A stretch of 64,000 bases of DNA from Phycisphaerae bacterium (lineage in GTDB: Bacteria > Planctomycetota > Phycisphaerae > WQYP01): assembly GCA_035548175.1 (NCBI GenBank), contig DASZTO010000053.1, positions 8,472 to 72,471 on the forward strand, read 5' to 3'. A program made the translations under genes and the position numbers. The notes below the pieces were generated by a model. The model saw only the letters and a list, made by a program, of their open reading frames with translations, was not told the origin of the DNA and did not search any database. Below are positions 1 to 64,000 of the stretch, piece after piece; the stretch's first letter is position 1; each line of letters begins with the position of its first letter.

Positions 1-1
1 T

Positions 2-2527
2 GCTGAGGCGACGAGCGATGCGGAAAGTAGTTCAGGCAGTTCCGGCGATATGACGGCTAGTTCGACTGCGACGTCGGGGCCTGGTGGCAATGGGGCATCG
101 GCCTCAATGGCGACCAACACTGGAGGAGGGGATGCGGGCATAGCTACGGCCGAGGCGCAGGCAGTCGCTCATGGCTTGAGCGCGGCGGGGGCGAGCGCAA
201 ACGCCACAGGCGGGGTAGGGGGCGATGCCGGCGGAAGTGGGGCAACCGGGGGTGCGGGGGGCGATGTTAACGGATCTGCAACGGCTGTGTCGGATCAGGG
301 AAATGCCACGGCATCTACGACCGTGGTGGCGGGCAAGGGGGGTGGCGCAGGCGTGGCCGGCTACGGCGCCGACGGCGCATCGACAGGGGATGCTACCGCA
401 ACTGCCACGACCTATGGCACCGGAGCAGCCGCGCGGGCGACGGTTGTCGCCACTGGGGGCGCGGGGGGTTATGGTGGCTCCGAGCCGGCAGGAAAAGGGG
501 GGAATGCCAGCTTAGACGACGCCGTTTCAGCCACTAGTGATAATGGAACGGTCGAGATCACTCAATGGGCAACGGGAGGGGCGGGACAGGACGGTTCGAT
601 TGGCGGTGACGGTGGCTCGGCGAGCTCCACGATAAGCAGTTTTACATCTTTGAGTAGCAACATTGTTGTGTCATTAAGCGCAAGCGGTGGAAATTCTGGC
701 AGCGGCGCTGCGTCTACAGGTGCAACCGGCGGATCGGCATCGGTTGGGGGAAGCTTTGAAGGGCAAGGATATATGAACGTAGTTCTATCCGCGACTGGTG
801 GAAATGGAGGGCAGACCTCCGGGGGTGCGGGGGGAAATGCTGGCAGTACCACGGTTGGCGATACCACCGTAACCAGCCACGAAACATCGGGACTGAATGC
901 GATACTGACTGTCACGGCTACCGGGGGCATCGGAGGCAACGGATACATGGCGGCGGCGGGAGGGGTGGTGAGTTTCACTCCGGGCACCCCCTTAGTGGTG
1001 GACGCTCGTGATCCGTCGGTCACTTTGACAGACATTGGAGGAAAGGGCGGGAGCGCGGAGAGCTATAGCGGATACGGTGGAGCGGGTGGGGACGCGGGTG
1101 CGAACAACTACATAGGTATTGATAGCGGCGATCACGGCAATGCCAACCTGCAGCAAAGGGCGAAGGGAGGAGAAGGAGGGAGCGGGTACCTTGACGGCGG
1201 CAACGGTGGAACGGGGAGCAGCTATTTGTCATATGCGATCAGTGCCGATCAGCTTACGATGGAGGCCGACGCGTATGGGGGAAACGGGGGAGATGGAACA
1301 GGTTTCGGATCTTCGGGAGGGTCGGGCGGCGCGGCGACTGCGGTACTCTACGCGGAGAATACAAAGGCAGGTGGAACCGTAACGGGTACGGCGGTCGCGG
1401 CCGGCGGAACTGCCGGAAGTGGCACCAGTGGAAGTGGGGGTTATGCGATTGCCGAGGTGACTGTTGTTGCGGACGGGATTGAGTTGTACCTTGAAAAAAC
1501 CGCAGCGGGCAGTGGAACGAGCGGTGGATCAGCCTATGTTTCTCTGTCATCAATGGATAGCATGGGCGGAGCTGATCATACGCTCACGAGTATGAGCGTA
1601 GGGACGGATGCAACAGGGACGTTTACGCATGACAGCAACACGTTGACGGTGGGGACGCTGACGATTGGGGATTCGGGGACGTATAACATGACCGGGGGGA
1701 CATTGGCGGCGTCGAGCACGGTGGTGACGGAGTTTGGGACGTTCCATCAAAGCGGGGGGACGGCGTCGGTGGGGGAATTCAGCGGCGAGTTGGGGGGGAT
1801 GACTATCGATTCGGGGGCGACGGCGACGGCCACAGCGTTGACGGGGGAGATGGGGCACTTTGCGATCAATGGCACGCTGACGGTATCGCACACGACGGCG
1901 ACGCGGCAGGCGCCGGGGGTGGCGATGGACCTGGATTCGATTGCGGTGGGTTCGGGGGGAAAGTTCGATATTACGAATCATGACATTGTGGAACATCCGA
2001 CGCCGTACAACGGGGGGATGTTCCTCGCGGACGTTCGAGCAGCACTGATTGCGGGGCGCGGGACCGGAACATGGGACGGGTCGACGGGGATCACGAGTTC
2101 GGATGCGCATGCCAATGGCATGGACCTGGGGTACGCCAGTGCGCTGGAGTTGGGACTGCCGGATGACGGGTCTGGATCGTTCGAAGGGATTGGGATATTG
2201 CAGGATGATTTGGACGATAACAGCACGTATGACGTGATCATCAAATACACGTTTGGCGGGGACGCCAATCTGGACGGGAAGGTGGATTCGGCGGACCAGG
2301 CGATCCTGACGTCGTACATGGGGACGAGTTCCGGGGCGGATTGGTCGATGGGGGACTTTAATTATGATGGGGTGGTCAATTCGGCGGATCAGGCCATTCT
2401 GACGGCGGATTGGCTGGACGGTACCGGGGGTATCCACGGGGCACCGGTTCCGGAACCGGCGGCGCTGGGGATCATCGGCATTCCGGCGTTCGTGATGCTG
2501 TCGCGCCGGTATCGCAGAAGTCATTGA
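2..2527 (+). CDS. Gly-rich repeat surface protein with tandem dockerin-like Ca-binding repeats and C-terminal PEP-CTERM sorting signal; 5' end probably outside window
   Basis: Frame is open from the window edge through the first ATG at 50. The protein is G/A/S/T-rich with GGxGG-type repeats. There are two DxNxDGxVxSADxAIL dockerin-type repeats near the C-terminus. The final ~27 aa are PVPEP + hydrophobic helix + RRYRR, the PEP-CTERM pattern. Confidence 0.75.
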   Translation, partial: AEATSDAESSSGSSGDMTASSTATSGPGGNGASASMATNTGGGDAGIATAEAQAVAHGLSAAGASANATGGVGGDAGGSGATGGAGGDVNGSATAVSDQGNATASTTVVAGKGGGAGVAGYGADGASTGDATATATTYGTGAAARATVVATGGAGGYGGSEPAGKGGNASLDDAVSATSDNGTVEITQWATGGAGQDGSIGGDGGSASSTISSFTSLSSNIVVSLSASGGNSGSGAASTGATGGSASVGGSFEGQGYMNVVLSATGGNGGQTSGGAGGNAGSTTVGDTTVTSHETSGLNAILTVTATGGIGGNGYMAAAGGVVSFTPGTPLVVDARDPSVTLTDIGGKGGSAESYSGYGGAGGDAGANNYIGIDSGDHGNANLQQRAKGGEGGSGYLDGGNGGTGSSYLSYAISADQLTMEADAYGGNGGDGTGFGSSGGSGGAATAVLYAENTKAGGTVTGTAVAAGGTAGSGTSGSGGYAIAEVTVVADGIELYLEKTAAGSGTSGGSAYVSLSSMDSMGGADHTLTSMSVGTDATGTFTHDSNTLTVGTLTIGDSGTYNMTGGTLAASSTVVTEFGTFHQSGGTASVGEFSGELGGMTIDSGATATATALTGEMGHFAINGTLTVSHTTATRQAPGVAMDLDSIAVGSGGKFDITNHDIVEHPTPYNGGMFLADVRAALIAGRGTGTWDGSTGITSSDAHANGMDLGYASALELGLPDDGSGSFEGIGILQDDLDDNSTYDVIIKYTFGGDANLDGKVDSADQAILTSYMGTSSGADWSMGDFNYDGVVNSADQAILTADWLDGTGGIHGAPVPEPAALGIIGIPAFVMLSRRYRRSH

Positions 2528-2551
2528 TTTTGCAGGGGCTATACGAGAATG

Positions 2552-2588
2552 GAAAGGCACCGCGCGGTGCGGGGCCTTTTTTTGCGCG
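2552..2588 (+). terminator. Rho-independent terminator after the PEP-CTERM gene
   Basis: GC-rich hairpin aaaggcaccgcgcggtgcggggcc followed by a run of 7 T, ~25 nt after the stop codon. Confidence 0.55.
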
Positions 2589-2788
2589 CTGGTCCGGGAG
2601 GGGATGGGTGGGACAAAGTTGGAAAGTGTTGCGGAATGGGGAGGGCGGCGACGCGTTGAAGAGCAGAAGGCGTTGCTGGTCGATTCGGAATCGCGGACGG
2701 ATTGGCATGGGCAGCGCTGGAGACGTTGGAAGGCCGGTGTCCGGAGCCGGTCTCGTGCAGGTGTGATTGTGCCGCGAGAGCGAATTGA

Positions 2789-4249
2789 ATGAGTCGTCAG
2801 TTGGTGGATCGAGGCCCGTCGCCGTCGGAATCGAAGCCGGGGGGCGATGCTGCGCGCGCGGAGGCGGGGGGCACGGGGAGTGCGGCGGGTGTGGAGGGTG
2901 CGGGGCAGGGGGTTGGGGGCGGAGGGCGCCGGGTGGGGGGTGGGTCGAGCGTGCATGGGCATGGGTCGCACCTGGTGACGTGGGTGATCGTGGCGGTGTT
3001 GCTGGCGGCGGGGGCGGCCGGGGGGTATTTCTTTTACGAGCATCAGAAGAACGCCAAGCCGCCGGCGCAACCGCCTGCGCGGCCGACGCCGGTGGTGGCG
3101 ATCGCGGCGGAGAAGCAGGACCTGCCGGTGTATTTGCAGGCATTGGGGACGGTGACGGCGTACAACACGGTGAACGTGCGGACGCGGGTGGACGGGCAGT
3201 TGATGTCGGTGAATTTTCAGGAGGGGGACCGGGTGAAGGCAGGGCAGGTGTTGGCGCAGATCGACTCGCGTCCGTTTGAGGTGCAACTGGAGCAGGCGCA
3301 GGGGACGCTGGCGCGGGATGAGGCGTCGCTGAAGAACGCGCAACTGGATTTGCAAAGGTATGAGGCGGCGAAGGAGGCGATTTCGCAGCAGCAGATCGAT
3401 ACGGCGGCGGCGGCGGTGGCGCAGTATGAGGGGGCGATCAAGACGGATCAGGGGGTGATCGGCAATGCGAAGCTGAACATCACGTATTGCACGATCACGG
3501 CGCCGATCACGGGGGTGATCGGGTTGCGCCAGGTGGATGTGGGGAACATGGTGCATGCGACGGATGCGAACGGGCTGGCGGTGATTACGCAGGAGCAGCC
3601 GATCGCGGTGTTGTTCTATCCGCGGCAGCAGGATTTGCCGGAGGTGTTGCAGCAGTTGAACACGGGCGCGAAGCTGCCGGTGGAGATATGGGATCAAGCG
3701 CTGACGAAGAAGCTGACGGATGGTGTACTGGAAACGATAGACAATCAGATCGATCCGTTGAGCGGGACGGCGCGGTTCAAGGCGGTGGTGGCGAACGATC
3801 CGCGGATATTGTTTCCGAACGAATTTGTGAATGTGAAGCTGCTGGTCAGGACGCTGCGCGGGGCGGTGACGGTGTCATCGGCGGCGGTGCAGCAGGGGCC
3901 ATCGGGGTGGTACGTGTATGTGGTGAAGGATGGGAAGGCGGAGATGCGAACGGTGACGACGGATCCTGCTTTCGCGCAGGGGGAGACGGCGGTAATCGAC
4001 ACGGGGTTGACGTCGGGGGAGATGGTGGTGGTGAACGGTGTGGACAAGCTGCATGACGGGGCGGAGGTGACGGTGCGGAAGCCGGGGGAGTCGGGGACGG
4101 AGTCGGCGACGGGACCGGCGGGGACGACGGGGGCGGGCGGCGGCCGGGGAGGGCGGGGAGGGCGGGGGGGTCGGCGTGGGGCGCCGGCGTCGAGCGCTCC
4201 GGCGTTGCTGGAAGGTGGGGCTTCCGGAGGAGCGGGGAGGGCGCGATGA
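2789..4249 (+). CDS. mdtA: RND efflux membrane fusion protein (periplasmic adaptor, MdtA/AcrA family)
   Basis: N-terminal TM helix, then a biotinyl-lipoyl-like hairpin (NTVNVRTRVDGQL..NFQEGDRVKAGQVLAQID) and coiled-coil/beta-barrel motifs. It overlaps the downstream RND permease by 4 nt (ATGA). It carries long Gly/Arg-rich N- and C-terminal tails (GRGGRGGRGGRRG), so the true start may be internal. Confidence 0.8.
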   Translation: MSRQLVDRGPSPSESKPGGDAARAEAGGTGSAAGVEGAGQGVGGGGRRVGGGSSVHGHGSHLVTWVIVAVLLAAGAAGGYFFYEHQKNAKPPAQPPARPTPVVAIAAEKQDLPVYLQALGTVTAYNTVNVRTRVDGQLMSVNFQEGDRVKAGQVLAQIDSRPFEVQLEQAQGTLARDEASLKNAQLDLQRYEAAKEAISQQQIDTAAAAVAQYEGAIKTDQGVIGNAKLNITYCTITAPITGVIGLRQVDVGNMVHATDANGLAVITQEQPIAVLFYPRQQDLPEVLQQLNTGAKLPVEIWDQALTKKLTDGVLETIDNQIDPLSGTARFKAVVANDPRILFPNEFVNVKLLVRTLRGAVTVSSAAVQQGPSGWYVYVVKDGKAEMRTVTTDPAFAQGETAVIDTGLTSGEMVVVNGVDKLHDGAEVTVRKPGESGTESATGPAGTTGAGGGRGGRGGRGGRRGAPASSAPALLEGGASGGAGRAR

Positions 4250-7200
4250 GTCCCTCGCGGCCGTTCATTTTGAGACCCGTGGCGACGTCGCTGCTGATGG
4301 TGGCGATATTGCTGGTGGGTCTGGTGGCGTATGGGGAATTGCCGGTATCGGCGTTGCCGGAGGTGGATTATCCGACGATACAGATACAGACGTTTTATCC
4401 GGGGGCGGCGCCGGACGTGATGGCGACGTCGGTGACGGCGCCGCTGGAGCGGCAGTTCGGGCAGATGCCGGGGCTGTCGCAGATGATCTCGACGTCATCG
4501 GAGGGGTGTTCGGTCATCACGCTGCAGTTCGACCTGTCGTTGAACATAGACATAGCGGAGCAGGAGGTGCAGGCGGCGATCAACGCGGCGACGACGTATT
4601 TGCCGAAGGACTTACCGAACCCGCCGATTTATGCGAAGACGAATCCCGCGGATGCGCCGATCATCACGCTGGCGTTGTCATCGGAGACGATGCCGCTGTC
4701 GAAGGTGGAGGATCTGGCGGACACGCGTCTGGCGGAGAAGATTTCGCAGGTGCCTGGGGTGGGGCTGGTGAGCATATCGGGGGGTCAGAAGCCGGCGGTG
4801 AGGATACAGGTGAATCCGACGGCGCTGGCGTCGCGGATGCTGTCGATGGACGACGTGCGAGCGGCGATAACGGCGGCGAACGTGAACCAGGCGAAGGGGA
4901 CGTTTGACGGGCCGCGGCTGGCGCACACGATTGGTGCGAACGACCAGTTGCTGACGAGCGCGGACTATAAGCCTTTGGTGATTGCGTATCGCAACGGTCG
5001 GCCGGTGCATTTGTCGGATGTGGCGGACGTGGTGGACGGGGTGGAGAACGAGCGGGAAGCGGCGTGGATGAATCTGACGCCGGCGGTGATCGTGAACATC
5101 CAGCGGCAGCCGGGTGCGAACATCATCGAGGTGGTGGACCGGGTGCAGGCGTTGCTGCCGCAGTTGCAGACGTCGCTGCCGTCGGGGGTGAAGGTGGATA
5201 TTCTGACGGACCGGACGAACACGATCCGTGCGTCGGTGAGCGACGTGCAGTTCGAGCTGCTGCTGACGATCGGGTTGGTGGTGCTGGTGATATTTGTATT
5301 TTTGCGGTCGATAGCGGCGACGGTGATACCGTCGGTGGCGGTGCCGCTGGCGATCGTGGGGACGTTCGGGGGGATGTACCTGCTGGGCTATTCGCTGAAC
5401 AATCTGACGCTGATGGCGTTGACGATTTCGACGGGGTTCGTGGTGGACGACGCGATCGTGATGATCGAGAACATCACGCGGTACATCGAGGAGGGGGAGG
5501 CGCCGCTGGAGGCGGCATTGAAGGGATCGGCGCAGATCGGGTTTACGATTTTGAGTTTGAGCGTGTCGCTGATAGCGGTGCTGATACCGCTGTTGTTCAT
5601 GGGGGACATAGTGGGGCGGCTGTTCCGGGAATTCGCGGTGACGCTGTCGATGACGATCGTGGTGTCGGCGGCGGTGTCGCTGACGCTGACGCCGATGATG
5701 TGCGCGCTTTTGCTGAGGCACAAACGGCCGGAGGAGCATGGGTGGCTGTACCGGATGTCGGAGCGGGGGTTTCAGAAGCTGATTGATTTTTATGATGTGA
5801 CGCTGGGGTGGTGCCTGCGGCATCAGCCGGTGACGCTGCTGATCGCGGTGATGACGCTGGCGTTGACGGTGGTGTTGTACCTGGAGATACCGAAGGGTTT
5901 TTTCCCGGTGCAGGACACGGGGGTGATCATGGGGATATCGGAGGCGCCGCAGGACATATCGTTTGAGGCGATGGAAGCGCGGCAGAAGAAGCTGGCGGAG
6001 GTTATTCTGAAGGATCCGGCGGTGGAGAGCCTGTCGAGTTTTATTGGGATTGAGGGGACGAACACGACGCTGAACAGCGGGCGGATCCAGATCAATTTGA
6101 AGCCGCTCGCGCAGCGGAAGATATTCGCCACGGACATCATTCGGCGGCTGGAGCCGGAGCTGGCGAAGGTGGTGGGGATTTCGCTGTACATGCAGCCGGT
6201 GCAGGATTTGAGCGTGGAGACGCGTCCGAGCCGGACGGAGTTTCAGTACACGCTGGAGAGCCCGACGTCGGCGGAGCTGGCGGAGTGGGCGCCGAAGTTC
6301 GAGGCGAAGCTGAAATCTCTGCCGGAGATCACGGACGTGGCGAGCGACCAGCTCAACGACGGGCTGGAGACGAAGCTGGCGATCGACCGGGACACGGCGG
6401 CGCGTCTGGGGGTGACGCCGCAGATGATCGACGACGCGTTGTACGACGCGTATGGGCAGCGGCAGGTGTCGACGATGTTCACGCAGTTGAACCAGTATCA
6501 CGTGATATTGGAGGTGGCGCCGAAATTTCGGGATGCGCCGGCGGATTTGAATGATGTGTACGTGCATCCGCCGAGCGGCGCGCGGGTGCCCTTGTCGGCG
6601 TTGACGAGCTGGAAGAAGGAGACAGCGCCGCTGACGATCAACCATCAGGGGCAGTTTCCGGCGGTGACGCTGTCGTTCAATCTGGCGCCGGGGGCGTCGC
6701 TTGGGGAGGCGGTGAAAGCGGTCGAGAAGGCGCAGGCGGACCTGGGGATGCCGGCGAGCGTGCAGGCGGGTTTTCAGGGGACGGCGGCGGCGTTTCGGGC
6801 GTCGCTGACGAACACGCCGCTGTTGATTCTGGCGGCGGTGGTGACGGTGTACATCGTGCTGGGGGTGTTGTACGAGAGCTACGTGCATCCGGTGACGATA
6901 TTGAGCACGCTGCCATCGGCGGCGGTGGGTGCATTGCTGGCGTTGATGCTGTGCGGGCAGGATTTTTCGATCATTGCGTTGATCGGGATTATTTTGCTGA
7001 TAGGGATTGTGGAGAAGAACGCGATCATGATGATCGATTTCGCGCTGGATGCGGAGCGGACGCAGGGGAAGAGTGCGTTCGATGCGATTTACCAGGCGTC
7101 GCTTTTGCGGTTCAGGCCGATCCTGATGACGACGATGGCGGCGCTGCTGGGCGGGGTGCCGCTGGCGCTTTCGAGCGGGACGGGGTCGGAGTTGCGGCGT

Positions 7201-7425
7201 CCGCTGGGGATAGCGATCGTGGGGGGACTGATTTTTTCGCAGATGCTGACGCTGTACACGACGCCGGTGATATACCTGGCGTTTGACGCGATTGCGCGGA
7301 AGGTGACGGGTGGGCGGAGGCGGGAGGAGGGAGCGGCGGAGGAAGGGGATTTGCCGGCGTTGCCGGCGCCGGAGGAAGCGCCGCTATTGCCGGCGGGGAG
7401 CGGCGGATTAGGGGGGCATCCGTGA
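4246..7425 (+). CDS. mdtB: RND multidrug efflux permease (MdtB/AcrB family), 1059 aa
   Basis: 12-TM RND architecture. N-terminus MSPSRPFILRPVATSLLMVAILLVG and conserved motifs (TLSFNLAPG, ALLGGVPLAL, IVGGLIFSQMLTLYTTPV). Start overlaps the MFP stop (ATGA). Confidence 0.9.
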   Translation: MSPSRPFILRPVATSLLMVAILLVGLVAYGELPVSALPEVDYPTIQIQTFYPGAAPDVMATSVTAPLERQFGQMPGLSQMISTSSEGCSVITLQFDLSLNIDIAEQEVQAAINAATTYLPKDLPNPPIYAKTNPADAPIITLALSSETMPLSKVEDLADTRLAEKISQVPGVGLVSISGGQKPAVRIQVNPTALASRMLSMDDVRAAITAANVNQAKGTFDGPRLAHTIGANDQLLTSADYKPLVIAYRNGRPVHLSDVADVVDGVENEREAAWMNLTPAVIVNIQRQPGANIIEVVDRVQALLPQLQTSLPSGVKVDILTDRTNTIRASVSDVQFELLLTIGLVVLVIFVFLRSIAATVIPSVAVPLAIVGTFGGMYLLGYSLNNLTLMALTISTGFVVDDAIVMIENITRYIEEGEAPLEAALKGSAQIGFTILSLSVSLIAVLIPLLFMGDIVGRLFREFAVTLSMTIVVSAAVSLTLTPMMCALLLRHKRPEEHGWLYRMSERGFQKLIDFYDVTLGWCLRHQPVTLLIAVMTLALTVVLYLEIPKGFFPVQDTGVIMGISEAPQDISFEAMEARQKKLAEVILKDPAVESLSSFIGIEGTNTTLNSGRIQINLKPLAQRKIFATDIIRRLEPELAKVVGISLYMQPVQDLSVETRPSRTEFQYTLESPTSAELAEWAPKFEAKLKSLPEITDVASDQLNDGLETKLAIDRDTAARLGVTPQMIDDALYDAYGQRQVSTMFTQLNQYHVILEVAPKFRDAPADLNDVYVHPPSGARVPLSALTSWKKETAPLTINHQGQFPAVTLSFNLAPGASLGEAVKAVEKAQADLGMPASVQAGFQGTAAAFRASLTNTPLLILAAVVTVYIVLGVLYESYVHPVTILSTLPSAAVGALLALMLCGQDFSIIALIGIILLIGIVEKNAIMMIDFALDAERTQGKSAFDAIYQASLLRFRPILMTTMAALLGGVPLALSSGTGSELRRPLGIAIVGGLIFSQMLTLYTTPVIYLAFDAIARKVTGGRRREEGAAEEGDLPALPAPEEAPLLPAGSGGLGGHP

Positions 7426-10400
7426 GCGTATCGACGCCGTTCATTCACCGGCCGGTGGGGACGTCGCTGTTGACGGCGGCGATTGCGCTGGCGGGGATAC
7501 TGGCGTATTTTTTGTTGCCGGTGGCGCCGCTGCCGGAGGTGGAATTTCCGACGATATCGGTGAACGCGGGGTTGCCGGGGGCGAGTCCGGAGACGATGGC
7601 GTCGAGCGTGGCGACGCCGCTGGAGCGGCAGTTCGGGCGGATCGCGGGGGTGACGGAGATGACGTCGACGTCGAGTCTGGGGTCGACGAGCATCACACTG
7701 CAATTCGCGCTGGACCGGGACATCAATGCGGCGGCGCGGGACGTGCAGGCGGCGATCAACGGGGCGCTGGGGAACCTGCCGGCGAATCTGCCGGGGCTGC
7801 CGACGTATCGGAAGGTGAATCCGGCGGATTCGCCGATATTGATGCTGACGTTGACGTCGGGCGCGTATGACCGGGCGCACATGTATGACGTGGCGACGAC
7901 GATTCTGCAGCAGAAGCTGTCGCAGGTGGACGGGGTGGGGCAGGTATCGGTGTGGGGAGGGGCGAATCCGGCGGTGCGGGTGGAGATCAATCCGACGGCG
8001 CTCAACGGGCGGCACCTGAGCCTGGAGGATGTGCGGGCGGCGCTGTCGGCGGCGAACGCGAACCGTCCGAAGGGGGAGATTCAGGGTGCGCGTTTGTCGT
8101 ACTCGCTGGCGACGACGGACCAGTTGCTGGGGGCGGCGGCGTACCGGAACCTGATCATCGGGATGCACAATGGCGCCCCGGTGCGCGTGGGGGATGTGGC
8201 GACGGTGGTGGATTCGACGGAGAACGTGCAGAACTCGGCGCTGGCGAACGGAAAGCCGGCGGTGCTGCTGGCGATCTTCCGGCAGCCGGAGGCGAACATC
8301 ATCGACACGGTGGACCGTGTGAAGGCGTTGTTGCCGGAGTTTCGGGCATCGATACCTGCGGCGATGGATTTGAACGTGGTGATGGACCGGACGACGACGA
8401 TCCGGGCGTCGGTGGATGATGTGGAATTCACGCTGCTGATGGCGCTGCTGCTGGTGGTGCTGGTGGTGTTCGTGTTTTTGCGGGACTGGCGTTCGACGCT
8501 GATACCGGGGGTGGCGGTGCCGGTGTCGCTGCTGGGGACGACGGGGGCGATGTACCTGCTGGGCTATTCGCTGGACAACCTGTCGCTGATGGCGTTGACG
8601 ATATCGACGGGGTTCGTGGTGGATGACGCGATCGTGGTGGTGGAGAACATCACGCGGCATCTGGAGGCGGGGATGAAGCCGATGGCGGCGGCGTTGCGGG
8701 GGGCGCGGGAGATCGGTTTCACGGTGATGTCGATTTCGATATCGCTGGTGGCGGTGTTCATACCGATTCTGCTGATGGGTGGGATCGTGGGGCGGCTGTT
8801 CCGGGAATTCGCGGTGACGCTGTCGGTGGCGATCATGATGTCGATGATCGTGTCGCTGACGACGACGCCGATGATGTGCGCGATCCTGCTGAAGCATCGG
8901 CGGCCGGAGGAGCACGGGCGGATTTATCGTTTTTCGGAATGGGTGTTCGACCGGGTGCTGTGGTTTTACGAGTGGTCGCTGGGGTGGGTGTTGCGGCACC
9001 GGCTGATCATGCTGGTGGTGACGATCCTCACGATCGCGGTGACGGGGTGTTTGTTTTACGTGATTCCGAAGGGATTTTTCCCGGAGCAGGACGTGGGGCG
9101 GCTGGGGGGATCGGTGCAGACGGACCAGGACGCATCGTTTCAGTCGCTGACGAAGCTGCAGGAGGAGTATGCGCGGGTGGTGGGGCAGGACCCGGCGGTG
9201 GACAGCGTGATGGCGTTTGCGAACACGGGCGGGGTGCGATTTTTCGTGAGTCTGAAGCCGCTGGATGAGCGGGTGGGCGTGACGGAGGTGATCAGCCGGC
9301 TGCGGCGGAAGCTGGCGGGGGTTCCGGGGGCGACGCTGTATTTGAATGCGTTTCAGGACCTGCGGATCGGGGGTCGTCAGAGCCGGGCGGAATATCAGTA
9401 TGCGTTGACGTCGGACAATCTGCAGGAGCTGGAGACGTGGGCGCCGAAGCTGATGGAGCGGCTGAAGACGATACCGGGGCTGGTGGATGTGAACAGCGAC
9501 CAGCAGAACGCGGGGATCGAGGCGCATCTGGAGATCGACCGAGAGACGGCGGCGCGGCTGGGGATTTCGACGGCGGCGATCGATTCGATTTTGTACGATG
9601 CGTTTGGCCAGCGGCAGGTCTCGACGATGTTCACGGAGCTGAACCAGTATCACGTGGTGATGGAGGTGTCGCCGGAGTTTTCGCAGTCGCCGGACGGATT
9701 TGACTACACGTATTTGAAGGCGGCGGACGGGACGGAAGTGCCGCTGTCGTCGCTGGTGCATTATTCGCGGCAGGCGACGGCGACGTCGATCGGGCACCAG
9801 GGGGTGTTTCCGTGCATCACGCTGTCGTTCAATTTGTTGCCGGGGGTGTCGCTGGGGCAGGCGGTGGAGAAGATACAGGCGGCGGAGCGGGAGATGGGCG
9901 TGCCGGAGTCGTTGCATGGATCGTTTGCGGGGACGGCGCAGGCGTTTGAGTCGTCGGTGGAGACGCTGCCGCTGCTGTTTGTGGCGGCGATCGTGGCGGT
10001 GTACATCGTGCTGGGGATGTTGTACGAGAGCTTGATACACCCGGTGACGATATTGAGCACGCTGCCGTCGGCGGGGGTGGGGGCGCTGCTGGCGCTGTTG
10101 CTGTTTCACGTGGATTTGAGCCTGATGGCGGCGATCGGGATCATTCTGCTGATCGGGATCGTGAAGAAGAACGCGATCATGATGATTGATTTTGCGATCG
10201 AGCTGGAGCGGCGGGAGAAGACGTCGCCGGCGGAGGCGATTTACCAGGCGGCGCTGCTGCGGTTCCGGCCGATTCTGATGACGACGATGGCGGCGTTGTT
10301 CGGCGGGTTGCCGCTGGCGTTGGGGACGGGGACGGGGTCGGAGCTGCGGCGGCCGCTGGGGATCGCGATAGTGGGGGGGCTGATTTTTTCGCAGATGCTG

Positions 10401-10550
10401 ACGTTGTACACGACGCCGGTGATTTATCTGTACCTGGACCGGCTGCGGTTGTGGGTGACGGGGCAGGAGGCGAGCGGCGGGCAGGTTCCTCCGGGCACGC
10501 ATCACGGGCATGGACAAGGATTTCCAGTGGGAGCACCGGCACAGGCATGA
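7422..10550 (+). CDS. mdtC: RND multidrug efflux permease paralog (MdtC-like), 1042 aa
   Basis: Clear paralog of the upstream RND permease (same motifs, about 50% identity by eye). Start overlaps the upstream stop by 4 nt. Confidence 0.9.
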   Translation: MSVSTPFIHRPVGTSLLTAAIALAGILAYFLLPVAPLPEVEFPTISVNAGLPGASPETMASSVATPLERQFGRIAGVTEMTSTSSLGSTSITLQFALDRDINAAARDVQAAINGALGNLPANLPGLPTYRKVNPADSPILMLTLTSGAYDRAHMYDVATTILQQKLSQVDGVGQVSVWGGANPAVRVEINPTALNGRHLSLEDVRAALSAANANRPKGEIQGARLSYSLATTDQLLGAAAYRNLIIGMHNGAPVRVGDVATVVDSTENVQNSALANGKPAVLLAIFRQPEANIIDTVDRVKALLPEFRASIPAAMDLNVVMDRTTTIRASVDDVEFTLLMALLLVVLVVFVFLRDWRSTLIPGVAVPVSLLGTTGAMYLLGYSLDNLSLMALTISTGFVVDDAIVVVENITRHLEAGMKPMAAALRGAREIGFTVMSISISLVAVFIPILLMGGIVGRLFREFAVTLSVAIMMSMIVSLTTTPMMCAILLKHRRPEEHGRIYRFSEWVFDRVLWFYEWSLGWVLRHRLIMLVVTILTIAVTGCLFYVIPKGFFPEQDVGRLGGSVQTDQDASFQSLTKLQEEYARVVGQDPAVDSVMAFANTGGVRFFVSLKPLDERVGVTEVISRLRRKLAGVPGATLYLNAFQDLRIGGRQSRAEYQYALTSDNLQELETWAPKLMERLKTIPGLVDVNSDQQNAGIEAHLEIDRETAARLGISTAAIDSILYDAFGQRQVSTMFTELNQYHVVMEVSPEFSQSPDGFDYTYLKAADGTEVPLSSLVHYSRQATATSIGHQGVFPCITLSFNLLPGVSLGQAVEKIQAAEREMGVPESLHGSFAGTAQAFESSVETLPLLFVAAIVAVYIVLGMLYESLIHPVTILSTLPSAGVGALLALLLFHVDLSLMAAIGIILLIGIVKKNAIMMIDFAIELERREKTSPAEAIYQAALLRFRPILMTTMAALFGGLPLALGTGTGSELRRPLGIAIVGGLIFSQMLTLYTTPVIYLYLDRLRLWVTGQEASGGQVPPGTHHGHGQGFPVGAPAQA

Positions 10551-12124
10551 AAGGCGGAATGGTCGGAATGATGGTTATCAGGGCGACTGGCGTGCGGCGG
10601 GGCATGAGCGGGAAGCGGCTTTGCGCGGGGTCGCTGGCGTTGGTCCTGGGGGCGGCGGCGGCGCTGCTGCCGGCGTGCAAGGTGAGTCCGGACTACAAGA
10701 GGCCGCCGCTGAATGTGCCGGGGGAATTCAAGTCTGCGACGACGATGTCGTCCTCGACGGAGCCGGCGTTCGGTCAGGATTGGTGGGTGGTGTTTGGAGA
10801 TGCGGAGCTGAACGCGCTGGAAGAGCGGGCGGTGTATGGGAACCAGAACGTGAAGGCGGCGATGGCGCGGGTGGCGGAGGCGCGGGCGGCGTTGAGGGTG
10901 ACGCGGAGCCAGTTTTATCCGGTGGTGACTGCGGATCCGTCGGTGACGCGATCGCGCGCGGGCGCCGGGCGCAGCGGCAGCGGTGTGACGTCGACGAACA
11001 TCCGGATACCGTTTGACGTGTCGTATGAGGTGGACATCTGGGGGCGGATATCGCGGAGCGTGGAGGCGGGCAAGGCGCAGTTGAAGGAGTTCGAGGCGGC
11101 GTTCGCGGTGGTGCTGCAGACGCTGGAGGCGGATGTGGCGTCGGATTATTTTTCGCTGCGTCTGCTGGATCGGCAGAGCGCGATTTTGACGCGCGAGATC
11201 GAGGAGTATCGGCGGCAGGAGAATCTGATCCAGCAGAAGGTGGATGCGCAGATCGCCAATTCGAAGCTGGATCTGGCGCAGGTGCAGTCGGTGCTGGAGA
11301 CGACGGTCACGCAGGAGGCGGACCTGCGGCGGCAGCGGGCGGAGTTTGAGCACGCGATCGCGGTGCTGCTGGGGGTTCCGCCGGCGGAGTTTTCGCTGGA
11401 GGTGCGGGAGCAGACGCTGGCGGCGCCGGGGATACCGGCGGGGCTGCCGGTGGATCTGTTGTATCGGCGGCCGGACGTGGCGGAGGCGGAGCAGGCGCTG
11501 ATCGCGGCGAACGCGAACGTGGGGGTGGCGATGGCGAATTTTTATCCGGTGGTGACGCTGACGGGGGCGGCGGGGTTTGAGTCGTTTGATTTGCAGCACG
11601 TGGCGAACTGGCAGAGCACGTTCTGGTCGCTGGGGCCGGACGTATCGATTCCGCTGTTCACCGGCGGGCGGCTGACGGGGCAGTTGCGGCAGGCCAAAGC
11701 GACGTATGATGAGATTCTGGCGGATTATCGGCAGGCGGTACTGACGGCGTTTCAGGATGTGGAGGACAACCTGTCGGACTTGCACCTGCGGGCGGAATCG
11801 GAGGCGGCGGCGGAGAAGGCGGTGGCGGCGGCGAGCGAGTATCGGCGGTTGTCGGACATCGAGTATCGGCAGGGAATCATCGATGCGTTGACGCTGATCG
11901 ATGCGGACCGGACGCTGCAACAGGCGGAGATCACGGAGGCGCAGATCGAGGCGGCGCGGCTGACGTCGACGGTGCTGTTGATCAAGAGTCTGGGCGGGGC
12001 GTGGAACGAGGCGGAGCCGACGCGGATGCCGGTGCCGTTTCCGCCGCCGACGGGGACGGGGCCGATGCCCGAGACGATGCCGTCGATGACGCGGCCGGCA
12101 AGCGCGCCGGCGATGGGGGGTTGA
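10547..12124 (+). CDS. Efflux outer-membrane factor lipoprotein (NodT/OprM/TolC family)
   Basis: ATG at 10547 overlaps the mdtC stop (ATGA). Lipoprotein signal LALVLGAAAALLPAC followed by typical OMF coiled-coil repeats (two repeats of the RLLDRQ../RRPDV.. pattern). An alternative start is at 10604. There is a Pro-rich C-terminal tail. Confidence 0.8.
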   Translation: MKGGMVGMMVIRATGVRRGMSGKRLCAGSLALVLGAAAALLPACKVSPDYKRPPLNVPGEFKSATTMSSSTEPAFGQDWWVVFGDAELNALEERAVYGNQNVKAAMARVAEARAALRVTRSQFYPVVTADPSVTRSRAGAGRSGSGVTSTNIRIPFDVSYEVDIWGRISRSVEAGKAQLKEFEAAFAVVLQTLEADVASDYFSLRLLDRQSAILTREIEEYRRQENLIQQKVDAQIANSKLDLAQVQSVLETTVTQEADLRRQRAEFEHAIAVLLGVPPAEFSLEVREQTLAAPGIPAGLPVDLLYRRPDVAEAEQALIAANANVGVAMANFYPVVTLTGAAGFESFDLQHVANWQSTFWSLGPDVSIPLFTGGRLTGQLRQAKATYDEILADYRQAVLTAFQDVEDNLSDLHLRAESEAAAEKAVAAASEYRRLSDIEYRQGIIDALTLIDADRTLQQAEITEAQIEAARLTSTVLLIKSLGGAWNEAEPTRMPVPFPPPTGTGPMPETMPSMTRPASAPAMGG

Positions 12125-12307
12125 GGGGACGGGGCGGCGGAGGTGTTGGCTGATAATTCGCGAGGGTCCGGGGAGTGCGGCGGCAATGGCAGAGGCGGGT
12201 GCGCGCGGGGGCTGGAGAGGGCGGGCGTGGGGGATAGTTCTTGCAAGGGGGGGGAGGGGCCGGTAGTCTTAGCGCATCCCATTCTGCATGTTGACAGGCA
12301 CTTGTGC

Positions 12308-13096
12308 ATGATCGAAGCCGTCCTATTTGATTTAGGCGACACCCTGATTGACTTTGGCGTTGGCCGGCGGGAGGCGGAGGTGCTGTTTCGTCGTGGCGCG
12401 CGGCTGACGTACGAGCACCTGGCGGCGCGGGGGTTGCGGGTGCCGAGTTTTGATGTGTATTTCACCGCGCATTACGGCCGGATGCGGCGGGCGTATGTGT
12501 GGTCAAAGGTGTCGCGGCGGGACTTTTCGTACGCGCGGGTGCTGGGGGCGGCGGCGCGGGCGCTGCGGTTGCCGTTGACGGATGGGGATTTGCACGATCT
12601 GGCGGGGCTGTGGTATCGGCCGATCTGTGCGACATCGCACACGGATCCGGGCGTGCGGCACATGCTGGAGCAGTTGCGTCGTGCGGGGACGAAGCTGGGG
12701 ATTGTGTCGAACACGCTGGTGCCGGCGCATTGCCTGGATCAGCATCTGGAGGAGGAGGGGCTGCTGGAGTATTTTCCGGTGCGGGTGTATTCGTCGGCGG
12801 TGCGGTATCGGAAGCCGCATGCGCGGATTTTCGAGATGGCGTTGGCGCAGATCGGGACGCCGGCGTCGCGGACGGTGTTCATCGGGGATTTGCTGGCGAC
12901 GGATATTTTCGGGGCGAAGCGTGCGGGGATGCGGACGATCTGGAAGCCGGCGCGGAACAAGCCGTTTGCGAAGGCGCCCGATGCGCCGCATCGGCGTGCG
13001 CCGGATGTGGTGATACCGAAGGTGACGCATTTGCCCGAGGCGCTGCGGCAGTTCGGGTGGCGGCCGACGCGTGTGCGGGAGACGGCGGTGGCGTGA
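12308..13096 (+). CDS. HAD-superfamily hydrolase (haloacid dehalogenase-like phosphatase)
   Basis: Motif I MIEAVLFDLGDTLIDFG (DxD) at the proposed N-terminus. Motif IV FIGDLLATDIFGAKRAGMRTIW. The ORF-track start at 12143 is likely an over-extension. Confidence 0.75.
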   Translation: MIEAVLFDLGDTLIDFGVGRREAEVLFRRGARLTYEHLAARGLRVPSFDVYFTAHYGRMRRAYVWSKVSRRDFSYARVLGAAARALRLPLTDGDLHDLAGLWYRPICATSHTDPGVRHMLEQLRRAGTKLGIVSNTLVPAHCLDQHLEEEGLLEYFPVRVYSSAVRYRKPHARIFEMALAQIGTPASRTVFIGDLLATDIFGAKRAGMRTIWKPARNKPFAKAPDAPHRRAPDVVIPKVTHLPEALRQFGWRPTRVRETAVA

Positions 13097-13124
13097 GGGG
13101 AAGTGTCCATAACGGGCGGGGACC

Positions 13125-13340
13125 GGCACGGACGACGTAAATGGCCACGAAAAGCATGGCGCGGCGAGGGCCGCAACCAAAAGAGGCGGCGCTGTGCTTG
13201 GGCGAGCGTCCCGGGGTCTTCAACGCGGAGGGCGCGGAGAACGCGGAGGGCGCGGAGGGACGACGATGGCCTCCCCCCACCCCGAGACGACGAGGTAAAG
13301 TGGCCGCGAAAGGCACGAAAAACACGAAAAGTTGTGATCT
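13125..13340. repeat. Low-GC intergenic block with repeated GACGACG(A)(G)TAAATGGCCACGAAAAGCA-type motifs and four tandem GCGGAGRRC 9-mers
   Basis: Near-identical motifs at ~13128-13160 and ~13283-13330 (aaatggccacgaaaagca / aagtggccgcgaaaggcacgaaaaacacgaaaag), each followed by gttgtgat. The same motif recurs at 14920-15010 on the other side of the FGGY kinase gene. The tandem 9-mers lie at 13215-13260. Confidence 0.45.
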
Positions 13341-13550
13341 GAAAATCTTCTTAGGGCGCGAAGACTTGGCGCGATAGTCGTACGAAAAGCACGCAACGGG
13401 CGATTGGTGGCGGGGTGAAGTAGATGTTTCACGTCGGTGGATTCGCGCTTCACGGGTCCGGTGAAGCGTGCGGATTTGGATGGGGTGGTGTTGGCGATTT
13501 ACTGGCCGCTGGGGCGGGTGCGGTTTTTTCGGTAGCGGCGAGCGGTGGGA

Positions 13551-14906
13551 TCAGAGGGATTCGGCGAGGTGGACGAGGCCGCGGATGCCGTCGCCGGGGA
13601 GGCGGGTAAAGGTGTGGTGTTGGCGGGGGGAATTCCAGGCGGCGTGCATGGCAGCGGCGAGATCGGAGGCGCCGCCCATTTCGTAGACGCGCTTCTGGAG
13701 GGGGTGGAGGTTGGCGAGCATTTCGATGTTGTGGCGGCTTTCGGAGAGGAGGCCGCGGAGGATGGCCTGGAGAAACTGGTCGCGCGTGGCGCTCAGGGTG
13801 ATGCGATCGAAGGCGGCGCCGATGGGGGCGTCGGGAGCGGGGATGGCGGCGCGGTCGCCGGCGAAGGCGGGGAGGCAGCGCGGGGCGAGGGGATCGGGCG
13901 GAGAGGAGGCGGCGGTGCGGCAGGCGCGGCGGAGGGCGGCGAACCATTGGGGGTCGGAGAGATCGCGGAACAATTCGCGGCGGGCCCAGGCGGTGGCGCT
14001 GCCGGCGGCGGCGATGGTGCGGACGGCGAGCCAGGTGGCGCGGGTGGCGAAGGGTCCGTTGGGACGTCCGACGCCGACGGGGCGGGTGAGGATGCCCTCG
14101 GCGGGTGCGGGCGAGGTGAGCGAGAGGGCGAGGACGTCGGTGGAGCCGGCGTTGTGGGAGAGTTGGCCGGGGCGCATGGGGGTTTGGATGACGGCGGCGG
14201 AGGTATCGACGAAGCCGCCGGTGACGGGGGTGCCGGGGGTGAGACCGAGGCGGCGGGCGGCGGCGGGGGTGAGGCGGCCGGAGATTTCGTCGGCCCAGGC
14301 GAGGCGCGGGAGAGAGGCGGGGCGGATGCCGACGGCATGGCAGGCGGCGGGATCCCAGGAGAAATCGGTAATGCGGCAGAGGCCCAAGAAGACGGCGTTG
14401 GAAGGATCGATGACCCATTGGCCGGTGAGGTGGTGGGCGATGAGGCTGGAGAGTTGTCCGGCGCGGGCGTCATTTTTGAGGAGGGCGGGTTGATGTTGGG
14501 CGAGCCAGGCGAGGGTGGAGGCGCCGATGCCGCCGGGATAGGGGAGGTTGCCGAGGCGTGAGAGCCAGGTGCGTTTGGGGAGGCGGGCGAGGAGTTGGCG
14601 GGCGGTGTCGGTGGAGCGGCGGTCCTGGTGGGTGATGATGGGGGTGCGCGGGCGGCCGGCGGGGTCGGTGACGATGACGCCGCTGGAGAAGGTGCCGTAG
14701 GCGATGATGTCGACAGCCCCCCTGCCGGCGGTGGCTTCGCGGGCGGCTTTGGCGAGGGCGCTGAGGAGGCGCGTGGGATCGACCTCGACGCGCGGGCCAT
14801 CGAAATGGGTGGGGTAGGCGGCCTTGGCGCGGGCGGCGAAGCGGCAGCCATCCCAGTAGCCGGCTTTGACGGAGGAGGAACCGCTGTCGAGGGCGAGGAT
14901 GCGCAT
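13551..14906 (-). CDS. FGGY-family carbohydrate kinase (xylulokinase/glycerol kinase-like)
   Basis: N-terminal MRILALDSGSSSVKAGYWD actin-like ATPase phosphate-1 motif. Overall two-domain FGGY layout with GGGASD-like motif (YEMGGASDLAA) near the C-terminus. Confidence 0.8.
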   Translation of the reverse strand: MRILALDSGSSSVKAGYWDGCRFAARAKAAYPTHFDGPRVEVDPTRLLSALAKAAREATAGRGAVDIIAYGTFSSGVIVTDPAGRPRTPIITHQDRRSTDTARQLLARLPKRTWLSRLGNLPYPGGIGASTLAWLAQHQPALLKNDARAGQLSSLIAHHLTGQWVIDPSNAVFLGLCRITDFSWDPAACHAVGIRPASLPRLAWADEISGRLTPAAARRLGLTPGTPVTGGFVDTSAAVIQTPMRPGQLSHNAGSTDVLALSLTSPAPAEGILTRPVGVGRPNGPFATRATWLAVRTIAAAGSATAWARRELFRDLSDPQWFAALRRACRTAASSPPDPLAPRCLPAFAGDRAAIPAPDAPIGAAFDRITLSATRDQFLQAILRGLLSESRHNIEMLANLHPLQKRVYEMGGASDLAAAMHAAWNSPRQHHTFTRLPGDGIRGLVHLAESL

Positions 14907-14917
14907 GGTTGCTCAGC

Positions 14918-15010
14918 GACGGTAAATAGCCACGAAAAACACGCAAGACACGAAAAGACGACGGGGACTTTCCACAAATGGCCACAAATGCGCACGAATG
15001 CCGTGTGTTG
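14918..15010. repeat. Second copy of the GGCCACGAAAA-type A-rich repeat block (right flank of the FGGY kinase gene)
   Basis: cggtaaatagccacgaaaaacacgcaagacacgaaaagacgac ... acaaatggccacaaatgcgcacgaatgcc ... gttgtgat, in the same orientation as the copies at 13128 and 13283. The local GC is far below the window average. Confidence 0.45.
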
Positions 15011-15148
15011 TGATGCGCGTTGCGGTCGCGCGGCGCCTTTCCGGAAAATTGGTTGCTTTTGGTACTTTTTTCTCTCGACAGTTGGGACGGGCGAACTGTG
15101 AAAACCTAGTTGCAGTGATTTGCGTAGATTTGTGGATAATTTTCGTCG

Positions 15149-15577
15149 TCAGGGGGATGATTTGATGGGGGCGGGTCCGGGTTCGACGTTGCTCGGGGAG
15201 ATGCCGGGGGGCAGGACGCTGGAGAAGCGGGCGGATTCGGCGAACATCTGGTCGCCGCGCATGTGACCTTCGACATGGACGGGCATGTAGCGATCGAGTT
15301 TGTCGAGGGTGGTGGGATGATTGTCGAGATAGAACCTGGTGTTGACGTCGTATTTGACCTCGACGATGTTGGGGATGGCGGCTTGGCCGCCGATGCTTTT
15401 GGGGTTGTTATTTTCGCTGATGATCATGGTGGAGGTGGTGAAGCGGAGGCTGATGATGTTGCCGGAGAAGGAGCGGTAGTCAGGATCGTTGGGGCGGGCG
15501 GAGGAGGCGGCGTGGTGGGAGGCGCAGGCGGCGAGGAGGAGGGGTAAGGCGAGGAGCGCGAGAGCGGGTCGGGGCAT
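15149..15577 (-). CDS. Small secreted lipoprotein, unknown function
   Basis: Internal ATG at 15577 gives MPRPALALLALPLLLAACASHH (lipobox LAAC). This start overlaps the miaA stop by 1 nt (TGATG). The longer ORF-track version (to 15985) would overlap miaA by 400 nt and is rejected. Confidence 0.55.
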   Translation of the reverse strand: MPRPALALLALPLLLAACASHHAASSARPNDPDYRSFSGNIISLRFTTSTMIISENNNPKSIGGQAAIPNIVEVKYDVNTRFYLDNHPTTLDKLDRYMPVHVEGHMRGDQMFAESARFSSVLPPGISPSNVEPGPAPIKSSP

Positions 15578-16521
15578 CAGGGTTCTCCTGCGAGAGGGAG
15601 GGCTCGTTCGAGAAGCGCGTCTGTGGAGGCATCTTCGGGAGCGTCGAGCCAGTGTACAGCGCTTTGCGCCGGCGGCCAGCGTTTGAGCCAGGTGCGTTGC
15701 ATTTTGGCGAGGTGGCGGGTTTGGATTTTGATTTGCTCGACGGCGTCTTCGAGAGCTTGCGGCGTCTGGCGGCCGGCGAAGTAGGCGAGGAGTTCCTTGT
15801 AGCCGACGGCGCTGGCGGCTTCGGGAGAAAAGCCGCGCGGGTCCTGGCGGAGGCGGTCGACTTCCTCGAGCAGGCCGGAAGCCATCATGGTTTTGACGCG
15901 GGCGTTGATGCGGCGGTTGAGGGCGTCCTTGTCGCGGCGGATGCCGAGGTAGCGGGCGCGGAGTTGCGGGTGTTCGGCGGCCCACTGGGTTTGCAGGGTG
16001 GTGATGGGGGTGCCGGTGAGCTGATAAACCTCGAGGGCGCGGACGATGCGGCGGAGGTCGTTGGGGTGGATGCGCGTGGCGGCGGCGGGATCGATGGAGG
16101 CGAGTTGCTGGTGCAGAGCGGCGCTGCCTTCGGTGTGGGCGCGGGCGTGGAGGGTGGCGCGGATGTGGGGATCGGCGCTGGGGCCTTCGAAGAGGCCTTC
16201 GATGAGGGCGCGGAGGTAGAGGATGGTGCCGCCGATGAGGATGAGGGGGCGGTTTTCTCTTGCGGCGGCATCGATGTGCGGGCGGGCTTCGGCGGCGAAG
16301 CGGGCGGCGGAGTAGGTATCCCAGGGGTCGGCGACGTCGATCATGAGGTGGGGGATGCGGGCGCGGGTTTCGGGGGAGGGCTTGGCGGTGCCGATGTCCA
16401 TGCCGCGGTAGACCTGCATGGAATCGACGGCGAGGAGTATGGCGCCGGTGCGCGCGGCGAGGGCTTCGGCGAGGTCGGACTTGCCGGAGGCGGTGCAGCC
16501 GAGGATGACGAGGGGGGGCAT
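15577..16521 (-). CDS. miaA: tRNA dimethylallyltransferase
   Basis: P-loop LVILGCTASGKSDLAEALA, LLAVDSMQVYRGMDIGTAKP, and typical MiaA length and motifs. Confidence 0.9.
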   Translation of the reverse strand: MPPLVILGCTASGKSDLAEALAARTGAILLAVDSMQVYRGMDIGTAKPSPETRARIPHLMIDVADPWDTYSAARFAAEARPHIDAAARENRPLILIGGTILYLRALIEGLFEGPSADPHIRATLHARAHTEGSAALHQQLASIDPAAATRIHPNDLRRIVRALEVYQLTGTPITTLQTQWAAEHPQLRARYLGIRRDKDALNRRINARVKTMMASGLLEEVDRLRQDPRGFSPEAASAVGYKELLAYFAGRQTPQALEDAVEQIKIQTRHLAKMQRTWLKRWPPAQSAVHWLDAPEDASTDALLERALPLAGEP

Positions 16522-16530
16522 GGGAGGGGC

Positions 16531-16565
16531 CAGTAGTCAGTAGTCAGAAGTCAGAAGTCAGGGGT
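16531..16565. repeat. Heptanucleotide tandem repeat (CAGWAGT)x5 in the miaA / histidine-kinase divergent promoter region
   Basis: cagtagt cagtagt cagaagt cagaagt caggggt read directly from the sequence. The same AGTCAGA unit recurs inside mutS at 21069-21100. Confidence 0.7.
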
Positions 16566-16567
16566 CG

Positions 16568-19030
16568 GTGCGCTGGTGCGACACGCGTGGGATGGAACGT
16601 ATACTAGGGGTACAGTTGAGTAAAGCGTCGATGGAGCAGGGTGCAGGTATGGCGTCGGATTCGTTGTCGGAAGTGCTGCGCGAGGTGATGGCGCATACGT
16701 CGGCGGCGATGGCGGTGATCGACGGGGGGAGGCAGCGTTTTCGGTGGTGCAATGCGGCGTATCAGCGGGAACTGGAGGAGCCCTACCGGACGCGCGGGGT
16801 GGCGGGGGCGGCGTATACGGATGTGTTCCCGGAGGCGCGGAAGGTGGGGCTGGAGGCGAATCTGCTGCGGGTGATCGGGGAGCGGTGCACGCTGACGTTT
16901 CCGGAATTTGAATATGGGAGCGCGTCCGGGGGAGTGCGGTACTGGCGCGTGGAGATGTCGCCGCTGGCGGGGCCGGAGGAGGCGGGGCCGGCGGATGTGT
17001 TGATTCAGGCGTATGAGGTGACGGAAGCGGTGCGGTCGCGGCGGGAGGCATTGGCGCTGGCGGAGCAGCTTCAGGCGTCGAACGAGCGGTGGGAACTGGC
17101 GTTGCGGGGGACGCAGGATGGGCTGTGGGACTGGGACGTGCGGAGGGATGAGGTGTACTGGTCGCCGCGGGCGAAGGAGATGGTGGGGTATGGCGCGCAG
17201 GAGATCGCGACGCGGGAGGCGGTGCGGGAATTGATGCATCCTGAGGACCGGGAAGCGACCTGGGGAAAGGTGGTGGCGCAGCTGGAGGGGAAGGGGGATT
17301 TCCTGGAGGTGGAATATCGGCTGCGGCACAAGGCGGGGGGCTACCGGTGGGTGCTGGCGCGGGGGCTGATCGTGCGCGACCAGGCGGGCAGGGCGATGCG
17401 GGTGGTGGGGTCTCACCGGGACGTGACCCAGCGGCGGGAGATGGAGGACGATCTGCGGTCGAACGAAGGGCGTCTGCAGGTGGCGCTGGAGGCGGCGAAG
17501 CTGGGGTTGTGGGAGGTGGATTTTGCGACCGGGGCGGTGGCGGAATCGGAGGCGATGCTGAAGCTCTTTGGGGTTCCGGCGGGCAAGCGGCACGGGCATG
17601 CGTCGGAGTGGTCGCAGTATTTTGATCCGGCGGATTTGGGGCCGCTGCAGGAGGCCTATTTCGCGGCGGTGGCGGGGGCGGGGGATTTCACGGCGGAGAC
17701 GCGACTGCGCGGGGCGGACGGCGTGACGCGCTGGGTGTCGGGGCGGGGGCGGGTGATCCGCGGACCCGGCGGCGCGCCGCTGCGGATGGTGGGCGTTTGT
17801 TCGGAGATCACGGCGCAGCGGCAGGCGCAGGAGGAACTGGAGAAGGCGAAAGATGAGGCGGAGGCGGCGAATCTGGCGAAGGATCGGTTCCTGGCGGTGC
17901 TGTCGCATGAACTGCGCACGCCGCTGACGCCGGTGGTGATCACGCTCGCGGCGCTGGAGAACGATGGCACGCTGCCGGAGGGAGTGCGGCAGGATGTGGG
18001 GATGATCCGGCGGAACATCGATCTGGAAACGCAGTTGATCGACGATCTGCTGGATGTGACGCGGATCGCCAATGGAAAGCTGCGGTTGAGCCCGCGGGCG
18101 GTGAAGGTGCACGAGCTGCTGGAGCATGTCTGCACGATCTGCGCGGCGGATGCACGGGCGAAGGGGATCAGCCTCGCGTGTCGGCTGGAGGCGGAGCGGG
18201 ACCTGGTGGAGGCGGATCCGGGGCGTCTGGAGCAGGTGTTCTGGAATCTGGTGAAGAACGCGATCAAGTTCACGCCGGGGGGCGGCCAGGTGGAATTGCT
18301 CACGCGGCAGGAGGAGGAGGCGGAGAGTGCGTGGCTGCGGGTGAGCGTGCGCGACACGGGGGTGGGCATTGTGCCGGAGGTGAAGGAGCGGATTTTCAAT
18401 GCGTTCGAGCAGGGGGAGCAGACGGTGACGCGGACGTTCGGAGGGTTGGGACTGGGGCTGGCGATTTCCAAGGCGATCGTGGAGCTGCACGGGGGAACGA
18501 TCGGTGTGGAGAGCGAGGGGAAAGGGAAGGGGGCAACGTTTCATGTGATGCTGCCGTTGAAGGCGCAGGTGCGGGACGTGGACGAGGCGGCGCGGGGCGC
18601 GGACAGGTCGCGCGGGGCAGGCGTGGATGGCAAGGGGCTGCGGATTCTGCTGGTGGACGATCATGTGGACACGCTGCGGGTGACGGAGCGTCTGCTGGGG
18701 GCGCTGGGGATGCGGGTGAGCAAGGCGGCGACGATGCGCGAGGCGGTGGCGGCGGCGGAGGGTGAGCCGTTCGATCTGCTGATTTCGGACATCGGGCTGC
18801 CGGACGGATCGGGGCTGGAGCTGCTGGGGCAGGTGCGGCGGGTGCAACCGGGGCTGCCGGCCATTGCGCTGAGCGGATTCGGGATGGAAGCGGACATGGA
18901 GCGGAGCCTGGAGGCGGGGTTTCGGGCGCACCTGACCAAGCCGGTGGAACCGGAGGAATTGGAGCGGGCGATACGGGAAGCGGTTGAGGGGGAAAGGCGA
19001 AACGCAAGAGTCAACACGCAAAGCGGGTGA
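16568..19030 (+). CDS. Hybrid sensor histidine kinase with PAS domains and C-terminal receiver domain
   Basis: H-box LSHELRTPLTPV. HATPase G-boxes (RDTGVGI, GGLGLGLAISKAIVELHGGTI). Receiver LRILLVDDHVD...LLISDIGLPDGSG. N-terminal PAS repeats (WDWDV..., LWEVDF...). Confidence 0.85.
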   Translation: MRWCDTRGMERILGVQLSKASMEQGAGMASDSLSEVLREVMAHTSAAMAVIDGGRQRFRWCNAAYQRELEEPYRTRGVAGAAYTDVFPEARKVGLEANLLRVIGERCTLTFPEFEYGSASGGVRYWRVEMSPLAGPEEAGPADVLIQAYEVTEAVRSRREALALAEQLQASNERWELALRGTQDGLWDWDVRRDEVYWSPRAKEMVGYGAQEIATREAVRELMHPEDREATWGKVVAQLEGKGDFLEVEYRLRHKAGGYRWVLARGLIVRDQAGRAMRVVGSHRDVTQRREMEDDLRSNEGRLQVALEAAKLGLWEVDFATGAVAESEAMLKLFGVPAGKRHGHASEWSQYFDPADLGPLQEAYFAAVAGAGDFTAETRLRGADGVTRWVSGRGRVIRGPGGAPLRMVGVCSEITAQRQAQEELEKAKDEAEAANLAKDRFLAVLSHELRTPLTPVVITLAALENDGTLPEGVRQDVGMIRRNIDLETQLIDDLLDVTRIANGKLRLSPRAVKVHELLEHVCTICAADARAKGISLACRLEAERDLVEADPGRLEQVFWNLVKNAIKFTPGGGQVELLTRQEEEAESAWLRVSVRDTGVGIVPEVKERIFNAFEQGEQTVTRTFGGLGLGLAISKAIVELHGGTIGVESEGKGKGATFHVMLPLKAQVRDVDEAARGADRSRGAGVDGKGLRILLVDDHVDTLRVTERLLGALGMRVSKAATMREAVAAAEGEPFDLLISDIGLPDGSGLELLGQVRRVQPGLPAIALSGFGMEADMERSLEAGFRAHLTKPVEPEELERAIREAVEGERRNARVNTQSG

Positions 19031-19099
19031 TGGCGAGGGACCTGGGGCGGGGGCGTTGCTATGGCGGGGCGGAAGGCCCAAACCGTATACTCTCCGCCT

Positions 19100-21871
19100 A
19101 TGACCGACACCGCGGCGAAAGATTCGATTCATGCGATTGATCCGGCGACGCTGACGCCGGCGATGCGGCAGTATCAGCAGTACAAGCAGCAGTATCCGGA
19201 TGCGATTTTGTTTTTTCGCATCGGGGATTTTTACGAATGCTTTTACGAGGATGCGCGGACGGTGGCGCGGGTGCTGGGGGTGGCGCTGACGGCGCGGAGC
19301 AAGGGAGAGAATCCGGTGCCGATGGCGGGGGTGCCGTTCCATGCGGTGGAGACGTATCTGCATCGGATGATCGCGGCGGGGTACAAGGTGGCGATCTGCG
19401 AGCAGATGGAGGATCCCAAGAATGCCAAGGGGGTGATCAAGCGGGAGGTGACGCGGCTGGTGACGCCGGGGACGCTGACCGAGGAGGCGATGCTGGATGG
19501 GCGGGAGGAGAATTTTCTGGCGGCGGCGGTTTGTGGAAACGCAAAAGGCAAAGCACAAAACGCAAAAACGGGGGGAGGTGACGTAGCGACTGCGGAGGGT
19601 GGGGATATTTGTGCGCTGGCCTGGTGCGAGCTTTCGACGGGGAAGTTTCTGACGTTTGTCGGCTCGGCGGCGGCGTGCCGGGAGGAAGTGGCGCGGGTGC
19701 GGCCGCGGGAATTGCTGTTCGCGGAGGGCGGGGACCAGCAGGGCGGCGCGGCGCCGGGGTGGGTGGAGGATTTTCGCGGTGCGATTGCCGGGGGCGGCGC
19801 CGGGCCGGCGCTCACGGGCAGGCCGGCGTGGCAGATGGATGGCCATCATGCGGCGCAGATGCTCAAGTCGCACTATGGGGTGGCGTCGTTTGGGGGGTTT
19901 GGCTATGAGACGGACGGGGAGTTGGCGCTGCGGGCGGCGGGGGCGCTGGTGGCGTATCTGCATGAGACGCAGAAGGCGGCGCTGGAGCATTTGCAGCCGC
20001 CGCGGGCGTTCGAGCGGACGCGGCACCTGGTGATCGATCCGACGAGTCTGCGCAGCCTGGAAGTGCTGCGGACGATGCGGGGCAACGGGGTGGAGGGATC
20101 GCTGGTGGGGGCGATCGATCGGACGCTCACGCCGATGGGCTCGCGGCTGCTCAGGAACTGGCTGTGCTATCCGCTGCGCGATGTCGGGGAGATTTGCCGG
20201 CGTCACGATGCGGTGGAGCAGCTTGTCGGCGAGGAGCAGGCGCTGACGAAGATCCGTGCGGCGCTGGCGGAATGCTCGGACATCGAGAGGATCACGGCGC
20301 GCTTGTGCTGCCGGCGGGCGAGTCCGCGGGACCTGGTGGCGCTGGCGCGGAGCCTGGGGACGCTGACCTCGGCGGCGGTGACGCTGGCGGAATTGGCGGC
20401 GCAGGGCGGGGATGGACGGCATTGGGAGGCGCTGCTGGATGCGGCGCCGGCGGGCAACGACATCGCGGCGGAGATCACCTGCTGCATTGTCGACGAGCCG
20501 CCGGGGCATCTGCGGGATGGGAACATCATTCGCGATGGATGCAATGCGGAGCTGGATCGGCTGCGGGCGCTGTCGCGCGATTCGCGCACATTTCTGGCCG
20601 AGTATCAATCGAAGCTGATCGCCCGCTGCAGCATTCCGTCGCTGAAGGTCGGCTACAACAAGGTGTTCGGGTTTTATATCGAAGTGACGAACACGCATGT
20701 GGAGAAGATTCCGGCGGACTTCATCCGCAAGCAGACGGTGCGGAACGCGGAGCGCTACATCACGCCGGAGCTGAAGCAGTATGAATCGGATATTTTAACG
20801 GCGCAGGAGCGGGGCCTGGCGCTGGAGCAGGAGATTTTCGAGAACCTGCGCACGAAGCTGGCGGAGCGCGTGGAGACGCTGCAGAAGCTGGCGGCGTGTG
20901 CGGCAGAGCTGGATGTGTTTGGGGGGCTGGCGACGCTGGCGCGGGCGCGGCGCTATTGCCGGCCGATGATGACCGGTGAGAAGGTGCTGGCGATCGAGGA
21001 TGGGCGCCATCCGGTGGTGGAGCAGACGCTGGGGGAGAAATTCGTGCCCAACGACACGGCCATGGGCGAGAAGTCAGAAGTCAGCAGTCAGAAGTCAGAA
21101 GGGGTGACGCTGCATCTGATTACCGGGCCGAACATGGCGGGCAAGTCAACGTATATTCGGCAGGTGGCGCTGCTGGTGCTGATGGCGCAGGCGGGGTCGT
21201 TCATTCCAGCCAAGCGTGCGACGATCGGGGTGGTGGATCGGCTGTTCACGCGCGTGGGGGCCTCCGACGACCTGGCCGGCGGGCAGTCGACGTTCATGGT
21301 GGAAATGACCGAGACGGCGAACATCCTGCATCATGCGACGGAGCAGTCGCTGGTGATTCTGGATGAGATCGGGCGGGGGACGTCGACGCTCGACGGGCTG
21401 GCGCTGGCGTGGGCGATCGCGGAGTTTCTCGCGGACACGACCAGGGCGCGAACGCTCTTTGCGACGCACTATCACGAGCTGACCGAGCTTGCGGAGACGA
21501 GCAAAGCGGTGGCGAATTACAACGTGCTGGTGCGCGAGTGGGAGGACCAGGTGGTCTTCATGCACCGCATCGCGCCGGGCCAGGCGGACAAGAGTTACGG
21601 GGTGCAGGTGGCGCGGCTGGCGGGGGTGCCGCGGAGCGTGATCGCGCGGGCGCGGGCGTTGATGGGGCAACTGGCGGTGCACGTGGGCAAGAGCGGGAGG
21701 GCCAAGGCCGCGGCGGCGACGGTGACCCCGCAGATCGGGATGTTTGATCCTGTCGATCAGCAGGCGCTCACGCAGCTTCGCGCCCTGGACATGAACCGCA
21801 TGAGCCCGATGCAGGCGTGGGAAGCGCTCAAGGCGCTGCAGGGGATGGTGGAGCAGAAGAAGGGCGGCTGA
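19100..21871 (+). CDS. mutS: DNA mismatch repair protein MutS
   Basis: N-terminal TPAMRQYQQYKQQYPDAILFFRIGDFYECFYEDA with GVPFHAVETYL (mismatch-binding domain). Walker A ITGPNMAGKSTYIRQ. DEIGRGTST and the C-terminal HTH region are present. The start is taken at MTDTAAKD (19100). Confidence 0.92.
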   Translation: MTDTAAKDSIHAIDPATLTPAMRQYQQYKQQYPDAILFFRIGDFYECFYEDARTVARVLGVALTARSKGENPVPMAGVPFHAVETYLHRMIAAGYKVAICEQMEDPKNAKGVIKREVTRLVTPGTLTEEAMLDGREENFLAAAVCGNAKGKAQNAKTGGGDVATAEGGDICALAWCELSTGKFLTFVGSAAACREEVARVRPRELLFAEGGDQQGGAAPGWVEDFRGAIAGGGAGPALTGRPAWQMDGHHAAQMLKSHYGVASFGGFGYETDGELALRAAGALVAYLHETQKAALEHLQPPRAFERTRHLVIDPTSLRSLEVLRTMRGNGVEGSLVGAIDRTLTPMGSRLLRNWLCYPLRDVGEICRRHDAVEQLVGEEQALTKIRAALAECSDIERITARLCCRRASPRDLVALARSLGTLTSAAVTLAELAAQGGDGRHWEALLDAAPAGNDIAAEITCCIVDEPPGHLRDGNIIRDGCNAELDRLRALSRDSRTFLAEYQSKLIARCSIPSLKVGYNKVFGFYIEVTNTHVEKIPADFIRKQTVRNAERYITPELKQYESDILTAQERGLALEQEIFENLRTKLAERVETLQKLAACAAELDVFGGLATLARARRYCRPMMTGEKVLAIEDGRHPVVEQTLGEKFVPNDTAMGEKSEVSSQKSEGVTLHLITGPNMAGKSTYIRQVALLVLMAQAGSFIPAKRATIGVVDRLFTRVGASDDLAGGQSTFMVEMTETANILHHATEQSLVILDEIGRGTSTLDGLALAWAIAEFLADTTRARTLFATHYHELTELAETSKAVANYNVLVREWEDQVVFMHRIAPGQADKSYGVQVARLAGVPRSVIARARALMGQLAVHVGKSGRAKAAAATVTPQIGMFDPVDQQALTQLRALDMNRMSPMQAWEALKALQGMVEQKKGG
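21069..21100 (+). repeat. Heptanucleotide tandem repeat (GAAGTCA)x4 inside the mutS coding region, in frame as EKSEVSSQKSE
   Basis: gaagtca gaagtca gcagtca gaagtca gaag read directly. It sits ~15 codons before the Walker A motif, where E. coli MutS has no equivalent residues. Confidence 0.7.
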
Positions 21872-21904
21872 GGTCAGCGCGGGGCGGCGGGCGGCAAGGG
21901 CGCT

Positions 21905-23392
21905 TTATTTGCCGCGGGATTCGATGATCGAGATGGTCAGCGTGGCGGCGGATTGGACGGATTGATCCTTCTCGGTCACGCGCAGATGGGCTTTCAGGGC
22001 GGGGATGCTGGCGCGCGTGCCCAGGGTTTCCAGGAGATGGCAGGCCTCGACGCGCACGGCGGGATCGTCGCTTTCAAGCTGTGCCGCCACCGCCTTCTCC
22101 GCGACCGGTCCCATGGCCAGCAGACAGCGCCGCGTCCACAGACGCTCCTGGGCGTCTGACAACAGCGGCGCCACGGCCTGCGCCAGCCCTTCGGTCTTCA
22201 GGGCCGCGGCCAGATCGAGCAGGTCATGGCGCGCGTCGCCGGTGGCCTGCGGTATCTTTTCGGCGAGGACCTTTTCGGTCGATGCATCCGCCCAGTGATG
22301 AAGCGACGTGAGGGCGGCGGTGTGAATGGCCAGATCGGGATCCGCAAGGAGATCGGCCAGCGCCCCGGTGACGGCGGAACGGTCGTCGCCGGGCACGGGC
22401 TTTTGCTTGCCCAGCCAGACGGCGCTTTGATAGCGCGTGTTCCAGTCGTGATGCTTCAGGCGCGTCACCGCGTCGGCGATGGACTCGGGCGTGGGCGAGG
22501 AGGGAATGGGAACAATGGCGGGTGCGGGCGGATCGTTGTTCGTGCCCGGCACATCGGGCGCGGCGGGAAAATGCGAAGCGACCTGAAGGGTGGCGTCCGC
22601 GGCGGGGGTCGCCGGGGCGGCGGGAACATCCGGAGCGAACGTGGCCACGGCGGAATTGTCGGCGATCCCGGACTGCGGCTCGGAGGGTCCGGCAGGAGCG
22701 AGCGTCTCCGAGCGCTCGGCGGCGGCGGGAGGCGGCGAGGAGGGGCTGTAAGAAGCGGTGGATTCCAGCGGCGGCGCTCCGGTGCCGAAATGGAACGTGG
22801 AAAACGCGGACTCGAAAACGGGTTCGGCCTGCGCCCATTGGGAGTTGAGCGCCATGCCCATCACCGTATAGAGCTTGCGGTCGGCCGTCATGATCATCAG
22901 CGCGCGGCCGCGGGCGGGCTGGCCGTTGATCACCAGATCCAGGTCGGCGAGGTAGCCCGGATGGCCATCGACGGCGACGCTGTGAACGTCGGCCAGCTTG
23001 CCGGTCAGGCCCGAGAGCGGAATGTTTTTGCCCCTGGAGACCATGAGCACCGCGCCCAGGGCCGCCTTGGGGGGGTTTCTGTCGACGGCGACGCCAATGA
23101 CTTCGCCGGGCCTGACGGTCACGATGTAATCGCCGGTCGTGGGCGAGGAATTGCTGCGCGTGCCGCCGGCGGCGCGGGGGTAATTCATCGAGGTGTTGGT
23201 GATTGCATCGAAGTGGGGATGGGGATCGAGCGCGGCGGAATCGACCATGTGGAGTGAAGCGGGGGGGAAATTGGGGCTGATCGCTCCCATGCCGATAAGG
23301 AAGCCCTTAACAAACGCGCCGCCGATCATCAGCACGATGAGGACGACACATGCGATGAGTACCTTGGAAATGACTCCGGCGCGGGCTCGCAC
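21905..23392 (-). CDS. Membrane-anchored HEAT-repeat protein, unknown function
   Basis: N-terminal TM helix (VISKVLIACVVLIVLMIGGAFV). A Pro-rich linker. The C-terminal ~170 aa are HEAT/PBS-lyase-like repeats (DPDLAIHTAALTSL.., DPAVRVEACHLLETLG..). Confidence 0.6.
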   Translation of the reverse strand: MRARAGVISKVLIACVVLIVLMIGGAFVKGFLIGMGAISPNFPPASLHMVDSAALDPHPHFDAITNTSMNYPRAAGGTRSNSSPTTGDYIVTVRPGEVIGVAVDRNPPKAALGAVLMVSRGKNIPLSGLTGKLADVHSVAVDGHPGYLADLDLVINGQPARGRALMIMTADRKLYTVMGMALNSQWAQAEPVFESAFSTFHFGTGAPPLESTASYSPSSPPPAAAERSETLAPAGPSEPQSGIADNSAVATFAPDVPAAPATPAADATLQVASHFPAAPDVPGTNNDPPAPAIVPIPSSPTPESIADAVTRLKHHDWNTRYQSAVWLGKQKPVPGDDRSAVTGALADLLADPDLAIHTAALTSLHHWADASTEKVLAEKIPQATGDARHDLLDLAAALKTEGLAQAVAPLLSDAQERLWTRRCLLAMGPVAEKAVAAQLESDDPAVRVEACHLLETLGTRASIPALKAHLRVTEKDQSVQSAATLTISIIESRGK

Positions 23393-23532
23393 GGTGAATC
23401 TCCCAGCAAGATGTGATGGCGTCGGGACAGTCAGAAAGGACGCCCTTAACCTATCGATTCAACGGGGCGAAAACAATAGCTCCGCGCCGGGAAACGGAGG
23501 CTTTTCGCGGGGGCCGTCCCTATACTGCACGC

Positions 23533-24525
23533 ATGCGAGAAAATGAATTTCTTCATTTTGTTTTTCAAAACTCCCCGGCGAGCGCTCAGGTGCCCATCGG
23601 CGTGGGAGACGACATGGCGGCGGTGCGGCTGGCGCGACGGGGGGAGCAGGGTGAGCAAGCGCCCGAGGGGAACGCGGGTGGGGATGAGTCGCTGGCGCTG
23701 CTGAAGATCGATCAATGCCTCGACGGGGTGCACGTGGATCTGCGCCGGCACTCGGCGGCGCAGGCGGGGCGCAAGGCCGTGAACCGCTGTCTTTCGGATT
23801 GTGCGGCGATGGCGTGCGTGCCGGCGGCCATCACGATCAGCGTGGCGCTGCCGCGGGAAGGTCCCGGGAGCGGCGAGGCGTTTGCGCGGGATCTTTTTGT
23901 GGCGTGCCGGGATGCCGCGGCGGAGTTTGATTGCCCGCTGGTCGGCGGGGATACCGCCATCTGGGACGGCCGGCTGGTGATCGTCGTTTCCGCGCTGGGC
24001 CGGCAGGCGCCCGGCGTCATCCCCGTGCGCCGCGATGGAGCGAAAATCGGGGATGCACTGTTCGTTTCCGGAGCGCTCGGCGGATCGATCCTCGGCCGGC
24101 ATCTGACCTTCACGCCACGCATCGCGCTGGCCCAGACGCTGGCCCGCGCGGCAGGCACGGGACCCGCCGGCGCGCTCCATGCCATGATGGATCTCTCCGA
24201 TGGCCTGGCTGCGGATTTGCCCCGCCTCTGCGCCGCTTCCCGCGCCGGAGCGGATATCCACACCGCCAATCTCCCGGTGCATGAGGACGCCTGGCGGCTC
24301 TCCGAAAAAGACCGCCTGCCGGCCGCCCTGCACGCGCTCATCGACGGCGAGGATTACGAACTGCTTTTCGCAATCGACCCGGAAGCGGCGCCGAAAATCG
24401 TCGGCCTGTCGGATGTGCCGTTGACCGTCATCGGCACGGTCACCGCGGGACCGGAACTGCGGCTGATCGACCCTTCGGGCGCTGCGCACCCCTGGCCCAA
24501 GGGGGGATGGGAACATCGGGGATGA
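23533..24525 (+). CDS. thiL: Thiamine-monophosphate kinase
   Basis: AIR-synthase-related fold motifs: GVGDDMAAV, DCPLVGGDTA, ALFVSGALGGS. Length ~330 aa. Confidence 0.8.
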   Translation: MRENEFLHFVFQNSPASAQVPIGVGDDMAAVRLARRGEQGEQAPEGNAGGDESLALLKIDQCLDGVHVDLRRHSAAQAGRKAVNRCLSDCAAMACVPAAITISVALPREGPGSGEAFARDLFVACRDAAAEFDCPLVGGDTAIWDGRLVIVVSALGRQAPGVIPVRRDGAKIGDALFVSGALGGSILGRHLTFTPRIALAQTLARAAGTGPAGALHAMMDLSDGLAADLPRLCAASRAGADIHTANLPVHEDAWRLSEKDRLPAALHALIDGEDYELLFAIDPEAAPKIVGLSDVPLTVIGTVTAGPELRLIDPSGAAHPWPKGGWEHRG

Positions 24526-24544
24526 CGCCCTGGAGAAGGCCCTG

Positions 24545-25420
24545 TCACGCCAGGTCGCGGTAAATCGCCAGCGGCGTCAGGCTCAGCGCCGGAAACTGCG
24601 GGGCGCTGGCCACCCGGTGAATCCGGTTCACCGCCAGCGCCAGCCGCTCGAACATGTCCTCCACCGCATTGCCCGTGGGCATCACCGGCGTGTTGTCCGC
24701 CTTGCCCGCGTTGACCATCCCCAGCACCTTCCACCCGGAATTGCCCGGCCCCGCCGCATCGATGTCGCAGCCATATTTCTGCGAGATCACCGCCGGACTC
24801 TCGAGAAATCCCCCGGGCAAACAGGTGCCGACGAACATTTCGCCGCGCTGGCTGCCGGTGGGAACGACCTTCAGCCGCACCGCCTGGCCGAAGAGTTCGC
24901 GCACCACCTCCGTCAGCTCTTCCATCTTCCAGCCCTCGAGGTCCTTGAGCTGCCGCTGATGTTCCTTCACCTTGTCATCGAGTTCCTGCTGCGTGATCTG
25001 GTGGGCTTCGCGGCGTTGCTTGAGCGCGGAAAGCTCCGCCCGCTGCGTCACCTTCAGCATCCGCGGCATCGTTTCCATCACGCTGGCCAGCCAGGGATAA
25101 TCCAGCAGCCGCACCAGCCCGGTCGTGCGGATGAACTGGCCATCCTGAAAAAGCTGCGGGCTCCACTGGGAAAAATCGTACGCCGCGCCGACGTCCGCGA
25201 TGCGATCCCGCAGCGCCGCTTCGAGCCCCGCGAACACCGACGCATGCAGGCTGCGCGTTTCGCCCTCGTGCCTGTAAAAGCGGCGATCGTCGGCCAGAGC
25301 GCCCGACAGCACGGACAGCCCGCTCGCCCCGGCGCCGCCGTCGCCCGGCGCCGCCTGCGCCGCCAGCACGCGCACGCGCTCCCAGTCCAGATAGATGTAG
25401 TCACGCAGCGGCATCGTCAT
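24545..25420 (-). CDS. Hypothetical cytoplasmic protein (~290 aa) with central coiled-coil; no recognisable domain
   Basis: Good RBS (GGGAGG, 7 nt) before the ATG at 25420. No TM helix or signal peptide. A coiled-coil segment LKQRREAHQITQQELDDKVKEHQRQLKDLEG. I could not place it in a known family. Confidence 0.55.
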   Translation of the reverse strand: MTMPLRDYIYLDWERVRVLAAQAAPGDGGAGASGLSVLSGALADDRRFYRHEGETRSLHASVFAGLEAALRDRIADVGAAYDFSQWSPQLFQDGQFIRTTGLVRLLDYPWLASVMETMPRMLKVTQRAELSALKQRREAHQITQQELDDKVKEHQRQLKDLEGWKMEELTEVVRELFGQAVRLKVVPTGSQRGEMFVGTCLPGGFLESPAVISQKYGCDIDAAGPGNSGWKVLGMVNAGKADNTPVMPTGNAVEDMFERLALAVNRIHRVASAPQFPALSLTPLAIYRDLA

Positions 25421-25471
25421 GGCAGGGCCTCCCAAAACGGTCACGCAGCATCGCCCCATCGGTGGGCGGCG

Positions 25472-25484
25472 TCAATTGCTATAA
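25472..25484 (+). promoter_or_regulatory. Candidate sigma70 -10 element (TATAAT) for the downstream secreted-protein gene
   Basis: gctataatgggcg lies ~55 nt upstream of the ATG at 25537. An identical gctataatg context lies upstream of rnpB. Confidence 0.35.
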
Positions 25485-25536
25485 TGGGCGAGAATCGGCG
25501 GAGAAGCTGACCGGAAAAGACACGGAGGCCCAGGCC

Positions 25537-26793
25537 ATGCGGACGATCCACTGGTTGGCGGCGATCGTGGTCACAGCCGCCGCCGCGGTGATTCCGGCGG
25601 CGGCGCAGACCCAGACCTCCAGCGGCAATGCCGTCGGCGGCGTGGCGATCACCACCGAGGGACTGCTGCACATCCCGCGCACCAGCGTCGCCCATCTCCC
25701 GCTGACGCCGCAGAAAAACGCCACCCTCGTCTACATTTCGCTCCCCCACCTCCTGGCCGACGCCAAGGCGCTCGTCGATGCCGGCCGCCCGCTGCCGCCG
25801 GAAATCCGCTTTCTCCACGGCCTCACGCAGATTCAATACCTCTTCGCTTTCCCCCAGGAGCACGACCTGGTCATCGCCGGCCCGGCTGAAACGGTGCGCG
25901 CGGACAACCCGCTGGAACCCGTCGGCGCCGCCAGCGGTCGCCCGGTGTTGCAGTTCGACGACCTGGCCGTGGTATTCCGCGCGCTTTACTCCGGCGGCGG
26001 CAACGGCGGGCGCGGGCGGGACTTCTTCGGCTGTTCCATCGATCCGGCCCCCGGAGAAATCGCCGCCGCCGACGCCCTGGTCGCACGCTACGGCGCCGAT
26101 CGCCAGCGCCTCCTCGAAGAAATGCACAAAGCCATCGGACCCGAGCAGGTGAAGATCTTCGGCGTGCCCGAGGATTCCCGCGTCGCTCTGACCATGGTCG
26201 CCGCCGATTACCGCCTCAAACGCCTCAGCATGGGTCTGGAAATCGCCCCGGGCATCGGCAGCGCGCTGGGCAGCTCCGGCGCCGGCCGCTTCTGGTTCCG
26301 GCCCAGTTACGACCCCCTGCTGGTCTCGCGCGACGGTCTCAGTTACGCCTTCCGCGGCAAGCGACTCGAAGTGTCCGTCGGTGAAATCGATGCGCAAACC
26401 GGTCCCGTGCCGCCTTCCGTCACCCGCTTCAGCAAGCAATTCACCGACAAAATGGACCTCGTCGCAGGACGGGTCGATGCCGTCGCCGATCTGCAGAACA
26501 TCACCGACCTGTTCCTGCTGGCGGCGATTGTGCGGCAGGATGGGCTCGCGACCAGGACCGGCACCGATCTCTCGTGGCTGCTGGCCGCCGACAAATTCCA
26601 CGTGGCCAGCGTCCCGGTGCCGCGCACCGCCGAAACACTGATCACCGTCAGCGGCGACGAACTCGCCCGCGGCGGCGTCGCCATCGCCGGCCGGGGCATG
26701 GGACGCATGGCCCGGGGCAACGGCGACGCCATTCTCGCCTCCGTGCGCCGCCGTCCCACGGACAGCTGGTGTATCACCGCGCCGCTCAAATAG
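25537..26793 (+). CDS. Secreted hypothetical protein (~418 aa)
   Basis: Signal peptide MRTIHWLAAIVVTAAAAVIPAAAQ. No other recognisable motif. Divergently arranged with the hypothetical at 24545-25420. Confidence 0.6.
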   Translation: MRTIHWLAAIVVTAAAAVIPAAAQTQTSSGNAVGGVAITTEGLLHIPRTSVAHLPLTPQKNATLVYISLPHLLADAKALVDAGRPLPPEIRFLHGLTQIQYLFAFPQEHDLVIAGPAETVRADNPLEPVGAASGRPVLQFDDLAVVFRALYSGGGNGGRGRDFFGCSIDPAPGEIAAADALVARYGADRQRLLEEMHKAIGPEQVKIFGVPEDSRVALTMVAADYRLKRLSMGLEIAPGIGSALGSSGAGRFWFRPSYDPLLVSRDGLSYAFRGKRLEVSVGEIDAQTGPVPPSVTRFSKQFTDKMDLVAGRVDAVADLQNITDLFLLAAIVRQDGLATRTGTDLSWLLAADKFHVASVPVPRTAETLITVSGDELARGGVAIAGRGMGRMARGNGDAILASVRRRPTDSWCITAPLK

Positions 26794-26818
26794 CCGCATG
26801 GCCCGCAACGCCGGGCGC

Positions 26819-27613
26819 TCAGGCGATCGTCTTGACCACGCCGCCCTCCGCGCGGATGCTCGCGCCATTCACGCCCGCCGCCAGCGGACTGCACAGGAAC
26901 GCCACCACGTTGGCGATTTCCTCCGGCGTCTCGAAGCGCTTCAGCAGCGAGCTGGGCCGCACGTGCGCGAAAAACTCCTTCTCGATCTCCGCCGGCGCCT
27001 TCTGCTGCGCCGCCGCCATCTGCGCCACGAATGTCCCCACGCCCTCTGATTTTGTCGGCCCGGCCAGCACGGAATTCACCGTGACCGCCGACCCCGCCGT
27101 CAGCTCCGCCAGCCCCCGCGCCACCGCAAGCTGGGCCGTCTTGGTCATGCCATAGTGGATCATCTCCGCGGGGATGCTCAGGGCCGATTCGCTGGAGATA
27201 AAAATGATCCGGCCGCGGTTGTTTTTCAGCATGCGCGGGAAGTAATGCCGGGCCAGCCGCACCCCCGAAAGCACGTTGGTTTCAAAAAAGCGCAGCCAGT
27301 CGGCATCGGGAATTTCCGCGAAGGGCTTGGGCTCGAAGATGCCCAGGTTGTTCACCAGAATGTCCGCGTCCGGCCAGTGGCGAATCAGGGCGTCGGCGCC
27401 GTCCGCGGTGGACAGGTCCGCAGCCAGGCCAGACACGGCCGCTCCGGGCGCCGCCCCGGCAATCCGGCCTGACGCCGCATCCACGCGTCCCTGCGTTCGT
27501 CCATTGATGAGCACGTGCGCCCCCTCCCGCGCCAGCGCCGCCGCGATGGCCAGCCCGATGCCCGCCGTCGAGCCGGTCACGATCGCTTTTTGTCCGTTGA
27601 GCTTGAGATCCAT
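26819..27613 (-). CDS. SDR-family short-chain dehydrogenase/reductase
   Basis: TGSTAGIGLAIA (TGxxxGIG cofactor motif), NNLG, and catalytic YGMTK (YxxxK). Confidence 0.85.
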   Translation of the reverse strand: MDLKLNGQKAIVTGSTAGIGLAIAAALAREGAHVLINGRTQGRVDAASGRIAGAAPGAAVSGLAADLSTADGADALIRHWPDADILVNNLGIFEPKPFAEIPDADWLRFFETNVLSGVRLARHYFPRMLKNNRGRIIFISSESALSIPAEMIHYGMTKTAQLAVARGLAELTAGSAVTVNSVLAGPTKSEGVGTFVAQMAAAQQKAPAEIEKEFFAHVRPSSLLKRFETPEEIANVVAFLCSPLAAGVNGASIRAEGGVVKTIA

Positions 27614-27761
27614 AGAGATTCTCCTGGCAATGGTCCGATAGTTTAGGCAGGGACAATGCTGATTGCCCATCGCACAGCGCCGTTTCCCCATTGAGGAGCG
27701 CCGCCGAAAACGTCACAATCGGCCATCCGCCATCGGCCACGGCCACGAAAACGGGGTTTCC

Positions 27762-29045
27762 ATGAACGCAGTCACTCGGACGGCAGCACGCGCAGCGGCA
27801 CTCTCCGCCGCACTCCCCGCCGCGCTTCTGGCCGCACTCCTCCTCGCCTCCTGCCAGGATGGCGCCGGCGACGCCACCACCGATCAGGTCCCCCTCATCC
27901 ACGCGCCCCCCGCTCCGGGCGCCGCGCCGACCACCGGCCCTCTCCGCCCGGCGCATCCCGAAGCCCTGCCCGAAACGCCCATCCGTCTCGAAAAGCCGCG
28001 CGTCATCGGACCCGTCACGCCCGCGCTCGTCGCCGTGCCCGATCAGATGCCCGAACCCATGATCCGCATCAAGCTCACCGAGGAATCCGACGCGCCCCCC
28101 ACCGTGCGCCGCGCCGCTTACCGGGGACGGGTGGAAATCGTCCGCGTTCCCGCAGGCGGCGTCCCCGGCGCGCCGCTCAAATATGTCGCCATCAACACCG
28201 TGTCCATCGAAAGCTATCTCCAGGGGGTGCTGGCCAAGGAGATGTACGGGTCATGGCAACCCGAAGCGTTTGCGTCCCAGGCCATCGCCGCCCGCACCTT
28301 CGCGCTCTATTCGCTCAAAACCCAGGCGATGATCTCCCCCGAAAAGCCCTGGGACGTTTCCGACGATGAAGGTTCACAGATGTACGGCGGCATTGCCGGC
28401 GAAACCGCCAAGTCCCGCGCCGCAGTCGCCGCCACCCGCGGGCAGGTTCTCGTGATCACGCGCGGCGCAACCGCCGGCATCTTCTGCGCCCGCTACTCCG
28501 CCTGCTCCGGCGGCGCGTCCCAGGACCCCTTCGACGCCTGGGGCGATGCCTCACTCCCGCCGCTGTCGGCGCGGGTTCTGGGAAACATCGATGAAAACTG
28601 CCCGAAATTCCACTGGCCCGCGATGAGCGTTTCCAAAGCCGACATCACCCGCTGCATGCACAGCTGGGGCGAACGCAACGGCTTTGTCTACCTCACGCGC
28701 CTGGGCCCGATTCGCTCCGTCGCCGTCTCGCGGCGCAACCCCGCCACGGGCCGGCCCACGGAATTCACCCTCACCGACACCGCCGGCCGCACCGCCCCCA
28801 TCCGCGCCGAGGAATTCCGCATCGCCCTGCTCACCGACCCCGCGGGCGCCGCCCCCAGGCCCCCCTCGAGCTTCTTCGATATCCGCGACGCCGGCAGCGC
28901 CATCGTGCTCGTCAACGGACGCGGGTATGGCCATGGCATCGGCATGTCGCAATGGGGCGCGCAGGCCCTCGCCCTCGAGGGTAAAACGCACAACCAGATC
29001 CTTGGCTTCTACTACCCTGGCGCGGGCCTCCGCCAACTCTGGTAG
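27762..29045 (+). CDS. SpoIID/LytB-domain protein (lytic transglycosylase / amidase-enhancer family), lipoprotein
   Basis: Lipoprotein signal ...LLAALLLASC. SpoIID core VSIESYLQGVLAKEMYGSWQPEAFASQAIAARTFALYSL. C-terminal GYGHGIGMSQWGA. Confidence 0.75.
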   Translation: MNAVTRTAARAAALSAALPAALLAALLLASCQDGAGDATTDQVPLIHAPPAPGAAPTTGPLRPAHPEALPETPIRLEKPRVIGPVTPALVAVPDQMPEPMIRIKLTEESDAPPTVRRAAYRGRVEIVRVPAGGVPGAPLKYVAINTVSIESYLQGVLAKEMYGSWQPEAFASQAIAARTFALYSLKTQAMISPEKPWDVSDDEGSQMYGGIAGETAKSRAAVAATRGQVLVITRGATAGIFCARYSACSGGASQDPFDAWGDASLPPLSARVLGNIDENCPKFHWPAMSVSKADITRCMHSWGERNGFVYLTRLGPIRSVAVSRRNPATGRPTEFTLTDTAGRTAPIRAEEFRIALLTDPAGAAPRPPSSFFDIRDAGSAIVLVNGRGYGHGIGMSQWGAQALALEGKTHNQILGFYYPGAGLRQLW

Positions 29046-29072
29046 GCCCGCATCCTCCCCCTCATCTTGCCG

Positions 29073-30434
29073 TCACGATCCGCCCAGCCGCGTGACCACG
29101 TAATCCGCCGTGCCCGCCGGCGCGCTGCCGGAGGTGATGTTGTCGATGCGCACGTCCTTCATCGCTTCGTCGTAATGGATCGCGGACGTTTTATCCGCCG
29201 TGATGTCATGGGCGATCGCCGATCCGAAGAGCTTGGCCGAATCGGTGAGATAGAGCGACGCCTGCGGCGCGAAGATGACCCCGGTGACCGACGTGCCAGT
29301 GCCCTTGAGGGTGATGTTGGTCGCCGTGTTCATGCCGAAGATGCGGAAGTTGGCCGCCCCGCCCGCCACGTTCACGCTGGCCGCCAACGTGCTGGTGCCG
29401 CTGACGTAGAGCGTGAGCGTGCCGGCGCCGCTGACGTTGATGGCCCCCAGCGAGGTGTTCCCATCCACTTCCACCACCGCGTTGACGCCGTCGGGCACGG
29501 AAATGCTTCCGGCGCTGCTCACCAGGTTGCCCGTGATGTGGTACGTGCCGCTGGTATTGAGCATCATCACCTTCGTGTTGCTCACGCTGGTGTACTCCCC
29601 CGCCGCCAGCGGACCATTCGTCAGCATCGTCTTCGCCCCGTAAGTGGTCAGGCCCGTGGTGTTGGGAGGCACGATGCGGCCGGGGATGTACAGTTGGCTC
29701 TCCGTCGAAACCGATGTCGGGATCAGCAGGCCCAGAATGCTCTGCACGATCGACCCCAACAGCGATGTAGGCCCGCCGATGAACGATCCGCGGAACAGCG
29801 AGAGTCCGTCCATCGTCAGTGCGCCGGAGCCCGAATAGTTCGAGGAAAACAGTGCGTTGGAGCCCGGAAAGAGGATGTTGTAAGGGGCGACCGACGAATT
29901 GAACGAATCGATCGCCGCCGTGTTATGAAGAATCAATTGCCCCAGCGTGAACGAGCCGCCGCGGAACACGGTGCCGCCGCCCGTGGGCGTCACGCTCGCC
30001 GAGAGCGTAAACGAGCGCCCGTTGCAGGTGCCGGTTGATGTGAGGATCACCGGCTGCGTGGGATCGTCCGCGAAGGTGCCGGTGCCGTCGCCGTCCGCGG
30101 CCGTCACCGAGACCGTTCCCGATCCCACCGGGTAGCCGCTGAGCCACGGGCCCGGCGCCATACCGGTGCGCCAGTCCGACCGGTTGACGATCAGCCAGTA
30201 GCACATGTCGATGCCCGATTGCGCGTAATTGCGCGCCACCTCCGCGTCCCGCTCGTTGTGCGCGATGCCGATCGAGGTGCCCTGCGTGCTCAGGAACCCG
30301 GCCACCAGGATCGAGCAGACCACCAGGCCCACCATCACCAGCAGCATGGCCACCCCGCGCCGCCTGCGCCGCGGCGCGCCCGCGCGGATCGAGGCGCCGG
30401 GAACCTGCCGATCGGATGTCGTCGTGGCGCTCAT
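29073..30434 (-). CDS. Large minor-pseudopilin-like protein (GspK/PilX-like N-terminus), S/T/G-rich beta-repeat body
   Basis: Basic leader RRRRRG followed by the hydrophobic segment VAMLLVMVGLVVCSILVAGFLS typical of non-cleaved minor pseudopilins. The remainder is low-complexity S/T/G repeats. Confidence 0.55.
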   Translation of the reverse strand: MSATTTSDRQVPGASIRAGAPRRRRRGVAMLLVMVGLVVCSILVAGFLSTQGTSIGIAHNERDAEVARNYAQSGIDMCYWLIVNRSDWRTGMAPGPWLSGYPVGSGTVSVTAADGDGTGTFADDPTQPVILTSTGTCNGRSFTLSASVTPTGGGTVFRGGSFTLGQLILHNTAAIDSFNSSVAPYNILFPGSNALFSSNYSGSGALTMDGLSLFRGSFIGGPTSLLGSIVQSILGLLIPTSVSTESQLYIPGRIVPPNTTGLTTYGAKTMLTNGPLAAGEYTSVSNTKVMMLNTSGTYHITGNLVSSAGSISVPDGVNAVVEVDGNTSLGAINVSGAGTLTLYVSGTSTLAASVNVAGGAANFRIFGMNTATNITLKGTGTSVTGVIFAPQASLYLTDSAKLFGSAIAHDITADKTSAIHYDEAMKDVRIDNITSGSAPAGTADYVVTRLGGS

Positions 30435-30447
30435 GCGGAGCTTCTCC

Positions 30448-31125
30448 TTACAACGGGGCGGCCTGTGATTGCAGGGCGGCGCCGATGATCACGGACCGGG
30501 GAGTGCTGCCGTCGTTGATGTCGATCCGCAGCTGCACCAGGCGCGCCTGCGTCGGCGAAGCGCTGTCGAGGCATGCGGTGATTCCCGTCACGCTGCTGGC
30601 CACCAGCGTGCCGGGAAAATTGCCCGTCAATTTCGCCGCCTGCGCCGCGCTCAGCCAGTCCGAGCCCGCCGCATACGTCTGATCCGCCGCGATGATGCTC
30701 GCCGTCGAATAGCCCGTCGGCCACTGGCAGGCATACAGATTCAAATTGCCCGTCGCCGCATCCAGTTCCAGCATCCGCAGCTCGCTGAAATTCACCGCCC
30801 CGTTCGCCGGCGTCGGCGCTCCCGAAACGTCCCCCTCCCAGTACACCACGTGCGTCGAATCCACCGCCAGGATGCACCGCGCGTTGGCGAACGCATCCCC
30901 GAGCTGCGCTTTGATCGCCTGCATGCGCGTCAGGCCGCGCCGCCCGTCCTGGTTGGCGTTGGTCCCCACCGCCGTCGCATTGATCAGGATCGCCAGCACC
31001 GCCGCCACGATCGCCGTGATCGCCAGCGCGATCACCAGTTCCACCAGCGTCATCGCGCGCCCGCACCGCCCCCGCGCGCCACGCCCGACGCCCAATAACC
31101 CGCTGTCACCATTCAACAGTCGCAT
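30448..31125 (-). CDS. Prepilin-type N-terminal cleavage/methylation-domain protein (type IV pilin-like / pseudopilin)
   Basis: Class III signal: basic leader then MTLVELVIALAITAIVAAVLAIL (the xTLxEL(V/I) methylation motif with a conserved Glu). Confidence 0.6.
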   Translation of the reverse strand: MRLLNGDSGLLGVGRGARGRCGRAMTLVELVIALAITAIVAAVLAILINATAVGTNANQDGRRGLTRMQAIKAQLGDAFANARCILAVDSTHVVYWEGDVSGAPTPANGAVNFSELRMLELDAATGNLNLYACQWPTGYSTASIIAADQTYAAGSDWLSAAQAAKLTGNFPGTLVASSVTGITACLDSASPTQARLVQLRIDINDGSTPRSVIIGAALQSQAAPL

Positions 31126-31289
31126 GCATGGAATATCGAATCACACGACCGGAGCCTTAACCCCGACCCCCAATCCTCCCCAGTCCTATTCCCCCTCCGC
31201 CCGATAAAATCCCCAGGCGCACCTCACCCCCGCGAGCCCGCCCCCGCATTGCCCCCCGCACCCGCCGCCCCATGATAAAACAGGAAAAA

Positions 31290-31371
31290 TGCCCGGGACA
31301 GGACTCGAACCTGCAAGCCTTGCGGCACTAGCACCTCAAGCTAGCGCGTCTGCCAATTTCGCCACCCGGGC
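31290..31371 (-). tRNA. tRNA-Leu (anticodon GAG), type II with long variable arm
   Basis: Reverse complement reads GCCCGGGTGGCGAAATTGGCAGACGCGCTAGCTTGAGGTGCTAGTGCCGCAAGGCTTGCAGGTTCGAGTCCTGTCCCGGGC. 7-bp acceptor stem GCCCGGG/CCCGGGC. Anticodon loop cTTGAGGt. T-loop GGTTCGAGTCC. CCA is not encoded. Confidence 0.75.
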
Positions 31372-31427
31372 GCTTGGGGATCAGAGCAGGTATTCTATCG
31401 GCACCCGGCTGCCGTCTCAAGCACGCC

Positions 31428-31440
31428 CGATGCTATAATG
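31428..31440 (+). promoter_or_regulatory. Candidate -10 (TATAAT) promoter element for rnpB
   Basis: gatgctataatgccc ends 7 nt before the predicted rnpB 5' end (P1 stem). Confidence 0.4.
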
Positions 31441-31445
31441 CCCAC

Positions 31446-31890
31446 GGATGGATCAGGCGATCGCTGGGCCGCAAGGCCGAGAGGAAAGTCCGAACACCAC
31501 AGGGTACGGTGGTGGCTAACAGCCACCCGTCCGGTCCTCCGGGACAGGGCGCGGGACAGTGCCACAGAGAACGAACCGCCGATGGCCTTCGCAAGAGGGA
31601 TCAGGCAAGGGTGAAAAGGTGCGGTAAGAGCGCACCGCGGCGATGGCGACATCGCCGGCATGGAAAACCCCACCGGGTGCAAGACCAAATAGGGAGCCCA
31701 CGGCGCGACCCGCGCCCTCCGCCGCCTCGCGCGGCGGAACATCGCCGGCCAGTACGAAGCCCCTCGCGGGGTCAGGAACACCGGCGTGCGAGGCTCCGGG
31801 TAGGTTGCTCGAGGGCGCCCGCAAGGACGCTCCTAGATAAATGATCGCCGCCCCACCCGGGGAACAGAATTCGGCTTACCGATCCACCCA
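31446..31890 (+). ncRNA. rnpB: RNase P RNA, bacterial type A
   Basis: Universal motifs GAGGAAAGTCCG(A/G)AC...ACAGGGTA, AGGGTGAAAAGGTGCGGTAAGAGCGCACC, and the 3' ACAGAATTCGGCTTACCGATCC. P1 pairing of ggatc (31450) with gatcc (31881). Length ~445 nt. Confidence 0.8.
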
Positions 31891-31894
31891 CACG

Positions 31895-31941
31895 CAGGCC
31901 TCCGCGTGGTATCAACACGCGCGGAGGCCTGCTCCTTTTTT
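31895..31941 (+). terminator. Rho-independent terminator after rnpB
   Basis: 12-bp GC stem caggcctccgcg / cgcggaggcctg with an 11-nt loop, followed by ctccTTTTTTg. Confidence 0.7.
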
Positions 31942-32005
31942 GCCGCCCACGCGCCCGCTGCTCCCCCATCCCAATTTCACCAGTTGAACCCGCCCCCCAA
32001 TTTTT

Positions 32006-32824
32006 CTAATGAATGTCGCCCATGTGAATATCCACCTCCTCCCGCCGCTGGATCTTGTCGATCTGCCCGTCGCGAATCCAGATGATCCGGTCCGACACAT
32101 CCAGCATCTTGAAATCGTGCGTCGCCGAAATCACCGTCACCCCACGCTCGCGGTTCATCTCGCGCAGCAGCCCGATGATCGCCTTGCCGGTGTTCAAATC
32201 CAGGTTTCCCGTCGGCTCATCCGCCAGAATGATCGCCGGATCGTTCGCAAACGCACGCGCAATCGCCACCCGTTGCTGCTGCCCGCCGGAAAGCTGCGAG
32301 GGCCGATTGAACAGCCGATGCCCCAATTCCACGCGCCGCAAGATCCCCGCCGCCTTCTCCTGCGACGCCGCCGTCGACATGCCCGCGAAAATCATCGGCA
32401 GCGCCACGTTCTCCAGTGCCGTCATCACCGGTATCAAATTGAATGTCTGAAAAATGTACCCGATCTTTCGGCAGCGCAGCCATGCCAGTTCCAGCGCATC
32501 GAGCTGCGCCACATCCACCTCATCGATGAACACCTTCCCCGACGTCGGCTTGTCCAACCCCCCGATCGCATTGAACAACGTCGACTTGCCCGACCCCGAC
32601 GGCCCCATGATCGAAATGTACTCCCCCTTGTAAATCGTCAGATTCACCCCCTTGAGGACCCGCAGCGTCTCGCCCCCCCCCCCCCCGCCATTTCCATTTC
32701 CCGATCCGCCACCCCCGCCGCCGCCCACCTTGTACTCCTTCACGACATCGATCGTGCGCACGATTTCCTCGCGCGCCGCGATGGAGCGCACCGGGGGCAC
32801 CCCGGCCGAGGATTCCGATTCCAT
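32006..32824 (-). CDS. ABC transporter ATP-binding protein (LolD/FtsE/MacB-type), no cognate permease nearby; contains a poly-Gly insertion
   Basis: Walker A GPSGSGKST. Q-loop. Signature LSGGQQQRVAIARA. Walker B ILADEPT. H-loop ATHD. An unusual 20-aa insert GGGGGGGSGNGNGGGGGG lies between the first beta-strands. Confidence 0.85.
   Translation of the reverse strand: MESESSAGVPPVRSIAAREEIVRTIDVVKEYKVGGGGGGGSGNGNGGGGGGETLRVLKGVNLTIYKGEYISIMGPSGSGKSTLFNAIGGLDKPTSGKVFIDEVDVAQLDALELAWLRCRKIGYIFQTFNLIPVMTALENVALPMIFAGMSTAASQEKAAGILRRVELGHRLFNRPSQLSGGQQQRVAIARAFANDPAIILADEPTGNLDLNTGKAIIGLLREMNRERGVTVISATHDFKMLDVSDRIIWIRDGQIDKIQRREEVDIHMGDIH
32683..32696. repeat. Homopolymeric tract C14 (G14 on the coding strand) inside the ABC ATPase gene
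   Basis: cgcccccccccccccgcca read directly. It encodes part of the poly-Gly insert. Confidence 0.8.
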
Positions 32825-32912
32825 TGCACTCACCGGCTTGCTCCCGAGAGTCGCGGCACGAGCGAATTGTAGCCACCGATCGCTCCCGCACCACGCCCGC
32901 GCACGCCGCCGG

Positions 32913-33911
32913 CTACTCCTCCTCGCGCAGCCCCACATACGACGGGAACCGCGGCACGCCGCCGTCCGACAATTCCTGATAGCGGAACCGCACCGTGGCG
33001 CCGATCGCCGGCGGCGTCTCGCGCTCCTTGTCCGAAAACCCCGTGCCGATCGAAAACTCCACCCCGCCGGCCATCCGCACCACCAGCGCCCCCAGCCGCC
33101 CCTTATGCCGGCCGGTCCCCGCCTGATGGGCCATCACCTCCGCCTCATCATCAAGGAACGACTTCACCTTCAGCAGCGTCGACGACCGCCCCGCCACGTA
33201 CTTCGATCCCGGCTCGCGCAACATCATCCCCTCTCCGCCCAACGCCTCCACGCGCTGCAACTCCTCGCGCACGTGCCCGGCATCCCGCGCACGCTCATGC
33301 GCATGAACGGCCAGGAATTCGCCCGTCACGCCTTGGAGCGCCTCCATCCGCGCCTCGAACGTTCCCCCATGGCCGGGCATGTCGAACACCAGAAACTTGA
33401 CCGCCCGCCACAGCTCCGACTTGTCCTGCCGGCGCACGATCGCGACTGTTTTCTGAAAGCTCTTGCGCGCCAGGAACAACTCGCCATCCAGCGCGTGGCC
33501 CGGCAAGCCGGCCACGAACCACTCCGGCACGTGAAACTCGTTCCCCAGCCGCGACAACATCCGCTTGCCGTCCCAATACGCCCGCACCCCATCGAGCTTT
33601 TCCGACATCCACCACCCGCTCACATCGCGCATCCCATCCCAAGATTCGGCAAGCAGCACCGGCGCCGCCTCCGCCCCCTTCGCCGACTTCGCACGCGCCG
33701 GCGCCGCCAGCGCCCCGCCCAGCCGCGCCTCCTCCGCCGCATCGCCGCGCAGCTTCCGCAGATGCTTGCACGTCCGCCGCTCAATGCCCACCGACTGGTT
33801 CCGCCAGGCCGGGCAGGAACAGGAATACACGCCGCCCGTGTTCTTCAATGTGTAAGGCTTCGCCCCCGACCCCTGCATGAGGAACACCTCGCCATCCGCC
33901 AAATCCGCCAT
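32913..33911 (-). CDS. ATP-dependent DNA ligase (minimal LigC/LigE-like catalytic core) with N-terminal SWIM-type zinc finger
   Basis: Adenylation motif I with the catalytic Lys: WMSEKLDGVRAYW (KxDG). Motifs III/IV (LDGELFL, EGMMLR) and motif V (LLKVK) are present. N-terminal CxC-x15-CxH (YSCSCPAWRNQSVGIERRTCKHLRKL) = SWIM zinc finger. Confidence 0.75.
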   Translation of the reverse strand: MADLADGEVFLMQGSGAKPYTLKNTGGVYSCSCPAWRNQSVGIERRTCKHLRKLRGDAAEEARLGGALAAPARAKSAKGAEAAPVLLAESWDGMRDVSGWWMSEKLDGVRAYWDGKRMLSRLGNEFHVPEWFVAGLPGHALDGELFLARKSFQKTVAIVRRQDKSELWRAVKFLVFDMPGHGGTFEARMEALQGVTGEFLAVHAHERARDAGHVREELQRVEALGGEGMMLREPGSKYVAGRSSTLLKVKSFLDDEAEVMAHQAGTGRHKGRLGALVVRMAGGVEFSIGTGFSDKERETPPAIGATVRFRYQELSDGGVPRFPSYVGLREEE

Positions 33912-33953
33912 GAGACCTCTCCCGCAAAAAGGCACTGCCCCCCGCCCGCGAAA

Positions 33954-34583
33954 CTATACCACGCCCGATCCGCCGCCACTTCCGTCGCCGCCCCACATCT
34001 GCTCGCGCAACAACATCTCGCGCTGCCGCTTGCTGCAGCTCAGCTTTCCACCCTCCACCGTCGTGCCCTTGCGGATCACCCGGTGGCACGGGATCACCAT
34101 CGCCAGCGGGTTCCGCGTGCACGCCGATCCCACCGCCCGCACCGCCTTGCCCGCTCCCACGCGCGCCGCAATCTCCGAATAGGTCCGTGTTTCGCCCGCG
34201 GGAATCTTGCGCACTTCCTGCCACACCCGGCGCTGAAAGGATGTGCCGCGGATATCCAGCTCCAGCCCCACCTCGCTTTTCTTGCCATCGACCAGCGCCA
34301 TCACCGCCTCGATCTCGCGCCGGATTTCCTGCCGGCCCGTCACCAGCGTCGCCCCCCGAAACCGCCGCTTCAACTCCGCCACCAGCGCCGCTTCCTCCCG
34401 CCCCATCAGCACCGCGACCACGCCCATCTCGCTCACGCCCACCACCAGGCTGCCTAGCCAGCATCGCCCGACCCCATACACGATTTCCTCCCGCCCGCGC
34501 AGCCGCGCCACCCGCCCCTTCCCCCAGACACTCTCCCGCTTATCCTTCTTCACGACAATCGCTCCTGATGGTCTCGCCTGCAT
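33954..34583 (-). CDS. ogt: Methylated-DNA--protein-cysteine methyltransferase (O6-alkylguanine-DNA alkyltransferase)
   Basis: Active-site IPCHRVI. Helix-turn-helix RTYSEIAARVGAGKAVRAVGSACTRNP. An N-terminal Ogt-type domain is present. Confidence 0.8.
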   Translation of the reverse strand: MQARPSGAIVVKKDKRESVWGKGRVARLRGREEIVYGVGRCWLGSLVVGVSEMGVVAVLMGREEAALVAELKRRFRGATLVTGRQEIRREIEAVMALVDGKKSEVGLELDIRGTSFQRRVWQEVRKIPAGETRTYSEIAARVGAGKAVRAVGSACTRNPLAMVIPCHRVIRKGTTVEGGKLSCSKRQREMLLREQMWGGDGSGGGSGVV

Positions 34584-34739
34584 GATTGCACCCGCCTCGC
34601 GCTTTCCATTCTTGCGACGCCTGCCGGATTTGTTAAGGTGATGCACGCGCATGGCCGATAATATAAGCCGTCGCAGTTGCGAGAAACGTCCTTACCGGGG
34701 TCAGGGTACACGCCCTGGCCTTTTTCTTTTGGCCCATCC

Positions 34740-36716
34740 ATGACGGCAGCACGAGACATCGTGTCCCCAGCTCCCGCGCCCACGCCGGCGCCACCCCCGG
34801 CGCCCGCTTCCGCCGCGCGTTCCGCCGCCGCCTCGCCGCCCCCCTCCAACTTCCAGCTCCTCCTCCGCATGCTCCGCTTCATCCGTCCCGTCTGGCACCT
34901 CGCCCTCATCGCCTGCGTCCTCGTCTGCGTCTGGGTCGTCATCGACGTCTCCTACACCCGCCTCACCGGCAACGTCATGACCGCCGTTAAGGCTGCCGTC
35001 GATCAGGGCCTCGTCACCACCCCCGGCGAGTCCTTCGCCCAGGCCCTCCGCCACCCGCCGCTCCGACACATCCTCACCATGGTGGAATTCCTCGGCCTGC
35101 TGGTCTTTCTCGGCGGCGTCATCCGGTTCTTTCGCGAATTCGTCAACACCACCTTCTCGATGGAAATGGTCTTCCACATGCGCTCGGCCGTGTATGACCG
35201 CCTCCAGCGCGTCGGTTTCGCCTTCCATGATGAGCACTCCTCCGGCGCCCTGATCAACCGCGCCCTCTCCGATCTCCAGAACGTCCGCGCGTTCCTCCAG
35301 ATCGGCCTCATCATGTCCTCGGAAATCGTCACCTTCACCCTGGGCTACGAGCTCCTCATCATCACCATCAACAAGTGGGTCGCCCTGGCCGCGTTCATCC
35401 CGATTCCTTTCTGGATCTGGTACATCCTGCGCTTCAGCAAAAAGATTCAGCCGGCGCAGGCCGCCCAGATGAAGGCCGGCGACGATGTCGTCACCGTGTT
35501 CACCGAAAACATCGCCGGCGTGCATGTTGTCAAAGCGTTCGCCACCGAGAAAACCGAAGAGGCCAAGTACAACCGCAGCGCCGATGTTTACTTCGGCAAA
35601 ATCATGGCCTCCGTCCGCCTTTGGCGCAACTTTGTCCCGGTCATCCGCGGCGTCGCCAGCGCCAGCCACCTCGCCCTTTTCGCCATCGGCTCCGTCCTCG
35701 TCGTCGTGAGCAGCGCCTGGCCTGCCGACCGTTACGGCAAGGTCACCGTCGGCGACCTCCTCGTCTTCGGCATGGCCATGGGCGCGATCCTCTCGCGCCT
35801 CCAGCAGATCAACCAGATCTCCGAGCAATACCAGAAGGCCATCGTCTCCGCGCGCCGCTTCTACGAAGTCCTCGACGCCCCCCCCACCGTTCCCGAAGGC
35901 CAAGAGCCCGCAGCCCTGCCCCCCGGCCCCGGCGCGATCGACTTCCACTTCGTCACCTTCGGCTACGATCCCGCCAAGCCCGTCGTCCACGACATCGCCT
36001 TCGACGTTCCCGGCGGCTCCATCGTCGCCCTCGTGGGCCCCACCGGCGCGGGCAAATCCACGCTCATGCAGCTCCTCGCCCGCTTCTACGACCCCCAGGC
36101 CGGCCAGATCTTCATCGACGGCGCCGACATCTCCACCGTCGCCCTCCGCTCCCTCCGCAGCGAGATCGGCTTCGTCTTCCAGGAAACGTTCCTCTTCTCC
36201 GCCACCGTCGCCGACAACATCCGCTACGGAAAGCCCGACGCCACGATCGGCGAAGTCGAAGCCGCCGCCCGCATCGCCCAGGCCCACGAATTCATCGCCG
36301 AACTTCCCCTGGGTTACGACACCCTGCTCGGCGAACGCGGCGCTTCGCTCTCCGGCGGCCAGCGCCAGCGACTCGCCATCGCCCGCGCCATCATCTCCAA
36401 CCCGCGTATCCTCGTGCTCGACGACGCCCTCGCCGCCGTCGATCCCGAGACCGAGCACCTCATCTCCCGCGCCCTCGAGCTGGTGATGGTCGACCGCACC
36501 GTCTTCATCATCGCCCACCGCCTCAGCACCGTGAAAGCCGCCGACCTCGTCATCGTGCTGGAAAACGGCCGCATCACCCAGGCCGGCACGCACAAAGAAT
36601 TGATCCGCGAACCCGGCCACTACCGCCACATCGCCGAGGTGCAGCTCGCCTACCAGGAAAAAGAACTCCTCGCCAAAGCCGAAAAACAGGCGGATATTGC
36701 GGCGCGGAAAGCGTGA
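34740..36716 (+). CDS. ABC exporter, fused permease/ATPase (MsbA/ABCB-like), subunit 1 of a probable heterodimer
   Basis: Six-TM N-terminal domain. Walker A GPTGAGKST. Signature LSGGQRQRLAIARA. Walker B LVLDDALAAVD. Start taken at MTAARD (34740). The ORF-track start at 34677 is also possible. Confidence 0.85.
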   Translation: MTAARDIVSPAPAPTPAPPPAPASAARSAAASPPPSNFQLLLRMLRFIRPVWHLALIACVLVCVWVVIDVSYTRLTGNVMTAVKAAVDQGLVTTPGESFAQALRHPPLRHILTMVEFLGLLVFLGGVIRFFREFVNTTFSMEMVFHMRSAVYDRLQRVGFAFHDEHSSGALINRALSDLQNVRAFLQIGLIMSSEIVTFTLGYELLIITINKWVALAAFIPIPFWIWYILRFSKKIQPAQAAQMKAGDDVVTVFTENIAGVHVVKAFATEKTEEAKYNRSADVYFGKIMASVRLWRNFVPVIRGVASASHLALFAIGSVLVVVSSAWPADRYGKVTVGDLLVFGMAMGAILSRLQQINQISEQYQKAIVSARRFYEVLDAPPTVPEGQEPAALPPGPGAIDFHFVTFGYDPAKPVVHDIAFDVPGGSIVALVGPTGAGKSTLMQLLARFYDPQAGQIFIDGADISTVALRSLRSEIGFVFQETFLFSATVADNIRYGKPDATIGEVEAAARIAQAHEFIAELPLGYDTLLGERGASLSGGQRQRLAIARAIISNPRILVLDDALAAVDPETEHLISRALELVMVDRTVFIIAHRLSTVKAADLVIVLENGRITQAGTHKELIREPGHYRHIAEVQLAYQEKELLAKAEKQADIAARKA

Positions 36717-36736
36717 GACCTTCTTTCAACGAGCGG

Positions 36737-36853
36737 CTTTTGCCACAGAGCCTCAGAGACACAGAGGACATCACCGTGCATCCACACAACATCAGCCGAC
36801 ATCATCAACCCAAGCGTCGTCCTCTGTGCCTCTGTGCCTCTGTGGCAAAAAAA
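36737..36853. repeat. Long imperfect inverted repeat between the two ABC exporter genes
   Basis: Left arm ttttgccacagagcctcagagacacagaggac and right arm gtcctctgtgcctctgtgcctctgtggcaaaaaaa give ~29/32 complementary positions with a ~50-nt loop. The right arm contains (cctctgtg)x3. Confidence 0.6.
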
Positions 36854-36876
36854 TCCTCGCCCGGAGCGGACCCCCG

Positions 36877-38832
36877 ATGATTCTCACGGAACTCATGAAA
36901 TCGCGCCGCACCCGCCGTGCCGCCATCGCCCGCACCGGCGCCCCCGCGCCGGCCTCCAAAAATCCCAACGCCCCTGATGAGGAAGAGGAATACAAACCCC
37001 TCGAATGGCCCGTCGTCAAAAAAATGCTCTGCTGGATGGCCCCCTACAAAAAACAGTACGCCGTCGCCCTCACCCTCAACGTCCTCTTCACCATCCTCGA
37101 ACTCCTCGGCCCCATGTTCATCAAGCACCTCATCGACCACGACATCAACGGCGACCCCCACCCCCTCGCCCCGCTGCTCTCGCTCATCCCCGCCCTGCGC
37201 CGCCGCATCGTCCACAGCCCCGCCATGGCCGACATCGCGATGACCATCTCCCTCTGGGCCCTCGCCGTCCTCACCGCCAACCTCATCAACCGCTTCAACA
37301 TCGAGTACAACCGCCGCGTCGGCGAAAAGGTCATGCTCAACATCCGCAAGGCCATCTTCGCCCAGCTCCAGCGCCTCTCCATGTCCTACTACGACCGCAC
37401 CAAATTCGGCCGCATCCTCTCCCGCGGCACCTCCGACGTCGACGCCCTCTCCAACCCCGTCATCAACGGCATCAACACCGTCGTCATCAACGCCATGATG
37501 ATGACCGTCGCCGCCGCCATGCTCCTCATCGCCGACTGGCGCATCGGCCTCGCCACCCTCTGGCTCGGACCCGTCCTCTACATGATGAACCAGTTCTATC
37601 GCCGCCGCATCGGCACGCAGTACCGCGTGGCCCGCGAAGGGTACACCCGTGTCTCCACCAACCTCGCCGAGAACATCAACGGCATGCGCGTCGTCACCGC
37701 CTACAACCGCCAGGCCGAAAACCTCACCTCCTTCAACGTCCTCCAGGACGCCAACACCTCCAACAACGTCCGCGTCTCCATGATGAACGGCATCTATCAG
37801 CCGCTGCTTTCCATCGTCGGCTACCTCGGCAACGTCATCATCCTCATCCTTGGCTGCTACCTCGTCATCTCCTCCGCCGCCGGGGGGGGGGCAGGCAACG
37901 GCCGCTTCACCGTCGGCACCCTCGTCGCACTCACCATGTACTGGGGATGGTTCATGAACCCCGTCCTCACCTTCGGCAACTTCCAGAACGAAATGATGCA
38001 GTCCATGGCCTCCGCCGAACGCGTCTTCGCCCTCCTCGATCTCCAGCCCGAAGTCATGGACGCCCCCGACGCCGCCCCGCTCCCGCGCATCCAGGGACGC
38101 GTCCGCTTCGATCACGTCCACTTCCACTACACCCCCGAAAAGCAGGTCCTTCACGATGTCTGCTTCGAGGCCCATCCCGGCGACACCATCGCCCTCGTCG
38201 GCCACACCGGCTGCGGCAAGTCCACCATCATGAACCTCATCCAACGCTACTACTTCCCCACCGCCGGCCGCATCACCATCGACGGCTTCGACCTCACCCG
38301 CGTCACCGGCGACAGCCTCCACCGCCAAATGGGAATCGTCTCCCAGGCCAACTACCTCTTCAGCGGCACCGTGCTGGACAACATCCGCTACGCCTCGCCC
38401 GACGCCACCCTCGAACAGGTCGAAGCCGCCGCCCGCGCCCTGGGCGCCCACGACCTGCTCATGGGCCTCAAGGACGGATACGCCACGCAGGTCGGCGAAC
38501 GCGGCGCCGCCATGTCCCTCGGCCAGCGCCAGTTGATCTGCTTCACCCGCGCCTTCCTGGCCAACCCCCGCATCCTCATGCTCGACGAAGCCACCTCCGC
38601 CGTCGACACCCACACCGAGCGCGTCCTTCAGGACGCACTCGAACGTCTGGTCGCCGAACGCACCACCTTCATCGTCGCCCACCGCCTCTCGACGGTCGTC
38701 AACGCCAACCTCGTCCTGGTACTCGACCACGGCCGCATCATCGAACGCGGCACCCACGCCGAACTCCTCGCCCTCGGCGGCAAATACGCCGAACTCTACC
38801 GCCAGTTCACCCGCGAACTCGCCCCCGCCTGA
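36877..38832 (+). CDS. ABC exporter, fused permease/ATPase, subunit 2
   Basis: Walker A GHTGCGKST. Signature MSLGQRQLICFTRA (degenerate, typical of one half of a heterodimer). Walker B LMLDEATSAVD. A poly-Gly SSAAGGGAGNG segment is encoded by a G10 run at 37882-37891. Confidence 0.85.
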   Translation: MILTELMKSRRTRRAAIARTGAPAPASKNPNAPDEEEEYKPLEWPVVKKMLCWMAPYKKQYAVALTLNVLFTILELLGPMFIKHLIDHDINGDPHPLAPLLSLIPALRRRIVHSPAMADIAMTISLWALAVLTANLINRFNIEYNRRVGEKVMLNIRKAIFAQLQRLSMSYYDRTKFGRILSRGTSDVDALSNPVINGINTVVINAMMMTVAAAMLLIADWRIGLATLWLGPVLYMMNQFYRRRIGTQYRVAREGYTRVSTNLAENINGMRVVTAYNRQAENLTSFNVLQDANTSNNVRVSMMNGIYQPLLSIVGYLGNVIILILGCYLVISSAAGGGAGNGRFTVGTLVALTMYWGWFMNPVLTFGNFQNEMMQSMASAERVFALLDLQPEVMDAPDAAPLPRIQGRVRFDHVHFHYTPEKQVLHDVCFEAHPGDTIALVGHTGCGKSTIMNLIQRYYFPTAGRITIDGFDLTRVTGDSLHRQMGIVSQANYLFSGTVLDNIRYASPDATLEQVEAAARALGAHDLLMGLKDGYATQVGERGAAMSLGQRQLICFTRAFLANPRILMLDEATSAVDTHTERVLQDALERLVAERTTFIVAHRLSTVVNANLVLVLDHGRIIERGTHAELLALGGKYAELYRQFTRELAPA

Positions 38833-38901
38833 TCTGCACGCGCAGCAACTTTCCCACCGCAACCCCCACTTGCACCCGCTGAACCAATACCCCAATAACC
38901 C

Positions 38902-39528
38902 TCAGTGATCCTGCTGGCACTTGGTCAGCTTGATCTCCAGCGAGTGGTCCTGCTCCTGATATTTGGTGGTGAAATAGAGCCGCCACTTGGTGTTCTTGGT
39001 GCCCTTCTCCACGTACGCCTTCCACTCGTTGCCCCCGCCCGTCACGTGCGCTTCGTGCTTGTTGAACCGCGGCGTGAACTGGCCCTTCACGCTCGTCGGC
39101 GAGTAATTCGCCGGCTTCTTCATCTCGACGATCAGGTCGTCAAAGTCCGCCGCCAGCCCGCACTGCTTCTTGAATTTCCCCTGGTCGCCGTTGACCGTCA
39201 CCTTTTCCGGCGAGCTTGGACCCTCGGCCACCTCGACATGCTCCAGCTTGTCCTTGTAATCCTTCACCAGCTTGTTGTAGGACTCGTAAAACTCCTTGCA
39301 CGCCCCCATGCGGCTCTTGAAGTAGTTCGGGTCCTTGGCGTCGTTGCCCAACTGCTTGCAAGTCCCCACCAGGCCGCTGAGCAGTTTCAACTGCGTCTCG
39401 ACCTCCTTGCGGGTATCGGGATTGTTCTTGGAGCGGATCGCGGTGTTCAGTTCCCCCAGCATGCCGTAGATTTCGGCGAGATTTGCCTGGGTAACCACTT
39501 CGGGCATTTTGCGGTTGCCAATGGCCAT
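38902..39528 (-). CDS. Lys-rich hypothetical protein (208 aa), compositional outlier
   Basis: 23 Lys versus 5 Arg in a genome whose other proteins are Arg-dominated. No signal peptide. Four Cys. Helical N-terminal half, beta-rich C-terminal half ([33 protein letters not shown]). Divergent from xylA. Confidence 0.5.
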
Positions 39529-39700
39529 GGCGGGCTCCTCTAATCAATCTGTGCCGGAATGCGGGCACTCTAAGCACCCCCACGCGCCGCGGCAAGAAAA
39601 AAAACGCCGGCTCCCCTGCGAGCCCCCCCGCCCCCACTCCATTTACCCCGACGCCGCCCCCTACTACCATGCCCCCTTCTGCATTAAACAGGAATCGCCC

Positions 39701-40882
39701 ATGGCTAAATCATCGCCTGCCGCGGAAAAATTCACCTTCGGCCTCTGGACCGTCGGCAACGTCGGACGAGACCCCTTCGGCGGGCCTGTCCGCGCCCCCC
39801 TCTCCCCCAACAAACTCTGCGACCTCCTCGGCTCCGTCAAAACCCCCGACGGCGGCCGCGTCTACGGCGTCAACTTCCACGACAACGACCTCCTCCCCAT
39901 CGACGCCTCCACCGCCCAGCGCGCCCGCATCCTCCGCGATTTCCACAAGGCTCTCAAAGACAACGACCTCCAGGTCCCCATGGCCACCACCAATCTCTTC
40001 GGCGATCCCATCTTCAAGGATGGCGCCTTCACCTCCGGCGACGCCCGCGTCCGCGCTTACGCCCTCCAGAAAACCATGGCCGCCATGGACCTCGGCGCCG
40101 AATTCGGCGCCAAAACCTACGTCTTCTGGGGTGGCCGCGAAGGCAGCGAAACCGACGCCGGCAAAGACCCTGTCGAAGGCCTCAAACGCTTCCGCGACGC
40201 CCTCAATTTCCTCTGCCAGTATTCCATGTCCCAAAACTACGGCTACCGCTTCGCCCTCGAAGCCAAGCCCAACGAGCCCCGCGGACACATCTACCTCGCC
40301 ACCACCGGCAACATGCTCGGCTTCATCCAAACCCTCGATTACCCCGAAATGGTCGGCGTCAATCCCGAAGTCGCCCATGAAGCCATCGCCGGCCTGAACT
40401 TCGCCCACCACGTCGCCCAGGCCCTCGACGCCGGCAAACTTTTCCACATCGACCTCAACGACCAGGTCCCCGGCCGCTACGACCAGGATTTCCGCTTCGG
40501 CGCAGCCGACATCAAGGGCGCTTTCTTCCTCGTCAAACTGCTCACCGACCACGCCTACGCGGGTCCGCTGCACTTCGACGCCCACGCCTACCGCACCGAA
40601 GATTACGAAGGCGTCAAAGATTTCGCCGCCGGCTGCATCCGCACCTATCTCCTGCTCAAGGAAAAAGCCGCACGTTTCAACGCCGACCGCGAAATCCAGG
40701 CCCTCCGCGCCCAGATCAACCTCGCCGATGAAAAGCTCGATGCCCTGGTCCACAGTTTTTCCCCGGCCTCCGTGGCGAAGCTGCGAGCCCTCAAGATCAA
40801 CCGCAAAACGCTCGGAGCCCGTGGCCTGCCTTACGAACGCCTGGACCAGCTCACCATGGAACTGCTGCTGGGCGAGCGGTAA
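39701..40882 (+). CDS. xylA: Xylose isomerase, class I (actinobacterial-type short form)
   Basis: N-terminus [19 protein letters not shown], then [15 protein letters not shown], catalytic His/Asp motifs ([15 protein letters not shown]). ~393 aa. Confidence 0.9.
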
Positions 40883-40934
40883 GCTCCAGCCACTACCCAC
40901 CCGCGCGCACCGCCGCGCGACCGGGACCTCTGCG

Positions 40935-41723
40935 ATGATATTGACCCACGATGTCACCTGCCGGGCCTGCGGCTACAACCTGCGCGGCTTATCGCCCGAC
41001 GGACGCTGCCCGGAGTGCGGCCAGGGCATCGAGCTGTCCCTCCTGTCGGACAATCTGCGCGTCGCGGATGGAACATGGGTCGCCGAGCTGGCGCGCGGCC
41101 TGCGGTGCCTCCGATGGGCCGTCGCCTGCGGACTGATGTTCGCGCCGCTGTTTCTCGTGGTGCTTAGCGGCGTGCGGGGCAGCGCCTGGATTTACCCCGT
41201 GGCCGGATTCCTCGTCGCCGCCGGCGCGCTGGGCGGCGTCGGATGTTTCCTCGTAACCCTGGGTGAACGGCGCGGAGCTCTCGCCAGGACCTCGCGGGGC
41301 CAGCGCGTGCGCCTGGCCGCGCGCTGGGTGCTCATGCTGGGAATCCCCGCCACCACCCTGTTCATCGCCGCGCCCGGTCCCTGGCCCGAGGGAACCGGGG
41401 TCGTGGCTTCCGGCGCGACGCTCGCCGTCGGCGGCGGTGCGCTGTTCGTCCACCTCGCGCGCCTGTCTCGCCGCGCGCGCGATCAGCGCCTGGCCACAAC
41501 CCTCTACACCCTGGCAATCCTCGCCGCGATGTGCGGAGTCCTGCTCCTGGTGCCGCAGATATTGGCCTGGGCCTTCGGACCCATGCGACCCCAGGGACTC
41601 CCCATCGCAATCGTCTGGATGGTCGGGGTGCTGCTCAGTCCCGGCATCTTCCTGCAACTCGGCCGGCTCCGCGCGGCGATGCTCGAAAATACCGCCCAGG
41701 CCAAGACGCGCCGCAGCAGATAA
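40935..41723 (+). CDS. Membrane protein with N-terminal zinc-ribbon (CxxC...CxxC) and four or five TM helices
   Basis: CRACGYNLRGLSPDGRCPECG zinc ribbon followed by hydrophobic helices. The upstream ORF-track extension overlaps xylA and is rejected. Confidence 0.55.
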   Translation: MILTHDVTCRACGYNLRGLSPDGRCPECGQGIELSLLSDNLRVADGTWVAELARGLRCLRWAVACGLMFAPLFLVVLSGVRGSAWIYPVAGFLVAAGALGGVGCFLVTLGERRGALARTSRGQRVRLAARWVLMLGIPATTLFIAAPGPWPEGTGVVASGATLAVGGGALFVHLARLSRRARDQRLATTLYTLAILAAMCGVLLLVPQILAWAFGPMRPQGLPIAIVWMVGVLLSPGIFLQLGRLRAAMLENTAQAKTRRSR

Positions 41724-42148
41724 CCGGCGCGGTACAATCACCTCCCACAAGGGGCGGACGATGAGTGAAGCCAACGACACCCTGCCGGCAGATGTCATCG
41801 CATCGGCGCGCTGCGGCGATGGTCCAATGGACATTGGCTCAACACAAATAACCCGACTGCACGCTTCTTAGGCAAGCGCCGCCCGAAAATGCCCGACCCA
41901 GCCCCGCTTTTGGGCCGTTTGCTTAAAAAATAAGCAGCCTGCTCGCCAGCTCGAAATGCCAGCGATCTCCAAATCGCCTCCTCGTGACACCACAAATGAC
42001 TATCAATAGCGAGCTTACAATCAAACCTCCAAACGCTGCTGGTCTGCCTGTTTTCAAGGTACGCGTTTTGTCTTAGCATCCCGCTACCGAAGCAGTCGCT
42101 GCTCTTGGCGGGGCAGCGCCATGTAAGAAAGGATCAGAGGGAACGAGC

Positions 42149-43633
42149 ATGCTTGGAAGATTCTCCCGAACCGCAACGCGCGCGTTGCCGGTCCTCGTCG
42201 CTGGCGCCGCGATTTTCTCCTGCGCAGGCCTTGCCTTGGCGCAATCAGCCTTCGCGCCACCAGGAGCCGCCGCGCCGCCCGCCGTCAGCTCCGCCGCCCT
42301 CGGCGCTGCTGATACCGGCGACACCGCCTGGATGCTCATCTCCACGGCCCTGGTCATGCTCATGGTCCCCGGCCTCGCCCTCTTCTACGGCGGAATGGTC
42401 CGCCGCAAAAACGTCCTGGGCACCATGATGCACTCCATGGCCGCCCTGGGCATCGTCGGCCTCGAATGGGTCATCCTCGGCTACGCCATGGCCTTCGGTC
42501 AGTTGCACGGCGGCGCCAACAAAATCATCGGCTGGGATTCCCAGCTCCTCTTCCTCCGCGGCGTCACGCCCGGAATGATCCACACCGGCACCCACATCCC
42601 GGAGCTCGTCTTCATCATGTTCCAGGGTATGTTCGCCATCATCACCCCCGCGCTCATCGCCGGCGCCTTCGCCGAGCGCGTCAAGTTCTCCGGCTACGTC
42701 CTCTTCACCCTCCTCTGGTCCATCCTCATCTACAACCCCCTCGCCCACTGGGTCTGGGGCGGCGGGTGGCTCGGCGCCGGCGCCGGCAACATCGGCGCTC
42801 TCGATTTTGCCGGCGGCACCGTCGTCCATATTTCCGCAGGCTTCTCCGCGCTCGTGACCGCCCTTTACCTCGGCAAACGCATCGGCTATCCCTCCCACGT
42901 CCTCCAGCCCAACTCCCTGGTCCTCACGCTCCTGGGCGCGGGACTCCTCTGGTTCGGATGGTTCGGCTTCAACGGCGGTTCCGCCGGCGGCAGCAACGGA
43001 CTCGCCGCCGTCGCCTTCACCGCCACCCAGGTCGCCGCCGCCGCCGGCGCCATCGGCTGGCTCGTCGCTGAATGGATCAAGCACGGCCGGCCCACCTCCC
43101 TCGGCGTCGCCTCCGGACTCGTCGCCGGTCTCGTCGCCATCACCCCCGCCTCCGGCTTTGTCTCCCCAGGCGCCGCCATCATCATCGGCCTGCTCGCCGG
43201 CGTCATCTGCTACATCGCCGTCCTCGCCAAAGCCAAACTCGGTTACGACGACTCCCTCGACGCCTTCGGCGTCCACGGCATCGGCGGGTTCCTCGGAGCG
43301 CTCCTCACCGGCATCTTCTGCTCCACCGTCTTCAATCCCGACGGCGCCAACGCCTCCTTCCACCAGTTCGGAAGCCAGATCCTCGCCGCCAGCTCCGCCG
43401 CCGCCTATGCCGCCATCGGAACCCTCCTCCTCGTGGTCCTCACCGACAAACTCGTCGGCTTCCGCGTCTCCCGCACCACCGAAATCGAAGGCCTCGACGC
43501 CGCCATCCACGGCGAACAGGGATGGATGCTCGAACAGGTTCCCGTGCCCGCCGTCGAACTCCCCGGTACCGCCGCCGTCGACAATGAAGCCGCCGCCACC
43601 GCCCGCCGACGCGATCCGGCCAAAACCCACTGA
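42149..43633 (+). CDS. amtB: Ammonium transporter (Amt family)
   Basis: Signal peptide, then DTGDTAWMLISTALVMLMVPGLALFYGGMVRRKN and an 11-TM Amt pattern, with GFVSPGAAIIIGLLAG and GVHGIGGFLGALLTGIF. Confidence 0.9.
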   Translation: MLGRFSRTATRALPVLVAGAAIFSCAGLALAQSAFAPPGAAAPPAVSSAALGAADTGDTAWMLISTALVMLMVPGLALFYGGMVRRKNVLGTMMHSMAALGIVGLEWVILGYAMAFGQLHGGANKIIGWDSQLLFLRGVTPGMIHTGTHIPELVFIMFQGMFAIITPALIAGAFAERVKFSGYVLFTLLWSILIYNPLAHWVWGGGWLGAGAGNIGALDFAGGTVVHISAGFSALVTALYLGKRIGYPSHVLQPNSLVLTLLGAGLLWFGWFGFNGGSAGGSNGLAAVAFTATQVAAAAGAIGWLVAEWIKHGRPTSLGVASGLVAGLVAITPASGFVSPGAAIIIGLLAGVICYIAVLAKAKLGYDDSLDAFGVHGIGGFLGALLTGIFCSTVFNPDGANASFHQFGSQILAASSAAAYAAIGTLLLVVLTDKLVGFRVSRTTEIEGLDAAIHGEQGWMLEQVPVPAVELPGTAAVDNEAAATARRRDPAKTH

Positions 43634-43813
43634 CCCCCTGCGGCGGACGACCTTTTTCCCCCGGGCGCCAATGCGCCTTCCCGCCACGGCGGCCGGCGAG
43701 TATGATGCCTGGCTTAACGGCAATGGACGAGGAAACCCAGGGTGGCTCCCTGGAATGGCAGCAGCGTCCGCCACGTGGGCGGATGCCGATCTCAACCCGC
43801 AGGAGTTCTGTCC

Positions 43814-44167
43814 ATGAAGTGGATTGTCGCGATCATCCAGCCCCACCGCCTCGAAGCCGTCAAGCAATGCCTCACCGAAGTCGAAGTCTTCCGCCTCACC
43901 GTCGCCGACGTTCAAGGCTACGGCCGGCAGAAAGGCCACACCGAGTATTTCCGCGGCCAGCCCATGCAGGTCAACCTCATCCGAAAGGTGCGCCTCGACA
44001 TCGGCGTCAACGACAACTTCGTCCAACCCACCATCAACGCCATCATCAAGGGCGCTCGTTCCGGAGAGGGCGGCAAGGGCCAGGTCGGCGACGGCAAAAT
44101 CTTCGTCCTCCCCCTCGAAAACACCGTCCGCATCTCCGACGGCGTCCAGGGCGGCGAAGCGATCTGA
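43814..44167 (+). CDS. glnK: Nitrogen regulatory protein P-II
   Basis: MKWIVAIIQPHRLEAVKQCL, T-loop YGRQKGHTEYFRG, GDGKIFVLPLENTVRI. Sits immediately downstream of amtB. Confidence 0.9.
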   Translation: MKWIVAIIQPHRLEAVKQCLTEVEVFRLTVADVQGYGRQKGHTEYFRGQPMQVNLIRKVRLDIGVNDNFVQPTINAIIKGARSGEGGKGQVGDGKIFVLPLENTVRISDGVQGGEAI

Positions 44168-44195
44168 AGCGCTTCACTCTCCGAACATGACGATA

Positions 44196-44226
44196 AAGCC
44201 CGTGGAGCCATTCACGGGCTTTTTTG
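44196..44226 (+). terminator. Rho-independent terminator after glnK
   Basis: aaagcccgtg gagccatt cacgggcttt + TTTTT. Confidence 0.7.
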
Positions 44227-44401
44227 TGGCATGGGCGTGCCGCCATCGCGGCTCGCAGGCCGCACCGCGCCCGAGCGCCCGGCATCCCGTGGCCACGTCG
44301 CAACATCCCGCCATGCTTCCAGCGGCGCGGCACCCGGGCTAGAATCGCGGGGCTGCGTTGGCTGCCCTCACGCCCCCCCTACCGTGGTCCTTGGAGCTCG
44401 C

Positions 44402-46537
44402 ATGGCGCGCAAGCGGAATATCCTCGTCACCTCGGCGCTCCCTTACGCCAACGGCTCGATCCACATCGGGCACCTCGTCGAGTACATCCAGACCGACATC
44501 TGGGTCCGCTTCCAGCGACTCGCCGGCAACGCCGTCACCTACGTCTGCGGCGATGACGCCCACGGCACCCCCATCATGCTCAAGGCCCGCGAGCAGGGCG
44601 TCTCCCCGGAAGACTACATCGCCAAATTCCACCAGGAGCACCAGGACGACTTCGAACGCTTCGGCGTCGCCTTCGACTTCTACGGCACCACCCACTCAGA
44701 ACTCAACCGCGAACTCTCCTACCGCATCTACGACCGCGTCAAAGCCGGCGGCTTCATCGCCGTCAACGAAATCGAACAGCTCTTCGATCCTCAAGCCAAC
44801 ATCTTCCTCCCCGACCGCTTCGTCAAAGGCACCTGCCCCCACTGCAAATCGCCCGACCAGTACGGCGATTCCTGCGAAGTCTGCGGCAAAACGTTCGACC
44901 CCTCCGAACTCATCAACCCCGTGAGCGTCGTCTCCGGCGCCGCGCCGGTGCTCAAAAAATCCCGCCACCTCTTTCTCCACCTCGAAAAATCCCGCGACAT
45001 CCTGCTGGCCCTCTACGATCAGGGGTTCGTCGACGACGCTGTCAAAAACAAGCTCCTCGATTGGTTCAAAGAACCCCTCCGCCCATGGGACATCTCCCGC
45101 GACGCACCCTTCTTCGGCTTTGCCATCCCCGGCGAAGAGGGCAAATTCTTCTACAACTGGTTCGACGCCCCCATCGGATACCTCGCCTCCCTCGGCCATT
45201 TTCTCGACGATGGCCCCGCCGAAACCGAGGAGTTCTGGAACAGCCCCGACATCGAGCGCTGGCATTTCATCGGCAAGGACATCCAGTACTTCCACGCCCT
45301 CTTCTGGCCCGTCATGCTCCATGCCGCCGGCCTCGCTACCCCCACCAAGCTCGCCATCCACGGTCACCTCACCGTCAACGGCAAAAAAATGTCCAAACGC
45401 GACGGCACCTTCATCAGGGCCTCCGTCTTCGCCAAACACCTCGACCCTCAATACCTGCGCTACTACTACGCCACCAAGCTCGGCCCCGAGCCGCAGGACC
45501 TCGACCTCTCCTTCGAAGACTTCAAGGCCCGCATCGACGGCGAACTGGTCAACAAGCTCGCCAACCTCCTCAGCCGCGGCCAACTCCTCGCCAAGCCCGA
45601 GCTCGGCAACCAGCTCGGCGTTTCCGCCGCCGACGCCATCCCCATCCTGCGCCAAATCCGCGCCGCCGCCGAGGAAATCGCCGCCGCCTACGACGCCCGC
45701 AACTTCGCCGCCGCCACCCGTCTCATCTGCGCCCTCGCCGATGTCGCCAACAAATACGTCGAAGATCAGGCCCCCTGGAAAGCCATCAAAACCGATCCCG
45801 AATCCGCACGCGGCGTGCTCACCGCCGCGCTCGAGGCCGGCCGCATCCTCACCATTTACTTGAAACCCATCCTGCCGGATTACGCCGCCAAAGTCGAACG
45901 CTTCCTCCGCATCGACGAACAGGGGTGGGCCAACGTGCAGGACGCCATGGAGCCCCACCTCATCGGCAAGTTCGAACATCTCGTGCAACGTCTGGATACA
46001 AAGAAAGTCGAGGCCATGGTGGATGAATCTCGCGACCATCAGGAACCCAAAAAACAACACCCCGAAGCCGCCGCCGGTGGACAGGTCTCCGGCGGACCCG
46101 TGCCCGCGAAGCCCGTCGCCGATCAGCCCCCAGGCGTCGGTCCCGCCACCGCCGCCGCCGGCCCCGCAGCCGGTCCCGCACACCCCGATACCGAACCCCT
46201 CGCCCCCGTCATCAACATCGATCAGTTCGCCGCCGTCGATCTCCGCGTCGCCCGCGTCCTCACCGCCGAGCCCCTCGAAAAATCCGACAAGCTCATGAAA
46301 CTCACCCTCGACGTCGGCCACCTCGGCCAGCGCACCATCCTCGCCGGCATCAAAAAAGCCTACACCCCCGACCGCCTCGCCAACCGCCTCGTCATCTTCT
46401 GCGCCAACCTCGCCCCGCGCACCATGGGAAAATTCGGCACCAGCGAAGGCATGATCTGCGCCGCCGGACCAGGCGGCGCAGACGTCTTCGTGCTCTCCCC
46501 CGACACCGGCGCCAAGCCCGGCCAACGCATCCACTGA
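44402..46537 (+). CDS. metG: Methionine--tRNA ligase with C-terminal EMAP/Trbp111-like tRNA-binding domain
   Basis: HIGH (ANGSIHIGHL), zinc knuckle CPHCKSPDQYGDSCEVCG, KMSKS, and C-terminal VDLRVARVLTAEPLEKSDKLMKLTLDVG. Confidence 0.92.
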   Translation: MARKRNILVTSALPYANGSIHIGHLVEYIQTDIWVRFQRLAGNAVTYVCGDDAHGTPIMLKAREQGVSPEDYIAKFHQEHQDDFERFGVAFDFYGTTHSELNRELSYRIYDRVKAGGFIAVNEIEQLFDPQANIFLPDRFVKGTCPHCKSPDQYGDSCEVCGKTFDPSELINPVSVVSGAAPVLKKSRHLFLHLEKSRDILLALYDQGFVDDAVKNKLLDWFKEPLRPWDISRDAPFFGFAIPGEEGKFFYNWFDAPIGYLASLGHFLDDGPAETEEFWNSPDIERWHFIGKDIQYFHALFWPVMLHAAGLATPTKLAIHGHLTVNGKKMSKRDGTFIRASVFAKHLDPQYLRYYYATKLGPEPQDLDLSFEDFKARIDGELVNKLANLLSRGQLLAKPELGNQLGVSAADAIPILRQIRAAAEEIAAAYDARNFAAATRLICALADVANKYVEDQAPWKAIKTDPESARGVLTAALEAGRILTIYLKPILPDYAAKVERFLRIDEQGWANVQDAMEPHLIGKFEHLVQRLDTKKVEAMVDESRDHQEPKKQHPEAAAGGQVSGGPVPAKPVADQPPGVGPATAAAGPAAGPAHPDTEPLAPVINIDQFAAVDLRVARVLTAEPLEKSDKLMKLTLDVGHLGQRTILAGIKKAYTPDRLANRLVIFCANLAPRTMGKFGTSEGMICAAGPGGADVFVLSPDTGAKPGQRIH

Positions 46538-46547
46538 TCGGAACCCC

Positions 46548-47657
46548 ATGGCCACACGCGTCGCCATTGTCGGCATCGACCCCTTGCAGCGGGAATGGCT
46601 CCAGGCCGCCAGAACCCTGCGCGCCGCCGGGGAAATCGACATCGTCGCCGCCGGCCATCGCACCGTCGCCCTCGCCAAGGACCTCGCCGACCAGTCCGCG
46701 GAGCCCGGCGGAATCGGCGCCGCGCCAGCCGCCGGCGACAAGCACCGCATCCCCGCCTATGACGATCTCCGCATGATGCTCAACGAGCGCGCCCCCCAGG
46801 TGCTCGTCATGGACCGCCCGCCGAACATGCCCATCGAACTGCTGGCGTCCTGCGTGCACCAGAAGATCGGCCTCATGAGCGTCGGTCCCCCCATCGAAAC
46901 CGTCGCCGAAGCCCAGACCCTCGGCGAAGCGCTCGAAGGCCGCTCCCATCTGCTGGCCATCTGGCCCCGCATGGTCGAAACCTTCGGCTACCGACAAGCC
47001 GTCGACGCCGAGGATTTCATCCGCCCCGTCCGCTTTGCCGCCGGCACCTGGCTGGGCATGAACCACGCCCTCGCACGCACCGTCGGACACGCCGTCGAAG
47101 CAAGCCCCGGCGGCCCCGGCGCCGCGCTTCAGGGCGAAGGCCTCCGCTCCCTCAGCGTCCTCGCATGGGATGCCCTCTCCACCCTCATTGACCTCATCGA
47201 CGTGCCCACCACCGTTTACGGCGCAGTCCGCGGTAGCGTCGGCCTGCGCGACACCTTCGCCGATATCACCGGCTCCCTCAGCGCCACCCTCCGCTTCCCC
47301 GAAGACGCCGTCGCCACCCTCACCCTCTCCGACCAGACCCCCTCCACCGTCATGCCCGGCGGCCGCCGCGAACTCCTCCTCGTCGGCCAGGGCATCGCGC
47401 AGCTTTCCCCGGAATCCTACTCCTTTCATGATGGCGGCGGACGCTTGATCGATGAAGGATCCGCTCCGCCCGCCGGCGCGGGCACCGTCGTCGACACGCT
47501 CCGCCAGTTTCTCCGAGCCTTCGCCGCCCCCGCTTCCGCCGCCCGCGCCCGTGACCTCCAGCTTGAGGCCGTCGCCGCCACCATGGAGGCACTCGTCGTC
47601 AGCCATCGCACCGGCCAGCCCGAATCGCCCGAAAGATTTCGCCGATTACGCCGATAA
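46548..47657 (+). CDS. Gfo/Idh/MocA-family oxidoreductase-like protein
   Basis: N-terminal Rossmann VAIVGIDPLQREWLQA...DIVAAGHRT...IPAYDDLRMML. Only 11 nt downstream of metG. Confidence 0.6.
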   Translation: MATRVAIVGIDPLQREWLQAARTLRAAGEIDIVAAGHRTVALAKDLADQSAEPGGIGAAPAAGDKHRIPAYDDLRMMLNERAPQVLVMDRPPNMPIELLASCVHQKIGLMSVGPPIETVAEAQTLGEALEGRSHLLAIWPRMVETFGYRQAVDAEDFIRPVRFAAGTWLGMNHALARTVGHAVEASPGGPGAALQGEGLRSLSVLAWDALSTLIDLIDVPTTVYGAVRGSVGLRDTFADITGSLSATLRFPEDAVATLTLSDQTPSTVMPGGRRELLLVGQGIAQLSPESYSFHDGGGRLIDEGSAPPAGAGTVVDTLRQFLRAFAAPASAARARDLQLEAVAATMEALVVSHRTGQPESPERFRRLRR

Positions 47658-47781
47658 CACATGAAACCGCCGCCCTCCAAGCCTAAAATGACGGCTTGCA
47701 CCACGTAGCGGCAACCTTGCACACGGCGGCGCCCTGCAATCCCAGGACGCCCGATTCAGTTTTGCGGCGGATGGAACACTT

Positions 47782-48744
47782 ATGAATGACCTCCGAAAAA
47801 GCGGCATCCTCCTCGCGACGGCGGCGGGACTCCTCGCCGCCGGCGCAGCCCTTGCCCAGGTTCCTTCACCCCACCCCGCGCCCGGACCCACCCCACTCCC
47901 CAGTGCCGTCGCGCCCCTCTCCGACTCCTCCGGCCTCGGTGATGCCGGTTCCTCCGACGTCGGCTCCTTCAAAATCGTCAACGGCATGATGATGATCAAA
48001 GGCCAGACCCAACCCTTCGCTCGCGTCGAAGTCCCCTCCGTCATCCACGGCCAGCTCTCCGAAGTCGATGTCAAGGAAGGCGACGCCATCAAAAAAGACC
48101 AGGTCATCGCCAGGCTCGACGACACCCTCCAGAAACTCGCCGTCCAATCCGCCCAGCTCGCCGCCCAGAACGACGCCGAAGTCCGCCTCGCCCAGGCCCA
48201 GATCGACTACGCCAAAAACGACCTCCAGCGCGTCCAGGGCGCCGGCACCGGCGCCAACGAAACCGAGCGCCGCCAAAAACAACTCGCCGTCACCCAGGCC
48301 GAAATCTCCCTCGACTACCAGAAAGCCAAGCAGGCCGCCGCCCAGCTCGAACTCCAGAAGCAGCAGGCCACCCTCGACCAGATGACCATCCGCAGCCCCC
48401 TCGACGGCATGGTCCTGCGCGTCAACAAACACGCCGGCGAACAGACCGACGAAAACCCCGTCGCCATCATCGTCCAGACCACCAAGCTCCACGCCGTCTT
48501 CTTCCTCCCCCGCAGCCTCTTCGGCCACGTCTCCCGCGGCGAAAAGGTCATGCTCACCCTCCAGACCGATCCCCCCATGCAGGCGCCCGCCCTCATCACC
48601 TCCGTCGATCCCGCCGTCGATCCGGCGGGCCTCTTCCAGGTGAAAATGGAAATCGACAACTCCGCCGGAAAAATCCCCGCGGGCACCCCCGCCACCTGGG
48701 CCCGCGCTGTGGGTCCCGCCACCCAGCCCGTCGCCGAGCAATGA
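47782..48744 (+). CDS. HlyD-family periplasmic adaptor (membrane fusion protein), stand-alone
   Basis: Signal/TM segment, then biotinyl-lipoyl-like HGQLSEVDVKEGDAIKKDQVIARLDD, a long coiled-coil, and the beta-barrel motif IRSPLDGMVLRVN. Confidence 0.65.
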   Translation: MNDLRKSGILLATAAGLLAAGAALAQVPSPHPAPGPTPLPSAVAPLSDSSGLGDAGSSDVGSFKIVNGMMMIKGQTQPFARVEVPSVIHGQLSEVDVKEGDAIKKDQVIARLDDTLQKLAVQSAQLAAQNDAEVRLAQAQIDYAKNDLQRVQGAGTGANETERRQKQLAVTQAEISLDYQKAKQAAAQLELQKQQATLDQMTIRSPLDGMVLRVNKHAGEQTDENPVAIIVQTTKLHAVFFLPRSLFGHVSRGEKVMLTLQTDPPMQAPALITSVDPAVDPAGLFQVKMEIDNSAGKIPAGTPATWARAVGPATQPVAEQ

Positions 48745-48773
48745 CCCACCCGCCCAAACGCCCCGCCCCCGCG

Positions 48774-49418
48774 CTATTTCGCCAGCACCGCGTCGTCGTT
48801 GTCGTAACTCTGAAACAGACGGCCCACGCGCAGGCCCAGCAGCTTCGTCAAATCCGTCACCACCGCCGCCATGTCCCGCTCGCTCGTGAACGCCGGCTCG
48901 ATCTCCGCGGAAATTTCCGTCCCCGTCGAGCTGTTCTTCGGATAGAGCCGATTCCCGTTCGCGTCCAGCACCTTCACCAGCACGTGCGCGTTCCCCTGGG
49001 CGATCGAGTTGTCGCTGATCGCGCTCACGTCATACGTGATCAGGTCCACGTAAATCACCACATCCGCGTCCGTGGCGCGCGCCACATCCGCGATGCCCAT
49101 GTGCGGAAAACGCGCATTGTCCCGCCGCAACGCCGTCAGACGATCCTGCGTCACCAGGTGATCCGCAAGACCGTACTTATAGAGATGCTGCCCGATCGCG
49201 TCCCCCAGCGCTGACGGAAAATCCGCCGGCGCTCTCACCGTCGGCCGAGGATCCACGAACACCAGAATCCGCTTCCCCTTCGGCAGCGTGTACTGCGCGG
49301 GAACGCTCCCCCCGCCTCCCAGAATCGCCAGCGCCTGGCATCCCCCCGCGCTCGCCGCCGCCAGCAGCGCCGCTACCAACGCCCAACGGTACCCACACCG
49401 GACAACTCCATGCACCAT
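48774..49418 (-). CDS. Lipoprotein of unknown function (paralog A)
   Basis: Signal with lipobox SAGGC. Shares the motifs ILVFVDP.. / TDADVVIYVDLITYDVS with the next gene. Confidence 0.55.
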   Translation of the reverse strand: MVHGVVRCGYRWALVAALLAAASAGGCQALAILGGGGSVPAQYTLPKGKRILVFVDPRPTVRAPADFPSALGDAIGQHLYKYGLADHLVTQDRLTALRRDNARFPHMGIADVARATDADVVIYVDLITYDVSAISDNSIAQGNAHVLVKVLDANGNRLYPKNSSTGTEISAEIEPAFTSERDMAAVVTDLTKLLGLRVGRLFQSYDNDDAVLAK

Positions 49419-49477
49419 GCGGCGCCTCCCATGCCATAACTGTCATCCCCTGCCCCAGTCACGCCCGCCCGCTCCCT

Positions 49478-50143
49478 TCACTCTTCCTGCTCCCGGATGC
49501 TCTCGTCAAACTGCCGGTGCTCCACAAAACAGTTCACCAGCTGGTTCGAAAACTCCTCCAGCACCCGCTTCCTCACCGCCACTTCGCTCCCCGTCGTCGG
49601 ATCCAGCGGCCGATCCGCGGGCCAACGCACGTCGATCACCCCGCTCCACGCCGGAGATGTCCCCGGCGCCCCCGTCTCGAACACCTTGCATTCCGCCTTG
49701 ATGTGCCCCTGCAGATCGCCATATCCCTGGTTCGCGCGCGTCGAATAATCCAGCAACTCGATGTACAGCACCCGGTCCGTCGAAAAATGCTTCCCAATAT
49801 CCTTCTCCGAAAGCGCGTTCCAGTTCAGCGTGTCATCCTGCCAGTTCATCACCTCGCGCGGGTCCAGCAGCCTCACCGACGCCATCTTCGTGTGAAACGC
49901 CGCCGTCAGAAAATTCGCGATCTCCTCCCGCGAATTCGGAAATTCATCCGTCGACGCCTCGTCCGCGAACACCACGATCGCCACCGACTGATTGTCCAGC
50001 CCCGTATATTGCGCGGGTATTTTTTCCCCGTTCACCTCCCGGCTCGCCGCAAAAGCCCAGCAACCCGCCAGCGCCATAGGCGCCGCGAGCAAACCGGCCA
50101 TGAGCAGAAACTGGCGGAGCGGGCGGGATACGCGTGTGTGCAT
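49478..50143 (-). CDS. Lipoprotein of unknown function (paralog B)
   Basis: Signal with lipobox LAGC. Motifs VAIVVFADE.. / STDRVLYIELLDYSTR parallel those of paralog A. Confidence 0.55.
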   Translation of the reverse strand: MHTRVSRPLRQFLLMAGLLAAPMALAGCWAFAASREVNGEKIPAQYTGLDNQSVAIVVFADEASTDEFPNSREEIANFLTAAFHTKMASVRLLDPREVMNWQDDTLNWNALSEKDIGKHFSTDRVLYIELLDYSTRANQGYGDLQGHIKAECKVFETGAPGTSPAWSGVIDVRWPADRPLDPTTGSEVAVRKRVLEEFSNQLVNCFVEHRQFDESIREQEE

Positions 50144-50243
50144 GCCGAAACCTCGCGGGGCAGGTGGATGGACGGGCCATGGTAACGGCGCCGCACGACG
50201 GACGAAAGCGGCGCAACGCCCCCCGCCGCCAAAAAATCGCCCG

Positions 50244-50777
50244 TCAGAACGGATGAAAATCGCCGCGGATGATGATGATCTTGTAAATCCACCCCATCAG
50301 GAAAATCCCCAGCCCCCCGAAAAACAGCTTCCGCCAGTGCCACGCCAGCGTGAACCGGTCCGGCCCCACATATTTCCCCGTCACCAGCCCGATCGACGCG
50401 ATCACCACCGCCACCAGCGCCACCGCCGCAAACGTAAAGCCGAATGGCTGCGTCAAGAGCGACGACAGAATCTCCCCATGCGCAAAATGCGCCACCGCCG
50501 TCGTACACCCGCACGTCGGGCACGGATATCCCGTCCGCGTGTAAAATTCGCACGGCGGCAACCCGAACAGCCCCCGGTGCTTCCCGAACCCGTCTGGACT
50601 CGGCGTCAAAAAGCTGCCGATCACCAGCGGCGTACCCGCCGTCACCAGCGTGAACCCCGACCACGCCCGCACCGCAAACGGCGCCGCGGGCCGCAAATGC
50701 TCCGGCGCCTCCCCAACGCCAGCCGCCACAGGCGCCGCCTCAAGTATCGGTGGAATATCGGACACGCCCTCTGACAT
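50244..50777 (-). CDS. DUF2752-like small membrane protein
   Basis: CPTCGCTTAVAHFAHG motif plus three or four TM helices. Only the C-terminal 177 codons of the 401-aa track ORF look real; the N-terminal part is a G/E-rich mirror frame. Confidence 0.55.
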   Translation of the reverse strand: MSEGVSDIPPILEAAPVAAGVGEAPEHLRPAAPFAVRAWSGFTLVTAGTPLVIGSFLTPSPDGFGKHRGLFGLPPCEFYTRTGYPCPTCGCTTAVAHFAHGEILSSLLTQPFGFTFAAVALVAVVIASIGLVTGKYVGPDRFTLAWHWRKLFFGGLGIFLMGWIYKIIIIRGDFHPF

Positions 50778-50891
50778 CCCCCCATCATACCACATGCACG
50801 CCCCCGCGGGAGAGACCGCCCCCCTGAAGACCCGCCACCGATCGTCCGATGAAACCAGCAGCAACCCCCTCCCCGTTCGCATTGAGGCGCT

Positions 50892-51395
50892 ATGTCTACA
50901 CCGGCCGCCATTCGCTCCCGCCGCGCCTTTTCCGCGATGGAACTCATGATCGTCATCACGATCCTCTCCATCGTCTCCGTCATCGGCATCGACACCATCG
51001 CCAGCTTCGAGGCCAACCAACGCGCCGACCGTGCCTGCCGCGAAGCACTCGCCTTCTTCCGCTTCGCACGACACCTCGCCATGACCACCGGCAAAACCGC
51101 CGAAGTCCGCATCACCCCCGCCTCCAGCACCTTCGCCGTCTACTGGATGAGCAACGGATCCTCCTACGACGCCACCCCCTATCCCCAATCCATGGTCGCC
51201 GGCGGCCAGATGATCATCAACATGTCCACCGAACGCGAACTCCTCGGAACCACCCTCTCCGCCACCGGCGGCGCCACCGATTTCGCCTTCGGACCCCTCG
51301 GCTCCTGCAGCACCGCCGCCACCATCACCTTCTCCTACGGGCATTCCAGCAAAACCCTCGTCGTCCCCCAGGTCGGCGATCCACAAATCCAGTAA
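50892..51395 (+). CDS. Prepilin-type N-terminal domain protein (pseudopilin-like)
   Basis: Basic leader RSRRAFS then AMELMIVITILSIVSVIGI (methylation-motif-like with a conserved Glu). Confidence 0.55.
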   Translation: MSTPAAIRSRRAFSAMELMIVITILSIVSVIGIDTIASFEANQRADRACREALAFFRFARHLAMTTGKTAEVRITPASSTFAVYWMSNGSSYDATPYPQSMVAGGQMIINMSTERELLGTTLSATGGATDFAFGPLGSCSTAATITFSYGHSSKTLVVPQVGDPQIQ

Positions 51396-51546
51396 ATGTG
51401 GCATGGGCATCCCGCCCACCTCCCCATGTGGCATGGGCATCTTGCCCATGTGCGAACGACACCAGACCCTCCGACCTGCAACAATTCCCCAAACCCCAGC
51501 CTCCCCGGTTTCGCGCCGCGCGCAATGCCGCTAAAATTGCCGCCCA

Positions 51547-53439
51547 ATGACCCAAGCCGCTCCACGCCCAATCCTCCCCCAGGCCGTCTCCACGCGCCGT
51601 CTCCGCGCCGGCGCCGATGATCGCGTCCCCCGCCGCCATTACGTCATCCTCCTCACACTCCTCGCCATCCTCGCCGCCATCATGATCTACCCCCTCATCA
51701 GCGGAATCGCCGCCGCCTTCTTCGACCGCGGACACCTCTCCGCCTACTGGATCGAATCCGCTCTCCAGAACGCCACCTTCCGCCGACAGCTCCTCACCAG
51801 CCTCGCTCTCGGCGTCGTCGTCACCCTCCTCTGCAACCTCATCTCCTTCCCCCTCGCCCTCATTGGCCGCGCTTACGATTTCCGCGGCAAAAAACTCTTC
51901 GCCTCCCTCGTCCTCGTCCCCATGGTCCTCCCCCCATTCGTCGGCGCCATCGGCATGAAACAACTCCTTGGCACCTTCGGCTCCCTCACCGTCCTCCTCC
52001 AGCACCTCGGCTTCCTCGCCCACAAAGACGGCATCGACTGGCTCGGCAAGGGCGGCTTCTGGGTCCTCGCCTCCCTCATCACCCTCGGCGTCTATCCCAT
52101 CGCCTACCTCAACCTCCAGGCCTCCCTCGCCAACATCGACCCCGCCATGCTCGAAGCCGCCCAAAACCTCGGCGGCCGCCGCTGGACCAACTTCTGGCGC
52201 ATCACACTCCCCCTCGCCATGCCCGGCGTCTTCGCGGGTTCCACCCTCATCTTCATCTGGGCCTTCACCGAGCTCGGCACCCCCCTCCTCATGGCTTACC
52301 CCCACGTCGTCTCCCGCTCCATCTGGGACGATGTCGCTCAGGCCATCGGCGGCGAAAATTCCCTCGGCTACGCCAAGGTCTTCGTCGTACTCCTCATCAG
52401 CACCGGCGTCTACATGTTCGGCAAGGTCACCCTCGGCCGCAGCGGTTTCGCCATGACCAGCAAAGCCGCCGTCGCCCAAACCGCCAAACGCCTCTCCTTC
52501 GGCAAGGGCCTCCTCGCCGCATCCCCCTTCGCACTCATCACCGCCCTCGCCCTGCTCCCCCACATCGGCGTCCTGCTCTACAGCGTCACCGCCATCGCCA
52601 CCGAAAAAGCCGCCGGCTGGGGCCCCCCCGACACCTTCGGCTGGTACCGCAGCGTCATCCCCAACCGCTACACCCTCGCCGGTTATCAAGCCGTCTTCAA
52701 CACCCCCGAAATCTACGGCGCCATCCTCAACTCCATCAAATACGCCGCCACCGCCACCGCCATCAACATCATCATCGGCGTCGCCATCGCCTGGGTCCTC
52801 GTCCGCACACGCGTCGCCGGTCGCCTCGCCCTCGATTCCCTCGCCATGCTCCCCCTCGCCGTCCCCGGACTCGTCATGGCCTTTGGCTTCGTCGCCACCG
52901 TCCCCCAGCTCGCCGGAGGCCTCACCCACCTGCTCTGGCCGCTGGGCATCCACGCAGGCCTCAATACCCCCGCCGAAATGAAAGACTGGCTCGGCAAATA
53001 CCTCATCCAGTCCCCCTTCCTCCTCCTCGTCGTCGCCTACACCGTTCGCCGCATGCCCTACCTCGTCCGCAGCGCCGCCGGCGGACTCCAGCAAACCTCC
53101 GTCACCCTCGAAGAAGCCGCCGCCAACCTCGGCGCCGCCCCCTGGCGCGTCCTCGTCAAGATCACCCTCCCCCTCATCATGGCCAACCTCATCGCCGGCG
53201 CCGTGCTCACCTTCGCCTTCTCCATGCTCGAAGTCTCCGACTCCCTCATCCTCGCCCAATCCCCCGCCGCCTTCCCCATCACCAAAATGATCTACGTCCT
53301 GGGCAACGACACCAGCGGCCCCGAAAACGTCCGCAACGCCTGCGCCCTCGGCGTCGTCGCCATGCTCTTCCTCATCGCCGCCATCGTCTCCGCCAGCATG
53401 ATCATGGGCAAACGCCTCGGCGCCGTCTTCCGCGCCTAA
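51547..53439 (+). CDS. ABC transporter permease, duplicated-domain type (iron(III)/thiamine FbpB/ThiP-like)
   Basis: Two tandem 6-TM BPD_transp_1-like halves, each with an EAA-like loop (LEAAQNLGGRRW and LEEAAANLGAAPW). Confidence 0.75.
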   Translation: MTQAAPRPILPQAVSTRRLRAGADDRVPRRHYVILLTLLAILAAIMIYPLISGIAAAFFDRGHLSAYWIESALQNATFRRQLLTSLALGVVVTLLCNLISFPLALIGRAYDFRGKKLFASLVLVPMVLPPFVGAIGMKQLLGTFGSLTVLLQHLGFLAHKDGIDWLGKGGFWVLASLITLGVYPIAYLNLQASLANIDPAMLEAAQNLGGRRWTNFWRITLPLAMPGVFAGSTLIFIWAFTELGTPLLMAYPHVVSRSIWDDVAQAIGGENSLGYAKVFVVLLISTGVYMFGKVTLGRSGFAMTSKAAVAQTAKRLSFGKGLLAASPFALITALALLPHIGVLLYSVTAIATEKAAGWGPPDTFGWYRSVIPNRYTLAGYQAVFNTPEIYGAILNSIKYAATATAINIIIGVAIAWVLVRTRVAGRLALDSLAMLPLAVPGLVMAFGFVATVPQLAGGLTHLLWPLGIHAGLNTPAEMKDWLGKYLIQSPFLLLVVAYTVRRMPYLVRSAAGGLQQTSVTLEEAAANLGAAPWRVLVKITLPLIMANLIAGAVLTFAFSMLEVSDSLILAQSPAAFPITKMIYVLGNDTSGPENVRNACALGVVAMLFLIAAIVSASMIMGKRLGAVFRA

Positions 53440-53883
53440 CCCCGAAAAACGTCATGGCGTTTCGCCCCTGTCTTCCAAGGGAAAGAACGGCCCGAACTTG
53501 CCGAAAGCGACCTGGTTCAGTCCTCTTTCCCCCGTGTTTATTGCGGTGTCAGGCTGTGCCAGTGAATGGCGGGCGGATGTATCACCTGCGATAAGGTCAT
53601 ACACTTGCCGGTGGGCACGAAAGTCTATCTGCAATCGGTGGAATTCGAGGATCACAGCATGATGAGAGAAGGCGGCCGGTTCGTTTCCAAGGCAGCATCG
53701 CAGTAGCAGTCGATCGGCGCTGCGACGGCGACTCGGCAGAGTCGATGCAAGGTGCAGGCGAACGTGCACGCGGGATGCTGCTGACCATCTTTCCCCACGC
53801 CGGCCGGAAGCACTGCACTTGACGGAGCGTTGATGGACGGGGCGCGGACGGGGAGAATGGGGACGGTTTTTTCAGGAGCTGTT

Positions 53884-54408
53884 ATGGAACGTGGCGAGTT
53901 GGCGGGGCGGGTGAAGGCGGTGGCGTTGCTGGAGGGGGATTTCACGTTGCGGAGCGGAAAGAAGTCGCGGTTTTATTTTGACAAGTATCTGTTTGAGACG
54001 CAGCCGGACATTCTGGAGGCGATGGGGAAGGAAATTGCGGCGAGGATTCCGGCGGGCACAGCGAGGATCGCGGGGCCGGAGCTGGGGGCGGTGGCGCTGG
54101 CGGCGGCGGCGAGCCTGGCGTCGCGGTTGCCGTTCTTCATCGTGCGGAACGCGAAGAAGGAGTATGGGACCAGCAAGACGATTGAAGGGAAGTTGGAGGC
54201 GGGGGAGAAGGTGGTGCTGGTGGAGGACATCGTGACGACGGGGGGACAGGTGATCGAGGCGATCAAGAACATCCGGGCGGCGGGGGCGGAGGTGGTGAAG
54301 GTGATCGTGGCGCTGGATCGGCTGGAGGGAGGGCGGGAGAATATTTTGCGCGAAGGGCAGGGGGTGGCGTATGACGCGATATTGACGAAAGAGGATATGG
54401 GAATGTAG
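53884..54408 (+). CDS. pyrE: Orotate phosphoribosyltransferase
   Basis: PRPP-binding VVLVEDIVTTGGQV, and LLEGDFTLRSGKKSRFYFDKY. Confidence 0.85.
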   Translation: MERGELAGRVKAVALLEGDFTLRSGKKSRFYFDKYLFETQPDILEAMGKEIAARIPAGTARIAGPELGAVALAAAASLASRLPFFIVRNAKKEYGTSKTIEGKLEAGEKVVLVEDIVTTGGQVIEAIKNIRAAGAEVVKVIVALDRLEGGRENILREGQGVAYDAILTKEDMGM

Positions 54409-54449
54409 CTTCCCCCCCCCCGCCGAGCGGGAAAAATTGGGGTAGTGGT

Positions 54450-54896
54450 TCAATTGGGGGGAGCGGTGTATTTCCCGCCGAGGAAGTCGGGGATGGGTTG
54501 AACCTGCCCGGCGCGGTTGATGCAGGCGATGGTGGATTCTCCGGTGCACAGCAGCATGTTGGTGTCGCGGCGGCGCAACTCGTAGGCGTGGTCGATGCGG
54601 ACGTGGGTTTGCTTGATCACGCGGGTGAGAAGTTCGAGTTCGTCATCGTAGCGGGCGGGCTTTTTGAAATTGATGGTGATCCTGGTGACCACGAAAAGCA
54701 CGTCGCGTTCCTCGAGTTCGCGGTAGCTCACGCCATAGGCGCGCAGCAGTTCCGTGCGGCCCATTTCGAAAAAGGGGAGGTAGTTCGAGTGGTGCAGAAA
54801 GCCCATCGGGTCGCATTCGACGTAGCGGACGCGCAAGACAATGCGGCCTTCGACGGGGCCCGGGGGAGGGGGCGCTTTGGGTGCGGGGACGCTCAT
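54450..54896 (-). CDS. Acyl-CoA thioesterase, 4HBT/YbgC-like hotdog fold
   Basis: VRYVECDPMGFLHHSNYLPFFEMGRTELL (catalytic Asp context) and typical hotdog length. Confidence 0.8.
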   Translation of the reverse strand: MSVPAPKAPPPPGPVEGRIVLRVRYVECDPMGFLHHSNYLPFFEMGRTELLRAYGVSYRELEERDVLFVVTRITINFKKPARYDDELELLTRVIKQTHVRIDHAYELRRRDTNMLLCTGESTIACINRAGQVQPIPDFLGGKYTAPPN

Positions 54897-55165
54897 CAGG
54901 AGATTCCCGTGAGGCCCATGCCGGGCTCGTCGTAGAACAGGCGCGCGAAGGCATCCGGGTCGAAGCTGCCGCGGAAGCGTTCGACGCCATCGACCAGCAC
55001 GACGGGGATGGCGTCGCCATATTTTTCCAGCAGCCCGAGGTCCTGCGTGATGTCGACCACTTCGATGAGCACGGCGGTGCGCGCGCCGACGACTTTCTGG
55101 GCGACTTCGAGGGCGGCTTCGCAGAGGTGGCAGCCGGGTTTGGACATGATGGTGATTTTGTGCAT
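54896..55165 (-). CDS. Glutaredoxin-like small redox protein (thioredoxin fold, CxxC)
   Basis: MSKPGCHLCE active site in an 89-aa protein. Start and stop each overlap a neighbour by 1 nt (TGATG). Confidence 0.65.
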   Translation of the reverse strand: MHKITIMSKPGCHLCEAALEVAQKVVGARTAVLIEVVDITQDLGLLEKYGDAIPVVLVDGVERFRGSFDPDAFARLFYDEPGMGLTGIS

Positions 55166-56325
55166 CAGGGCTCCTTGCGGCGGCGCGCGACGAAAGGCCG
55201 GCGTGTGAAAGCTTTCTGGCCGTTGCGAAGGGCTTCTTCGAGCCGGCGTTCGGAGGGAAGAAGCAACCGGTATTCCGCCGCCATTACTTTATTGGGAAGG
55301 CCGTCGAGAGAGTAGCGGGCGACGGCCTGATTTTGGCGGGCGCAGAGGATGAGGCCGACGGGTGCGTTTTCATCGGGCTGGGTCCAGTGCTCGCTCGCGT
55401 AGTTGAGGTACATGTGCATTTGGCCGGCGTCGGCGTGGGTGAACTTGCCGACCTTGAGGTCGATGACGACGAGACATTTGAGGCGGCGATGAAAGAAGAG
55501 CAGATCGATGCGGTACCAGTCATCTCCGATGCGGAGACGGCGCTGGCGCCCGACGAAGGCGAAGTCGTTGCCGAGTTCGAGGAGAAATGTTTCGAGTTGG
55601 CGAATGAGAGCTTCTTCGAGATCGGATTCGGAGTATTCGTCTTTGAGGTCGAGGAATTCGAGAACGAAGGGATCCTTGATGGCTTGCTCGATCGTGAGAC
55701 GCTCATCGGCTCGGGTGCGGCGGCCATCGCGCAGGAGTTTGCCTTTATGGATCGACATAGAAGTCCGCTCGTAGAAGAGCGTGCTGATCTGGCGGTCCAA
55801 CTGGCGGACTGACCAGCCGCCGAGCATGGCTTCGCGTTCGTAAAACGCGCGCGCGTCAGGCGAATCCGCGCGCCGGACAAGAAGAACGTAATGTGACCAG
55901 GAAAGCGGAAAAACCGGCCCGGGCTGGGGAGGCCGGAGAAGGATCGCGGATTTCCGAGACACTGTCTCGGAAATCTCCTGTGGCAATTTCCGAGACACTG
56001 TCTCGGAAATGTTCTGAGGCGTCGAGTAGCAGAGATAAAATCGCCGCATGGTTTCCAGATTGTCGGCGGAAAATCCCCGGCCGTAGCGCTTGGTCAAATC
56101 GCGCGCCAAGCGCTTAAGCAGGCCTTCTCCGTATGCGGCGCGATTCTTTCCGGCCTGTTCAAATTCCACGATACGCCGGCCAATGTACCAGTAGCCGGTC
56201 GTCATCGCGGCGTTCACCTGCCGCGCCGCCGCCGTACGTGCGCCGGTCAGAAGGCGACAGACATCAGCAAGCATGCCGGCATATGCGGAGGAGACCAACG
56301 TGGTTTTCTTTTTCGCCGGTTTCAT
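55165..56325 (-). CDS. PDDEXK-family nuclease-like protein, YhcG/DUF1016 family
   Basis: Collinear with E. coli YhcG: WSHYVLL, AFYEREAMLGGWSVRQLDRQIS, KDPFVLEFLDL, SESDLEEALI, and catalytic D..(I/V)DLK (DLLFFHRRLKCLVVIDLKVGKFTHADAGQMHMYLNY). Start taken at MKPAKKK (56325). The longer version to 56415 would overlap the upstream gene. Confidence 0.8.
   Translation of the reverse strand: MKPAKKKTTLVSSAYAGMLADVCRLLTGARTAAARQVNAAMTTGYWYIGRRIVEFEQAGKNRAAYGEGLLKRLARDLTKRYGRGFSADNLETMRRFYLCYSTPQNISETVSRKLPQEISETVSRKSAILLRPPQPGPVFPLSWSHYVLLVRRADSPDARAFYEREAMLGGWSVRQLDRQISTLFYERTSMSIHKGKLLRDGRRTRADERLTIEQAIKDPFVLEFLDLKDEYSESDLEEALIRQLETFLLELGNDFAFVGRQRRLRIGDDWYRIDLLFFHRRLKCLVVIDLKVGKFTHADAGQMHMYLNYASEHWTQPDENAPVGLILCARQNQAVARYSLDGLPNKVMAAEYRLLLPSERRLEEALRNGQKAFTRRPFVARRRKEP
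55951..56009. repeat. 36-bp tandem duplication containing a perfect 23-bp palindrome (tttccgagacaCtgtctcggaaa) inside the yhcG-like CDS
   Basis: Copies at 55951-55973 and 55987-56009 are identical. They are translated in frame as ISETVSRKLPQE / ISETVSRKSAIL. Confidence 0.85.
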
Positions 56326-56353
56326 GGAGACTTCTATAGCGACTTGGACAAGT

Positions 56354-57832
56354 TTAATCGAGTTTTTTAAGCCAGATGTTGCGGGTCGAGACTTTCGTCG
56401 TGGCTTCGATTTCAATGCCGATGAGGCCGCGCTGGTTGTTCGAGGAATCGGGATCGTCGTCGATCATGGCGGACATGAGCCGGCCGTTGATGATGTGGAG
56501 GAAGGTTCCGCCGCGGGCGATGACGATGTACTGGTTCCAGTCATTTTCCTTGATGAACTTGCCGAGGTCGGCGCGGTCGCCGATGGCGCCCATGACGCGG
56601 CGCGGCCCCATGCCGAAGCCTTCGACGACCTGGCCGCGGAAGGCCATGATGCGCATCGGGGTATTTTCCGAATAGAACTGGCCGGAGTACATGGCGGTCG
56701 AATCGCGGCTGGGCCAGAAGTCGGCCTGGGGTCCGGTCATCATCCAGTCGAGGTTGACCGGCCCGTTGCTGGCGGTGACGTTGGGGGCGATCGCGGTGAG
56801 CCAGGGGATGCCGGTCTTGGAGCGGTACTGGATGCCGCTGCCGCCGGCGCCTTCGATTTTGATTTCGCACTTGAGGGTGAAATCTTTGGAGAGGCTGGTG
56901 CGGCAGGCGATGTAGGTGTTGCCGCTGGGATTTTCCGCGGTGGATTCGCCGACGATTGCGCCGTCTTCGACGCGCCAGAATTTCGGGTTGCCGTCCCAGC
57001 CGTTGAGCGTTTTGCCATCGAAGAGGGAGACGTAGCCGGTGTGGTCGTTGAAGTCGTAGGGGAGGGGCTCGTGGAAGGAGCCCGAGACGAGCACGCCGTT
57101 GTTGGCGGCGAGTGCGCGAAGCTGTTCTTCATCGAGTTTTACCGGCGAGCTTTGCAGGGCTGCGAGTTGCTTGGCGCGCAGGCTGGCGAGGCCGGCTTCT
57201 TCGACCGCCAGCAGCTCGACCTGCTGTTGGACCACGTGTTCATCCTGCATTTCAGCCAGCGCCGCATAGGTGATGCCGGTGCGGACGCGCGCGACGTCGG
57301 CCATCATTTTCTGCTGCGCGCCGGTGAAATCAGTAAGGGCGGTGACCTGCCTGGAGGTCATGTGGGGAATCTGCGGAGCGTTGGCGATGCGCGGGTTGGA
57401 CGCGGCGGCTTCGCGATCGGCGAGGGCCTTGATCTGCTCGGAAGTCAGCGGGGCATCGGACTGTTGTAACTTCTCGAGACCGGCGACACGGGCATAGGCG
57501 AGGGCGAGCTCAGCGGCGCTGACGGCGGCAAGTTTTTGCTGCACGTCCTTTTCGTCGGGCGCGGGAGCGAATTCGGCGGCGAGCAGATCGGTGCGGGCTT
57601 TGGCAAGGGCCTCGGTGGGCTGCGCGAGGGCGGAGGTCATGTCGGCGAGGGCGGACATCTGCCCGGGCGTTGCGCCGGGAACGGCGCCGCGCCCAAAGCC
57701 GCGGCCCCGCGCGGGAGCGGCGGCGGGCTGCGCGCCGGGTGTGGCCGTGCGTTCCTGCCCCCAGGCGACGCCGAAGAACCAGGCGGCGGTGGCGACGGCG
57801 GCGAGCGTGAGCAGGGTCGGCGCGGTTTTCAT
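56354..57832 (-). CDS. Secreted protein with C-terminal DUF1080 (3-keto-disaccharide hydrolase / LamG-like) domain
   Basis: Signal peptide. Helical repeat region. C-terminal FDGKTLNGWDGNPKFWRVEDGAIVGES...RGLIGIEIEATTKVSTRNIWLKKL matching the DUF1080 signature. Confidence 0.75.
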   Translation of the reverse strand: MKTAPTLLTLAAVATAAWFFGVAWGQERTATPGAQPAAAPARGRGFGRGAVPGATPGQMSALADMTSALAQPTEALAKARTDLLAAEFAPAPDEKDVQQKLAAVSAAELALAYARVAGLEKLQQSDAPLTSEQIKALADREAAASNPRIANAPQIPHMTSRQVTALTDFTGAQQKMMADVARVRTGITYAALAEMQDEHVVQQQVELLAVEEAGLASLRAKQLAALQSSPVKLDEEQLRALAANNGVLVSGSFHEPLPYDFNDHTGYVSLFDGKTLNGWDGNPKFWRVEDGAIVGESTAENPSGNTYIACRTSLSKDFTLKCEIKIEGAGGSGIQYRSKTGIPWLTAIAPNVTASNGPVNLDWMMTGPQADFWPSRDSTAMYSGQFYSENTPMRIMAFRGQVVEGFGMGPRRVMGAIGDRADLGKFIKENDWNQYIVIARGGTFLHIINGRLMSAMIDDDPDSSNNQRGLIGIEIEATTKVSTRNIWLKKLD

Positions 57833-57891
57833 GCGGAAACCTCGTGTCAGAGAGATGGGGCGTATTCGTACCTGCCGATCATTCGCCGACC

Positions 57892-58734
57892 TCAGTCGCC
57901 GAAGACCGGGCCGAGAAACGCCATGCTGGCCTCGGCGGCTTCGACGGGCCGATCGGGGCAGGTGTAGAGTTCAACGGTGAGGAAGCGGTCGTATTTGACG
58001 GATTGCAGGGCGCTCTTGAGGCCGCGCCAATCCAGCGTGCCCGTGCCGGGGATGAGGTGATAATGCTTGCGCCCGATGAGGTCCTCGACATGGCAGTTCC
58101 AGATGCGGCCATCCAGGAGCTTGATGGTGGCGGGCACCTCTTCGCCGATGACCACGCTGTGGCCGATGTCGAGGTTGGCGCCAAGCATCTTGCTGCCGAG
58201 GCGGTCGATCAGTTCGCGCAGTTCGCTCGCCCATTCGACCAGCAGGCCGGGCTCGCACTCGATGCCGATGCGCACCTTGAGTTTCTCGGCCGTCTCCAGC
58301 AGCGGCAGGAGGCCCTCGCGCAGTGTCTTCATGGCGACATCCGGCGGCATCGTCGGGAGCGCTTTGCCGGTGGTGATGCTGATGTTGTCGGCGCCCAGCG
58401 TCTTGGCGAACCAGAGCGTGTTGTGGATCATCGCGGCGCGATCGGCGCGCAGCTTGGGGTCGGGGGAGATCAGCGAGGGCTCGAAAAAGGGCTCGGGCGG
58501 GGGGTCCGACCAGTAGCCGAAAGTGCAGTTGGCGTTGATGTTGCTCACGGCGAGCTGGAGACGCTCGAGCTCGACGCGCAGGCCGGCGGCCTCCGCTTCG
58601 TCGTAGCGCGCGGGGTACCAGTGCGGCTTGTCGGCGAGGATTTCCACGCCCTTGTAGCCCGCGCCGGCGATGGCGCGCAGCGCATCCAGCAGCGAGTGGC
58701 GGACGAAGGCGTTGGTGGAAAAGGCGAGCTTCAT
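57892..58734 (-). CDS. Sugar phosphate isomerase/epimerase (xylose-isomerase-like TIM barrel)
   Basis: MKLAFSTNAF..., GYKGVEI, ...GIECEPGL..., LDIGHSVV motifs. Start at 58734, 5 nt after the upstream AKR stop. Confidence 0.75.
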   Translation of the reverse strand: MKLAFSTNAFVRHSLLDALRAIAGAGYKGVEILADKPHWYPARYDEAEAAGLRVELERLQLAVSNINANCTFGYWSDPPPEPFFEPSLISPDPKLRADRAAMIHNTLWFAKTLGADNISITTGKALPTMPPDVAMKTLREGLLPLLETAEKLKVRIGIECEPGLLVEWASELRELIDRLGSKMLGANLDIGHSVVIGEEVPATIKLLDGRIWNCHVEDLIGRKHYHLIPGTGTLDWRGLKSALQSVKYDRFLTVELYTCPDRPVEAAEASMAFLGPVFGD

Positions 58735-58738
58735 GGCG

Positions 58739-59797
58739 CTACTGCTTCCTTCCTTCTGCTGCTTTTTCGCCGGTGAGGATCCGCTCGATCTGCTGAAGTT
58801 CCTCCGCCGACAGCGGCGGCCCTTTGACGCCGTCGACGTTCTCCCTGATTTGCTCGGGCTTGCTGGCCCCGATGAGCACGCTGGCGACGATCGGATGCCG
58901 CAGCACCCAGGTGAGCGCCATCTGCGCGAGCGACTGGCCCCGGGCTTTGGCGAGGTCGTTGAGCCGGCGGATTTTGTCGAGCTTCTCGGCGGTGATCTGC
59001 GCGGGCTTGAGAAAGCCACCCAGCGTGGCGCGGGAATCCGCCGGAATGCCCTCCAGGTATTTGTCGGTGAGCATTCCCTGCGCCAGCGGCGAAAAGCAGA
59101 TCAGCCCGATCCCGAATTTCTCCGCGACCGGCAGCAGCTCGGGTTCGATCCAGCGCTCGAACATCGAATACTTGGGCTGGTGAATGATCGGCATGTGCCA
59201 GTCGTGCTGGCGGACGGTGGCCGCGACTTCCGCGGTCTGCCCGCCACGGTAATTCGAGATGCCCGTGTAGAGCGCCTTGCCCGAGCGCACCGCCTGTTCG
59301 AGGGCGCCCAGGGTTTCCTCGATCGGCGTGTGCGGATCGGGGCGATGGGAGTAATAAATATCGACATAATCCAGGCCGAGGCGCTTCAGCGAGGCGTCCA
59401 GCGACGCCAGCATGTATTTCCGCGAGCCCCAGTCGCCGTAGGGGCCGTCCCACATCGTGTAGCCCGCCTTCGTCGAGATGATCAGTTCATCCCGGTAGCG
59501 GCCGAAATCCTCGCGGACGATCCGCCCCACGCGCTCCTCCGCGGACCCCGGCGGCGGCCCGTAATTGTTCGCCAGATCAAAATGCGTGATCCCCACGTCA
59601 AACGCGGTGAACAGCATCCGCCGGCAATTTTCGTGAAAGGCGGCCTCATCGCCGTGATGCCCGGCGTCGGTGCCCGGCGCGCCGAAGTTGTGCCAGCACC
59701 CCAGCGACACCCCCGGCAAATGCAGGCCCGACCGGCCGCAGCGCCGGAAAAAACGCGTGTCGGCATAACGGTCGGGACTGGCGGCGTACTCGGTCAT
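58739..59797 (-). CDS. Aldo/keto reductase (YghZ / L-glyceraldehyde-3-phosphate reductase-like)
   Basis: LGCWHNFG, FDLANNYGPPPGSAEERVG, ISTKAGY, YSHRPD, and catalytic D/Y/K/H tetrad context. Confidence 0.85.
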   Translation of the reverse strand: MTEYAASPDRYADTRFFRRCGRSGLHLPGVSLGCWHNFGAPGTDAGHHGDEAAFHENCRRMLFTAFDVGITHFDLANNYGPPPGSAEERVGRIVREDFGRYRDELIISTKAGYTMWDGPYGDWGSRKYMLASLDASLKRLGLDYVDIYYSHRPDPHTPIEETLGALEQAVRSGKALYTGISNYRGGQTAEVAATVRQHDWHMPIIHQPKYSMFERWIEPELLPVAEKFGIGLICFSPLAQGMLTDKYLEGIPADSRATLGGFLKPAQITAEKLDKIRRLNDLAKARGQSLAQMALTWVLRHPIVASVLIGASKPEQIRENVDGVKGPPLSAEELQQIERILTGEKAAEGRKQ

Positions 59798-59922
59798 GGC
59801 ATCTCCAGATAGCGGGCGCCTCACGATACCGGCAGGCCGTGCGGGCGTCACCTTGCCAGGGAACTATTGCGCGGCCCGTGCGTTTAAGATGGATGAAGGA
59901 GCGGAACACTGGGAGGTGCGCG

Positions 59923-60783
59923 ATGCGGAAAGGATGGCTGGTTGCCTGGTTGCTGCCCATGGCGCTCGGACTTGCCGCCGCATGGCCCGCAGATCCGGAC
60001 ACGCGCCCCCTGGTGATCGCCCCCGCCGGCGTGGGCCCTGATCGGCGCATCGTCCAATTGCTCGGCGTCCCAGAGGCGTCGGACTGGAAGGGAGTGCCCC
60101 TCTACGTGCAGGAGACCGGCCTCGACGGGAACGGGATGGTCCAGGTGCGGTGGGAGCTGCGCAAGGCGGACACGCAGGAGCGCGTCGCCAGCGTCGACAT
60201 GCGGCTTCCGCCGATATTCGGCGGCCGCGGACGCAACACTGCCTCCCAGCCGCCCGATGGACAGCCCCATGGATTGCGCACCTCGATCATGGACGAGGCC
60301 GCCACGGTGCTCGACGGCCTGCCCGAGGGAAACTACGTGGCGGCGTTCGTGCTCGACGGAAAGCGGGTGTCCAACGTCGTGACCATCAAGCGCGTGGCGA
60401 AACATCAGGTCACCGACGAACCACTGGTGCGTGCGGCGGTGGCCGAACCGGTGATGCCCGGCGAACCGCCGGTCATCGGCGTCGTGGGCGTGAAGCGCAC
60501 GGACGCCGACCCGGACATGGGCCCCATGCAGCTCATGATGGCGGACCTGATCGTCGACGGGGAACACCATCCTCCGGGTGGCGGCGGATACAGCGGCCCG
60601 GGCGCACCCAAGGTCGGCGGGCGCATGCTCATGCCGGTGCAGCAGCGGCAAATCACCTGGGATGGGTCCGTGCCGCACACCGTGTCCCTGATCGTGGCCG
60701 GCAACGCGACCGCCCAGGTGACGGTGCCCCCGGGGGCGCCGCTGGCGGAGGCATGGGACAGGGCGACGCAAAAGGGCAAGTGA
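59923..60783 (+). CDS. Secreted hypothetical protein
   Basis: Signal peptide MRKGWLVAWLLPMALGLAAAWPA. No recognisable domain. Confidence 0.5.
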   Translation: MRKGWLVAWLLPMALGLAAAWPADPDTRPLVIAPAGVGPDRRIVQLLGVPEASDWKGVPLYVQETGLDGNGMVQVRWELRKADTQERVASVDMRLPPIFGGRGRNTASQPPDGQPHGLRTSIMDEAATVLDGLPEGNYVAAFVLDGKRVSNVVTIKRVAKHQVTDEPLVRAAVAEPVMPGEPPVIGVVGVKRTDADPDMGPMQLMMADLIVDGEHHPPGGGGYSGPGAPKVGGRMLMPVQQRQITWDGSVPHTVSLIVAGNATAQVTVPPGAPLAEAWDRATQKGK

Positions 60784-61056
60784 AGCGCCGGGACTCTCAA
60801 AAAAACGCAACGCGGCGTGCCGGGCGCGCCGCCGCGGGGTTCGGTCGCAGGGCCGACGGCTCTGTCCTTCTCCCAGGCAGAGCCGTCGGAGGGTGGGTGT
60901 TTGTACGGATAGATACGCGGCGAGGTTCGGGTTTCTGCGCAAAGCAGAAAAAAAAGTCGCGAAATTCGCGTTTGGAGGGCCTACGCCGGCCATTGGCGGC
61001 CGTAATGGTGTTAGAAAGGGCGGCTCGCTGGCGTCCTGACAAGTGGAGGAACACCT

Positions 61057-61632
61057 GTGGCCGAGGCTGTCGAGACCCTGGTAGAGCGGTCGCGGGCCGG
61101 GGATGCGAACGCATTTGCAGAGCTGATCGGGCGTTACGAGCGGTCGGCTCTGGCGGTCGCCTATGGGCTGCTCTCCGATGGTCACCGGGCCGGCGATGCG
61201 GTTCAGGAGGCGTTCCTGAAGGCCTGGCAGGAGCTGCCGCGACTCTCCGAGGCCAAACGCTTCGGGGGCTGGCTGATGCAGATCGTGCGGAACGCCGCCG
61301 TGGACATCCGTCGCCGCAAGGCCGGCGCCATCGGCAAGGCGCTCTCGAGCGGATCCGAAATGCCCGACATCGCCGCGCGTAACCCCGGCCCCGCGGCGCA
61401 CGTCGAAGAAGAGGAGCGGTCGCGGCGCGTGCGCGAGGCGCTCGGGTCGCTCGATGAATTGACCCGCACCATGGTCACCCTCCGGTATTACGAGGGCTTG
61501 AGTTCACAGGAGATCGGGGCGCGGCTCGACGTGACGCCCGCGGCTGTCGACATGCGGCTGAGCCGGGCGCGGGGCCGCCTCAAGGAAATGCTCGCCGAAG
61601 TGGTCTTGGGAGCGGCCCAGCCAGGAGAGTGA
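61057..61632 (+). CDS. ECF-type RNA polymerase sigma factor (sigma-70 family, group 4)
   Basis: GTG start preceded by GGAGGA. Region 2 FAELIGRYERSALAVAYGLL..DAVQEAFLKAW. Region 4 HTH LSSQEIGARLDVTPAAVDMRLSRARGRLKE. Confidence 0.85.
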   Translation: MAEAVETLVERSRAGDANAFAELIGRYERSALAVAYGLLSDGHRAGDAVQEAFLKAWQELPRLSEAKRFGGWLMQIVRNAAVDIRRRKAGAIGKALSSGSEMPDIAARNPGPAAHVEEEERSRRVREALGSLDELTRTMVTLRYYEGLSSQEIGARLDVTPAAVDMRLSRARGRLKEMLAEVVLGAAQPGE

Positions 61633-62180
61633 TGATGATGACGATGATGGACAGAGACGAGCCGCGGAAAGAAGCGGTCGAACGGGCGGTGGCGGCACAC
61701 CTGACGGCGGAGCTGGAGAGCCAGCGCGGTCGCGCCGCGGAAGCGTTTCGCGCGGCCCTCGCGGCCGGCGTGTTACGCACCGGGCCCGAAGCCGGGCCCG
61801 CGGAGGAAAATGCGGCCCGCAGCGTCGAAGCCCAGCGGCGCAGGGTGCGGCGAACCGTGTGGATCTGGGGCGGAATCCCCACCGCGCTGGCGGCTTGCGT
61901 GGCCGTGGCCGTCGGATTGCAAGTCTTCCTCGGTCAGCCGACCACCCACGTCGCGACCGGCGGCGAACCCCATCTGCAAGTGGCGCCCGCCGCCATGGAA
62001 GAAAGCGTCTGGCAGCGCGATGTCGACGGCGGCATGGTGATGGGCGACGAAGGCCCGATGAAAGTGCTCAAGGAACAAACCGTGCGGCAGCGGAGATGGG
62101 TCGATCCCCGGGATGGCGCGGTCTACAGCCTGACCGAGCCGGGCGAAAAAGTCGGTTACGTGCGGGTGAAGCCGTTCTGA
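61632..62180 (+). CDS. Probable anti-sigma factor (single-pass membrane protein)
   Basis: Start overlaps the sigma-factor stop (TGATG). One TM helix (TVWIWGGIPTALAACVAVAVGLQVFL) between a cytoplasmic N-domain and a periplasmic C-domain. Confidence 0.6.
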   Translation: MMMTMMDRDEPRKEAVERAVAAHLTAELESQRGRAAEAFRAALAAGVLRTGPEAGPAEENAARSVEAQRRRVRRTVWIWGGIPTALAACVAVAVGLQVFLGQPTTHVATGGEPHLQVAPAAMEESVWQRDVDGGMVMGDEGPMKVLKEQTVRQRRWVDPRDGAVYSLTEPGEKVGYVRVKPF

Positions 62181-62237
62181 AGAAAATCGCAAGCCAAGGA
62201 CCAGGAATCAAGGCGGGTGGAGGGCAAGAGGTGAATT

Positions 62238-63449
62238 ATGCGTAAAGCGTTTTCGGTGACGGCACTGGTCAGTTCGCTCGTGGCCGGATCGGCGCTGGGC
62301 GTGCCGGCCTATGCGGCCAAGGGACGTGAGGAGGGGCAGGCCATGGTGCACCAGGTTCGCCAGGATGAGCAGCTGGCCGAGGGCATGCGCGGATTGCACC
62401 GGCAGATGCTGGCGCAGGTCGAGGCGCTCCTCTCGCACGCGCTGTCCGAAAGCCCGGCCCATGACGCCGTCGCCGGGCCGGGAGGCGAAATGCTCGTCGC
62501 CGGTCCCGCCACAACGCCCGCCGCGCCGCCGGCCGCCGATCAGCCGATGGAGAAGGTGACCTTCCTCGGCGTGGCGACCGACCGCGTCTCCGCCGTGCTC
62601 GCCGAACAACTCAAGCTCGCCAGGGGCATCGGGCTGGTGGTGCTCTACGTCGAGAAGGGTTCGCCCGCCGATCAGGCGGGGCTGAAGCTGCATGACATCG
62701 TGGAAAAATTTGATGACCAGTGGGTGGTCAACCAGGAGCAGTTCACCGTGCTGGTGCGCATGAAAAAACCCGGCGATCAGGTGACGCTCACGGTGGTTCG
62801 CGCCGGCCAGCGCGTGCCGGTGAAAGTGACGCTGTCGGAAAAACAGGTGCCGGTCACCGGCGAGATGGCGCCCGCGATGGGGGAGGAAAACCCCCTCGGA
62901 GGATTCATGCCGCAGGGATTGGGGAAGGAAGGATCGCCTGCGCCGGGGTGGAGTTTTCAGCGCTCCAGCGTGCATGTCATGCCCGGCGGGGTGGTGGAGA
63001 AAAAGCTGGTGGACGATTCCGTGGACATCGATCTGAAACAGGCGTCGGATGGCAGCAAGACGCTGGTGGTGAAGGACCACGCGGGCAGGGAATTGTTCAA
63101 CGGCCCCTACAACACCCAGGCCCAGCGGGCGCAGGTGCCGGTGGTCGCCGCGGCGAAGGTCGCCTCCCTGGATGAGGGCGTGGCGCTGCAGGAAGCCGCC
63201 GGCGGAGGCGCGGGACGCATCGCCGTCGGACAAGGCGCCGCCAGAACCGCCGTCATGACCCGCACCGACGACCGGCACGTCATCATGCTGCAGGTCGACG
63301 GCGACAAAACCCGCGCCACCGTGCGCGACGGCAAAACCGGTGCGGTCATCTTCGACGGCCCCGTGGACACGCAGAAGGAAATAAACGCCATGCCCGACGA
63401 CGTCGCCGAAAAGGTCAACGCGATGAAGGAGAAGCTCGCGGGGCAGTGA
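62238..63449 (+). CDS. Secreted PDZ-domain protein
   Basis: Signal peptide. PDZ domain FLGVATDRVSAVLAEQLKLARGIGLVVLYVEKGSPADQAGLKLHDIVEKFDDQWV...VTLTVVRAGQRV. Confidence 0.65.
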   Translation: MRKAFSVTALVSSLVAGSALGVPAYAAKGREEGQAMVHQVRQDEQLAEGMRGLHRQMLAQVEALLSHALSESPAHDAVAGPGGEMLVAGPATTPAAPPAADQPMEKVTFLGVATDRVSAVLAEQLKLARGIGLVVLYVEKGSPADQAGLKLHDIVEKFDDQWVVNQEQFTVLVRMKKPGDQVTLTVVRAGQRVPVKVTLSEKQVPVTGEMAPAMGEENPLGGFMPQGLGKEGSPAPGWSFQRSSVHVMPGGVVEKKLVDDSVDIDLKQASDGSKTLVVKDHAGRELFNGPYNTQAQRAQVPVVAAAKVASLDEGVALQEAAGGGAGRIAVGQGAARTAVMTRTDDRHVIMLQVDGDKTRATVRDGKTGAVIFDGPVDTQKEINAMPDDVAEKVNAMKEKLAGQ

Positions 63450-63990
63450 GCGCATCGGCGGCGACGGGTTTCACATCGATCGCCCGCTGCTGCCCTGAAT
63501 GCGCCCCCCGGATCACCCAGTACGCGCCCACCAGGTTCCACAGAATCGGCAGGAAGCGCACCGCCTGCGCGAGCGCGATGGCTTGCGACGCCGTGGCCGG
63601 GCCGCGGTTCACGAAGAAATGATAGATGATGCCGTCGAGCAGCCCGAATCCCTGGGGCGGCGAGATCGGAAGGCTCGAGGCCAGCACCGCCACCGGGACA
63701 TATGCCAGGTAATACGTCAGCGACAGATGCATGCCAAAGGCCATGCCCGCCAGCGACGCCGACAGCGGCAGCGTGAACTGCGACGCCAGCGAGATCAGGA
63801 ACGCCCACGCAAGCAGCCCCGCATGATGCCGATAGGCGTGGAGCACTTCGTCGATGTGGCGGACGAACTCGGGCATGCGCGGATGCGCGAGGATTCTGGC
63901 CAGCCCCGTCGCGCGGCGCAACCGGTGAGAGAAGTACACCAGCGCCCCGCCGCCCAGTCCCGCCAGCCCGGCGAGAATAAAAATCAGCAC
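63415..63990 (-). CDS. Lysylphosphatidylglycerol-synthase-TM-region-like / UPF0104 flippase-like membrane protein (may continue past window end)
   Basis: Multi-TM hydrophobic profile with the GLLDGIIYHFFVNRG / LSLTYYLAYVP pattern. The ORF start is only 10 nt from the window edge. Confidence 0.45.
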   Translation of the reverse strand: MLIFILAGLAGLGGGALVYFSHRLRRATGLARILAHPRMPEFVRHIDEVLHAYRHHAGLLAWAFLISLASQFTLPLSASLAGMAFGMHLSLTYYLAYVPVAVLASSLPISPPQGFGLLDGIIYHFFVNRGPATASQAIALAQAVRFLPILWNLVGAYWVIRGAHSGQQRAIDVKPVAADALTAPRASPSSR

Positions 63991-64000
63991 CCGCAGCAGC

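Follow-up and report, generated by a model that had tools for sequence, protein, structure and literature searches.

A short palindrome at one codon position of yhcG/DUF1016 nuclease genes is conserved as DNA symmetry and may act as a structured cis-element

The window, meaning the whole 64-kb stretch of DNA that was analysed (65% G+C), carries a gene of the yhcG/DUF1016 family of PD-(D/E)XK nucleases whose neighbours are housekeeping genes (Table 1). Its 386-aa product is identical to P0001 ("PDDEXK nuclease, Phycisphaerae MAG"). The YhcG/DUF1016 family is very large, with 25,364 representatives at 50% identity (E up to 0.001), and is found in E. coli K-12, commonly in type I restriction-modification (R-M) operons and in mobile elements; it is also listed as a candidate in phage defence. 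The window gene fits the PADLOC candidate defence system PDC-S02, whose profile PDLC04807 it matches with E = 7e-132. The acidic and lysine residues of PD-(D/E)XK catalysis are present in the predicted nuclease, D274 and K291 being invariant and D289 nearly invariant in an alignment of 39 homologues. The nearest kin by sequence are NucS/DUF91 and Holliday-junction-resolvase-like enzymes, and a relationship of the PD-(D/E)XK domain to DUF91 and to archaeal Holliday-junction resolvases has been described (Kosinski et al. 2005, PMC1189080). Foldseek comparison against the PDB matches Cas4, AdnA, MGME1 and NucS through the carboxyl terminus domain only, with no match for the amino terminus domain, and a sequence search of the PDB with YhcG gives no match. 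DUF1016_N occupies 166 residues against 137 profile positions, that is about 29 extra residues, which we read in the alignment as probably corresponding to the added palindrome copy and to an insert before LSWSHY. The end of the Pfam model appears to cover the translation of the palindrome. The AlphaFold model of residues 101–140 is mostly coil, with pLDDT values of 51–61.

Table 1. Features of the yhcG/DUF1016 gene and of its palindromes (positions in the window).
Feature	Position	Strand	Description
yhcG/DUF1016-family PD-(D/E)XK nuclease gene	55165..56325	-	386 aa from ATG 56325; ORF extendable to TTG 56415
DUF1016_N	55765..56262	-	residues 22-187; Pfam 140.7 bits (cut-off 32.8)
Palindrome copy 1 (5' copy in gene)	55986..56010	no strand	ATTTCCGAGACA-S-TGTCTCGGAAAT; codons I106-K113 (ISETVSRK) and 1st base of L114; 12/12 pairs, phase 0
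Spacer, 11 nt	55975..55985	-	with 25th base of copy 1 completes LPQE codons (L114-E117)
Palindrome copy 2 (3' copy in gene)	55950..55974	no strand	codons I118-K125 (ISETVSRK) and 1st base of S126
LSWSHY codons	55888..55905	-	L141-Y146; family-wide anchor (homologue alignment)
YhcG_C PD-(D/E)XK nuclease domain	55231..55686	-	residues 214-365; Pfam 195.1 bits (cut-off 32.5)
Mirror ORF	55893..56117	+	ISETLSRK encoded twice

Direct reading and a pattern search identify two copies of the perfect palindrome ATTTCCGAGACACTGTCTCGGAAAT within the gene, each composed of two 12-nt arms around a single central base (ATTTCCGAGACA-C-TGTCTCGGAAAT). The copies are identical at 25/25 positions and are repeated in tandem with a 36-nt period; the symmetry of the left copy reaches 27 nt (55949-55975). 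The initial annotation had described a perfect, duplicated 23-bp palindrome: perfection and duplication hold, while the length is 25 nt. Its further description of a 36-bp tandem period that is in frame within a yhcG-like coding sequence and yields ISETVSRK twice is confirmed, with the repeats in phase 0 of the minus-strand gene. The placement of the repeats between the amino terminus domain and the PDDEXK core is correct in that they precede YhcG_C, but they lie inside the Pfam DUF1016_N envelope. They end 15 residues before the invariant L141-W143-H145-Y146 motif. In the alignment (columns 193-202) copy 2 is the one matched to the lone palindrome of distant homologues, which is found directly upstream of their LSWSHY codons.

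The 64 kb contains 63,975 odd 25-nt windows, of which only the two copies pair at 12/12 positions; none pairs at 11 and seven pair at 10. The search for other copies recommended with the initial annotation, carried out over the 64-kb window, returns none with up to three mismatches, and none is found in 100 shuffles. The mirror ORF on the plus strand is a by-product of the palindromes and not a gene. A scan for terminators and promoters detects nothing at the palindromes, and an intrinsic (rho-independent) terminator is rejected since no T run is present, the stem being followed by TCC or TTG. Note that some homologues carry AAA...TTT variants of the palindrome that are more terminator-like and differ from the type of the window. 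A CRISPR array is likewise rejected: there are only two repeats, spaced by 11 nt and in frame in a coding sequence.

The palindrome is not particular to the window gene. A phase-0 25-nt palindrome is present just upstream of the LSWSH codons in 79/80 relatives from more than 15 phyla, Methanoperedens archaea included, the count being that of genome loci with at least one copy of at least 10/12 pairs. Windows that reach this pairing represent 114 of the 6,400 phase-0 windows of the linker, versus about 1 in 10,000 in the rest of the genes and in their flanks. The eight plasmid homologues (25–43% identity) all have at least one palindrome at the same spot. For homologues from prophages and viruses, the best palindrome anywhere in the ORF lies directly before LSWxH, a median of 118 aa before GxGFxF, and is in phase 0 in 36/48. 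Copy number varies from one to five among homologues, with periods of 36, 39, 48, 51 nt and others, and tandem duplication is the usual state of the clade of the window gene. The element is thus neither confined to this gene nor reduced to a single linker copy in its homologues. At the level of the alignments it is shown to be ancestral to the whole YhcG/DUF1016 family and not a recent insertion; homologues with as little as 25% identity carry it at the same codons. Among 118 neighbouring ORFs there is no conserved gene or regulator that could read the site; the commonest neighbours are type I R-M subunits, which are a minority (HsdS 10, HsdM 7, HsdR 5).

The encoded peptide is more variable than this constancy of position. 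A motif [IK]S[EQ]TxS[RGA][KI] is recognisable in about 110/120 close homologues, and the palindrome-encoded peptides include ISETVSRK (window), ICQTLSGK, ISESVIRK, IVATLSRQ, NGYALRSE and others. In one lineage (loci L218-L222) the element is read in another frame, giving EFDTHCVTN (L218) and EFARQCLTN (L220) within intact 343-aa ORFs, and L224 carries an even, 24-nt version. When each gene's palindromes are redrawn with synonymous codons from its own codon usage, so that the peptides are preserved, a mean of 5.5 pairs is obtained versus 9.9 observed, and perfect instances amount to 37/144 versus an expected 1 in 10,000. The proposal in the initial annotation that a DNA-level palindrome is tolerated in frame is borne out by this excess of symmetry over what the peptide demands.

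Two-sided changes are found at all 12 pairs of the 136 distinct palindromes. Double-change cells number 357, compared with 99 in shuffles, and covariation scores 0.61, compared with 0.165 (reached by 0/500 shuffles; 0.04–0.11 in slid controls), numbers whose significance is overstated by the shuffles because the sets were partly picked by pair count and the sequences are linked by kinship and horizontal transfer. At synonymous third positions the observed/expected ratio is 2.29 for Watson-Crick pairs, 0.30 for G:T, 0.29 for A:C and 0.24 for other combinations; the corresponding values in the distant set are 2.42, 0.16, 0.21 and 0.16. The central base on the sense strand is C in 74 cases versus G in 66 (57 versus 49 in metagenomes). 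Since G:T is depleted like any other mismatch and the centre is balanced between C and G, the constraint acts on DNA, or on both strands, and not on a typical mRNA stem. Positions 11/15 pair in 96% of cases and positions 12/14 in 61%, a drop that a 3-nt loop would produce. The element has a defined length, pairing being 47% at positions 0/26 and 26–29% further out. Its make-up is constant: A/T-only ends (only A or T occurs at the first three positions in 126/136 palindromes, regardless of genome G+C), a middle rich in G+C and either C or G as the central base. The sequence itself is free. Arm positions 1–7 differ between the copies of the same gene in 27/34 genes, each copy being still symmetric, while the core AGAC/GTCT is common to copies of the same gene in 23/34 genes and differs in distant clades (e.g., GCGACA, TACGCA, CAACA). 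Loci without any copy of at least 10/12 pairs number one versus 7.8–9.5 expected if copies decayed independently, a weak test that is significant at the 10/12 threshold and not at 12/12. The paired mutations show that what is conserved is the symmetry of the DNA, the encoded peptide being carried along in a loop of low model confidence.

In E. coli the palindromes are associated with allelic variation and breakpoints. The yhcG gene of K-12 has three copies with one or two mismatches each, so perfect pairing is not obligatory. Alleles have one or three copies, the one-copy form being found in 3 of 30 rows sampled at even spacing; a junction query for this form also matches three-copy alleles, in two pieces. 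The conserved W of PLPWSTY is replaced by R in K-12 and is retained in the one-copy allele of O157 and in the first copy of B-type alleles. Truncation of yhcG exactly at the last base of palindrome 3 is seen in 725 E. coli genomes, and a junction with IS1 falls on base 4 of an E. coli palindrome. A 101-aa ORF annotated as "transposase" by the E. coli B junction has no Pfam match. The E. coli alleles show that, as a side effect, the palindromes are hotspots where copy number changes in frame and where rearrangements have their breakpoints. The suggestion of the initial annotation that they form a recombination hotspot varying the length of the linker agrees with these alleles, with the truncations at the palindrome end and with the one to five copies of homologues. 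Two other forms of rearrangement are rejected: none of 1,325 same-length spacer pairs is inverted-similar, which dismisses spacer inversion between copies, and domain shuffling at the linker finds no trace in the discordance of identity between amino and carboxyl domains (sd 0.073, similar to 0.064 in a C1-versus-C2 control). A core site of a tyrosine or serine recombinase is also dismissed, considering the single-base centre, the variation of arms within genes, the lack of spacer inversions and a discordance between the two domains that does not exceed the control.

The identical 25-mer is found outside recognisable yhcG genes in about 9/120 metagenome loci, and orphan palindromes are still perfect there, with no flanking sequence in common. 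Several of them look like remnants of the yhcG linker. Flanking yhcG residues are retained in L137, L178, L184 and L190; L118 retains the LPQE spacer TTGCCNCAGGAGAT next to a palindrome whose end forms a nucleotide-exact junction; L207 and L110 are linker-only remnants, L110 being an array of four to five different palindromes with spacings that are multiples of 3. In L144 the orphan lies at a domain boundary of another gene, metH. The exact palindrome pattern has no match in viral contigs.

The explanation that we favour, at a probability of roughly 0.5, is that of a family-ancestral DNA-symmetry element forming a hairpin or cruciform that would be read by its structure, possibly by the gene's own nuclease. 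Action as an intrastrand structure, a putative hairpin or cruciform, is the most likely mode for the element, and taken on its own this part falls somewhat short of even odds. The palindrome would fold into a hairpin of 11 bp closed by a 3-nt loop, or into a cruciform, when the gene is single-stranded or negatively supercoiled, for instance during replication, behind RNA polymerase or upon entry of single-stranded DNA in transfer. The fold would be recognised by its shape and not by its sequence, the most economical reader being the putative nuclease encoded by the gene. Placement of the site inside the ORF could provide a mobile and potentially toxic nuclease gene with control or self-recognition that does not depend on a particular promoter. 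The double, compensatory changes would arise by template switching from one arm to the other, with selection acting to preserve at least one good copy. Reading by shape is favoured because arms that differ within a gene are nonetheless symmetric, because pairing falls as for a 3-nt loop and because there is no conserved neighbour. Selection beyond self-correction is suggested by the fixed 25-nt length, the A/T ends and the pattern of one good copy per locus. Against this explanation, cruciforms with 12-bp arms extrude poorly in vivo. In addition, perfect arms and apparent compensatory changes can be obtained from template switching alone, with no function needed (PMC5941160, PMC8794818).

A bolder and rather doubtful extension considers the YhcG gene as a module of a nuclease and its own physiological ligand or substrate, the candidate hairpin or cruciform inside the ORF. 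The site could titrate or govern the nuclease independently of its promoter, the enzyme being released when a phage changes supercoiling or destroys host DNA. Alternatively, it could be an attC-like, structure-defined joint for cutting the gene, or its halves, and joining them again, which would explain the junctions at palindrome ends (the 725 E. coli genomes, L118), the remnants (L207, L110) and the orphan in metH (L144). The base of the stem reads [AT]TT[GC] in 86/136 palindromes versus 5% of control windows. We take this speculatively to be the RuvC-type resolution consensus; it may just restate an ATT codon followed by S.

The main rival, less probable than the structured element and still the best placed of the alternatives, is a neutral palindrome that perpetuates itself in a tolerant linker, kept perfect by template switching and devoid of function. 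It might have originated as an intergenic hairpin captured at a domain-fusion joint. A point change would be reverted or copied to the other arm, mimicking compensatory evolution, and the breakpoints would reflect ordinary palindrome instability. Template switching has been argued to conserve perfect inverted repeats in Proteobacteria (PMC5941160) and to be able to create and maintain stems (PMC8794818). The strictly Watson-Crick pairing, with neither wobble tolerance nor strand preference, is what templated copying would produce, the peptide lies in a low-confidence loop, and perfect palindromes remain in fragments that have lost the gene. Note that perfect arms, double changes and the absence of wobble and of strand bias, all of which are present, are equally expected for a selected DNA hairpin. 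What speaks against neutrality is the fixed 25-nt length with sharp boundaries, the A/T ends kept in 126/136 palindromes even in 65% G+C genomes, the same codon position down to 25% identity in Bacteria and Archaea, and the lack of comparable palindromes elsewhere in the same genes. Mismatches are left uncorrected in E. coli alleles, and single copies decay, yet one locus is without a good copy versus the 8–9 expected.

An unlikely alternative places the function in the mRNA, whose hairpin could impose a translational pause between domains, serve as an RNase III or stability site, or be an RNA ligand that restrains the nuclease, much like a type III toxin-antitoxin system whose antitoxic RNA is contained within the toxin ORF. 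The predicted RNA fold of the 101-nt region is very stable (-47.5 kcal/mol, z = -5.9), it lies at a domain boundary, all 12 pairs covary, and the 36-nt period recalls ToxI-type repeats. An RNA role that requires a perfect duplex, e.g., for a double-strand-specific reader, would be compatible with the wobble test. An ordinary mRNA stem is contradicted by G:U pairs as depleted as other mismatches (0.30 and 0.16 of expectation) and by a loop centre where C and G are nearly equally frequent on the sense strand. Orphans that are perfect outside recognisable genes and without shared flanks, and periods that vary from 36 to 39, 48 and 51 nt, also disagree with it. A scan of the region with Rfam gives no family; the only matches are sub-threshold and microRNA-like, the best being mir-999 with 26.9 bits versus a gathering score of 58, and they are rejected as generic since any perfect hairpin would give them.

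It is quite improbable that the palindrome is a symmetric duplex operator, as the initial annotation had considered, that is bound by a dimeric protein (the helical amino terminus domain of YhcG or a host regulator) acting as an intragenic roadblock, with a specificity that co-evolves with the site. Such an operator would agree with the perfect two-fold symmetry over a footprint-sized 25 bp, with the sharing of the core AGAC/GTCT within genes (23/34) and with the intolerance of wobble, which fits duplex recognition. It is disfavoured because symmetry would be needless at positions free of contact and contacted positions would have to agree among the copies of a gene, while arm positions 1–7 vary within genes (27/34) and across the family and are still symmetric. 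The core differs among distant clades, the variable spacing of copies gives no fixed helical phasing, and no conserved regulator lies nearby.

More improbable still is a recent in-frame insertion of a REP-, MITE- or RPE-like element into the window gene followed by tandem duplication, a possibility raised in the initial annotation. The identical 25-mer outside yhcG in metagenome loci, the L110 array among them, and the identity of the two window copies agree with it. It is opposed by the presence of the element at the homologous codons of practically every family member examined, and several orphans look like yhcG-linker remnants; a dispersed REP/MITE repeat is rejected in the 64-kb window, where there is no other copy, no terminal inverted repeat and no target site duplication, and the exact pattern is absent from viral contigs. 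Lastly, selection of the peptide motif with coincidental palindromy, to which the motif's recurrence in close homologues lends some colour, has next to no probability and is already contradicted by synonymous sites tuned to pair, by couplings that are base-pairing demands (E..R with Q..G/A, I..K with K..I), by chemically unrelated peptides across clades, by the element in another frame in L218-L222 and by the low model confidence of the region.

A DNA symmetry that is held more tightly than the protein it encodes, in Bacteria and Archaea, is a strong and readily testable clue to gene control, recognition or movement. It is also an uncommonly clear example of a conserved "protein motif" that is imposed by a constraint at the nucleic-acid level, and a warning for motif and domain annotation. 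The natural one-copy, three-copy and truncated alleles of E. coli can be used for experiments. If the neutral rival were true, the element would be among the deepest documented palindromes perpetuated by template switching in coding sequence.

A search of the literature on DUF1016, YhcG, PDC-S02, COG4804 and palindromes or hairpins finds no description of the element, which can be compared to several known systems. Quasipalindrome correction predicts perfect arms, one-step double changes and long-term conservation of inverted repeats (PMC5941160, PMC8794818), as seen here. It is a mutational process, and alone it predicts neither a fixed length, A/T ends and a fixed position nor the retention of one good copy. 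Mitochondrial genes of Nematomorpha have perfect coding inverted repeats with both arms translated and an acknowledged conflict between DNA symmetry and protein; these repeats are described as numerous, up to 284 bp long, lineage-specific and located in organelle genes (PMC6649704). The YhcG element differs in being a single short unit whose site within one prokaryotic gene family is constant across domains of life.

Rickettsia palindromic elements (RPEs) and other in-frame MITEs are palindromic DNA that is translated within genes and tolerated by the protein. RPEs are secondary insertions of about 100–150 bp, scattered among numerous unrelated genes within a single genus, unlike the 25-nt YhcG element, which is confined to one family, occupies a single homologous codon position and is an ancestral feature across phyla. 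REP/BIME sequences and their RAYTs offer a closer likeness in that short, G+C-rich, hairpin-capable palindromes are tied to a dedicated nuclease-type gene and that orphans and arrays (L110) occur. REPs are, however, intergenic, number hundreds per genome and flank rayT, whose products are HUH enzymes, whereas the YhcG palindrome is inside the ORF, has no other copy in 64 kb and is associated with a PD-(D/E)XK enzyme. Type III toxin-antitoxin systems (ToxI) have tandem repeats of ~36 nt linked to a toxic nuclease gene. Those repeats are direct, lie upstream of the toxin ORF and act as processed RNA, the toxins being ToxN/AbiQ RNases; the YhcG repeats are palindromes inside the ORF of a PD-(D/E)XK nuclease, with evidence at the DNA level. 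The comparison with integrons has to separate site from principle. The attC sites are imperfect, 57–141 nt long, with extrahelical bases and R/L boxes (GTTRRRY), are found at cassette ends outside ORFs and require IntI; the YhcG element is not such a site, being 25 nt long, fully paired, without GTTRRRY boxes and inside an ORF, and an integrase is encoded in 3/118 neighbouring ORFs. Both are nonetheless palindromic DNA whose structure is conserved and whose sequence is free, and integron attC is read as folded single-stranded DNA.

The palindrome of the yhcG gene is perfect over 25 nt (ATTTCCGAGACA-C-TGTCTCGGAAAT), as established by direct reading and by pattern search of the window. Its duplication and 36-nt period agree with the initial annotation while its length of 23 bp does not; the left copy is symmetric out to 27 nt. 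The two copies alone have 12/12 complementary arm positions (pairs) among all odd 25-nt windows of the 64 kb. None has 11/12, and no third copy is found in the window at up to 3 mismatches (0 in 100 shuffles). Both lie in phase 0, the usual reading frame of yhcG, and each codes for ISETVSRK (I106-K113 and I118-K125), as had been annotated. Residues 101-140 are predicted to be mostly coil (pLDDT 51-61, AlphaFold model from 39 homologues). The opposite-strand ORF also spells ISETLSRK twice; it is an artefact, a mirror image produced by the palindromes, and risks being mis-called as a gene. The yhcG gene (G+C 59% versus 65% for the window) stands alone amid housekeeping-type genes (PRTase, 4HBT thioesterase); a Glrx-like gene overlaps its stop and a DUF1080 gene lies 29 nt upstream. 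No R-M or mobile-element gene is found in these surroundings.

Positions of the palindromes, of their gene and of other loci discussed (window positions, or positions in other DNA loci identified by L-handles)
Feature	Position	Strand	Remarks
Palindrome copies	55950-55974 and 55986-56010		period 36 nt
yhcG CDS	55165-56325	minus	386 aa; identical to Phycisphaerae MAG protein; Pfam DUF1016_N + YhcG_C
Opposite-strand ORF	55893-56117	plus	74 aa
Surroundings of yhcG	53830-57832		
Integrase/yhcG, Klebsiella and Shewanella plasmids	L084:1-475, L085:1-475		
Integrase/yhcG, Bacteroides plasmid	L089:1-405		
One-copy allele, E. coli O157	L290:1253-1300		AR-0428
Three-copy allele, E. coli K-12	L081:8131-8233		
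PLPRSTY codons, E. coli K-12	L081:8240-8262		
E. coli B truncation	L291:1625-1660		strain C2566; NZ_CP014268.2 near 3936137
Palindrome array	L110:4824-5047		
htpX-like repeats	L207:3650-5600		
Spacer with exact 25-mer	L144:686-771		
Orphan palindrome	L155:2272-2296		
Second hairpin repeat	L155:1449-1516 / 2470-2510		

The palindrome is a feature of the YhcG/DUF1016 family rather than an insert. The pattern [IK]S[EQ]TxS[RGA][KI] precedes PLSWSHY in one to three copies in ~110 of the 120 best protein homologues (58-67% identity). DNA of relatives was compared at 80 loci from more than 15 phyla, including Methanoperedens archaea, CPR bacteria, Cyanobacteria, Akkermansia and Burkholderiales. At least 10/12 pairs are found in 114 of 6,400 phase-0 windows of 25 nt in the linker, the stretch before the LSWSH codons, versus ~1 in 10,000 elsewhere in genes and flanks. 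At least one such palindrome is present in 79/80 loci. E. coli K-12 yhcG has three copies with a 39-nt period (IHQTMSGE, IPQTPSAE, IWQTLSAK). In each of eight plasmid homologues (25-43% identity) from Hymenobacter, Clostridium, Klebsiella, Shewanella, Leptolyngbya, Deinococcus, Rhodococcus and Bacteroides, a palindrome of 9-12 pairs in phase 0 occurs at least once, e.g. ATTGTCGCGACAcTGTCGCGACAAT (IVATLSRQ) and ATTGGCCAACAAcCTGTTGGCCAAT (IGQQPVGQ); in six of the eight it directly precedes LSWSH, LPWGH or ITWYH. For 80 prophage and viral loci, scanning the entire ORF in all phases places the best palindrome at a median of 118 aa ahead of GxGFxF, the same spot, and in phase 0 in 36/48; these palindromes are unrelated in sequence (e.g. 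ATTTGCTACACAcTGTGTAGCAAAT, ATTGCGTCCGCAgTGCGGACGCAAT, ATTCTCGTATCAcTGATACGAGAAT). The family counts 25,364 representatives at 50% identity (E up to 0.001). A site-specific integrase gene overlaps the yhcG start by 4 nt, in an operon-like manner, on the Klebsiella and Shewanella plasmids, and an integrase gene lies 66 nt upstream on the Bacteroides plasmid; across all neighbours, though, integrase is rare (3 of 118).

The palindrome is a conserved cis-element at the DNA level, in which symmetry is kept rather than the peptide. The same peptides with synonymous codons redrawn from the usage of each gene yield a mean of 5.5 pairs versus 9.9 observed, and perfect palindromes make up 37/144 peptide-defined instances versus an expected 1 in 10,000. 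Among 136 distinct palindromes, two-sided changes are found at all 12 pairs, double-change cells number 357 versus 99 in shuffles, and the covariation score is 0.61 versus 0.165 (reached by 0/500 shuffles), with 0.04-0.11 when the partner is slid 1-3 columns. Couplings seen in the protein correspond exactly to palindrome positions 7/19 (E..R with Q..G/A) and 1-3/23-25 (I..K with K..I or N..N). The strongest evidence comes from two loci, L218 and L220, in whose intact 343-aa ORFs a palindrome, 25 nt long and at its usual position, is read in another frame (EFDTHCVTN, EFARQCLTN); in the usual frame that of L218 would contain a stop. An even version of 24 nt is found at L224.

In E. coli the palindromes show activity as DNA. 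The linker region was matched in 3,962/5,426 complete genomes, the majority with three-copy alleles. The O157 one-copy allele shows an in-frame difference of 78 nt, its junction being CCATTG/CCCTGG with 3-nt microhomology. Truncated yhcG is found in 725/5,426 genomes, including E. coli B: homology stops exactly with the final base of the third palindrome (GCCAAAT/TGAGAGG) and is followed by unrelated DNA. An IS1 junction lies at palindrome base 4 in one strain. Such copy-number alleles and breaks at palindrome ends support the idea, raised initially as an alternative, of a hotspot varying linker length. No spacer inversions between copies were found, nor an excess of mosaicism between N- and C-domains. 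Past the E. coli B junction, ~470 nt of unrelated DNA hold an ORF of 101 aa, annotated 'transposase' and lacking any Pfam match. K-12 YhcG reads PLPRSTY where O157 has PLPWSTY and the family consensus has W (e.g. PLPWSAY, PLSWSHY). This Trp does not vary among the 39 aligned homologues, so the laboratory-strain allele may be impaired, which bears on any experiment.

The exact 25-mer of the window was found at at least 120 metagenome loci; 107 of the matches are inside yhcG genes, four in short yhcG remnants and about nine lack recognisable yhcG flanks. Most orphan palindromes look like linker remnants. Locus L118 retains the LPQE spacer and is broken at the expected start of copy 2. The L110 array comprises 4-5 different palindromes (types ISETVSRK, ILQTLSAK, IFQTVSEK and IRQTLSAK, and a weaker one) spaced by 81, 78 and 39 nt, with no yhcG CDS on either side. 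In L040 two orphan palindromes lie upstream of yhcG, flanked by toxin-antitoxin modules. L207 contains three occurrences of an htpX-like gene's 3' end (…THPPIAKRIMALEAMAYQAKTAG), two of them shifted copies. They bracket first a yhcG remnant that consists of linker only, its palindrome being perfect, and next a distant yhcG gene; the arrangement looks like serial insertions at one site. In L144 (fragment of 39% G+C) the exact 25-mer lies in an 85-nt A/T-rich spacer between two ORFs that, by the look of their sequence, we take to be consecutive MetH domains (Hcy-binding, pterin-binding). In L155 an orphan sits 14 nt past the stop codon of the higA-like HTH gene in a Gp49/HigB-HigA pair, with a distant yhcG starting ~220 nt further on, and both modules are preceded by another hairpin repeat of different sequence (AACCCGACAGACCCTTGTCGGGTT).

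The composite explanation that we favour, with a probability of roughly one half, is a palindromic DNA element of the yhcG gene that is read by its shape. It would act as a hairpin or cruciform; pairing in the 136 palindromes, from 96% at positions 11/15 down to 61% at 12/14, agrees with a stem of 11 bp and a loop of 3 nt. The most economical reader would be the gene's own product, and this self-recognition step is put forward tentatively, the odds being somewhat against it. A structure search and Kosinski et al. 2005 (PMC1189080), who reported kinship to DUF91 and archaeal Holliday-junction resolvases, place the nuclease domain of YhcG nearest to NucS/DUF91, Cas4-like and Holliday-junction-resolvase-like enzymes. 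A mobile, potentially toxic nuclease gene would gain a control or recognition site travelling inside its ORF, and paired arm changes may be supplied by template switching.

Inverted repeats can be held perfect by template switching, which can also introduce double changes at a single stroke (PMC5941160, PMC8794818). Acting between the arms, it could by itself maintain a palindrome without function, which matches the Watson-Crick-only pattern of changes; this neutral origin is unlikely, and yet it survives best among the rivals. As sole cause it is at odds with a fixed length (pairing is 47% just outside the palindrome and 26-29% further out), with ends that are A/T only at positions 1-3 in 126/136 palindromes though this window has 65% G+C, with a position fixed over very deep divergence and with the lack of similar palindromes in the rest of these genes. 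Furthermore, copies decay, yet a single locus of 80 lacks a copy of at least 10/12 pairs where independent decay expects 7.8-9.5 (P about 0.002-0.0003, ignoring, as do all palindrome statistics here, phylogenetic relatedness and horizontal transfer), a signal that is gone at 12/12.

A hairpin of the mRNA is improbable. At synonymous third positions with the partner fixed, observed/expected ratios are 2.29 for Watson-Crick pairs, 0.30 for G:T, 0.29 for A:C and 0.24 for other mismatches (2.42, 0.16, 0.21 and 0.16 in the distant set). Wobble is thus depleted like any mismatch on both strands, unlike in the usual evolution of RNA stems, and the near equality of C and G at the sense-strand centre (74 versus 66; 57 versus 49 in the metagenome set) indicates an element without preferred orientation. 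The protein-binding operator of the initial annotation, read as duplex, is very improbable. The copies of one gene differ at arm positions 1-7 in 27/34 two-copy genes, each being self-symmetric; the core varies between distant clades; periods are 36, 39, 48, 51 nt and others, without fixed helical phasing; and no neighbour gene is conserved among 118 neighbouring ORFs, the commonest being type I R-M subunits (HsdS 10, HsdM 7, HsdR 5; integrase 3). It is therefore unlikely that one sequence-specific reader recognises the arms, whose symmetry is better explained by intrastrand pairing or templated copying. A recent REP- or MITE-like insertion, also proposed initially, has hardly any credit left given the same spot across the family and no further copy in the 64 kb, and a conserved peptide motif has even less in view of the redrawn codons and of the other-frame reading in L218 and L220.

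A scan of the region matched no Rfam family and no description of the element was found in the literature searched. We rate it as a structure-defined palindromic DNA cis-element, unusual in lying inside the ORF of a single, very large gene family across Bacteria and Archaea and in being inherited together with it. It resembles, without being a member of them, REP elements, integron attC sites, in which structure is likewise conserved and sequence free, Rickettsia palindromic elements, which are likewise translated palindromes, and the coding palindromes of Nematomorpha mitochondria (PMC6649704).
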